Shown: one piece after another, positions 1-32,000 of the stretch
Position numbering within the stretch: position 1 is the first letter of the stretch
How the letters are laid out: each line of letters opens with the position of its first letter
Source: an uncultured Clostridia bacterium
Lineage (GTDB): Bacteria; Bacillota; Clostridia; Christensenellales; Pumilibacteraceae
Assembly: GCA_947589465.1 (NCBI GenBank)
Contig: CANQAE010000013.1
Coordinates: 1-32,000, forward strand
Reading direction: 5' to 3'
Length of the DNA stretch: 32,000 nt
Made by a program: the position numbers and the translations under genes
The notes under the pieces: generated by a model
Database searches by the model: none
Told to the model about the DNA's origin: nothing
The model's input: the letters and a program-made list of their open reading frames with translations, nothing else

Positions 1-78
1 GGCAAACTGTCAAGGTGGCAGGGAATATCTTTGCTCGCCGTCTACGCGGCTTTCTGCACGTTGCAATTCGTGCTTTAA
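1..78 (+). CDS. 3' end of a CDS starting upstream of the window; hydrophobic C-terminal tail, possibly a CaCA-type cation/Ca2+ exchanger
   Basis: Frame 1 is open from base 1 to TAA at 76-78 and reads GKLSRWQGISLLAVYAAFCTLQFVL*. The G-K-x-S-R-x-x-G plus hydrophobic tail matches what I recall of YrbG-like exchanger C-termini. Only 25 residues are visible. Confidence 0.35.
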   Translation, partial: GKLSRWQGISLLAVYAAFCTLQFVL

Positions 79-112
79 TGTCGAAAAATTAATTCATTAA
101 CCTCTTTTTTTG

Positions 113-141
113 TTGTAAATTTTTGGAAAATGTGGTACAAT
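113..141 (+). promoter_or_regulatory. Sigma-A-type promoter of the SNF2-htpG-pyrR unit
   Basis: TTGTAA (113-118), 17-nt spacer, TACAAT (136-141), preceded by TGg as an extended -10 (TGgTACAAT). It lies 44 nt upstream of the ATG at 185. Confidence 0.5.
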
Positions 142-184
142 ATTCTTTCGAACAAACGTTAAGGTCGCTATTTAAGGAGTTAAG

Positions 185-3100
185 ATGTCCGATTTCGAAT
201 CTTTGTACAACGAATGTCAAGCCAATGCTTTTGCCGCCGCCAAGGAAATGTTTTACGACAACAAGGTGGGGGATATAAGCGAAAAGGATTTCGGCGGCAA
301 GACGGTTATTTCCGCCGCCGTGAAAGATAGGCGCGAACATCGTACGAAGATTATTTTCGACGAGCAGGGCGGGCTTTATGACTACTCGTGCGACTGCGAA
401 GAATTCGATATGGCGAACGGACCGTGCAAACATATTATCGCCACCGCGCTTTCTTACGAGGAGAAAAATCCGCAGAGTCGGGACGAGTCAAGACGATTCA
501 TATCCGATTCGTGTGTACAGGGGCTCATAAGTTCATATGCAAAACTGCGCATAGGTCGTATTTACAGGGAAGATCCGCCCGTTAATTTGACGCCCGTGTT
601 GGGACTTATAGGCGATCTCTTGTATTTGCGGTTTACGATAGGCAAAAAAAGAGCGTACAAACTCAAAAATATCGAAGAATTTTGCGTTAATATGAGTAAC
701 GGCGCGTTCCATAGGTACGGATCGGCGCTCGCTTTCGAACATTTCGCGGACAATTTTTCTGACGAGAGCAAAAAACTCGTGGCGTTTATCGTCCGTACGG
801 TAAGAGATAAACGTAATTCGACTCACGAAGAAATCAAGGACAAGTTGTTTGTTTCGCCATCAGACCTCGACGACTTCATTGACGTTTGCGAAAACGGGCT
901 TATCGAGATCGAAGAAGGCAATGCGGGCGAGGGCGTTCGCCAGATCGTCAAACAGCCCGACGCGCTCAAAGTTCGGCTTGATATCCGCGCAGTCGAGGGG
1001 GGATGTATCGTAAAAACCAATCTCGGCACGTTCAGGACGCTGAACGGGCGACGCTATGACTACGTTCTCACTTCGAGCAGAATTTACAGGGTCACCGACG
1101 AATTCGTTTCGTCTGCGCTCAAATTGCTCGTGACGCTCAACTCGCGCGGCGAAGTTTTTATTTGCGAACGCGACATAGGAAGATTTTACAACAACGTTCT
1201 CAAAGAAGCGCGTTTTACTGACGTAAATTGCGATTTCGATTTGACGAAATACGACGTACCGCCGCTCAAAGCCTCGCTCTTTCTCGACCTCGAAGGCGAC
1301 GTCGTGCAAGGCAAACTCGAATGTTTTTACGGCGACGTCGAAACGGATATTTTCTCCGACCCCATGTACGGCGACCGCGATATCGACGCCGAGGAGAATT
1401 TGAAGGAGTGCCTTGCGCGTTACTTCCCGTATTTTCCGCACCTCGCGCTCGACGACAACGACTCTATTTACCTTCTTATGACCGACGGTTTGCGTAGCAT
1501 AGGCAGACATTGCGAGGTGTTTATGGCGGCGGCAATGCAGAAAATTTCCGTTCGAAAGCCGCCCGGAATCAAGGTTGGCGTTAAACTCAGTGCAAATCTA
1601 ATTGACCTCGACCTCTCTGCGGACGGGTATACTTACGACGAACTCGTTAGGATTATAGGCGCGGCAAAATCGAGCAAATATATAAGGCTGGGTAACGATT
1701 TCATAGATCTTACTGACCCCGGATTAAAGGCTTTGTCTAACGTTTTGGGGCTGAGCGACGGACCGCTTCCGCTCTATTACGCGCCGCATATAATAGAAGA
1801 ACTCGGCGAATATTACGAACTCGGCGACGAATGTAAAAGAAAACTCGACTTCAAACGAACGGAAGTTGCGCTTCCGGGCGAATTGAAAGAGGTATTGAGA
1901 GCATATCAGATTACGGGCGTAAAGTGGCTTACCGCCCTCAAAGAAAACGGCTTCGGCGGTATTCTCGCCGACGATATGGGACTCGGCAAAAGTTTGCAGA
2001 TAATTGCGCTCATCATGGCGCACGGACTCAAAACGATCATCGTTTGCCCGACAACGCTTATACTCAATTGGAAGAACGAGTTCGAAAAGTTCGCTCCGAA
2101 CATTAAGGTTTTGTGCGTCATGGGTGGCAGGGACGAACGCGTCGCCGTTATAGACAACGCGGACAAGGCGAACGTCGTCATCACTTCTTACGAACTCATT
2201 CGACGCGACATAGACAGTTACACGATGGACTTCGACCTTGCCGTACTCGACGAGGCGCAGTTCATAAAAAATCCCGAAACCAAAAATTCCAAAGCGGTGA
2301 AAAAACTGAAAAGCAAATACAGGTTCGCTTTGACGGGCACGCCAATCGAAAACAGCCTTGCCGAACTATGGTCTATCTTCGACTTCTTGATGCCCGGATA
2401 TCTGTTTTCTTACGGCAAGTTCAAGGAACGTTTCGAAGTGGAGATAGTGAACGGCAACAAGGACGCTGAGGCTGAACTTAGGCGGCTCGTTATGCCGTTT
2501 ATTCTCCGCAGACTCAAAGCCGAGGTGCTGAGCGAACTTCCGCCCAAGGTCGAAACTAACATTGTCGCGCCGCTTACGGGCGAGCAAGCCGATTATTACA
2601 ACGCGCATCTCGCGCTCATTCGCCGCAGTATAAAAAACCAAACGGGCATCAACAAGATCACCGTGCTTACCATGCTAACCAAACTCAGGCGCATTTGTTG
2701 CGACCCGTCACTCGAAGACAGCGCTTACAAGGGCAATTCGGCTAAACTCGAAGCGTGCTTGCAACTCGTGGACTCGGCGATAAAAGGCGGGCACAAGACG
2801 CTTATTTTTTCGCAGTTCACTTCCATGCTCGATATTATCCGCGAAAAGTTGCTCCATGCGGGCGTCACCAACTATATGCTTACGGGCGACACCCCAAAAG
2901 CCGAACGAATGAAATTCGTCAATCGGTTCAACAGGGACGACACGCAGGTGTTTTTGATATCGTTGCGCGCGGGCGGCACGGGACTTAATCTTACGGGCGC
3001 GGACGTCGTCATTCATTACGACCCATGGTGGAACCTTTCGGTCATGAATCAGGCGACGGACAGGGCGTACAGGATAGGCCAGCAAAGGTCCGTTCAGGTA

Positions 3101-3229
3101 TATTCGCTCTTGCTCGACGGCACTTTGGAGCAGAAGATAGTCGAACTTCAAAAGAGAAAAGCGGGGCTGTCGGGACTACTTGAAGGCGACAGCGCCGAAC
3201 TTTCGGAACTACTCAAACTCATCGAATGA
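185..3229 (+). CDS. SWIM zinc-finger / SNF2-family DNA-dependent ATPase (helicase-like translocase)
   Basis: 1,014-aa ORF with an AAGGAG SD at 174-179. SWIM finger C69-x-C71-x9-C81-x-H83 (SCDCEEFDMANGPCKH). SNF2 motifs present: LADDMGLGKSLQ (I), VLDEAQFIKN (II), LTGTPIENSL (III), QATDRAYRIGQ (VI). Confidence 0.93.
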   Translation: MSDFESLYNECQANAFAAAKEMFYDNKVGDISEKDFGGKTVISAAVKDRREHRTKIIFDEQGGLYDYSCDCEEFDMANGPCKHIIATALSYEEKNPQSRDESRRFISDSCVQGLISSYAKLRIGRIYREDPPVNLTPVLGLIGDLLYLRFTIGKKRAYKLKNIEEFCVNMSNGAFHRYGSALAFEHFADNFSDESKKLVAFIVRTVRDKRNSTHEEIKDKLFVSPSDLDDFIDVCENGLIEIEEGNAGEGVRQIVKQPDALKVRLDIRAVEGGCIVKTNLGTFRTLNGRRYDYVLTSSRIYRVTDEFVSSALKLLVTLNSRGEVFICERDIGRFYNNVLKEARFTDVNCDFDLTKYDVPPLKASLFLDLEGDVVQGKLECFYGDVETDIFSDPMYGDRDIDAEENLKECLARYFPYFPHLALDDNDSIYLLMTDGLRSIGRHCEVFMAAAMQKISVRKPPGIKVGVKLSANLIDLDLSADGYTYDELVRIIGAAKSSKYIRLGNDFIDLTDPGLKALSNVLGLSDGPLPLYYAPHIIEELGEYYELGDECKRKLDFKRTEVALPGELKEVLRAYQITGVKWLTALKENGFGGILADDMGLGKSLQIIALIMAHGLKTIIVCPTTLILNWKNEFEKFAPNIKVLCVMGGRDERVAVIDNADKANVVITSYELIRRDIDSYTMDFDLAVLDEAQFIKNPETKNSKAVKKLKSKYRFALTGTPIENSLAELWSIFDFLMPGYLFSYGKFKERFEVEIVNGNKDAEAELRRLVMPFILRRLKAEVLSELPPKVETNIVAPLTGEQADYYNAHLALIRRSIKNQTGINKITVLTMLTKLRRICCDPSLEDSAYKGNSAKLEACLQLVDSAIKGGHKTLIFSQFTSMLDIIREKLLHAGVTNYMLTGDTPKAERMKFVNRFNRDDTQVFLISLRAGGTGLNLTGADVVIHYDPWWNLSVMNQATDRAYRIGQQRSVQVYSLLLDGTLEQKIVELQKRKAGLSGLLEGDSAELSELLKLIE

Positions 3230-3254
3230 AAATTATTTAAGGAGAAGGATATAT

Positions 3255-5069
3255 ATGAAGAAATTCAAAGCAGAATCGCAAAGATTGTTGGAACTTATGA
3301 TCAATTCCATTTATACCAACAAGGAGATCTTTTTGCGCGAACTCATTTCCAATGCGAGCGACGCGCTCGATAAGTTGCACTTTGTGACGCTTACCGACGG
3401 AAGCGAGGACAGAAAATTCGAAATAAGACTCGAAATCGACCCCGCCGCGCGAACTTTAACCGTTCGCGACAACGGCATAGGCATGGACGAAAAAGAACTC
3501 GAAGATAATTTGGGAACGATCGCAAACAGCGGAACTTTCAAGTTCAAGGCGGACAACAAGACGGACGAAGAACTCATAGGACAATTCGGCGTCGGTTTTT
3601 ACGCATCGTTTATGGTAGCCGACAAAGTCACCGTAATAAGCAAAAAGTACGGCAGCGACTCGGCGTTTAAGTGGGAGAGTTCGGGCGCGGACGGCTATAC
3701 CGTTTCGCCCGCCGAGAGAGAAGAATGTGGCACGACCGTTATCCTCTCCCTCAAACCCGACTCCGAGGACAACGAAACGGATAATTACCTCGACGAGTGG
3801 CGCATAGAGGAATTAGTCAAAAAGTATTCCAATTACATTCGCTATCCCATAACTATGATGTGCACTTCGAAACGCAAAAAGGAGGGCAGCGACGAATACG
3901 AGGATTACACCGAACTCAGGACGCTAAACAGCCTTTTGCCGATCTGGAAGCGAAATAAAAACGAGGTCAAAAAAGAGGATTATATCGAATTTTACAAATC
4001 GACCTACTATGATATGACAGATCCGCTTCATTATTTCAGCGCTTCGACAGAGGGCGCGTTGACATATAATGCTCTTATTTACGTACCCGGCAAGGCTCCG
4101 TACGATTACTTTTCCGCCGATTACAAACGAGGACTGTCGTTGTACGCTAACGGCGTGCTTATAACCGAGAAATGCGAGGATCTTTTGCCAGATTACTTCG
4201 GATTTTTGCGCGGAGTGGTGGACAGCAGCGACCTTTCGCTCAATATCTCGCGCGAAATGCTCCAAAAGGATCGCCAACTCAAAGCGCTCGCGAACGGCAT
4301 TTGCAAGCGCATAATAAGCGAATTCGGCAAATTGCTCGCCTCGGATCGCGAAACGTATGAAAAGATCTTTTCAGAGTATGGGGCGAGCATAAAGTTCGGC
4401 GTTTACGAAAACTTCGGCGAGAAAAAGGACGAACTCAAAGATATAATTTTGTTCCGTTCATCTTCGGGCGGATACGTTACGCTCGCGGAATATGTCAAGG
4501 CTATGAAGGAAGATCAAAAGGAAATTTTGTACGCGTCGGGACGCTCCGTTGAAGCCATAGCCAAGATGCCTCAGGTAGAGGGTGCGGTCGGAAACGGCAT
4601 ACAGGTTCTCTATCTTACCGATCAGATCGACGAGTTCGTAATGAAAGTTATAGGCGAGTACGACGGCAAAAAAATAGCGCCCGTCGGTTCGTCTGCCGAG
4701 GATAAGACTGACGGCGACCTCAAAGATCTATTAGAATTTATGAAGAAGTCACTCGACGGCAAGGTCAAAGACGTAAAGGTCAATTCGGCAATAGGAAGTT
4801 ATCCGTCGTGCCTTACGGCGGAGGGCGAAGTTTCGCTCGAAATGGAACGCATACTAAATGCTATGCCAAACGGAAAAGGCGTCAAGGCTACGCGAATAAT
4901 GGAAATTAATCCATCCCATTCCGTCATTGTCAAGGCAAAGGAATTGTTAGGGGTTGACGACGACAAACTCAAAAAACTTACTGCCGTTTTGTACTGCGAA
5001 GCGTCGCTCCTCGCGGGACTCGAAGTGGACGGAGCGGAGTTCGTTCGCGACCTTAACGATCTTATTTAA
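3255..5069 (+). CDS. htpG: Molecular chaperone HtpG (bacterial Hsp90)
   Basis: Track start 3180 replaced by ATG 3255, which has a GGAGAAGGA SD at 3241-3249. Canonical Hsp90 N-terminal motifs: NKEIFLRELISNASDALDK, RDNGIGM, GQFGVGFYASFMVA. The length of about 604 aa is typical. Confidence 0.95.
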   Translation: MKKFKAESQRLLELMINSIYTNKEIFLRELISNASDALDKLHFVTLTDGSEDRKFEIRLEIDPAARTLTVRDNGIGMDEKELEDNLGTIANSGTFKFKADNKTDEELIGQFGVGFYASFMVADKVTVISKKYGSDSAFKWESSGADGYTVSPAEREECGTTVILSLKPDSEDNETDNYLDEWRIEELVKKYSNYIRYPITMMCTSKRKKEGSDEYEDYTELRTLNSLLPIWKRNKNEVKKEDYIEFYKSTYYDMTDPLHYFSASTEGALTYNALIYVPGKAPYDYFSADYKRGLSLYANGVLITEKCEDLLPDYFGFLRGVVDSSDLSLNISREMLQKDRQLKALANGICKRIISEFGKLLASDRETYEKIFSEYGASIKFGVYENFGEKKDELKDIILFRSSSGGYVTLAEYVKAMKEDQKEILYASGRSVEAIAKMPQVEGAVGNGIQVLYLTDQIDEFVMKVIGEYDGKKIAPVGSSAEDKTDGDLKDLLEFMKKSLDGKVKDVKVNSAIGSYPSCLTAEGEVSLEMERILNAMPNGKGVKATRIMEINPSHSVIVKAKELLGVDDDKLKKLTAVLYCEASLLAGLEVDGAEFVRDLNDLI

Positions 5070-5083
5070 CGGAGGGTTTCGAT

Positions 5084-5617
5084 ATGCATTTGAAGGCTAA
5101 TTTGCTGGACGAAGAAGGAGTAAAGCGCGCGCTCGTGCGCATTTCCCACGAGATCATCGAGCATAACAAAGGCGTGGATAACGTAGTGCTTGTCGGCATT
5201 AAAAGCAGAGGTATTCCCCTTGCGAAGTTCATCAAGGATACGATCTTCAAGGCGACGGGCGCCGAACTCGAAGTGGGCGAACTCGACATAGGACTATATC
5301 GCGATGACTTGACCGAAAATAACGGTCCGATTGTCAACGACGTTAATCTCAACGTGACCGTGGTCGGCAAAACAGTCATTTTGGTGGACGATGTAATGTT
5401 TACGGGTAGGACGGTCAGGGCTGCAATAGAGGCGATATTAAAGCACGGCAGAGCGTCCGCCATTCAACTTGCGGTGCTTATAGACAGGGGACACAGAGAA
5501 CTGCCGCTGAGAGCGGACTATGTGGGCAAAAACGTTCCGACGTCGAAAAGCGAAGTCGTATCGGTGAACATTCCGCCGTATGACAAAAAGATATGCGTGG
5601 ACATATATGAAATTTAG
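5084..5617 (+). CDS. pyrR: Bifunctional pyrimidine operon regulator / uracil phosphoribosyltransferase PyrR
   Basis: 177 aa, GGAGGG SD, starts 14 nt after the htpG stop. PRTase fold motif VILVDDVMFTGRTVRAA and PyrR-type tail LAVLIDRGHRELPLRADYVGKNVPTS. Confidence 0.92.
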   Translation: MHLKANLLDEEGVKRALVRISHEIIEHNKGVDNVVLVGIKSRGIPLAKFIKDTIFKATGAELEVGELDIGLYRDDLTENNGPIVNDVNLNVTVVGKTVILVDDVMFTGRTVRAAIEAILKHGRASAIQLAVLIDRGHRELPLRADYVGKNVPTSKSEVVSVNIPPYDKKICVDIYEI

Positions 5618-5621
5618 TATA

Positions 5622-5663
5622 AAAGACGGTCGTATCGAAAGGTACGGCTGTCTTTATTTTTTT
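5622..5663 (+). terminator. Rho-independent terminator after pyrR
   Basis: 13-bp stem AAAGACGGTCGTA (5622-5634) / TACGGCTGTCTTT (5643-5655) with two G-U pairs and an 8-nt loop, followed by A-TTTTTTT (5656-5663). Confidence 0.85.
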
Positions 5664-5733
5664 CATATCAACATATGCACATATATGCATTACGAATTTT
5701 ACCGCAATTTATGCTATTTTCGCGGTCAAAATG

Positions 5734-5762
5734 TTGACGGCGGCGCATATTAATGATATACT
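5734..5762 (+). promoter_or_regulatory. Sigma-A-type promoter of the giant gene
   Basis: TTGACG (5734-5739), 17-nt spacer, TATACT (5757-5762). A palindrome TATTCG-N6-CGAATA (5770-5787) sits just downstream. Confidence 0.55.
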
Positions 5763-5815
5763 ATGAACGTATTCGGAATTTCGAATATAATCGTCATTAA
5801 TGCGAGGAAAGATTT

Positions 5816-8800
5816 TTGAGCAATGAATTAAAAGACGTCAACAACGACGATCCCGCCCTCAACGAGAAAGAACTCGGTGGCGAAACAGATACCGAAAATA
5901 AGACCGAGCCCGAAAAGATCGAGGACTCCAACGAGAACTCGGCAAACAAAAACTCGGCAGACGGTAAAACCGCAAACGAAGTAACGGCAGACGTCAAAAC
6001 GAAGAAACAAAAAAAATTCAAAGAAAGTAAGCAAAAGAAGAAAAGAGGTTGCTTTTTTTACGGTTGTTTGTCGTTGCTCATTTTTAATTTCGTATGCGTA
6101 TGCCTGCTTATAGGCGTAGGCTGGGTCATGGGCGACCAATATTCGCGTCAATATCTCGGTATGGGACTAACCGAAACTTTTGACGTTGTGACCGGTGTAG
6201 TAAAGTCCAACGATTCGGTAGTTGATAACCCGTACGGCGAGGGCGACGAAGATAAGTTTTACGACGCGCTCGGCGACGCGTTGTTCCTGAATCATGGCGT
6301 CGTGGACGGCGACGAACTCAAAACGTACGTAACGGACGGCATAAAGAACGAGGAGGACATGGGCGCTTACATGGGCGATTATGCAGTTTCGCTGCTTACC
6401 GCCGACAACATTAATCAAGAGCGACTTGACCTTATCGACGATAATAATTTAGATACTTTCAACTTCAAGGTGACCGACAGACAACTTGCGGCTTTTTTAG
6501 ACGGCATCATAGACAGCGTCGCCGAAGATTTGCTCGTTGATATGATACTGGGTGACGATTTCGACGCGGAGAGTTACGGACTCGACGTCGAAAGTCTGCA
6601 TTTCGAAGATTATATCGCGCTCAATCAAATTACGTTGCACGTAGAAAACCGCACGGTCGGCGGCGTGTCCACGCCCGTGAATATGGCGAAATTGACGGTG
6701 TCCGTAAGTTTGCATAAGATAATAGACGAAGTTACAAAGGCTTTGGATGTAGATAAGTTCGTAGACAATCAACTTCAATCGGCGGCGTCCATGAAATCGC
6801 TCGTAAGTTTCGGGTTCGGCAGCGCGCCGGGCTTACTGAAAATGATTCTTCCCGCAACTTTCTATATCACCATAGACATGGGGCTTTCGCATAACGTCGA
6901 ACCCGATCTGTTCATAAACAATATGAACGGGGAAAAAATGACCAAACTTTATTCGCTGCTCAAAAGCACGGGACTCGATATTCAATCCGAACTCAACAAC
7001 ATATTCGTAGAAGAAGAAGGAGCCGTAAAAGAGGCTCTTGACTCTACGAACGAAATCGTTCCGCTCGGCGAAATTTTTACCGATGGCGGGATAAATTGCG
7101 ACCTGTATCAAAAAATAATAGATTTTTCGAAACTCAATTACGAACAGACGGACGAAGGCGAAAGGCTTAAACCCGAAGCGCAACGCATAACTTCGACCGA
7201 CGTTTTGAAAACTTTGCAACTCGTTTTGAGCGACAGTTCGGCATACAGAGAGCGACTTAAAAACCAAGAATACAGTTACAAGAGTTGGCAATTCAAGCAC
7301 AATGCGGACGGTGGGATAGTTATCGAAAACGGCGAACCCGCCATCGAGTTCACGCCCGAATATTACGACGTCAATTGCAAGGATATAAAGGCGCTCATAG
7401 ACGACTACAACGAACTCATATTGTCGCGTTTCAGTAACTGTTACGGCTTGAAGCGCGACGAAAATACGACGGTGGATAGCATAATCTCCGCTTTCGGAGA
7501 CGGAGAATTCGACCAAAACACCATTCTCGACCTGTTCGACGCTCAAAAGATAAAGAAAATCATAAGCGGCGACGATCCCTCCTCTCTCGTCATTGACGAC
7601 AAGATGCTCGCCGCGATTGTCATTAACCTTATGGACAGCATTAATTCCGAAGCAGGGCTTAATGACGGCGATATAGATATCGAATACATTCATATAGAAG
7701 AACGAAACAACGGCGGAGTAAAACATCATATTCTCAATGCGGGAATAAATCTCAACGTGGCTTCGATAGTTGAGTCCAAAGCGGACAACGAACTCATAAG
7801 CAAGATCGTAAAAGGACTCGCCGAAAAGTTTCTTGTGGAAGCGGCGATAGACATTACGATCGTAAACGAAGAAGATCGTGACGGCTTTAAATACGAAGAT
7901 ACAGTTCTCAGGATAAACGACAGGAGCGCGTCGGCGATAGACAAGATCCTTACGTCGCTCGGCGTGTTCGGCAGCGACGAAAACGGAGAAAACATTACCT
8001 TTACGGGCTTTATGGATTCGAGTTTGTCCACCGTGCGCGATACGATAGGCAATCTCGGCAAGTTGCCTAATTTGCAATTGCAAAGTTCGGCGCTCAAACT
8101 TCCCGATGTTTACGACGCTTTGTCTGCCGTCATTAACGGAGAAAAGACAGAGGGCGAGAAAGGTTATATCGAGCGCAATACGCTGAAAGACGCGCTGTCG
8201 CTGCTCATTAACGACGGACCGCTCGCCGACGAAAGCGCAACGAATCCTTATTCCATATACGGAGATAGCGAAGCGAATAAACAACGTTTTTCCGATTACA
8301 ATCAAAAGTGCGCAGATGCTTTGCTTGACGAACTCGGCAAGAAGTACGGACTCGATTATACGGCGGATGACGGCGAAGATTATACGCTTGCCGAAGTCCT
8401 TTATATCCTCGGCATAGGCGATACGGCTACCGAAAGGGTGCAAGACAAGGACATTTACGGTTTGCTCGGCAAAGACAAACTTTCGGCTATATCGGCTCGT
8501 GACGGCGATTGGAGCAATGACTTAAAGGTGAATATCCAAAACGTCATTTACACCGATAATAATGGTAGCGAGGGACGCGATATGCTTACCGCGCTCATAA
8601 GGCAGGTAATGTTCGCAAACGGCAATCCTTTCGAGGATCTCGGCGACGCATTGAACGAGAACAGCCTTTTGTACGTTAAACTCAGTGGCACGGGCAACAA
8701 ATTATATATGACAATAGCGGTAAAGGCGATTTTAAGCGAACTCATTCCCGCTGACGAAGAAAATTCGGCTATAACCGATTTCGTCAAGAGCCTCTTGCCG

Positions 8801-11512
8801 AATTCCCCTGCGCTCATTACGATCAAGGTAGATATTTCGCTAGGAGCGGGCGGATACGAGGACAGCGTTATTACCGTCAACAACGATCAAGAGAGCAGTA
8901 GTTCGCTTTTGAAACTTCTCGACGATCTCAATATAAATCTCGAACTCGACAGCATAGGAGATAAGGTCCGTGAAGCGGTAGACAATTTGCGCGGCAACGA
9001 CCAAGTGGATATCGAACTCGGCGCGGACGGAATAAAGATAGACAATCTTTTCGAAGTCGTAAGCACGAAAATGGCAAAGGGCGAAGAAACAGATCTTTCG
9101 GCAGACGACGTTAAATTTTTGATGGATTCGCTACTCAATTCGAACATGATCACGCCCGACAAGGAGAACGACTTCCGCAATTGGTACTACGGTAGCGCGA
9201 GCGACAAGAGCGAAAGCGGTTGGGTATACGGTTCGGGCAAAGCCGATCCCGATCTTGCCATAGACTTCGGCGAAAAACTCAACGAGGACTTGCTCCGCGC
9301 TTATGCGTTAAAGACAATGAGCGACGCGGGCAAGGAATATACTTTGACTGATACTATGTCGCTGTTCGGACTCGGTTCGGGCGACAGCACGGACGAATTT
9401 ATCGACCGTATTGACAAGACGGCGCTCGAAGAAAAGGTGTTCAACGAACTCGAAGATCTCAATGTGGACAATCGCAGACTCGGTGCGCTCGTAATAAGCA
9501 ACTTTGGTGACTTCATAGGCGGCGCGGAAGATATTACTGCGGAAGATATCTTGTATGTCGCAATAAGCAAAAATGGCGCGGACAGTTTGCTTACGGTCGC
9601 GGTAAAAATTTCCGTTTCGGAGAAGATAGCGGTGGGCGACGTACAACAATTCCAAAGTTTGTTGCCCGAATTTGCGACCGCGACGGTAACGATAGATATA
9701 ACAAAAGGCAAGACTGTATATGCGAACACGGTTATCGAATATAACAATTTAGGCGATAAGACGAACGATCTTCTCGATATCATTCGAAGGATAAGCGACG
9801 TGCAACTCGATTTCAACGATGTTGCCGCTTCGGTAAGAAATGCGCTTAATAATCTCGGCGACACCGTAGATGTGACTTACGGCGAGAATGCGCTCGTTCT
9901 TCCCAATCTGTTTTCGGTTATGAACGACGTTTTGTTTGAGAACTTGTACGAGGAAAAAGGCGACGAAAAGATCCAATCGGCGCTTCGCGGAGTGTATGCT
10001 TCGAGCGAAACCGAAATTACTGACGACGGCGAAAATATGACGCGCGCAGAACAATACAAGAAACAGAAAATAACTCCGTCTATTCAAAGCGGTAAGGCGT
10101 TTGCGCCAAATAAGGATTACATCGGCTTTATGAACGAAATAAAGGATAAGTACTTCCTCCAAGGCACGCTTGCTTCGATTAATGACTTCGATTCCCTGTA
10201 TGAACAAATTAAGATAGACGATTTCAATGCCGCAGATATAAACATAAGCGACGAGAACGGACTTGCGTATACGACCCGCAAAATCAAAGGCGAAAATGAC
10301 AGCGACAGGGAGAACGATCTCACGCCGATCATGTCTTACGGAGATCTCGGCGCAGTCCTGAAAGATCATATGACCTCCGACATGAATGTCGAAATCCTTT
10401 CGATCGAAGTTTCCGAAAGGGGAGCGAAAAAACTTGTTATGAACGTTTCGATAGCGCTTGACGAATTGTTCAAAGACAAGGGCGATATGTCGAAAATCAT
10501 AAGCGTTAAAAAATTATTCGCAAAAATAGTAACCGACCTCAATACGGCGACAGACAATTCGTATAAGACTGTCGTAACCCTTAACGATATGAAAGATGAG
10601 CAACAAAAGACGCTAAAAGACATCATAGGCAAGTTCGGCGCAACGGGCGGCGACGCCGATATTGCCGATCTCGAAAGGAAGATAGGCGAGGCGGTCTACG
10701 ATGCGTTCGGCGTTTTGGATGCGGCATATAAAGACAATTACGAAATTCACGAGGGCGGAATAGAGTTTTGTGACATTTTTACATTCATAGGCAAAAACGC
10801 AATCGGAATGGAAACGGAATACGAAGGGGACGATATAAGAGCGGCTTTGCAGGGAATGTACGAGGCGAAGAACGGTGACAATGCGAACAACAATGAAAAC
10901 AACTATGTTGTCGATAAGATCATACGAAACCCCGTTACTACAAAGCCGTCGATAACAACTACGTTGGACGATGCTCAGTTCGGTGCGACGGTAAAAGAGT
11001 CTATAGGCGAAGTCGGCACGCTCGAACAATTAAGTATTCTCACAAAGTCGCCGTCGGCTTCCTCCAATCAAACGGAGGACAGAAAAATCCTCGATGAACT
11101 CGGCTATACGCTCACGAACGAAAATACGTATATTCTGGTTACGTTAAAAGCGGACATTAATAAGATGAGCGGCGAAACGGAATGGAGCGGGAGCAACAAC
11201 GGAAAGGCGATTTTGCCCAATGATATGTACTTGACTTTTATCCTCAAATACAATGAGGATACGAAACAATTCGATTACGAAAATTTCGTACTCAACAATA
11301 TGACGAATGACACCCTAACCGTGCTCCTGAAATTGACGGGCATAGGTAACGCAAGCGAAAATATCGCTGCCAATGCGGATATCTGCCTCAATAAAATCAA
11401 CGAAGCACTAACAACCGTTTCGTTGGTTCCGGGAATAACGACAAATTATCATTTCGAAGAAAATACTTCTATGGGTTCCAAAATTCGCGGAAAGATCGTG
11501 TACGAAAACTGA
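5816..11512 (+). CDS. Giant (1,898 aa) N-terminally membrane-anchored, highly acidic repeat protein; no family recognised
   Basis: Uninterrupted 5.7-kb ORF with a TTG start at 5816 and a GAGGAAAG SD at 5804-5811. The first in-frame Met is residue 105, after the membrane span. K/E/N-rich N-terminus ends in KKQKKFKESKQKKKRG, followed by one hydrophobic span (aa 79-106, nt 6050-6133) and about 1,790 D/E/N-rich residues. It has its own promoter and terminator. Confidence 0.85.
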   Translation: MSNELKDVNNDDPALNEKELGGETDTENKTEPEKIEDSNENSANKNSADGKTANEVTADVKTKKQKKFKESKQKKKRGCFFYGCLSLLIFNFVCVCLLIGVGWVMGDQYSRQYLGMGLTETFDVVTGVVKSNDSVVDNPYGEGDEDKFYDALGDALFLNHGVVDGDELKTYVTDGIKNEEDMGAYMGDYAVSLLTADNINQERLDLIDDNNLDTFNFKVTDRQLAAFLDGIIDSVAEDLLVDMILGDDFDAESYGLDVESLHFEDYIALNQITLHVENRTVGGVSTPVNMAKLTVSVSLHKIIDEVTKALDVDKFVDNQLQSAASMKSLVSFGFGSAPGLLKMILPATFYITIDMGLSHNVEPDLFINNMNGEKMTKLYSLLKSTGLDIQSELNNIFVEEEGAVKEALDSTNEIVPLGEIFTDGGINCDLYQKIIDFSKLNYEQTDEGERLKPEAQRITSTDVLKTLQLVLSDSSAYRERLKNQEYSYKSWQFKHNADGGIVIENGEPAIEFTPEYYDVNCKDIKALIDDYNELILSRFSNCYGLKRDENTTVDSIISAFGDGEFDQNTILDLFDAQKIKKIISGDDPSSLVIDDKMLAAIVINLMDSINSEAGLNDGDIDIEYIHIEERNNGGVKHHILNAGINLNVASIVESKADNELISKIVKGLAEKFLVEAAIDITIVNEEDRDGFKYEDTVLRINDRSASAIDKILTSLGVFGSDENGENITFTGFMDSSLSTVRDTIGNLGKLPNLQLQSSALKLPDVYDALSAVINGEKTEGEKGYIERNTLKDALSLLINDGPLADESATNPYSIYGDSEANKQRFSDYNQKCADALLDELGKKYGLDYTADDGEDYTLAEVLYILGIGDTATERVQDKDIYGLLGKDKLSAISARDGDWSNDLKVNIQNVIYTDNNGSEGRDMLTALIRQVMFANGNPFEDLGDALNENSLLYVKLSGTGNKLYMTIAVKAILSELIPADEENSAITDFVKSLLPNSPALITIKVDISLGAGGYEDSVITVNNDQESSSSLLKLLDDLNINLELDSIGDKVREAVDNLRGNDQVDIELGADGIKIDNLFEVVSTKMAKGEETDLSADDVKFLMDSLLNSNMITPDKENDFRNWYYGSASDKSESGWVYGSGKADPDLAIDFGEKLNEDLLRAYALKTMSDAGKEYTLTDTMSLFGLGSGDSTDEFIDRIDKTALEEKVFNELEDLNVDNRRLGALVISNFGDFIGGAEDITAEDILYVAISKNGADSLLTVAVKISVSEKIAVGDVQQFQSLLPEFATATVTIDITKGKTVYANTVIEYNNLGDKTNDLLDIIRRISDVQLDFNDVAASVRNALNNLGDTVDVTYGENALVLPNLFSVMNDVLFENLYEEKGDEKIQSALRGVYASSETEITDDGENMTRAEQYKKQKITPSIQSGKAFAPNKDYIGFMNEIKDKYFLQGTLASINDFDSLYEQIKIDDFNAADINISDENGLAYTTRKIKGENDSDRENDLTPIMSYGDLGAVLKDHMTSDMNVEILSIEVSERGAKKLVMNVSIALDELFKDKGDMSKIISVKKLFAKIVTDLNTATDNSYKTVVTLNDMKDEQQKTLKDIIGKFGATGGDADIADLERKIGEAVYDAFGVLDAAYKDNYEIHEGGIEFCDIFTFIGKNAIGMETEYEGDDIRAALQGMYEAKNGDNANNNENNYVVDKIIRNPVTTKPSITTTLDDAQFGATVKESIGEVGTLEQLSILTKSPSASSNQTEDRKILDELGYTLTNENTYILVTLKADINKMSGETEWSGSNNGKAILPNDMYLTFILKYNEDTKQFDYENFVLNNMTNDTLTVLLKLTGIGNASENIAANADICLNKINEALTTVSLVPGITTNYHFEENTSMGSKIRGKIVYEN

Positions 11513-11514
11513 CG

Positions 11515-11690
11515 TTTCGCGGCACGGCAAAAGCGTTTGTAGGTCTTGCGAAAGTTTTGGGCGGCAAAGCGGAGAATAACCGACGAAAGTAGGGACGCGG
11601 CAAAGCGGAACAGGTCGACTTAACGCGCGAAAGTTCGAGTCGCGGCAAAGTAGAGAATGATCGACCGACGGAAGTTCGGCAATATAAAAA
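11515..11690. repeat. Degenerate tandem repeat, 4 units of about 36-45 bp (GCGGCAAAG ... CGAAAGT)
   Basis: Exact GCGGCAAAG at 11561, 11597 and 11642, plus variant CGGCAAAAG at about 11526. Each is followed 23-31 bp later by CGAAAGT (11549, 11584, 11628) or CGGAAGT (11669). The array lies between the giant-gene stop (11512) and the terminator. Confidence 0.55.
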
Positions 11691-11693
11691 AAC

Positions 11694-11734
11694 AAAGCGT
11701 TTCATGAGGCATATGCCCATGAAACGCTTTTAAG
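11694..11734. terminator. Bidirectional rho-independent terminator shared by the giant gene and the convergent lipoprotein gene
   Basis: Near-perfect 37-nt palindrome AAAGCGTTTCATG-a-GGCATATGCC-CATGAAACGCTTT (11694-11730). It is flanked by AAAAAAA upstream (a U-run for the minus-strand transcript) and TTTTAA downstream. Confidence 0.8.
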
Positions 11735-11745
11735 GTTAATGAGTT

Positions 11746-12720
11746 TTATCGAACATTATCGAGTGTATAGATATTCGTATATTGTATGCCCGAAAAAGTA
11801 GAGGTTTCGTAACTTTTCATTTTGACGAGCATAAGCGAACTTATGTCGGGGTTACTGCTCTCGCGGTTTTTGTAGTACTTGCCCGCCGCGTACGAAGCAT
11901 ACAAATTTAATCCCGGTTTGTTGCCTTGCAAACTGAGCCTTGTGTCGTAGCAAACGATTTTGCCTGTTTCGGGGTCGCTTTCGTCGAAGTTGCCGATAAA
12001 GTCGGACGCCGAAACCGAAACGCCACGCGCCATTGAACAGTTAGCCGTCCAATCGGTCGCGAAAAACTTGTTTGCCGCAAAACATTCATACCAATTCACG
12101 ATGCTGAAATTTTGACTGAGAGAGCCGTTGATATTTCCGTCCTTTACTTTGAGAGCGTCAAGACCTTCGAACGCGCGCACGTAATACATCATATATTCGT
12201 TGTCAATGTAACTGCCTTCGAATTTGAGTTGACGGTCGCCTTTATTGTCAGTATATTTGGCTTCGCCCTTGTTGTAATCGACTTCGAAACTGTACGATAA
12301 GTCGGGAGTGGTTTGAAGTACGACCTCCTTTTTCGAATATACGGCGTACAAATTTGCCGCGGTAAATTCGACTGTTGAAGTTATTGTGTCAGTTTTGCCC
12401 GCAAAGTCGGGTCTTTCGCCACGGTATGTCAGCGAGAACTCGGTACTGAGGACGTACGAAGTTTCGTTGTTTTCGAGTTTGTTTTCGAGCGTCGTCTTGT
12501 AAGTTCCCTCCGCGGTGACTATCGGTTGCGTGTCGGTGGAAATGTCGGGATCGTAATCGCCCGCATATTGCGTCACAACGTACTCGCAAGTTTCACTTTG
12601 AAAACCTATATAACTCCACGGCAACAAGGTCTTTATTGCGGGGACGACAGGTTGAGCGCAGGCTACGCAACACAGCGTAATGCTCAAAACCGAGATAATT
12701 ACTGTAAAAAGTTTTTTCAT
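11746..12720 (-). CDS. Secreted protein or lipoprotein of unknown function
   Basis: Track start 12771 replaced by ATG 12720, with a GGAGAAG SD just upstream on the minus strand. The N-terminus MKKLFTVIISVLSITLCCVACAQP is a signal peptide with Cys residues in a lipobox-like position. The mature part is rich in T/S/Y/N and looks beta-rich. No motif recognised. Confidence 0.75.
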   Translation of the reverse strand: MKKLFTVIISVLSITLCCVACAQPVVPAIKTLLPWSYIGFQSETCEYVVTQYAGDYDPDISTDTQPIVTAEGTYKTTLENKLENNETSYVLSTEFSLTYRGERPDFAGKTDTITSTVEFTAANLYAVYSKKEVVLQTTPDLSYSFEVDYNKGEAKYTDNKGDRQLKFEGSYIDNEYMMYYVRAFEGLDALKVKDGNINGSLSQNFSIVNWYECFAANKFFATDWTANCSMARGVSVSASDFIGNFDESDPETGKIVCYDTRLSLQGNKPGLNLYASYAAGKYYKNRESSNPDISSLMLVKMKSYETSTFSGIQYTNIYTLDNVR

Positions 12721-12759
12721 TTTACTTCTCCAAACGAATTTTTTATTTCGATTGCGATA

Positions 12760-12788
12760 AGTGTACCACATTTTAGTTGATTTGGCAA
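12760..12788 (-). promoter_or_regulatory. Sigma-A-type promoter of the secreted-protein gene
   Basis: On the minus strand: TTGCCA (12788-12783), 17-nt spacer, TGgTACACT extended -10 (hexamer 12765-12760). It lies 40 nt upstream of the ATG at 12720. Confidence 0.5.
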
Positions 12789-12805
12789 TCTAAAAAGGTT
12801 AAAAT
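12777..12805 (+). promoter_or_regulatory. Candidate promoter of addB-addA
   Basis: TTGATT (12777-12782), 17-nt spacer, TAAAAT (12800-12805). Only 7 nt separate the -10 from the ATG at 12813. Confidence 0.4.
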
Positions 12806-12812
12806 ATAGAAG

Positions 12813-15560
12813 ATGATTGCAAATTTTATTTATTCCACAAGTTATTATGGAGCGCTTACGCAAATAATTGACAAAATAAACGGGCGTACCGCCCACCTGG
12901 ACGTAAAGCATTTGCTTATCGTTCCCGAACGATATACCTTGCTTGCCGAAAAAATGCTGTACGCGCAGTGCGACGGCTCGTTTGACGTCGAAGTTATGTC
13001 GCTCAGCCGACTTTTTTATCGTATGGAATTGTCCACGCCGCTTCTCAGTCGCGAGGGCGCGATAATGCTTATTCGCGGAATGCTACCGTCAATAGAACTA
13101 AAATGTTTTACGCGTTCGGCGTCTTTTCGGGGATTTTGCGAAAAGTTGTACGACGCTATCAACGACTTTGCCGCAAACGGAATAACGCCCGACAAGATCC
13201 CGACGACCACGCCGAAACTGTACGACCTCAAAGTCATTTACGAGGAATATTCGAAAAGGGTAAACGGCAAATTCGTGGACAGCATGGGCAAACTCGAATT
13301 ACTTGCCGTCGGTGCGAAAACGAGCGAATATTTGAATAATACGCATATATACATAGCAAATTACGACCATGTGGACAAGGCTACGCGAAAAGTTTTCGAC
13401 GTACTCAAAGATCGCGCCCTCTCATACACCGAATGTGTAGTGAAAGGCGAACCCGAAATTACTGCGTCCAAGCAAAAGTTTTGCGGGGAAGGCGCGGTGG
13501 CTGTCAAGAAGGTCGCCGAAATGTTGAGATACGAGTCTTATTGCGGGACTCCGTACGAAGATATGGCGGTTATAGGCGGCAACGTAGATTACGCGCGCGT
13601 AAAAAGAATATTCGAGGAGTTCGACATTCCTTGTTTTGTTGCGCAGAGTAAGAGCCTGTACGAGCATCCGCTGTCCGCGTTTTTGCTTTGTCTTTTCGAG
13701 TGCGCGTCGCGTCGTCGCCGTGCCGATTTCTTGACTCTTTCCAAAAATATTTACACCCATATCGACAAAACGGCAGCGGACAAGTTCGAAAATTACGTAA
13801 ACGCGCGCCTTGTGGATTACAAAGGATTTTACGAGCCGTTCGCGGACGAGGAGTGCGAAACGGTAAGACGCAAACTTGTAAGAATTGTCGATTTTTGCGA
13901 AAGTCGCATAAAGTCGGTGCGCGACGCAAAGAGTTTCGGCGATATGCTCGAAGATATATTTTCGGCGATCGACGCCGAACGTGTCACAGCGGCAAACGAG
14001 GGGACAGACTCGCCGATAGACAAGATGCGTACCCTCGCAAGGCTTATGCAAGAGGTGGGGATAGGCGGCAATTTCGAATTTGTTTCGTCAGTTTTTGCCG
14101 AGGGACTCAAAGCGACGAAGATGTCGTCTTTGCCGTACGAGGGCGGCGTGATAGTTGGCGACCCCGCTGCATTCAGGGGGGGACGGTATAAGTTTTTGGC
14201 GGTTATCGGCTTCGACGACGGATTTTTGCCGCAGATCTACGACGACAGTTCGCTTATCGGCGATGACGAAAAAGAACATTTCGCGCAGATGGAACGCGCC
14301 GAGGAAATTAATCTTCGATACGAGCGCGAACTTGCCGCAGTACTTGGTTCGGCGGACAAAATTTTGGTTACATACACCGAGCCATCGGGAATGGTCGAAG
14401 AACTTTTCGGCGACGCACCTATTGCAAAAGACGAGGGGATGCATGCTGTGGGAAGCAAAAAGCACGCGACCGAACTGCTAATTAATCTCGTCAGACGTTC
14501 GACAAAACTCGGCGAGGACTACGGCAAAGTCATTTCGGCTTTGTATGCGGCAACGGGCGCAAGCGACAAAATGTTCGTTCCGTACCGCACGGGCGAAATA
14601 AGCGGTGCGGACAAATTGTTTTTCCCTTATGGGACAACGAGCGTAAGTCAATTGCAAAGTTATTTCCGATGCCCGTTCGTGCATTTCGCCGATTACGGGT
14701 TGCGACTCAAAGACCGCGAGCGAGGGGAAGTTACCCCGCTTGATGTCGGCAGTCTGCTTCACACGGTCGCCGAAAAGGTGGTTCGCGGCGGATATTTCGA
14801 CAATATTGAGGAGGTTGTGGACAAAGTAATAGGCGAGTCTGTCGCAGGAAGTAAATTGGAACTCGAAGCAAACAAAGAGATCCTCGACGCGCTCCGAAAA
14901 GAGGCGGTGGAAGCGATGAAAATATACGTTTCGCATATCAAAAAAGGCAAATTCAGACCGATCGGACAGGAAATAAAATTCGAAACCAAACTCGGCGACG
15001 TCAAACTTTCGGGCAAGATAGATATGGCAGACGAATATAGCGGCTATGTGCGATTGATAGATTACAAGACGGGCGACTACAAACTCGACTTCGGCGACGT
15101 ATATTACGGCAAGAAGATCCAACTTCCGCTCTATATGGCGGCAGCAGTCAAGGTGGGATACAAAAAAGCCGCCATGTTCAATTATCCTTTTTCGTATAAT
15201 TGGCTCGGCGACAGATATTCGCACAGGTTTTCCGGCTTTCTGCTTGACGACGAGGACGTTATAAACGCGGTTGACGATACTTTCGGCGAGGCAGAGAGCG
15301 AGGTCTTTCAGTTGAAACTCGGCAAAAACGGCAAATTGAGTCGCAACGAATGTTTATTGAAAGCAGACGAAATGGACAATCTGGTCGATTATGCCGTTCG
15401 GCTCGGACAAAATGCGATAAAGGAAATGAAAGAAGGATATGCGGTAGCATCTCCGTGTGAAAAAGTATGCTCGTATTGCAGTTACAAGTGCCTTTGCGCC
15501 GAAAAGAAAATTAGAAAATTCGATTCGATAAAAAAATCGGTCTTTAAGGGGGAAGAATGA
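12813..15560 (+). CDS. addB: ATP-dependent helicase/nuclease subunit B (AddB/RexB type, no Walker A)
   Basis: 915 aa. C-terminal RecB-family nuclease motif GKIDMADEYSGYVRLIDYKTG followed by QLPLYMAA. Fe-S cluster cysteines at YFRCPFVHF and SPCEKVCSYCSYKCLC. Where Bacillus AddB carries GSGKT, the N-terminus reads YSTSYYGALTQ. The stop overlaps the addA start (ATGA at 15557-15560). Confidence 0.9.
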   Translation: MIANFIYSTSYYGALTQIIDKINGRTAHLDVKHLLIVPERYTLLAEKMLYAQCDGSFDVEVMSLSRLFYRMELSTPLLSREGAIMLIRGMLPSIELKCFTRSASFRGFCEKLYDAINDFAANGITPDKIPTTTPKLYDLKVIYEEYSKRVNGKFVDSMGKLELLAVGAKTSEYLNNTHIYIANYDHVDKATRKVFDVLKDRALSYTECVVKGEPEITASKQKFCGEGAVAVKKVAEMLRYESYCGTPYEDMAVIGGNVDYARVKRIFEEFDIPCFVAQSKSLYEHPLSAFLLCLFECASRRRRADFLTLSKNIYTHIDKTAADKFENYVNARLVDYKGFYEPFADEECETVRRKLVRIVDFCESRIKSVRDAKSFGDMLEDIFSAIDAERVTAANEGTDSPIDKMRTLARLMQEVGIGGNFEFVSSVFAEGLKATKMSSLPYEGGVIVGDPAAFRGGRYKFLAVIGFDDGFLPQIYDDSSLIGDDEKEHFAQMERAEEINLRYERELAAVLGSADKILVTYTEPSGMVEELFGDAPIAKDEGMHAVGSKKHATELLINLVRRSTKLGEDYGKVISALYAATGASDKMFVPYRTGEISGADKLFFPYGTTSVSQLQSYFRCPFVHFADYGLRLKDRERGEVTPLDVGSLLHTVAEKVVRGGYFDNIEEVVDKVIGESVAGSKLELEANKEILDALRKEAVEAMKIYVSHIKKGKFRPIGQEIKFETKLGDVKLSGKIDMADEYSGYVRLIDYKTGDYKLDFGDVYYGKKIQLPLYMAAAVKVGYKKAAMFNYPFSYNWLGDRYSHRFSGFLLDDEDVINAVDDTFGEAESEVFQLKLGKNGKLSRNECLLKADEMDNLVDYAVRLGQNAIKEMKEGYAVASPCEKVCSYCSYKCLCAEKKIRKFDSIKKSVFKGEE

Positions 15561-18500
15561 GAACTTGGTCTAAAAGTCAGGAGGAAGTGATAAACTCCGA
15601 CGCGCCCGTTATACTCGTTTCGGCTTCGGCGGGAAGCGGCAAGACTACCGTTATGATCGAGAGAGTGTTGAGGCTCATAAAAGACGGGGTCAAAATAACA
15701 AATATGCTCATATGCACATTCACCAAGGCGTCCGCCGCCGATATGCGAGCAAAACTTTATGTCGAAATGTGCAAACGGGGTTTGAAAAACGAACTTAAAG
15801 ATCTGTCACGGGCGGATATTTGCACAATCGATAGTTTTTGCCAAAGGCTCGTCGGCAAATACTTTTACGAAATAGGCGTAGATCCAGGATTCGAGGTGCT
15901 TGATGAAGCGGAAAGCAATGCGCTCAAAAATGTAGCCGTCGATAAGGCTATACAGACGTATAAGCATAGCGCGCTTTCGGAGGCGTACGAAATCTTTTCG
16001 AACGGCAGAAAGGCTTCCGTTCTCAAAGACGCGCTACTCAAAATAATGGATTTTTGCAGTATCAATCCCGATACGCATCCCGCTTTCGTATACGATCGTG
16101 AGTCGGCGCGCGTAAAGATAGAGGAGTGCGTCGAAGGTCGCAGAAAAGACCTCGAAGACAGGATAAACAGGTTGTTTTACGTCATCGACGACAAGGAGTC
16201 GTATGCCGATATGATAAATGTTCTTCGCGGCGGAGGTTCCTTTTCGGGCAAAAGATACAAGGGCGAGAGCAGTTTTAAGCCGTGCTTCGACTACTTGAAG
16301 GAGGAAGTCAAAAAATTCGTTGAGTTTGCCAAAGAAACAAGCGAACTCAAATCGCAGGAACTTTCGCACAAACTTATAGACGCTTTGATTTTTGCGGCAG
16401 ACAGTGCAACGGAGATATATTCTTCCGACAAGGCTTCGCGTTCGGCGGTAGACTTCGCCGACCTCGAAAGAATGGCGCTCGACATATTGCGCAGCGACGC
16501 GGCTGACGAGATACGTCAAAAATACCGCTATGTATTTACGGACGAATATCAGGACATAAATCCTTTGCAGGAATGTATAATAAGCGCCGTGTCGAACGGA
16601 AACAACCTGTTTATGGTTGGCGACCTAAAACAAAGCATTTATGCTTTTAGGGGGTGCGAGCCGCGAATTTTCAAGAGCAAATACGATCGTTTCAGGGCTA
16701 CGGGCGAGGGGAAGGTAATAAATCTCGATACGAATTACAGAAGCGCAAAGAACATAATCAAATTCGTCAATTCGGTATTTTGCGAAGTTATGACCGAGGA
16801 CCTCGGTGGGATCGACTATGCGGCAAACCCCATGACCGCATTCAAAGATGAGGACGGATATGTGAAGTTTCACGTCGTGCGCGGCAATGCGGAACCCGTT
16901 TTGCCGAGCGGCGTCTATTCGGTAAAGGGGCATACGGATAGCGACCGTATGAACAAAAACGAAGCGGAATCGACCCTTATTGTCGCTCGCGTGTGCGAAC
17001 TAATCAAAAGCAGTTACGACGGCAAGCCCATAAAGTTTAGCGACATAGCCATTTTGACGCGCTCTATGGGGGAATTGGAATCGTTCGTAGTGAGTAAGTT
17101 GCGTAAAATCAACATTCCCGTGTCGCTCAAAGAGGACGCGTACTATCTCGAACGAAGCGAAACGGGACAACTCATCGACTATTTGCGCCTTATCGACAAC
17201 AGGCGCGACGACAAGGCTATGGCGATTGCGATGCTTTCGCCTTTTGGCAGATTCAGCGAGGACGAACTCGCGAAGATACGACTCTCCGGCGACGGCGATT
17301 TTTACGAATGTGTTTTGAAAGCCGCCGAAACGAACAAAAAGGTAGGGCGTTTCATTGACGACCTCGACAAATATTACGAAATGAGCCTTACCGCGACGAC
17401 GGACGAACTCGCCGACGCGATAGTTGCCGAAAAAGGCTACTTCAATTACGCTTACGGGCTGGGAGAGGACGCCGCCGAAGTGCTTGATAAATTTTTGGAG
17501 TTTCTTGGCGGATGTCCGTACAAGGTCAATCTCGGCGAATGTTTGAAGTTCATAGACGAGCATAATCCGTATACCGAACTCGCGGGCGACGAAAATTCGG
17601 TAAGGCTCATGACGATCCACAAGAGCAAGGGACTCGAATTTAAGTTCGTATTCGTCATAGGATTGAACGATCGGTTTAACTTAGCCGACCTTTACAAGCA
17701 CGTGTCGGTGGGCGGCGAAATGGCAATGAAAGTATATGCGGATCACGAAGCGTATGACAGCGACGCCAAATTTTTGTCGAATTTGCGGGAAAGCAAAAAG
17801 CAGGTCGAGGAAGAATTGCGAATCTTTTATGTGGCGTTGACTCGTGCCGAGGTCGGACTTGAACTTTTCGCTTCCGTAAAAAGTGAGAAGTTTTTCGAAG
17901 CATATGCCGCCCAACCAGAAAAAGGGATCGTCGCTCTCAATGAATGTACTTCGCCGGCGCAGTGGCTCGCTGCGCACTATCAGGCAGCGGACAAACATGA
18001 TATTGACGAAATAAAGTTCGAGGACGCGCAAGATCGCAGCGTATTTTTCGGCAAGGCGGACGAAAGCCTCGTGGAACAATTTGCAAACTATTTCGCGTTT
18101 TCTTCTCCCGTAATGGCGCCCGCAAAAAGTTACGTCAGCAAATTGGCGCATAATGACGACGAGCCTGCGATCTTTTTGACGCACGAAGAAGGCGAGGGCG
18201 ACATTGGCGCTTTCGAACGAGGAAACGCATATCACAGAGCGATGGAAAAACTTGATTTTTCTTCACCCATGTACGACCTTTTGCCGAGTGAAGATCTCGC
18301 GCTCATAGACCTTATTAAACTGAAAGATGCCGTAGACAATATGAAACGGTTTACGGGGAAGGCATACAAAGAAAAGCCGTTTATGCTCAAACTCGACGCA
18401 AAGGAAGCGGGACTTAATGGCAAAGGAAACGTGCTTGTACAAGGCGTTATTGACCTGCTTTTTATAGACGGCGACGAGGCGACGATAATAGATTACAAGA

Positions 18501-18643
18501 CCGGGCGCGCGCACGGAAATTTCGAGCAGGGATATATCAAGCAGGTGAGGCTGTATGCTCTCGCCGTCGAACGACTGCTCGGCAAGCGCGTTAAGTGCAA
18601 GATGCTCTACTATTTCGATTCCCGAACGTTTGTCGAATGTTGA
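15557..18643 (+). CDS. addA: ATP-dependent helicase/nuclease subunit A (AddA, UvrD/Rep superfamily 1)
   Basis: 1,028 aa. Walker A SASAGSGKTT, DEYQD box FTDEYQDINPLQ, motif III MVGDLKQSIYAFRG, motif VI VALTRAE. C-terminal nuclease GVIDLLFIDGDEATIIDYKTG. Compact compared with the roughly 1,200-aa Bacillus protein. Confidence 0.93.
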   Translation: MRTWSKSQEEVINSDAPVILVSASAGSGKTTVMIERVLRLIKDGVKITNMLICTFTKASAADMRAKLYVEMCKRGLKNELKDLSRADICTIDSFCQRLVGKYFYEIGVDPGFEVLDEAESNALKNVAVDKAIQTYKHSALSEAYEIFSNGRKASVLKDALLKIMDFCSINPDTHPAFVYDRESARVKIEECVEGRRKDLEDRINRLFYVIDDKESYADMINVLRGGGSFSGKRYKGESSFKPCFDYLKEEVKKFVEFAKETSELKSQELSHKLIDALIFAADSATEIYSSDKASRSAVDFADLERMALDILRSDAADEIRQKYRYVFTDEYQDINPLQECIISAVSNGNNLFMVGDLKQSIYAFRGCEPRIFKSKYDRFRATGEGKVINLDTNYRSAKNIIKFVNSVFCEVMTEDLGGIDYAANPMTAFKDEDGYVKFHVVRGNAEPVLPSGVYSVKGHTDSDRMNKNEAESTLIVARVCELIKSSYDGKPIKFSDIAILTRSMGELESFVVSKLRKINIPVSLKEDAYYLERSETGQLIDYLRLIDNRRDDKAMAIAMLSPFGRFSEDELAKIRLSGDGDFYECVLKAAETNKKVGRFIDDLDKYYEMSLTATTDELADAIVAEKGYFNYAYGLGEDAAEVLDKFLEFLGGCPYKVNLGECLKFIDEHNPYTELAGDENSVRLMTIHKSKGLEFKFVFVIGLNDRFNLADLYKHVSVGGEMAMKVYADHEAYDSDAKFLSNLRESKKQVEEELRIFYVALTRAEVGLELFASVKSEKFFEAYAAQPEKGIVALNECTSPAQWLAAHYQAADKHDIDEIKFEDAQDRSVFFGKADESLVEQFANYFAFSSPVMAPAKSYVSKLAHNDDEPAIFLTHEEGEGDIGAFERGNAYHRAMEKLDFSSPMYDLLPSEDLALIDLIKLKDAVDNMKRFTGKAYKEKPFMLKLDAKEAGLNGKGNVLVQGVIDLLFIDGDEATIIDYKTGRAHGNFEQGYIKQVRLYALAVERLLGKRVKCKMLYYFDSRTFVEC

Positions 18644-18709
18644 CCTTTTTTCGTTTAGCATACTCCGCCATCCCGAAATGGATTATAATGTTTTGCGGAG
18701 GTGAGTTGT

Positions 18710-18886
18710 ATGATTCCGCAACGGGAAGAATGTGACGAAGAAAATTCGTTCGACGGTGATATCGACGAAGTGGAGAAACTTTTCGATAAATCATATGCCG
18801 CAAGCGCAGAAACGCTCAAAAAGAATTTCGACAAATTGCTCGAAAAACTGAAAATGTTGGACGGGGACAAACGTTCGTCTTTTTGA
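18710..18886 (+). CDS. Small acidic hypothetical protein (58 aa)
   Basis: ATG at 18710, 5 nt after GGAGGTGA (18697-18704). Product MIPQREECDEENSFDGDIDEVEKLFDKSYAASAETLKKNFDKLLEKLKMLDGDKRSSF looks helical and acidic. No motif recognised and no clear terminator. Confidence 0.4.
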   Translation: MIPQREECDEENSFDGDIDEVEKLFDKSYAASAETLKKNFDKLLEKLKMLDGDKRSSF

Positions 18887-18952
18887 AATTTCCAAGTTAT
18901 GGATAATTTCGGCGCTGTCGAAAAATTTTTTTAGAAATTTGCATTAAAACAG

Positions 18953-18981
18953 TTGACAAACGGCGATCGGACGCATATAAT
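18953..18981 (+). promoter_or_regulatory. Consensus sigma-A promoter of the metal-repressor gene
   Basis: TTGACA (18953-18958), exactly 17 nt, TATAAT (18976-18981). Confidence 0.65.
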
Positions 18982-18985
18982 ATAT

Positions 18986-19010
18986 TTGAACGATTGAAAA
19001 TTTGTTCAAT
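18986..19010. promoter_or_regulatory. Putative ArsR/SmtB-family operator O1
   Basis: TTGAACGATTGAAAATTTGTTCAAT has inverted arms TTGAAC/GTTCAA, or ATTGAA-N6-TTCAAT in another register. It sits immediately downstream of the -10. It shares the 11-mer TTGAACGATTG and the TTCAAT arm with O2. TGAA..TTCA half-sites are typical of SmtB/CzrA-type operators. Confidence 0.5.
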
Positions 19011-19024
19011 TGATTGGAGGAATT

Positions 19025-19360
19025 ATGGGCGAGCGATGTGCCGACAACGCAAACGAAATCTTTGACAAAATGCCTCGCGAGGACGAAATCTACGACCTTG
19101 CGGAACTATTCAAGATGTTCGGCGATCCGACGCGCGTTAAAATTCTGTCCTGTCTGCAAATTCGCAATATGTGCGTAGGAGAACTCGCGAGTGTTCTCGA
19201 TATGACCGTTTCCGCCGTGTCGCACCAACTCAGAGTGTTGCGCGGAGCAAAACTCGTCAAAGGGACGAAGGACGGCAAAGAGGTCATGTATTCGCTCGAC
19301 GACGATCACGTCACCAAAATCATGGAGTACGGCTTGACGCACGTCAACGAGGACAGATGA
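19025..19360 (+). CDS. ArsR/SmtB-family metal-responsive repressor (SmtB/CzrA-like alpha-5 Zn/Cd site)
   Basis: Track start 19010 replaced by ATG 19025, with GGAGG at 19016-19020. wHTH core FKMFGDPTRVKILSCL...CVGELASVLDMTVSAVSHQLRVLRGAKLV. The C-terminal D-x-H-x10-H-x2-E (DDHVTKIMEYGLTHVNE) has the same spacing as the SmtB alpha-5 metal site. Confidence 0.9.
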   Translation: MGERCADNANEIFDKMPREDEIYDLAELFKMFGDPTRVKILSCLQIRNMCVGELASVLDMTVSAVSHQLRVLRGAKLVKGTKDGKEVMYSLDDDHVTKIMEYGLTHVNEDR

Positions 19361-19361
19361 C

Positions 19362-19384
19362 GGCAGGGTAAAACCCTGTTTTTT
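19362..19384 (+). terminator. Hairpin plus U-run between repressor and pump genes (terminator or attenuator)
   Basis: CAGGGT (19364-19369) / ACCCTG (19373-19378) followed by TTTTTT (19379-19384). The stem is short with a tight loop, so probably leaky. Confidence 0.55.
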
Positions 19385-19390
19385 CGCACC

Positions 19391-19414
19391 TATTGATTGA
19401 ACGATTGTTCAATA
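19391..19414. promoter_or_regulatory. Putative ArsR/SmtB-family operator O2 in front of the HMA/ATPase genes
   Basis: TATTGATTGAACGATTGTTCAATA carries nested inverted repeats: TTGAAC-GATT-GTTCAA and TATTGA-N12-TCAATA. It overlaps candidate -35 boxes (TTGATT at 19393-19398). I could not fix a clean -10. Confidence 0.5.
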
Positions 19415-19458
19415 GTACCATTATTCAACTATAAGTGAAACCGAGGAGGATATTCGAA

Positions 19459-19677
19459 ATGAAAAAGGTGTTTAGGTTAGAAGATTTGGATTGTGCGAAC
19501 TGCGCCGCCAAGATGGAGAGGTGCATTTTGAAGATCGACGGCGTTACCGACGCGAAAGTAAGTTTCATCGGGCAGAAAATGACTATCGAAGCGGACGAAG
19601 TCAAGTTCGACGAAATTATGAAGCAAGTGGAAAAAACTTGCAAAAGGGTAGAACCTGATTGCAGGATAGTTAGGTAG
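19459..19677 (+). CDS. Stand-alone heavy-metal-associated (HMA) domain protein, CopZ-like
   Basis: Track start 19435 replaced by ATG 19459, with GAGGAGGA at 19443-19450. 72 aa with LEDLDCANCAAKMERCI, a CxxC metal-binding loop. The ferredoxin-like HMA pattern continues through GVTDAKVSF...KMTIEAD. Confidence 0.85.
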   Translation: MKKVFRLEDLDCANCAAKMERCILKIDGVTDAKVSFIGQKMTIEADEVKFDEIMKQVEKTCKRVEPDCRIVR

Positions 19678-19682
19678 GGCGT

Positions 19683-21623
19683 ATGGAAAAACTCGGCGGC
19701 AAAGAAAAGAGAATGCTTATTCGCATAATAGTTGCTCTCGTCATGTTTGCGGCAGTTTTTGCGAGCGATCTCATCTTCGGGCTGGATACAGTTTTCGAGG
19801 GCAAATTTTCGTGGCTTTTTCCTTTCGCTCTCTATCTTGTCGTCTATATAACGATAGGATACGACGTTTTGCGTAAGGCGGCTTTGAACGTTTTACACGG
19901 ACAGATATTCGACGAGAATTTCCTGATGTGCGTGGCGACGCTCGGTGCGTTTGCGCTCGCCATATACAGAGGGGTACGCGGGATAGGAACTGACGGGTTC
20001 GAAGAAGGTTGCGCCGTGCTGCTTTTCTATCAAGTGGGGGAATGGTTTCAGCGATACGCGACGGGCAGATCGCGCAAGTCGATATCTTCGCTTATGGACA
20101 TAAGACCGGACTACGCGTCGGTCAAGCGAAACGGCGAAGTTGTGACCGTCGATCCGAGCGAAGTAGAGATCGGTGAAATAATAGTGGTAGATCCGGGCGA
20201 AAAGATTCCGCTCGACGGAAAGATAATTTCGGGCAGGTCCACGCTCGACACCAAGGCGCTTACGGGTGAATCGTTGCCGCGCGACGCGCAAGAGGGAGAG
20301 GAAGTTTTGAGCGGATGCGTCAACCTCACTTCGCAACTCGAAATAGAGGTAGAAAAGGAATTTCACGACAGCACCGTTTCAAAAATTCTCGATCTCGTCG
20401 AAAACGCATCTGACGCAAAGTCCAAAGCCGAGAATTTCATCACGGTTTTCGCAAAGTATTATACGCCCATAGTTATAGCGGCGGCTGTGCTTTTGGCGGT
20501 CATTCCGGGGATAGTCACAGGCGAATGGTCGGTATGGGTGTATAGGGCGCTGAGTTTTTTGGTCGTGTCCTGCCCGTGCGCCCTCGTAATATCAATACCG
20601 CTGACCTTCTTTTGCGGCATAGGCGCGGCTTCCAAACGAGGAATACTCGTCAAGGGGTCGAATTATCTCGAAAAACTGAACGGCGCGAATATTTTTGTTT
20701 TCGATAAGACGGGAACGCTTACAAAGGGCAATTTCGCGCTTGCGAGCGTCAATCCGCCGCAAAAGAAAGACGAAATTTTGAAACTTGCGGCGACTTGCGA
20801 ACGCGATTCAATTCATCCGATAGCAAGGTCGATTATAGAATGTTACGGCGGCAAGACCGAGGACGGATATGTTCTCACGAACGTAGCGGGCGAAGGCGTA
20901 AAAGCAGTTAAGGGCGACGACGTGATCGTTTGCGGCAACGAGAAACTGATGACAACCGAAAAAATCGAGTTCGTCAAAGAGAACGCTTCGGGTACCGTCG
21001 TCTATGTGGCGCATAACGGCAAATTCGAGGGGTCGCTTTTGTTTGCCGACGAAATAAAGTCCGGAAGCAAAGAAGTTGTTTCCGCTTTGAACGACATGGG
21101 GTGCAAAACGGTTATGCTCACGGGCGACAACGAGTCAATTGCGAAGGATGTCGCCGACAAACTCGGCGTCTGCGAATATAAGGCGTCGCTCATGCCTCAG
21201 GACAAAGTGAATAAGGTCGAAAAGATGCTCGCGGACAAAAAAGCCAAGGATGTGTTGTGTTTTGTCGGCGACGGCATAAACGACGCGCCTGTTCTTATGC
21301 GCTCGGATATAGGGATCGCCATGGGAGGAGTGGGGAGCGACGCCGCTATCGAGGCTTCGGACGTCGTGCTTATGTACGACGATCTGCGCGCCATTCCGCT
21401 CGCGAAACGCATAGCGGCAAAGACGATGAAAATAGTGCGCGAAAACATTATATTTTCGCTTGTAGTAAAGGCGGGCATACTCGTCCTTTCGGCGCTTGGG
21501 TTAGCCAATATGTGGGTGGCGGTTTTCGGCGACGTCGGCGTTGCCGTGCTTGCTATCATAAATGCGATGCGCGCCAATTCGGTGCGCGACGAAAGGACGA
21601 ATTCGAAGCGAAAAAAGTCTTAA
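19683..21623 (+). CDS. cadA: P1B-type heavy-metal (Zn/Cd/Pb-type) translocating ATPase lacking an N-terminal metal-binding domain
   Basis: 646 aa. TM6 motif SCPCALVISIP, phosphorylation site FDKTGTLT, hinge GDGINDAP. The last TM carries GDVGVAVLAIINAMR (D-x-G as in ZntA/CadA, not the MxxSS of Cu pumps). The symbol is a family-level guess; zntA is equally possible. Confidence 0.9.
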   Translation: MEKLGGKEKRMLIRIIVALVMFAAVFASDLIFGLDTVFEGKFSWLFPFALYLVVYITIGYDVLRKAALNVLHGQIFDENFLMCVATLGAFALAIYRGVRGIGTDGFEEGCAVLLFYQVGEWFQRYATGRSRKSISSLMDIRPDYASVKRNGEVVTVDPSEVEIGEIIVVDPGEKIPLDGKIISGRSTLDTKALTGESLPRDAQEGEEVLSGCVNLTSQLEIEVEKEFHDSTVSKILDLVENASDAKSKAENFITVFAKYYTPIVIAAAVLLAVIPGIVTGEWSVWVYRALSFLVVSCPCALVISIPLTFFCGIGAASKRGILVKGSNYLEKLNGANIFVFDKTGTLTKGNFALASVNPPQKKDEILKLAATCERDSIHPIARSIIECYGGKTEDGYVLTNVAGEGVKAVKGDDVIVCGNEKLMTTEKIEFVKENASGTVVYVAHNGKFEGSLLFADEIKSGSKEVVSALNDMGCKTVMLTGDNESIAKDVADKLGVCEYKASLMPQDKVNKVEKMLADKKAKDVLCFVGDGINDAPVLMRSDIGIAMGGVGSDAAIEASDVVLMYDDLRAIPLAKRIAAKTMKIVRENIIFSLVVKAGILVLSALGLANMWVAVFGDVGVAVLAIINAMRANSVRDERTNSKRKKS

Positions 21624-21790
21624 ATTGCCAGACGACAGTTTAGCAAAAAAGAGTTTTAATTGTCAAACCAAATTCAACAAAAAAACTTTTAATCTACCAA
21701 CCGGATTTTACAAAAAATCTTTGATCGGCAAACCGAATATAGCAAAAAAAATCATTGATCGGCAAACCGAATATTTTCGGAAAAATAAAA
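21619..21790. repeat. Tandem array of five ~33-36-bp units, each ending in an A-tract
   Basis: Units start at 21619, 21654, 21687, 21720 and 21755, approximate consensus TTTtAATygnCAAACCgAATwtagCAAAAAA. The last two units share a perfect 20-mer TTGATCGGCAAACCGAATAT (21721-21740 and 21755-21774, 34-bp period). The array starts on the cadA stop codon and ends at the terminator. Confidence 0.8.
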
Positions 21791-21816
21791 ATGAGAGGGG
21801 GATGCCTCTCATTTTT
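21791..21816. terminator. Bidirectional rho-independent terminator (cadA unit and trxA)
   Basis: ATGAGAGG (21791-21798) / CCTCTCAT (21805-21812) with a 6-nt loop. TTTTT lies downstream and AAAAATAAAA upstream, giving a U-run for trxA on the minus strand. Confidence 0.85.
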
Positions 21817-21833
21817 CGCTTTATTTGAGATAG

Positions 21834-22130
21834 TTATGCTATGAAATCTTTGAGCGTTTCGAGATCTATGAGTCCTACCGATTTATCTGTCATTTTGCCG
21901 TTTTTGAACAAGATGAGGGTGGGGATACTCAAAACGCCGAAACGTTTTGCGAGTTCCTGATTTTCGTCAACGTTGACTTTGCAGATCTTGACGTCCTTTT
22001 CGGCTTCTTCGAGTTGTTCGAGAATGGGAGCGAGCATACGGCACGGTCCGCACCAACTTGCCCAGAAATCCACGAGAACTTTGCCTTGGCTTATTTCACT
22101 GTCGAAATTGTCGAGTGTGAGATGAATCAT
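21834..22130 (-). CDS. trxA: Thioredoxin
   Basis: The track start at 22148 is a TTG lying inside the SD. The ATG at 22130 is preceded by GGAGGA (22143-22138). Active site WASWCGPCRML, about 98 aa. Confidence 0.93.
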   Translation of the reverse strand: MIHLTLDNFDSEISQGKVLVDFWASWCGPCRMLAPILEQLEEAEKDVKICKVNVDENQELAKRFGVLSIPTLILFKNGKMTDKSVGLIDLETLKDFIA

Positions 22131-22180
22131 AATTAAATCCTCCTTCAATTATTATCCGTTGTTTTTGTAAATTTATTAAG

Positions 22181-23578
22181 TTATTCGGCGAGTTTCAAGA
22201 TGGCTTTTTTGTATATTAGAGCCGCCTTTGTGAATTGTTCGACCGAAACGTGTTCGTCTATATTGTGAATGTTCGTTTCCGCGCCTTCGAAAGTAGGACC
22301 GAAAGCCACGGCGTTAGGCAGTTCGCGAGCGTATGTGCCGCCGCCGCATTTGAGGCAATGTCCCTTTTGTCCGGTACATTCCTCGTAAACGGACAGAAGC
22401 GATTGAATAAGCGGCGAACTTTCCTCGATGTAAAGGTTGGGAGCGAAAGTTTCGGCTTCTATCTTGCCTTTTCCGGGGAGTTTGGCAACGATTTGTTTTT
22501 TGATCTCCTCGTACGACGCCGAAATGGGCAGACGCAGGTCAAGACTGAAATGCAGATTGTCGTCGTCAACCTTTATGATGCCCATGCTTATCGTAAGATC
22601 GCCGCTCTGCTCGTCGCTTTTGTAAATACCGAGCGCTTCGGCGCTTATCGGCGAGCATATGTACTCGTTCATGAATTTAACAATGTTGTTTTCGTCGTCG
22701 ATATCCGAGAACCCGTCCAAAAACCTGAAAAGTTTCCAAATGGCGTTGTCGGCTTTGAACGGCTCCATCGCGTGTCCCGAAACGCCGGTGGCTTCGATCG
22801 TGATCACCTCGCCTTCGTCGATCGCCTTGAAGTCGCCGAGTTGTTCGCCCGCCGCGAGTATGTCGCCCGCAACGCGGAAATTGCTGAATATCTTGTCGCA
22901 TACGTTGCCGTCGCACATTTTGAGAAGTTTTTTGCCGAGTTCACTGTTTTTGAAAACGCTTATTTTGGCGCGATCGGGAACGACGTTATAACTTTCGCCG
23001 CCGCTTATGAACGCGATGTTCTGCTTAAAGAATTCGTCGAGAGGAACCGAACACATAAGATGCAAAATTCCCTTTTCGCTATTGATGAGCGGGAAGTCGG
23101 AATCGGGGACGAAACTCATCAAAGGTATTTCGCCGTGCTCTACATAATGTTTTATGCACGCGCTTCCGTGTTCTTCATTGCAACCGACTATTATTCGGAC
23201 GCGACGCGAAAGTTTTATCGCGCTCTCCTTGATCTCCTTCAACGCGTGCAAACACATGACGACGCTCCCTTTGTCGTCGACAACACCTCTGCCGTAAAGT
23301 TGCCCGTCCTCGATGACGAGTTTGTATGGATCTGTCGTCCAGCCGTCGCCCGCCGGCACGACGTCGAGGTGGCACAAGATACCTATGCACTCTTGTCCGT
23401 CGCCATATTCGGCATAACCGCAATATCCGTCCATGTTGCAGGTGGTAAAGCCGTACTTTTGGGCTTTATCCAAAAACCAATCCAAGGCTTTGCGGCATTC
23501 GATCCCGAACGGAGCACCCTCTTGCGCTTCGCCCAAAACGCTTTTTATCGCAATGATCTCTGCTAAATCGTTTAACAT
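22181..23578 (-). CDS. pepV: M20-family dipeptidase, PepV-like
   Basis: 465 aa. Metal and catalytic motifs GILCHLDVVPAG..W, YGRGVVDDKG and NEEHGS, with the long lid-domain insertion typical of PepV/Sapep-type dipeptidases. Confidence 0.85.
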   Translation of the reverse strand: MLNDLAEIIAIKSVLGEAQEGAPFGIECRKALDWFLDKAQKYGFTTCNMDGYCGYAEYGDGQECIGILCHLDVVPAGDGWTTDPYKLVIEDGQLYGRGVVDDKGSVVMCLHALKEIKESAIKLSRRVRIIVGCNEEHGSACIKHYVEHGEIPLMSFVPDSDFPLINSEKGILHLMCSVPLDEFFKQNIAFISGGESYNVVPDRAKISVFKNSELGKKLLKMCDGNVCDKIFSNFRVAGDILAAGEQLGDFKAIDEGEVITIEATGVSGHAMEPFKADNAIWKLFRFLDGFSDIDDENNIVKFMNEYICSPISAEALGIYKSDEQSGDLTISMGIIKVDDDNLHFSLDLRLPISASYEEIKKQIVAKLPGKGKIEAETFAPNLYIEESSPLIQSLLSVYEECTGQKGHCLKCGGGTYARELPNAVAFGPTFEGAETNIHNIDEHVSVEQFTKAALIYKKAILKLAE

Positions 23579-23610
23579 AAAAAACCTGCCTATATATTAT
23601 TTCGTATAAT

Positions 23611-23639
23611 ATTATACAACCGAGAGATGTATATGTCAA
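23611..23639 (-). promoter_or_regulatory. Consensus sigma-A promoter of pepV(-trxA)
   Basis: On the minus strand: TTGACA (23639-23634), 17 nt, TATAAT (23616-23611), 32 nt upstream of the ATG at 23578. The -10 is half of a perfect 14-bp palindrome GTATAATATTATAC (23604-23617). Confidence 0.65.
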
Positions 23640-23720
23640 GTGTGCGCGCCGATTTTTTCGCTTTTTCGGCGGCAGATAAAAGTTTATGGCGACAAATATC
23701 AAAAAGGGAGCCGCTAAAAC

Positions 23721-23749
23721 TTGATTTATTTTTCCGTTTGACTTATAAT
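23721..23749 (+). promoter_or_regulatory. Sigma-A-type promoter of gltX and the downstream string
   Basis: TTGATT (23721-23726), 17 nt, TATAAT (23744-23749), 28 nt upstream of the ATG at 23778. Confidence 0.55.
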
Positions 23750-23777
23750 ATATTCACCGATGATAAAAGGAGAACTT

Positions 23778-25202
23778 ATGAACGAAGTCAGAACGAGATT
23801 TGCGCCTTCGCCCACGGGGTATTTGCATATAGGCGGCTTGCGCACGGCGCTTTACGCGTATTTGTTTGCGAAGAAGAACGGCGGCAAATTTATTTTACGT
23901 ATCGAGGACACCGACAGAGAACGCTATGTGCCCGGCTCTGTGGAGATCATCTATTCGACGTTGAAGGACGCGGGACTTATTTACGACGAGGGCCCCGACG
24001 TAGGCGGGGATTACGGTCCGTATATTCAGAGCGAACGCAAGAACGCCTACCTCGAATATGCCAAAAAGTTGGTCGAAAACGGTAACGCATATTACTGCTT
24101 CTGCACAAAGGAGCGCCTCGAACATTTGCACGAAAGCGGCGCGACGAAGTACGACAAGCATTGCGCGTCGCTCAGCAAGGAAGAAGTGGAAATGCGTCTT
24201 AAACGCGGAGATAGTTATGTTATTAGGCAGAACATTCCCGAAACGGGCAGTACCACTTACACGGATATGGTTTTCGGAGACATAACGGTAGAAAATAAGG
24301 AACTCGAAGACAATATTCTCATAAAGTCGGATGGAATGCCGACCTACAACTTCGCCAACGTCATAGACGACCACCTTATGGGGATAAATTATGTCATAAG
24401 AGGGGTCGAATATCTGTCGAGTACCCCGAAATACAATCTTTTGTACGACGGGCTGGGTTGGGAACGTCCGCATTACATCCATTTGCAACCCATAATGCGC
24501 GACGCCACGCACAAACTCAGCAAGCGTTACGGCGACGCGAGTTATGAGGATTTCATCAAGAAGGGATTTTTGAAAGAGGCGATAGTCAATTATATCGCAT
24601 TGCTCGGTTGGAGCAGCAAGGACAACGTCGAAAAATTCTCGCTAACCGAACTTGTGGACAAGTTCGATTTGTCGGGCATAAGCCATTCGCCGAGCATTTT
24701 CGACGAAAGGAAAATGACGTATATAAATTCGCTCTACGTAAAGGAAATGACGGGGGATGCTTTTCATAAATATGCTTGTCGCTTCTACGGCGATTATGAA
24801 TATCTGCGCGGATACAACCTCGAATTTCTCTCTACACTGTTACATTCGCGAGTGGAAGTTTTTACCGACATAGGCAAACTCACGCACTTCCTTTTGGAAT
24901 TCGACGGGTACGACTTGGATCTTATGAACAACGCGAAGTGGAAAACCGACCGCAATGTGGCGAAAGGAATGATGGACGGGCTAATCGAACTTACCGAAAA
25001 TGACTTCGACAATCTGCACGACGCGCTCGTGGCGTTCGGCGAAAAGAACGGCTACAAAAAAGGGCAGGTCCTTTGGGTGTATCGCATAGCGCTCACCGGA
25101 GCGCAATCCACTCCGGGCGGAGCGGTGGAAATGGCGGTTCTGCTCGGCAAAGACGAAAGTTTGAATAGACTTAAAATCACAAAACAAAGATTGTGCGAGT
25201 AA
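23778..25202 (+). CDS. gltX: Glutamyl-tRNA synthetase
   Basis: Track start 23760 replaced by ATG 23778, with AAGGAG at 23767-23772. Class I signatures RFAPSPTGYLHIGGLRTAL (HIGH) and KLSKRYG (KMSKS). Confidence 0.95.
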   Translation: MNEVRTRFAPSPTGYLHIGGLRTALYAYLFAKKNGGKFILRIEDTDRERYVPGSVEIIYSTLKDAGLIYDEGPDVGGDYGPYIQSERKNAYLEYAKKLVENGNAYYCFCTKERLEHLHESGATKYDKHCASLSKEEVEMRLKRGDSYVIRQNIPETGSTTYTDMVFGDITVENKELEDNILIKSDGMPTYNFANVIDDHLMGINYVIRGVEYLSSTPKYNLLYDGLGWERPHYIHLQPIMRDATHKLSKRYGDASYEDFIKKGFLKEAIVNYIALLGWSSKDNVEKFSLTELVDKFDLSGISHSPSIFDERKMTYINSLYVKEMTGDAFHKYACRFYGDYEYLRGYNLEFLSTLLHSRVEVFTDIGKLTHFLLEFDGYDLDLMNNAKWKTDRNVAKGMMDGLIELTENDFDNLHDALVAFGEKNGYKKGQVLWVYRIALTGAQSTPGGAVEMAVLLGKDESLNRLKITKQRLCE

Positions 25203-25240
25203 TTTTTTACGGAGCAATCGAAAGCGCGAGGGGGAGAACA

Positions 25241-25633
25241 ATGAAGTTCGATGATGTCAATCTAATCAAATGTACGGCGCTTGCCTATGTGGGCGATTCG
25301 GTGTTTTCGCTCTACGTCAGGAGCGAGTTGTGTCGCGATCTCACTCTCCCCAACAAGCAACTCATCACGAGGAGCGCGAGGATAGTCAGCGCGGTCGTTC
25401 AAGCGGCGATTTTCGACACCATATGCGGGCTTTTGGACGAAGAAGAACTTGCGCTTGCCAACAGGTGCAAGAATGCTCATCTCAACAATCGTGCCAAAGG
25501 AGCGACTATGCTCGAATACAAAAAGGCAACCGCGCTCGAAGGACTTTTGGGAGCGTTGTATCTTATAGACGACAGGGACAGACTGTCGGAATTACTGAAA
25601 ATTTGTTTCGAAACGGGAGCGCAATATGAGTAA
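25241..25633 (+). CDS. mrnC: Mini-ribonuclease 3 (Mini-III, 23S rRNA maturation)
   Basis: Track start 25193 overlaps gltX. ATG 25241 has a GAGGGGGAG SD. RNase III-like signature ALAYVGDSVFSLYVR and later ATALEGLLGALYL. About 130 aa, the usual size. Confidence 0.85.
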   Translation: MKFDDVNLIKCTALAYVGDSVFSLYVRSELCRDLTLPNKQLITRSARIVSAVVQAAIFDTICGLLDEEELALANRCKNAHLNNRAKGATMLEYKKATALEGLLGALYLIDDRDRLSELLKICFETGAQYE

Positions 25634-26456
25634 AGCGGACGAAATACTTGTACAAAATCTCGGCGATATAATACGCGACGGTTGTTGGGATATAGGTTAC
25701 GACGTGCGACCGCGCTGGGCGGACGGCACGCCTGCGCATACCGTCAAGAAATTTTGCATAGTCAACAGATACGATTTAAGCGAAGAATTTCCGGTGATAA
25801 CCGTTCGCAAGACCAACTTCCGCAACGCGATAGACGAATTGCTGTGGATATGGCAAAAAAAGAGCAACAACGTTCACGACCTCGGCAGTCACATATGGGA
25901 CGCGTGGGCGGACGAAAACGGAAGTATAGGCAAGGCGTACGGATACCAACTCGGCGTTAAGCACAAATACAAAGAGGGCGAATTCGATCAGGTGGACAGA
26001 GTGCTATATGACCTCAAACACAACAAGTTGTCGAGGCGCATTATGACCAACATTTACTGTCATGCCGATCTTCACGAGATGAACCTTTATCCGTGCGCGT
26101 ATTCGATGACGTTCAACGTGACGGGCGACAGGCTCAACGCCGTACTCAATCAGCGTTCGCAGGATATGGTTACGGCAAACAATTGGAACGTGGTGCAATA
26201 CGCCGTTCTCGTTCATATGCTTGCGCAGGTTAGCGGTTTGAAAGCAGGAGAACTCGTACACGTCATAGCAGACGCGCACATTTACGACAGGCATATACCC
26301 ATTGCCGAGAAACTTATGTCGGCTATGCAATATCCCGCGCCGCGCTTTAAGATGAACGAGGACATAAAAGATTTTTACGAATTTTCGGTGGACGATTTCG
26401 CGCTCGAAGATTATAAGTACACCCCGCTTGGGGAAAAAATAGAGGTGGCGGTATGA
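25626..26456 (+). CDS. thyA: Thymidylate synthase (Bacillus ThyA type)
   Basis: 276 aa. Motifs RPRWADGTPAHT, AIDELLWIWQKKSNNVHDL, catalytic Cys in LYPCAYSMTFNV, QRSQDM and C-terminal EVAV. The start overlaps the mrnC stop by 8 nt. Confidence 0.95.
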   Translation: MSKADEILVQNLGDIIRDGCWDIGYDVRPRWADGTPAHTVKKFCIVNRYDLSEEFPVITVRKTNFRNAIDELLWIWQKKSNNVHDLGSHIWDAWADENGSIGKAYGYQLGVKHKYKEGEFDQVDRVLYDLKHNKLSRRIMTNIYCHADLHEMNLYPCAYSMTFNVTGDRLNAVLNQRSQDMVTANNWNVVQYAVLVHMLAQVSGLKAGELVHVIADAHIYDRHIPIAEKLMSAMQYPAPRFKMNEDIKDFYEFSVDDFALEDYKYTPLGEKIEVAV

Positions 26457-26932
26457 ATTTGATCGTAGCGGTAAGCAGAGATTGGGGAATAGGCAAAGGC
26501 AACAAACTCCTCTTTTCTCTCAAAGAAGACATGAAGTTTTTCAAGACGATGACGACGGGCAAGACTGTGGTTATGGGCAAAAATACTTATTTGTCCCTTC
26601 CGCGTCGCCCGCTCCCAAACAGGGTCAACATAGTGCTTTCCTCGACAGATTTCGAGGGCGCGATATGCGTTCGTTCGCTCGAAGAACTGCTCGAAGAAGC
26701 AAAGAAGCATGACGACGTGTTCGTCATAGGCGGGGCGGGCGTTTACCGTCAACTTTTACCGTATTGCGAAACGGCATACGTGACGAAAGTCGATGCTACG
26801 GCTCCCGCAGACGCGTATTTCCCGAACCTCGACGAAATGCCCGAATGGGAATGCGTGAGTGAAACAGAGGCACAGGACGCGTACCCGCTTACGTTCTGCA
26901 CATACAAAAACAAAAAACCAACGGAGTTTTAA
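26453..26932 (+). CDS. folA: Dihydrofolate reductase
   Basis: 159 aa. MNLIVAVSRDWGIGKGNKLLFSLKEDMKFFKTMT, GKTVVMGKNTY and VFVIGGAGVY. ATGA overlap with thyA. Confidence 0.93.
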   Translation: MNLIVAVSRDWGIGKGNKLLFSLKEDMKFFKTMTTGKTVVMGKNTYLSLPRRPLPNRVNIVLSSTDFEGAICVRSLEELLEEAKKHDDVFVIGGAGVYRQLLPYCETAYVTKVDATAPADAYFPNLDEMPEWECVSETEAQDAYPLTFCTYKNKKPTEF

Positions 26933-26933
26933 G

Positions 26934-27662
26934 ATGAAGATAGAAGGAAGAAACGCTGTTGCCGAAGCGATAAAAGCGGGCAACACAATAGACAGACTTA
27001 TAGTCGAAAAAGGGCTCAAAGACGCGGGCGCTCAGCGAATAATAGACGACGCAAAGAGCCGCGGCATAAAGATATTTTTCAGAGAAAGGCAGGTACTGGA
27101 TCGCGAAAGCGTCACAAAACACCACCAAGGATTTATTGCCGAAATTACAGATTACAAGTACAGTGAACTCGAAGATATTCTCGCTTACGCCGAGCAAAAG
27201 GGCGAACCGCCGTTCCTGCTCATTTTGGACGGAGTGGAAGATCCGCATAATCTCGGTAGCATACTGAGAGTAGCCGAGTGCGCTGGCGTTCACGGAGTCA
27301 TTATACCGCGCCATCGCAGCGTTTCCGTCAACGAAACGGTAATAAAAGTCAGCGCGGGCGCGTCTGCGCACATAAGGGTGGCGAAGGTCACCAACATCAA
27401 TGACGCGATAGACGAATTGAAAAGTCGCGGCATATGGATATATTGCGCGGATATGGACGGCGAGTCGATCTATTCGACTGACCTTACGGGCGCGGCCGCG
27501 TTCGTGATAGGCGGCGAAGGCAAAGGGGTCGGAAAACGCACGCGCGCAAATTGCGACGCAGTCGTGTCGCTTCCCATGTTCGGGCAAATAAATTCGCTCA
27601 ACGCTTCGGTGGCGACCGCCGTCGTAGTATACGAAAAAATAAGGCAAACACTCAGCAAATAG
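26934..27662 (+). CDS. rlmB: SpoU/TrmH-family 23S rRNA 2'-O-methyltransferase, RlmB-like
   Basis: Track start 26859 overlaps folA. ATG 26934 lies 1 nt after the folA stop. N-terminal L30e-like substrate domain (EGRNAVAEAIKAG). SpoU motifs LDGVEDPHNLGSILRVAE, FVIGGEGKGV and SLNASVATAVVVYE. Confidence 0.85.
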   Translation: MKIEGRNAVAEAIKAGNTIDRLIVEKGLKDAGAQRIIDDAKSRGIKIFFRERQVLDRESVTKHHQGFIAEITDYKYSELEDILAYAEQKGEPPFLLILDGVEDPHNLGSILRVAECAGVHGVIIPRHRSVSVNETVIKVSAGASAHIRVAKVTNINDAIDELKSRGIWIYCADMDGESIYSTDLTGAAAFVIGGEGKGVGKRTRANCDAVVSLPMFGQINSLNASVATAVVVYEKIRQTLSK

Positions 27663-27671
27663 GAGGTTTTT

Positions 27672-28391
27672 ATGAGAAGAAGGATAATTGCGGGCAATTG
27701 GAAAATGAACATGACAAAGGAAGAAGCGAAACTGTTCGTCGCCGAATTTTTACCGCTTGTCGAAAGCGATTGCGAGATCGTCTTATGCGTGCCGTTTACC
27801 GACGTTCACAGAGTCTGGAAACTTACGCGCGGCTCGTCGGTAAAAGTTGGGGCGCAAAACGTCGCATGGGCGGATAAGGGCGCTTTCACGGGCGAAATAA
27901 GCGCCGAAATGCTTAAAGAAGTGGGCGCTGAGTACGTAATAATCGGTCACAGCGAAAGGCGCGCATACTTCGGCGAAACCGACGAAACAGTCAATATGCG
28001 TTTAAAACAGGCGCTTAAATACGGACTCAAACCGATCGTGTGCGTCGGCGAAACGCTCGATCAGCGCGAGGCTGGCAAGACGGAGGAAGTTCTTGCCGCT
28101 CAGATCGAAAAGGGACTCGATGGGGTTAGCGGCGACGTTATACTCGCATACGAACCGATATGGGCGATAGGAACGGGCAAAACGGCGACGCCCGAAACGG
28201 CGGACGAAACGATACGGTTCATTCGCGCCCGCGCCGAAAAGACGCTCGGCGAAACGAGCATTTTGTACGGCGGCAGCATGAACGCGGCAAACGCCCAAAG
28301 CCTTTTGGATATGCCGCAGATCGACGGCGGACTCATTGGCGGCGCAAGCCTTAAACCGAAGGATTTCGCGACGATAGTAAATTGTCGTTGA
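27672..28391 (+). CDS. tpiA: Triosephosphate isomerase
   Basis: 239 aa. AGNWKMN, IIGHSERR, AYEPIWAIGTGKTAT and GGASLKP. Confidence 0.95.
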   Translation: MRRRIIAGNWKMNMTKEEAKLFVAEFLPLVESDCEIVLCVPFTDVHRVWKLTRGSSVKVGAQNVAWADKGAFTGEISAEMLKEVGAEYVIIGHSERRAYFGETDETVNMRLKQALKYGLKPIVCVGETLDQREAGKTEEVLAAQIEKGLDGVSGDVILAYEPIWAIGTGKTATPETADETIRFIRARAEKTLGETSILYGGSMNAANAQSLLDMPQIDGGLIGGASLKPKDFATIVNCR

Positions 28392-28400
28392 GGAGCGTAT

Positions 28401-29900
28401 ATGAAAAAAACTTTTGCGCTTATCATATTGGATGGGTTCGGATATTCGAACGAAAAAGAGCATAACGCAATAGAAACGGAAGGGATACCCAACTTCAAAA
28501 AGTTGTGGAACGAATATCCGCATACGTTTATCGAAGCGTCGGGGCTCAGCGTCGGTTTGCCGCGCGGGCAAATGGGCAACAGCGAGGTGGGACATCTCAA
28601 TCTCGGCGCGGGCAGAGTGGTCTATCAGGATATAACGCGCATAGACAAGGCGATCGAAGAAGAAAGTTTTTTTGATAATGAGCAACTTTGCGCGGCGGCG
28701 GATCATGCAAAAAAGAACGGAGGCGCATTGCATATTGCGGGGTTACTCGGCAACGGCGGCGTACACAGTTCGATCAATCATTTGTTTGCCCTCCTCGAAC
28801 TTTGTAAACGCAGAGGAGTAAAGGAAGTTTGCATTCATTGCATAACCGACGGAAGGGACACTCCGCCCGACAGCGCGATAGGGTTTGTTGGCGATCTTCA
28901 ACGCAAGATGCGCGAACTCGGCGTCGGCAAGATAGTTTCGGTTACGGGCAGATTTTACTATATGGACCGCGACAACCGCTGGGACCGCGTCGAAAAGGCG
29001 TATAGGTGTGTTTTCGAGGGGCAGGGTAAGCGTTTTGCGACTGCGGAAGAAGCAATAAAAGTTTCTTACGGCGAGGGTGTGACCGACGAATTTATAGTCC
29101 CGTGTCTTATAGGCGACTACAAGGGAGTTAACGACGGCGACAGTTTTATATTCTATAATTTTCGCGCCGACCGCGCACGAGAAATGTCGTATGTACTCGT
29201 AAAAGACGACTTCGATAAATTCGACAGAATACAAAAGAAGTTGTTTTATGTCGGAATGACCGAGTATGACGCGTCGCTAGGTATGCGCGTGGCGTTTGCT
29301 CCAAAGAGCATAGATAACACGCTCGGCGAATATATTTCGAGTTTGGGACTCAACCAAACGCGCGTTGCCGAAACCGAAAAATACGCGCACGTCACATTCT
29401 TTTTTAACGGAGGCGTCGAAAAACCGAACAAGAACGAGGACAGGATCCTTGTTCCGAGTCCCAAAGTTGCGACGTATGATCTCAAACCCGAAATGAGCGC
29501 TTACGAAGTTACCGAGAAGGCGCTCGGCACGATAGGCAAGACGGATCTACTCATTATGAATTACGCCAACTGCGATATGGTAGGGCATACGGGCGTTATG
29601 GACGCCGCCGTAAAAGCGGTAAAGGCTGTGGACGAAAACTTCATTCGTGTTGTCGATGCAGCGCTTTCATCGGGCGGAAAAGTGATAGTGACCGCAGATC
29701 ACGGCAATGCCGAATGTATGTGGAAAGACGGCAAGCCGATGACCGCGCATACCACCAATCCCGTGCCGCTCGTTGTTGCGGGGAACGACGTGCCGCTTCG
29801 AAGCGGCGGAGCGCTTTGCGATGTTGCGCCCACTTTGCTCGAACTTATGGGCGTGCCAGTGCCACGCGAAATGGAAGGCAAATCGCTCCTCAAAAAATAA
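28401..29900 (+). CDS. gpmI: 2,3-bisphosphoglycerate-independent phosphoglycerate mutase
   Basis: 499 aa. LIILDGFGY, MGNSEVGHLNLGAGR, ITDGRDT and ADHGNAE. Confidence 0.95.
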   Translation: MKKTFALIILDGFGYSNEKEHNAIETEGIPNFKKLWNEYPHTFIEASGLSVGLPRGQMGNSEVGHLNLGAGRVVYQDITRIDKAIEEESFFDNEQLCAAADHAKKNGGALHIAGLLGNGGVHSSINHLFALLELCKRRGVKEVCIHCITDGRDTPPDSAIGFVGDLQRKMRELGVGKIVSVTGRFYYMDRDNRWDRVEKAYRCVFEGQGKRFATAEEAIKVSYGEGVTDEFIVPCLIGDYKGVNDGDSFIFYNFRADRAREMSYVLVKDDFDKFDRIQKKLFYVGMTEYDASLGMRVAFAPKSIDNTLGEYISSLGLNQTRVAETEKYAHVTFFFNGGVEKPNKNEDRILVPSPKVATYDLKPEMSAYEVTEKALGTIGKTDLLIMNYANCDMVGHTGVMDAAVKAVKAVDENFIRVVDAALSSGGKVIVTADHGNAECMWKDGKPMTAHTTNPVPLVVAGNDVPLRSGGALCDVAPTLLELMGVPVPREMEGKSLLKK

Positions 29901-29922
29901 AAAACGCACCGTAATGGGTGTG
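29892..29922 (-). terminator. Weak candidate terminator for the minus-strand yyaC-like gene
   Basis: In the minus-strand RNA: CACACC-cattac-GGTGCG (one C-A mismatch, 4 clean bp) followed by UUUUUUAUUUUUU. It abuts the gpmI stop codon. The stem is weak and the U-run is strong. Confidence 0.3.
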
Positions 29923-29930
29923 GAAAATGC

Positions 29931-30042
29931 GGGAAATTGCTTACGTCGCGGCAATGTGCGCGGCGAGATTGCGGCAATATGTAGCAATACAAAAGGGTGG
30001 CGGAGAACGGGAAAAAATTCGCTTATGTCGCGGCAAAATGCG
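29931..30042. repeat. Direct repeat pair of about 30-34 bp, 78 bp apart, with GCGGCAA cores and small palindromes between
   Basis: GGGAAATTGCTTACGTCGCGGCAATGTGCG (29931-29960) versus GGGAAAAAATTCGCTTATGTCGCGGCAAAATGCG (30009-30042). The palindrome ATTGCGGCAAT (29968-29978) lies between them. GCGGCAA occurs at about 29948, 29971 and 30030. Confidence 0.55.
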
Positions 30043-30048
30043 TCAAGG

Positions 30049-30522
30049 TCAAAAATCTTTGGATAAGACGCGATGAGAGCAGACGATCTGTTCGACGGCG
30101 TCGGCGACTTTGCGTGCCAGCGAGTACACGAAACCGAGCCTTACGCTTGCGAATCGCTTATCGCTCGGCGGGTAAGACGAAGTGACTGCCGTTACGCTGA
30201 TATCACCGACCATGGGTAATGATTTCGACGATGCGGCGCCCGGCAAAAGTCCGCCCGCCGAAACGCTTATATGCCCAAGATTGTCGCCGATGCACGAATC
30301 GACGGCGATCACGGTTGACGGGTGAGTGCGTTTAATGAATTCATAGTATTCGACAAGGTTGAGAGCAGTGATGGGATTTTCCAAAGTCCCGTACACGTAT
30401 GCGGGCAGATCGCGATCGATGAGCATCCTGCCGACGACGGGACCGAGGCAATCGCCGCCGACGAGATCGGTGCCTATACACATAATAACCGGTAAATCGT
30501 TCAAGTTTTCCATATTTTCCAT
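30049..30522 (-). CDS. yyaC: YyaC-like sporulation protein (GPR/HybD-like endopeptidase fold)
   Basis: PVIMCIGTDLVGGDCLGPVVGRML, VYGTLENPITALNL, VIAVDSCIG and LPGAASSKSLPMVGDISVTAV line up with the B. subtilis YyaC motifs as I recall them. The start is uncertain. I chose ATG 30522 (MENMENL...). ATG 30513 or 30591 are alternatives, and none has a good SD. Confidence 0.75.
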   Translation of the reverse strand: MENMENLNDLPVIMCIGTDLVGGDCLGPVVGRMLIDRDLPAYVYGTLENPITALNLVEYYEFIKRTHPSTVIAVDSCIGDNLGHISVSAGGLLPGAASSKSLPMVGDISVTAVTSSYPPSDKRFASVRLGFVYSLARKVADAVEQIVCSHRVLSKDF

Positions 30523-30577
30523 AAGAACAATTATGGACAGGCGAAAAAAGATTAATACTAACAGAGAGGTAAATTTT

Positions 30578-31387
30578 ATGATACTCGACATTATATTCTT
30601 CGTTTTGATAATCGCTATGGCGGCGCTTGGATTTATTTTCGGTTTTTTCAAAAGTTTGATCTCATTTTTGGGTTGGACGATAAGTTTGCTTATATCCTAT
30701 TTGCTCGCAAAAGCGATTGCCAACGCGTTTTTGTCGATCGGGACGGCGCAGTGGCTCGTCGGTGACGGCTCGATATTCGATATGGTGTACGGGATAATCC
30801 CCGAAGGACTCAAAAAAATATCGCTCGATGCGATAAGACAGGCGGTCGAAAGCGGCGCGGATCTAAATGGCATAAAAGAGTCTATTCGCGCTCAATCGGA
30901 GGGATTGCTGTTCTTCTTGACGCCGCTCATTCAGGAAGCGGTGTGCAAGGAAATGTATCTTGGCAGCGCGCTTTCTAATGTGGGACAAGTGCTCGCGCTC
31001 GAACTTACGTATCAACTGTTCGTTATTATGGTCGGCGTGATTTTGTTCATCGTGTTGCGCGTGATCGTCATGGGGTTATCGCTCATATTCAAGTTCAAAC
31101 TAAAAGACAGGTCGCTCAAAATGTGGGAACGCCTCGCGGGAATCGGGCTCGGAGTTGTGCGCGGATTTGCATATGCGTGCATTTTGCTTATGGTCGTCAG
31201 TTATATCGCGGGTATGTCGCAGCCCGTTAAGGATCAGTTGGACGCTTCGGCTGTCGGAAAACCGGTAACGGCATGGGTGTCGGAATCAACCGGTAAAATG
31301 CTCAGCGGCGACCTCGAATCAAACGATTCGTACAAGTTGATGATCACCGCTCTCGGCGAACGTGTACAGAAAGAAAAAACAGAGTAG
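30578..31387 (+). CDS. cvpA: CvpA-family integral membrane protein
   Basis: Track start 30359 replaced by ATG 30578, with AGAGAGG at 30562-30568. The N-terminal TM pair ILDIIFFVLIIAMAALGFIFGFFKSLISFLGWTISLLISYLLA and the later LAGIGLGVVRGFAYACILLMVV match the CvpA pattern (RG after the third helix). 269 aa with a long insertion. Confidence 0.7.
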   Translation: MILDIIFFVLIIAMAALGFIFGFFKSLISFLGWTISLLISYLLAKAIANAFLSIGTAQWLVGDGSIFDMVYGIIPEGLKKISLDAIRQAVESGADLNGIKESIRAQSEGLLFFLTPLIQEAVCKEMYLGSALSNVGQVLALELTYQLFVIMVGVILFIVLRVIVMGLSLIFKFKLKDRSLKMWERLAGIGLGVVRGFAYACILLMVVSYIAGMSQPVKDQLDASAVGKPVTAWVSESTGKMLSGDLESNDSYKLMITALGERVQKEKTE

Positions 31388-31500
31388 GATATGCTTTTTT
31401 GAAAAAAGCAACCTTATATTCTCGGCTGTCCATTTGGTAAGGGTAGGACAAGACAAAAGGTATTAATAAGTAATTTTTATAGAAATATCCAACAAAACAA

Positions 31501-31533
31501 TATGGCGCGGCGAATAAAAATCGCCGCGCCATA
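31501..31533. terminator. Bidirectional terminator between cvpA-like and DnaC-like genes
   Basis: 13-bp GC-rich stem TATGGCGCGGCGA / TCGCCGCGCCATA with a 7-nt loop. T-rich tracts follow on both strands (ATTGTTTTGTTGG on minus, TATTTATTTTT on plus). Confidence 0.75.
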
Positions 31534-31551
31534 AGTATATTTATTTTTACT

Positions 31552-32000
31552 TTATTTACGTAGGTCGGTATTGGACAGGGCGACGCCGTAACTGAGGCGC
31601 GAGCCGAAAAGGCGGGAGTAGGTACGTTCGCCGTATCTGTCGCGGATATGATCGCTGTCGAGGTTGGTCGTAAATACGGTGTGTTTTTTTGCGGTCATAC
31701 GTTCGTTTATTACGTGGAACAGATATTCCACAGTCACGTTCTTGATGATATTTTCGCTACCCAGGTCGTCGATTATGAGCAGGTCGCAGTCGAGCAGAGG
31801 TTCGAGATAGCCGAGTTTTTCGTTGTCGAAAGTGGTATGATATTTGAGCATTCTGTTGACGAACGCAAAGGACGAAAGCATAATTACGCTACAACCTTTT
31901 GCAGATAATTCGTTGGCAATGCAAGAGGCGAGGAAGGTTTTGCCCGTGCCGCACCGTCCCATAAACAGCAGATTTAGTTTGTTGGTGTACGGGAATTTGG
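31552..32000 (-). CDS. DnaC/IstB-like AAA+ ATPase (helicase-loader family), 5' end outside the window
   Basis: The ORF stays open beyond the track Met to the window edge (..PKFPYTNKLNLLFMGRCGTGKTF). Walker A GRCGTGKT, Walker B DLLIIDDLG, sensor TTN, C-terminal ERTYSRL. Confidence 0.8.
   Translation of the reverse strand, partial: KFPYTNKLNLLFMGRCGTGKTFLASCIANELSAKGCSVIMLSSFAFVNRMLKYHTTFDNEKLGYLEPLLDCDLLIIDDLGSENIIKNVTVEYLFHVINERMTAKKHTVFTTNLDSDHIRDRYGERTYSRLFGSRLSYGVALSNTDLRK

Follow-up and report, generated by a model that had tools for sequence, protein, structure and literature searches.

The question raised by this locus is what kind of protein is encoded by the giant gene of the window (that is, the whole stretch of 32,000 nucleotides that was analysed), and what such a protein could do. 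The first-pass annotation called it an orphan, a label that does not hold, since the protein has relatives: scanning exhaustively with HMMER yielded 79 clusters (50% identity), so that the family comprises at least 79 clusters, and a second search showed a well-populated four-module subfamily of 84 more-finely split clusters. Mapping of homologues across Clostridia, suggested at that stage, was run, and every relative belongs to an unannotated MAG that carries the label Clostridia or Clostridiales. Relatives were sampled from the gut, for example from sheep colon and goat caecum, and SpoIIE is encoded in at least one genome carrying the family, which points to an endospore-forming Firmicute. 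The family, which occurs in uncultured gut Clostridia/Clostridiales, had not been annotated before. All relatives carry a basic stretch, a cluster of Cys, a single TM helix and an acidic ectodomain, with 2–6 modules. The anchor-plus-ectodomain layout recurs in approximately 80 of them with a pI of 4.0–5.0 in nearly all, the window protein being inside this range. Most family hits span only profile positions 1–700.

The ORF is a real, conserved gene. Its TTG start with a good Shine-Dalgarno (SD) sequence, as first annotated, was confirmed by the GAGGA preceding it (Table 1) and by an NCBI MAG protein (P0082) that is identical to the window protein, start included. Direct reading of the sequence also confirmed that the first in-frame Met is residue 105, and upstream of the TM segment there is no further in-frame ATG, GTG or TTG besides the start itself. 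Disruption in close relatives, which would have spoken against the gene, was not found: both P0001 (96% identity) and P0002 (84%) carry it undisrupted, indels in the heads of both keep the frame, and the dN/dS of 0.21 against the 96%-identical orthologue denotes purifying selection.

Table 1. Features of the giant gene and of its flanks, in positions of the window.
Feature	Position	Strand	Remarks
Hairpin terminator of upstream PRTase gene	5622..5655	+	15-bp stem, then T-run
Sigma-70-like promoter TTGACG-17-TATACT, TG extension before -10	5734..5762	+	10/12 consensus matches; consensus match only
Shine-Dalgarno GAGGA	5804..5808	+	7 nt 5' of TTG; read directly from sequence
Coding sequence	5816..11512	+	1,898 aa + stop codon; ORF listing, translation; identical protein on record
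Cytoplasmic head (predicted), aa 1–77	5816..6046	+	low-complexity, variable, polybasic run at end
Cys-bearing signal-anchor TM helix (predicted), aa 78–106 (C79, C84, C96, C98)	6047..6133	+	sole hydrophobic span
Conserved juxtamembrane ecto-segment, aa 107–139 (family consensus GDxYxKxxLxMSL...)	6134..6232	+	match start for nearly all family hits
Module 1, aa 140–509	6233..7342	+	largest; with module 2 kept by most family hits; dN/dS 0.12
Module 2, aa 510–810	7343..8245	+	AF2 single-module pLDDT 88.1, pTM 0.83
Module 3, aa 811–1129	8246..9202	+	pLDDT ~90 in long AF2 model
Module 4, aa 1130–1409	9203..10042	+	lineage-specific extra copy, related to module 3
Module 5, aa 1410–1655	10043..10780	+	dN/dS 0.25
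Module 6, aa 1656–1898	10781..11509	+	distal end; without extra C-terminal domain or anchor; dN/dS 0.29
Perfect 13-bp palindrome between two convergent genes	11694..11730	.	T-run on minus-strand side

The gene had been proposed to be transcribed as its own unit, from its own promoter to a palindromic terminator. It is insulated from upstream transcription by the hairpin that terminates the preceding PRTase gene, and the proposed promoter is present. The palindrome is present as well, but the terminator scan scored it on the minus strand only, 3' of the convergent lipoprotein gene, and it lies 180 nt past the stop of the giant gene; termination of the giant gene there is therefore plausible, as a candidate only, and the palindrome is possibly a bidirectional terminator. 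The stand-alone nature of the gene was confirmed by unrelated housekeeping neighbours at 12 of the 12 loci examined (three genome loci were retrieved using a narrower family alignment). It is a single-copy gene among these housekeeping genes, not in a variable island, and the module was not found in any other ORF of the window or of the 12 loci. PHROGs and PADLOC models gave no match, the neighbours not forming a defence island, and Rfam and tandem-repeat scans returned nothing relevant. The convergent lipoprotein gene was considered as a functional partner and rejected: it adjoins, together with AddB, in the closest clade alone (window, L001, L003 and L004), which is ordinary synteny; tblastn found no copy of it in L002 and L005–L009 (L010–L012 lay outside this search).

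The N-terminal part agrees with the first description, i.e., a 77-aa low-complexity head ending in a basic run (KKQKKFKESKQKKKRG) and one Cys-rich hydrophobic span at about aa 78–106, the only one in the protein. In the AF2 model, aa 80–114 form one unbroken helix. Head length varies across the family from almost absent to approximately 225 aa (TM start at residue 6 to 227), and the Cys cluster following KKKR is a family hallmark. The window protein, which reads KKKRG-CFFYGC-TM-GDQYSRQYLGMGL, carries the whole family signature of KKKR, Cys cluster, single TM and GDxYxK juxtamembrane segment. K/R make up 11 of the 16 residues N-terminal to the hydrophobic span, while the next 15 after it hold one R versus one D and one E; these charges suggest an N-in/C-out orientation and hence a type II topology with a single N-terminal anchor. 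The earlier placement of about 1,790 residues outside the cell by the positive-inside rule is supported in this way, the predicted ectodomain having 1,792 aa.

The ectodomain consists of six cryptic tandem copies of one 240–370 aa alpha/beta module, found by hhalign and a module alignment, and the six are alignable over their full length. Self-BLAST showed no internal repeats and is blind to them, so profile methods were needed; with hhalign, the repeats reached a probability of up to 97.8% (the value for module 4, related to module 3), and BLASTP gave 26% identity (E = 3e-16) for module 4. The protein was thus rightly termed repetitive as regards the six modules, although the repeats are cryptic rather than visible to self-BLAST. 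A core-domain HMM counted 6 cores in the window protein versus 2–5 in most relatives, 4 being the commonest number. The alignment columns of module 4 are only 0–18% filled in P0003–P0012, P0003 being without this module, and the alignment indicates that gain or loss of whole modules occurs in the family. In addition, dN/dS rises along the protein, from 0.12 in modules 1–2 up to 0.25–0.29 in modules 5–6.

Structure prediction by AF2 and comparison by Foldseek, as had been proposed, gave confidently modelled modules without a significant match. The long model (aa 70–1269) has a pLDDT of 79.8 and a pTM of 0.61, with no low-confidence linkers between modules 1–3. The modelled module contains approximately 48% helix and 17% strand (from the model's element list), its core running in the order strand, helix, long hairpin, insertion and two strands, and the long model shows a like pattern. 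Family-invariant positions are N368 and a few D, N, Q, P and Y; in the module model, D595 is the start of a helix and N701 lies directly after a strand. No conserved His/Cys/Ser set is present in the ectodomain, and the conserved residues look structural rather than catalytic in the model, i.e., the module appears to be non-enzymatic. No significant structural match was obtained by Foldseek against PDB and BFVD (nothing below E = 0.03 in BFVD) or by PDB sequence profiles, and no confident profile or structural match ties the ectodomain to a described adhesin, S-layer or transport family; as the fold comparison covers Foldseek against PDB and BFVD, a distant known fold with a known function could be missed.

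The ectodomain is, as first noted, dominated by D/E/N and very poor in Cys (6 in 1,792 aa): D+E amount to 320 and K+R to 159, with a net charge of -161 and a pI of 4.27. Since many secreted proteins of Firmicutes have an acidic pI, this charge may not be functional. The stated lack of LPXTG, SLH and catalytic motifs was borne out by regex scan and by Pfam/NCBIfam, and known adhesin domains are lacking as well. No LPXTG or NPxTG sorting motif was found by the regex scan (the C-terminus reads ...RGKIVYEN). HMMER against Pfam, run on the whole protein, on the six single modules (E ≤ 10) and on 36 relatives, gave no match, Ig-like, fibronectin-binding and other known adhesin repeats included. There was likewise no NCBIfam match, no Pfam/NCBIfam match to SLH, CWB2, LysM, SH3b or another cell-wall-binding repeat, and no periodic pattern in Ca-binding/EF-hand-like motif scans; nor did any motif for wall binding, adhesion or ligand binding emerge. 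A few matches were set aside: DUF5797 in Pfam (17 bits versus a cutoff of 25) and other single-module Pfam matches (E ~0.05–0.8) are noise, and a PDB profile match to the 3-oxoacyl-ACP reductase 2uvd (E = 2e-5) was spurious, as it vanished with a deeper family profile. A literature search found no described equivalent of the protein.

The explanation that we favour, to which we give about an even chance, is a type II membrane protein whose polyanionic six-module body forms a stalk or fibre into or through the cell wall. We speak of a stalk because of the AF2 pTM and the lack of disordered linkers. The variable cytoplasmic head, the polybasic run and the Cys-bearing signal-anchor helix would hold the protein in the cytoplasmic membrane; the conserved juxtamembrane segment would come next, followed by six presumably non-enzymatic alpha/beta modules in tandem without disordered linkers. 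This strongly polyanionic body would lie outside the cell, reach into or through the wall and possibly serve as a scaffold or spacer. The number of modules would set the length of the stalk, with the membrane-proximal modules as its conserved base and the distal ones as a more exposed, faster-evolving end.

It seems rather unlikely that the modules are instead hydrophobic-ligand or lipid-binding alpha+beta rolls (TULIP, BPI or PITP-like), in an array that captures, holds or passes lipids outside the membrane or acts between the forespore and mother-cell membranes. The order of the module core (strand-helix-long hairpin-strand-strand) would suit such a roll, the top non-significant Foldseek matches include PITP-alpha (E = 0.4, prob 0.38) and BPIFA1/SPLUNC1 (E = 0.56), those of the long model include a toluene-tolerance periplasmic transport protein, and a TULIP that is N-anchored and extracellular has been described in monoderms, namely DUF2140 (PMC6791001). 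However, no match has E < 0.4, TM-scores are ≤ 0.21 for BPIFA1 and PITP, and the single modules match neither DUF2140, DUF2993, DUF1439 nor any lipid-binding family in Pfam at E ≤ 10; cystatins, Aha1-N and VirB8-like proteins match equally weakly, with only the general helix-on-sheet arrangement in common.

Doubtful, too, is a specific binding function within the stalk model, with the protein as an adhesin or receptor at the surface and with ligands from host, diet or microbes bound by its distal modules. The faster evolution of these modules, the difference in module number between lineages and the gut origin of relatives (sheep colon and goat caecum among them) are consistent with this, but dN/dS of the distal modules is well below 1, known adhesin, lectin, Ig-like or CBM domains are lacking, as are LPXTG and wall-binding repeats, and the gene is single-copy, with housekeeping neighbours and no variable island around it.

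An extracytoplasmic regulator similar to N-anchored YycH/YycI, whose conserved juxtamembrane part would govern a membrane kinase, a protease or a wall enzyme, is quite improbable. Nearly all family hits do retain the TM helix, juxtamembrane segment and module 1, and Foldseek matched a WalK-YycH model weakly (E = 2.8); this match is insignificant, though, the 12 loci hold no conserved kinase, protease or enzyme neighbour, and 1,200–1,900 aa of repeated modules far exceed the need of such regulators.

The bridge-type transfer protein raised in the first-pass annotation, i.e., a bridge-like lipid transport protein of the AsmA/TamB/YhdP or VPS13 type between two membranes, is resembled in the N-terminal TM anchor, giant size and repeated modules. 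It was not supported and is very improbable, being already disfavoured by the absence of AsmA, DUF490 or Chorein_N matches in the protein and its relatives, by predicted modules that are helix-rich without a continuous beta-groove, by a C-terminus without a membrane- or OMP-docking domain, and by a family labelled Clostridia/Clostridiales with SpoIIE in one carrier genome. A spurious or decaying, unexpressed ORF, which the TTG start and low-complexity head might indicate as a mis-called gene, is refuted for practical purposes by a 5.7-kb frame open in three genomes with the above dN/dS and in-frame indels, by more than 150 related clusters with conserved length, by the confident AF2 fold and by the promoter and SD signals in place.

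To speculate beyond the stalk reading itself, there is a slim chance that the module is a new fold and the protein a counterpart of a membrane-tethered wall polyanion: a membrane-anchored polyanionic rod whose module count sets its reach into the wall and which serves the envelope of a gut Clostridiales lineage as a molecular ruler or to buffer cations as a scaffold, with the conserved juxtamembrane Cys cluster serving metal- or acyl-dependent assembly. Envelope proteins that are large, conserved and wholly without annotation form a blind spot in uncultured gut Clostridia, and this family has well over a hundred sequence clusters and a confidently predicted module without a Pfam model or significant PDB Foldseek match. 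If the stalk reading is true, it would be a new Gram-positive route to display or space a surface structure, in which an N-terminal signal-anchor and a new module replace sortase anchoring; if the lipid-binding reading is true, a monoderm would here handle lipids with an unusual extracytoplasmic array. Under either, the family merits domain definition and a solved structure.

Among known systems, YueB/EsaA-type fibres of Firmicutes share a membrane anchor and a long ectodomain, which in YueB/EsaA is believed to span the thick wall and be surface-exposed. They are polytopic, largely helical and associated with the type VII secretion system, whereas the window protein is predicted to be single-pass, stands alone at 12 loci, has alpha/beta modules and shows no detected homology to them. 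LPXTG-anchored giants of the Gram-positive surface, compared here as a class, are similarly very large, acidic tandem-module proteins, thought to project from the wall, with a module number that varies by strain or lineage. Unlike these, whose N-terminal signal peptide is cleaved off and whose anchor is C-terminal (LPXTG or another), the window protein has a predicted uncleaved N-terminal signal-anchor, no LPXTG and a module without a Pfam match. AsmA-like/TamB/YhdP proteins have the N-terminal TM anchor, giant size and repeated structural units in common with it, but they form almost all-beta grooves in diderm envelopes and have recognisable Pfam domains, in contrast to helix-rich alpha/beta modules without such domains in hosts labelled Clostridia.

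As for the module itself, the order of its core elements resembles the textbook order of cystatins, and cystatins and cystatin-derived scaffolds gave the best Foldseek TM-scores (TMt 0.35–0.42), although with a probability ≤ 0.23 and rmsd of 6–9 A this does not amount to a demonstrated match of folds; the module has about three times the size of a cystatin-like/Aha1-N roll, with extra helical sub-domains. DUF2140 and other bacterial TULIP proteins have in common with the prediction for the window protein an N-terminal membrane anchor, a domain outside the monoderm cell and an alpha+beta unit with a helix packed on a twisted antiparallel sheet, and the TULIP protein BPIFA1 is among the weak top Foldseek matches, although there is no sequence or significant structural match. 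An extracytoplasmic lipid role has been proposed for the N-anchored DUF2140 proteins, of which there is approximately one per species in Bacilli (PMC6791001); DUF2140 is a single domain, whereas the window protein has six tandem modules of 240–370 aa with large helical sub-domains.

The first-pass annotation had described the giant protein as an orphan, which no longer holds: a word-indexed search returned just three relatives, but HMMER, run exhaustively over 1.84 billion cluster representatives (profile of aa 107-1300), gave 79 proteins at E <= 1e-3, 67 of them at E <= 1e-10, and a search seeded with the typical member P0020 gave 84 clusters (90% identity) whose lengths are almost all within 1,200-1,310 aa. 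The family, which exceeds 100 sequence clusters by a wide margin, is without a curated model, a name or a significant structural relative in the libraries searched, and the 36 members scanned contain no Pfam domain. All named members are "hypothetical protein" entries from MAGs, nearly all labelled Clostridia/Clostridiales (one Roseburia sp.), and the family genome loci come from MAGs of sheep colon and of goat caecum. In the related locus L011, SpoIIE (634-2898) lies ~1.4 kb upstream of the family gene, in a genome carrying a five-module member, so endospore-forming Firmicutes are among the hosts.

Members share a cytoplasmic head (almost absent to about 225 aa, the long heads shown being acidic and of low complexity), a polybasic run (KKKR), a single TM helix with a Cys cluster at its start, a conserved juxtamembrane segment (GVGWxFGDKYxKxxLxMSL...) and an acidic ectodomain (with a pI of 4.0-5.0 in almost every member), and this polyanionic character is conserved across the family. 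The single hydrophobic span and the acidic, Cys-poor ectodomain proposed earlier were both borne out, as the only span is at aa ~78-106 and the 1,792-aa ectodomain has 320 D+E, 159 K+R (net -161, pI 4.27) and six Cys. Of the 16 residues preceding the anchor, 11 are K or R, and the charged residues among the 15 after it are one R, one D and one E, which favours a predicted N-in/C-out topology. The Cys cluster, which follows the polybasic run directly where the TM helix begins on the cytoplasmic side, is conserved family-wide (noted in P0004, P0016, P0020, P0064 and P0075) and has the form CCxxCC in many relatives; its role may lie in metal binding, acylation or oligomerisation. In the relatives P0004 (from the same sheep-colon MAG contig as the related locus L004) and P0006, aa 1-225 are ~220-aa heads of acidic tandem repeats (EEPEEESEEDSFW..., ATEEATPEAEA...) preceding the polybasic run and TM helix. 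Because some relatives carry such heads, the head is highly expandable and lineage-specific.

Self-BLAST found no internal repeats in the giant protein. Sliding segments of a four-sequence alignment compared in hhalign matched aa 938-1081 to 1232-1368 (probability 97.8%), 1285-1358 to 1565-1641 (58%) and 175-237 to 544-611 (53%), and cutting at the implied period followed by alignment gave six colinear modules with common motifs (...KYGL..., GxG, xTDxxLAA, LLP and a strand end hxhN[ND]). After one iteration, a core-domain HMM detects six cores in the window protein and 2-5 in most relatives (commonest four), with no match in the other ORFs of the window or of the 12 related loci. Module 4 is confined to the window lineage, other close relatives filling 0-18% of its columns, and it is a duplicate, now diverged, with module 3 as its relative (26% identity, E = 3e-16); it is this extra copy that makes the window protein the longest of the family. 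Whole modules are gained and lost in the family, and since module 6 reaches the C-terminus the protein lacks a separate tip domain and a second anchor. Each module has a helix-GxG-helix element (e.g. LAEVLYILGIGDTATERV) superficially like the helix-hairpin-helix motif. It gave no HhH Pfam match, and DNA binding is unlikely in so acidic a protein.

Coordinates of the features in the window (nt) and in the giant protein (residues)
Feature	Position	Strand	Length	Remark
SWIM + SNF2_assoc + SNF2 helicase gene	185-3229	+	1,014 aa	upstream; syntenic in the sister genome's locus L001
Hairpin terminator of upstream PRTase gene	5622-5655			just 5' of promoter-like sequence
Promoter-like TTGACG-17-TATACT	5734-5762			with TG extension
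Giant gene	5816-11512	+	1,898 aa	TTG start
Cys cluster	6050-6112			aa 79-98; C79/C84 plus C96/C98
Module 1	residues 140-509
Module 2	residues 510-810
Module 3	residues 811-1129
Module 4	residues 1130-1409
Module 5	residues 1410-1655
Module 6	residues 1656-1898
Helix-GxG-helix elements	8370-8440, 9330-9400			and equivalent sites
Degenerate repeat copies	11516-11675			spaced about 36-45 nt
Palindrome	11694-11730
Convergent predicted lipoprotein gene	11746-12720	-	324 aa	MKKLFTVIISVLSITLCCVAC...; no Pfam or NCBIfam match
Two ORFs downstream of AddA	19010-19360, 19435-19677	+
P-type ATPase gene	19683-21623	+

The TTG start given earlier was confirmed by ORF listing and translation, and direct reading likewise upheld the good SD (GAGGA 7 nt 5' of TTG) and the lack of an early Met, the first being residue 105 with no other in-frame start ahead of the TM segment; P0082, an NCBI MAG entry, is the exact window protein with an identical start. 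The proposed promoter is present as a promoter-like sequence. The palindrome taken as a terminator was confirmed, but 180 nt separate it from the stop and its T-run is on the minus strand, where it follows the convergent lipoprotein gene, and its use by the giant gene is only plausible. The gap before it contains 3-4 degenerate copies of GCGGCAAAGCGGA ... (T)AACCGACGAAAGT, without an Rfam match and ~92% identical in the sister genome L001, i.e., with no special conservation.

The window is core chromosome (SNF2 helicase, HtpG, PRTase, AddB/AddA, copper ATPase, thioredoxin, M20 peptidase, a class I Glu/Gln-type tRNA synthetase, an RNase III-domain protein, ThyA, DHFR, a SpoU-type methylase, TIM and iPGM). 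In the 12 loci the gene stands alone with its own intergenic spacers among unrelated housekeeping neighbours (e.g., AddAB, PolA/CoaE, Na/H exchanger, ArsB, NAD synthase/GlyRS, nucleoside hydrolase, MoxR ATPase, SpoIIE/rubrerythrin, cation efflux protein/subtilase). Neither an operon partner nor a secretion system, a sortase or the signature of a mobile element is present. The convergent lipoprotein, an uncharacterised family in its own right, has a 33%-identical copy at the same position in L003 and L004 and a weak PHROG "spackle" match (E = 0.0017, residues 1-87 including the signal peptide). It was rejected as a conserved partner: it adjoins the giant gene only in the closest clade, alongside AddB, and the adjacency is therefore synteny. 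The SNF2 helicase gives strong PADLOC DpdE/ZorD matches through the generic helicase core only, with no other defence genes nearby. The L001 counterparts of the two ORFs downstream of AddA have HTH_5/HTH_20 and HMA domains, and the genes of 19010-21623 look like a typical copper-resistance cassette.

The AlphaFold2 model of aa 70-1269 (71-sequence alignment) has a mean pLDDT of 79.8 and pTM of 0.61, with a continuous helix at aa 80-114 (the TM helix, which extends into the first domain), a pLDDT of 80-95 over most of modules 1-3 without low-confidence linkers between them, and low confidence limited to module 4, which is truncated in this model and shallowly aligned. Module 2 alone (pLDDT 88.1, pTM 0.83; ~48% helix and ~17% strand, counted from the element list) starts with a long helix and three short ones including helix-GxG-helix, continues with a core of short strand, 18-residue helix and 13+13-residue hairpin, then two helices and two strands with a short helix between, and ends with a second long helix, a short hairpin and terminal helices. 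N368 is family-invariant and D144, N198, D221, Q271, P346, D429 and Y543 nearly so; counterparts recur across the modules, and in the module 2 model D595 lies at the start of a helix and N701 immediately after a strand. We read these as structural positions. As the ectodomain has no conserved His/Cys/Ser constellation, an enzyme is unlikely. The protein has six copies of this module in tandem, confidently predicted in fold, apparently non-catalytic and without flexible linkers.

We give roughly even credence to an ectodomain forming an elongated, fairly rigid stalk, which would reach into or through the cell wall, with its length fixed by the number of modules, its base at the conserved juxtamembrane region and its distal modules more exposed. 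An adhesin or receptor, a special case of this stalk, is a minor possibility, and the same modest chance goes to TULIP-like ligand- or lipid-binding modules, which no significant match supports. Pfam (whole protein and six single modules at E <= 10), NCBIfam, PHROGs, PADLOC and PDB sequence profiles gave nothing significant for the giant protein; an early PDB profile match, 2uvd, was lost with a deeper family profile. Foldseek gave nothing below E = 0.4 against PDB for either model (TM-scores below 0.45) and nothing below E = 0.03 against BFVD; the weak top PDB matches (PITP-alpha, BPIFA1, cystatins and cystatin-derived scaffolds, Aha1-N, a VirB8 homologue and SnoaL-like cyclases) have only a helix-on-curved-sheet arrangement in common with the models. 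An envelope ruler or scaffold of new fold, polyanionic and tethered to the membrane, is improbable, and a YycH-like extracytoplasmic regulator quite improbable. The bridge-type lipid transporter suggested earlier is very hard to sustain, as neither domains nor secondary structure fit, nor probably does the host envelope.

A spurious ORF can be dismissed. The giant gene stands alone, is under selection and is intact in two relatives, whose orthologues have 1,891 aa (96% identity, in the syntenic locus L001) and 1,895 aa (84%); its GC content matches that of its neighbours. Against the 96% orthologue dN/dS is 0.21, with values of 0.12 for modules 1-2 and 0.25-0.29 for modules 5-6, i.e., a gradient of conservation from the membrane-proximal to the distal end, and the differences in the low-complexity head are in-frame indels. 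The giant protein belongs to a familiar kind, the large modular surface proteins of Gram-positive bacteria; what is new in it is the module and the mode of anchoring, by an N-terminal signal-anchor with a Cys cluster.

Follow-up and report, generated by a model that had tools for sequence, protein, structure and literature searches.

A giant, probably membrane-anchored protein of an uncultured Clostridia bacterium is built from six diverged copies of a domain that matches no described family

The ectodomain of a giant protein encoded by an uncultured Clostridia bacterium consists of six homologous units arranged in series, in register with one another, ancient and diverged. The module that recurs in them is a new domain family of about 200 residues, matching no described family, and to judge from its structure models its fold is possibly new as well. 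The stretch of DNA that we analysed (32,000 nt, hereafter the window) holds one very long ORF, at 5816..11512 on the + strand, which starts with TTG and encodes 1,898 aa. The original prediction had proposed, from recurring short motifs in its translation, that the ORF contains six diverged copies of one module. All 31 motif strings quoted in its support are present at the residues given for them when the ORF is translated from TTG. The six copies themselves are borne out by a self-comparison of the protein with hhalign, by HMMs from which one module at a time was left out and by a family search that recovered 377 modules.

The self-comparison presupposed no module boundaries. It placed residues 525-1397 onto 822-1685, a shift of one unit, over 790 columns with a probability of 98.8% and an E-value of 1.2e-16, and it found a shift of two units at E 2e-4. 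The weaker matches between modules 1 and 2, 1 and 6, and 5 and 6 (M1-M2, M1-M6 and M5-M6) are all in register. When alignments of orthologs were compared pairwise, hhalign gave probabilities of 97% for M3-M4, 92% for M2-M3 and 84% for M4-M5, and plain BLAST among the six segments is significant for these pairs only (E 5e-13, 1e-4 and 0.002, respectively). For the leave-one-out HMMs, each module in turn was excluded before the remaining ones were aligned afresh for training, and the excluded module was then scored against 1,000 shuffles. None of the 1,000 shuffles reached the observed score for any of M1-M5, eight did so for M6 of the window, and none for the M6 ortholog of P0003, a relative with 35% identity. 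Module 6 is the most eroded copy of the repeat. One might argue that short amphipathic motifs simply recur by chance in a protein of biased composition, and the pairwise BLAST matches of M1 or M6 to the other modules are indeed weak (E 0.05 or worse). But this is at odds with the E-value of 1e-16 in the self-comparison, with the shuffle counts just given, with the order of secondary structure elements, which is identical in the models of M1 and M2, and with the search of proteins by the module HMM, which recovered its 377 modules from 109 proteins, whereas shuffled decoys gave none. The self-comparison, the shuffle test and the decoy-free family search rule out a chance repeat, to which we attach next to no probability. 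The conservation lies at the amino-acid level only, as had been claimed: self-comparison of the DNA yields four short matches at chance level, none of them repeat-like. The units also shrink towards the C-terminus, the opening motifs being spaced by 374, 325, 299, 289 and 211 aa, with 180 aa from the last one to the end.

The gene lies in an ordinary chromosomal housekeeping context. Its upstream neighbours encode an SNF2 helicase, HtpG and PyrR, and downstream there is a convergent 341-aa ORF followed by AddB and AddA; a search with Rfam returned zero RNA families within the 32,000 nt. After pyrR we found a terminator-like hairpin with a 15-bp stem and a T-run (5622..5655, +), which closes that gene and sets it apart from the giant one. 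About 54 nt 5' of the start codon there is a putative sigma-70-like promoter with an extended -10 element, identified by consensus match only (5734..5762, +; TTGACG, a spacer of 17 nt, and TG before TATACT), and the Shine-Dalgarno sequence GAGGA (5804..5808, +) precedes the TTG by 7 nt. With a promoter-like site of its own and a terminator hairpin upstream, the giant gene looks monocistronic. An ortholog with 96% identity is found in a MAG assembly with the same gene order. The comparison of the two points to purifying selection over the whole ORF (dN/dS 0.21), with dN = 0 in the transmembrane (TM) helix and membrane-adjacent domain and a peak of dN/dS in module 6 (0.34), i.e. to a constraint that relaxes from the membrane outwards. 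On the evidence of this comparison, the gene is real and under constraint.

All parts of the protein are given below with their coordinates on the + strand. It begins with a low-complexity tail (aa 1-77, 5816..6046), predicted to be cytoplasmic, in which poly-Lys is followed by a Cys cluster at its end. Then come the sole TM helix (aa 78-105, 6047..6130), which is strongly conserved across the family, and a membrane-adjacent helical domain (aa 106-211, 6131..6448); together these two are the best-conserved part of the family. The Cys cluster borders the TM helix on its cytoplasmic side and has a family median of four Cys. The protein shows a single hydrophobic segment (aa 77-107) with poly-Lys on its N-terminal side, and by the positive-inside rule it is predicted to be a single-pass membrane protein of N-in/C-out topology. 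This agrees with the earlier view that the array is the ectodomain of a giant protein anchored at its N-terminus. The ectodomain counts about 1,790 residues, is nearly free of cysteine and is very acidic (pI 4.27, net charge about -160), close to the family median pI of 4.29. An LPXTG motif was sought in the giant protein and is absent.

Each unit comprises an alpha+beta core and a helical sub-domain, followed after the first four units by a helical connector. Across the family, modules fall into four position-specific classes. Module 1 (aa 212-475, 6449..7240) belongs to class 1, and its strands b2 and b3 are separated by an additional helical insertion. Connector 1 (aa 476-585, 7241..7570), with the helical motif 'YNELILSRFSNCYGL..SIISAFGDGE', leads to module 2 (aa 586-801, 7571..8218), of class 2, which is the module that we modelled alone. 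After connector 2 (aa 802-910, 8219..8545; motif 'YNQKCADALLDELGKKYGL..YTLAEVLYILGIGD') comes module 3 (aa 911-1111, 8546..9148), an additional middle module that cannot be assigned clearly to either class 2 or class 3. Connector 3 (aa 1112-1209, 9149..9442; motif 'FGEKLNEDLLRAYAL..YTLTDTMSLFGLGSGD') separates it from module 4 (aa 1210-1398, 9443..10009), an extra class-2-like module with module 3 as its closest paralog (32% identity, E 5e-13). Connector 4 (aa 1399-1498, 10010..10309) is the counterpart of connector 2 of the family. Its motif, 'FMNEIKDKYFLQG', had been listed at aa 1438 as the fourth instance of a recurring helical piece, and it does fit the family consensus 'y..Fi..v.dkYYL'. 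Module 5 (aa 1499-1686, 10310..10873), canonical class 3, is joined by a short linker without connector motif (aa 1687-1709, 10874..10942) to module 6 (aa 1710-1898, 10943..11509), canonical terminal class 4, a copy truncated with respect to the module model and the fastest-evolving of the six. Hence, the description of the repeating module as two-part holds at four of the five junctions and fails between M5 and M6. The connectors are themselves related: in the window, the first and second and the second and third align at E about 9e-4, and at the family level the first and second do so at E 3e-5 with 73% probability, sharing a motif that reads 'e.eFv.Ei..KY.Ld…t..dil.lfGi' in connector 1 and, in connector 2, the consensus already quoted. 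Residues conserved in all module classes are TD at the start of the helix, LP, D.T, ND, VRDAL and LPDVF. They look like helix caps, LP turns and strand residues, and not like a catalytic set.

To delimit the family, we searched 1.84 billion representative proteins with an index-free HMMER search, using a profile of aa 80-1210. It matched 114 clusters, 96 of them at E 1e-10 or better. Most are 1,200-1,300 aa long, the weakest matches cover the TM helix and the N-domain only, and cluster look-ups turned up no named member among the 114. Word-index homolog searches gave at least three relatives with the whole protein and at least five with an alignment of 64 sequences. Three matches are to genomes of GTDB, MAGs of Lachnospiraceae, Clostridia and Clostridiales, with a sheep colon as the source of one. 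Members of the family are rare, and all that are known come from metagenome assemblies. With the module HMM iterated on the family proteins, the commonest count is four modules per protein and the maximum is six, so that a typical member has four modules in about 1,250 aa. Among full-length architectures, the order 1234 is found in 48 clusters, 12234 in eight, 123234 in three, 12324 in two and 123333 in one; the three with 123234, more precisely 1-2-(2/3)-2-3-4, are the giant protein and its two close relatives. P0003, which we also treat as an ortholog, lacks exactly one unit, corresponding to aa 1039-1334 of the window's protein. Reconstructed from these architectures, the ancestral form of the family is an array of four position-specific modules, 1-2-3-4, to which the lineage of the giant protein added two middle modules with their connectors by internal duplication. 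The distribution of class architectures implies that the end modules are fixed and that growth has proceeded by duplication of middle modules, independently in different lineages. We found no conserved gene neighbour or operon partner in eight loci of the family; the neighbours are housekeeping genes that differ between lineages.

Searches against known families put the module outside all of them. Neither Pfam nor NCBIfam gave anything above noise for the whole protein, the modules, 13 full-length relatives or 10 short ones, and no known enzymatic or other domain is present in the giant protein or the 13 full-length relatives. We discarded weak matches to DUF5797 and SAVED (E 0.004-0.26), which failed to recur. 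Among PDB sequences, no match to the family profile had an E-value below 0.49. A clean mapping of the module onto a characterised domain family would have refuted the original prediction, and none was obtained.

We modelled aa 106-800 with AlphaFold2 on 64 family sequences (pLDDT 86.9, pTM 0.79), with no low-confidence segment across the two modules and their connector, and module 2 alone on 42 orthologous modules (pLDDT 88.7). In these models a long twisted beta-hairpin and two further strands form a cradle for the remainder of the core, which is a short strand followed by a long helix. The elements follow one another identically in both modules: a short strand, a helix of 18-24 residues, a hairpin of two 12-15-residue strands, helices (two between b2 and b3 in M2, three in M1), then strand b3 ('LLPE..VDIT'), strand b4 ('I.ND') and a helical sub-domain with a small hairpin. 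The four motifs on which the repeat had originally been recognised map to b0/a1, b2, b3, and b4 with the helix that follows it. Against the PDB, Foldseek gave no match at E 0.001 or better for either model; the best match of the two-module model has E 0.24. For the single module the top match is SPLUNC1/BPIFA1 (E 0.17, TM 0.22), followed by cystatins, PITP-alpha, Der f 7 and LAGLIDADG enzymes at E 0.3-1.5, the cystatins themselves at E 0.3-1.4 with TMt 0.31-0.41. Among viral structures (BFVD) there was again no match at E 0.001 or better, and the best reached E 0.056. The BPI fold (SPLUNC1/BPIFA1, PDB 4kgo, 6baq) and the cystatin-like rolls, which rank highest as structural neighbours, resemble the module in laying a long helix on a long curved antiparallel sheet. 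The DSSP order of the module 2 model, b0-a1-b1-b2-(aa)-b3-b4, fits the cystatin-like topology of a strand, a helix and four antiparallel strands. Yet these matches are non-significant (E 0.17-1.4; TM 0.2 for BPIFA1 and 0.36-0.41 when normalised to the small cystatins), and the module differs from such rolls by the two helices between b2 and b3 and by a C-terminal helical sub-domain of about 100 aa. The recurrence of BPI-fold and cystatin-like structures among the non-significant matches fits a helix-in-curved-sheet roll, but we regard it as a faint lead and not a classification.

This lead touches on a kinship that had been tentatively suggested at the outset, with YpmS and the DUF2140 family. 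For DUF2140, a lipid-binding TULIP domain tethered on the outside of monoderm cells has been predicted (Levine 2019, PMC6791001), and ypmS has been linked to capsule shedding in Group B Streptococcus by a 2026 study that does not give the mechanism (PMC13537807). The giant protein is predicted to have the corresponding trait, an N-terminal anchor with the domain placed outside a monoderm cell, and both belong to Firmicutes. Both also open with a short strand and an amphipathic helix, 'FTi.t.K..LN.li' in YpmS/DUF2140 and '..itD..l.a.i' in the module. But PF09911 matches neither the whole protein nor the six modules nor 42 orthologous modules at E up to 10. As a control we took seven DUF2140 sequences from the supplement of Levine 2019, three of which were confirmed as PF09911 at E 1e-46 to 1e-55. 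The small profile of these seven ectodomains, compared by hhalign without secondary-structure scoring to the alignment of 377 modules, gave a probability of 0.4% and E 0.15 over 23 columns. These columns are the opening strand and helix, the very part that had prompted the suggestion, and beyond them similarity by HMM or profile-profile comparison ends. DUF2140 consists of one domain, about 200 aa long and mostly beta, whereas the giant protein has six alpha/beta modules with helical sub-domains in 1,898 aa. On the absence of a PF09911 match and the 0.4% probability we reject membership of DUF2140/YpmS; what the two have in common, the anchoring and the opening motif, we treat as an analogy.

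One might still suppose that the modules are highly diverged TULIP/BPI-like lipid-binding domains, and that the array serves as a shuttle or channel by which lipids or other hydrophobic compounds pass between membrane and cell surface. In anchoring and location the protein agrees with the predictions for DUF2140 and its TULIP domain (PMC6791001), the opening strand-helix motifs align, and in the modelled core long antiparallel strands wrap around a long helix. The top Foldseek match, albeit non-significant, is to SPLUNC1/BPIFA1, and Der f 7 and PITP-alpha are within the first 15. Among the matches of the two-module model is Aha1-N, which we take to share a SCOP fold with BPI. However, TM-scores are about 0.2 and no E-value is better than 0.17, so that the TULIP superfamily (BPI, SMP, Takeout, YceB, P47) gives no significant structural match. 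Structures of YceB, P47, Takeout, BPI, CETP and SMP domains are included in the PDB, and all of them are absent among the 50 best Foldseek matches listed. The profile comparison with DUF2140 is as poor as stated above, no TULIP family of Pfam is among the weak matches of the 42 modules, and the module becomes helix-rich beyond strand b2, whereas DUF2140 is beta almost throughout. We searched the literature for tandem TULIP proteins of Gram-positive bacteria and obtained no relevant result. We therefore regard diverged TULIP domains as an unlikely solution.

A related proposal holds that the module represents a class of extracellular domains, new at the level of the fold, that bind hydrophobic ligands. 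Stacked one after another on the membrane anchor, its copies would form a relay or conduit through the thick wall that surrounds monoderm Clostridia. We judge this proposal quite improbable. Membership of the AsmA-like or bridge-like lipid transporters (TamB, YhdP) is not supported: neither Chorein-N nor AsmA profiles of Pfam or NCBIfam match, and the models show mixed alpha/beta modules in which helices abound, in contrast to the continuous all-beta groove of AsmA-like proteins. LetB and PqiB (MCE domains) and BamA and FtsQ (POTRA domains) are known cases of ancient position-specific tandem domains behind an N-terminal anchor. They share with the giant protein an architectural logic: one anchor or N-terminal module, serial copies of one fold at low identity, each position orthologous across species, and a copy number varying by lineage. 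Their fold is unrelated, without sequence or structure match to the giant protein, and they belong to diderm envelopes or to the division machinery, whereas the present family occurs in monoderm Clostridia.

The other family of comparisons is with the giant repeat adhesins of Gram-positive bacteria, such as Ebh/Embp and the Rib/SHIRT-type stalks, which are also very large, acidic and extracellular and have a variable number of serial modules. The giant protein might thus be a surface adhesin or fibre, in which passive stalk modules hold the distal C-terminal module out to bind host or partner surfaces. This would be consistent with a module number that varies from four to six between lineages through independent expansions, with a distal module that evolves fastest, with an acidic and nearly cysteine-free ectodomain, and with the origin of two out of three genome records with a relative in animal-associated samples (sheep colon and the Lachnospiraceae MAG). 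Yet, unlike these adhesins, the protein has an N-terminal TM anchor instead of a C-terminal LPXTG or other sortase signal, and known adhesive or wall-binding domains are absent from it. The repeats are old and specific to their positions, dissimilar in DNA, with no near-identical tandem copies and no sign of homogenisation. The conservation is highest in the TM helix and membrane-adjacent region, which is unusual for a passive anchor, and the gene lies among housekeeping genes and not in a variable island. An adhesin seems to us rather unlikely.

The reading that we favour, and think somewhat better than an even bet when architecture and function are taken together, is that the giant protein is a non-enzymatic scaffold or binding stalk spanning the cell wall. 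Its architecture is near certain, while the functional part is weak. The units would pack via their connectors into one elongated and fairly rigid, membrane-anchored stalk. Continuous packing is suggested by the high pTM of the model that covers two units with the connector between them, and the rod-like arrangement is deduced from that value alone. A stalk of six such units might be long enough to cross the monoderm wall. At its base, the invariant TM helix and membrane-adjacent domain would dock to a membrane partner or self-associate. The gene context offers no candidate for this partner, since no neighbour is conserved across the family. At its tip, the fast-evolving last module would reach the surface and be exposed there. 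The modules in between are most likely non-enzymatic spacers or binding units, since their conserved residues appear structural rather than catalytic. A hydrophobic or amphipathic ligand might possibly be held between their helix and sheet. A separate observation runs against the stalk: typical adhesin stalks are made of near-identical repeats, and the ancient position-specific modules are unlike them.

These results define a protein family and its domain, about 200 residues in length, both of them absent from Pfam, NCBIfam and the PDB, together with confident structure models and a clear history of four ancient modules and repeated, independent gain of middle ones. At present this is a well-delimited domain of unknown function and not a mechanistic discovery. 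Were the relay of hydrophobic ligands true, the family would do in Gram-positive bacteria what bridge-like or periplasm-spanning systems of lipid transport do in diderm bacteria and eukaryotes; and if the faint resemblance to BPI reflects real lipid binding, it would bear on how hydrophobic molecules move across the monoderm wall. Large envelope proteins of gut Clostridia are, to our knowledge, almost unstudied. A conserved, membrane-anchored and possibly wall-spanning stalk provides a concrete handle on how these bacteria organise their envelope or reach out to their surroundings.

The pyrR gene (5084-5617) is followed on its 3' side by a terminator and then by the giant gene, instead of by genes of pyrimidine biosynthesis. 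When we searched the entire 32 kb window against Rfam, we found neither a PyrR-binding leader nor an RNA family of any other kind. Further upstream, on the plus strand, stands a gene for an SNF2 helicase of 1,014 aa (185-3229) with SWIM and SNF2_assoc domains. Its top NCBIfam match is the 'pilus expression-regulating Snf2 family helicase', at a score far under the model cutoff (450 vs 1,100 bits). The HtpG gene comes next on the same strand: the mechanical ORF call gives it a TTG start and 629 aa (3180-5069), so that its first 50 nt also belong to the helicase gene. At L001, one of the other loci carrying a homolog of the giant gene, the HtpG ortholog has a called length of 604 aa, which puts the probable true start some 25 codons downstream of the called TTG.

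On the other side of the giant gene lies a convergent ORF of 341 aa (11746-12771, minus strand), for which a Pfam search gave no match. It begins with a signal-peptide-like stretch, MKKLFTVIISVLSITLCCVACAQP, and this start suggests a lipoprotein. Between the two genes there is a hairpin with a 15-bp stem and T-runs (11694-11730); it was predicted to terminate the minus-strand ORF, and may work bidirectionally. At L001 and at another such locus, L004, a gene of 317-324 aa likewise separates the giant gene from addB; it resembles the 341-aa ORF in size and has the same orientation.

Among the relatives, P0086, an NCBI MAG protein of 2,197 aa, also has six modules, in the order 1-2-3-3-3-3; it lacks the class-4 terminal module and carries about 200 additional C-terminal residues. 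It arrived at six modules by another route than the window protein. In the Clostridiales MAG HAN094 (locus L005, 5722-8706) the homologous ORF ends after 994 aa, and among the ORFs listed none of at least 120 aa follows on the same strand up to the contig end. The gene itself may be truncated, or the early stop may come from a frameshift or from an error in the assembly.

In the giant protein itself, a poly-Lys run is followed immediately by a cluster of cysteines, 'KKKRGCFFYGC…CVC' (aa 72-97, window 6029-6106), placed at the cytoplasmic edge of the transmembrane helix. Cysteines make up only 0.3% of the ectodomain. The cluster is kept across the family, with a median of four cysteines and the consensus 'KKK…CC.CC', and could be a site of lipidation, metal binding or oligomerisation.
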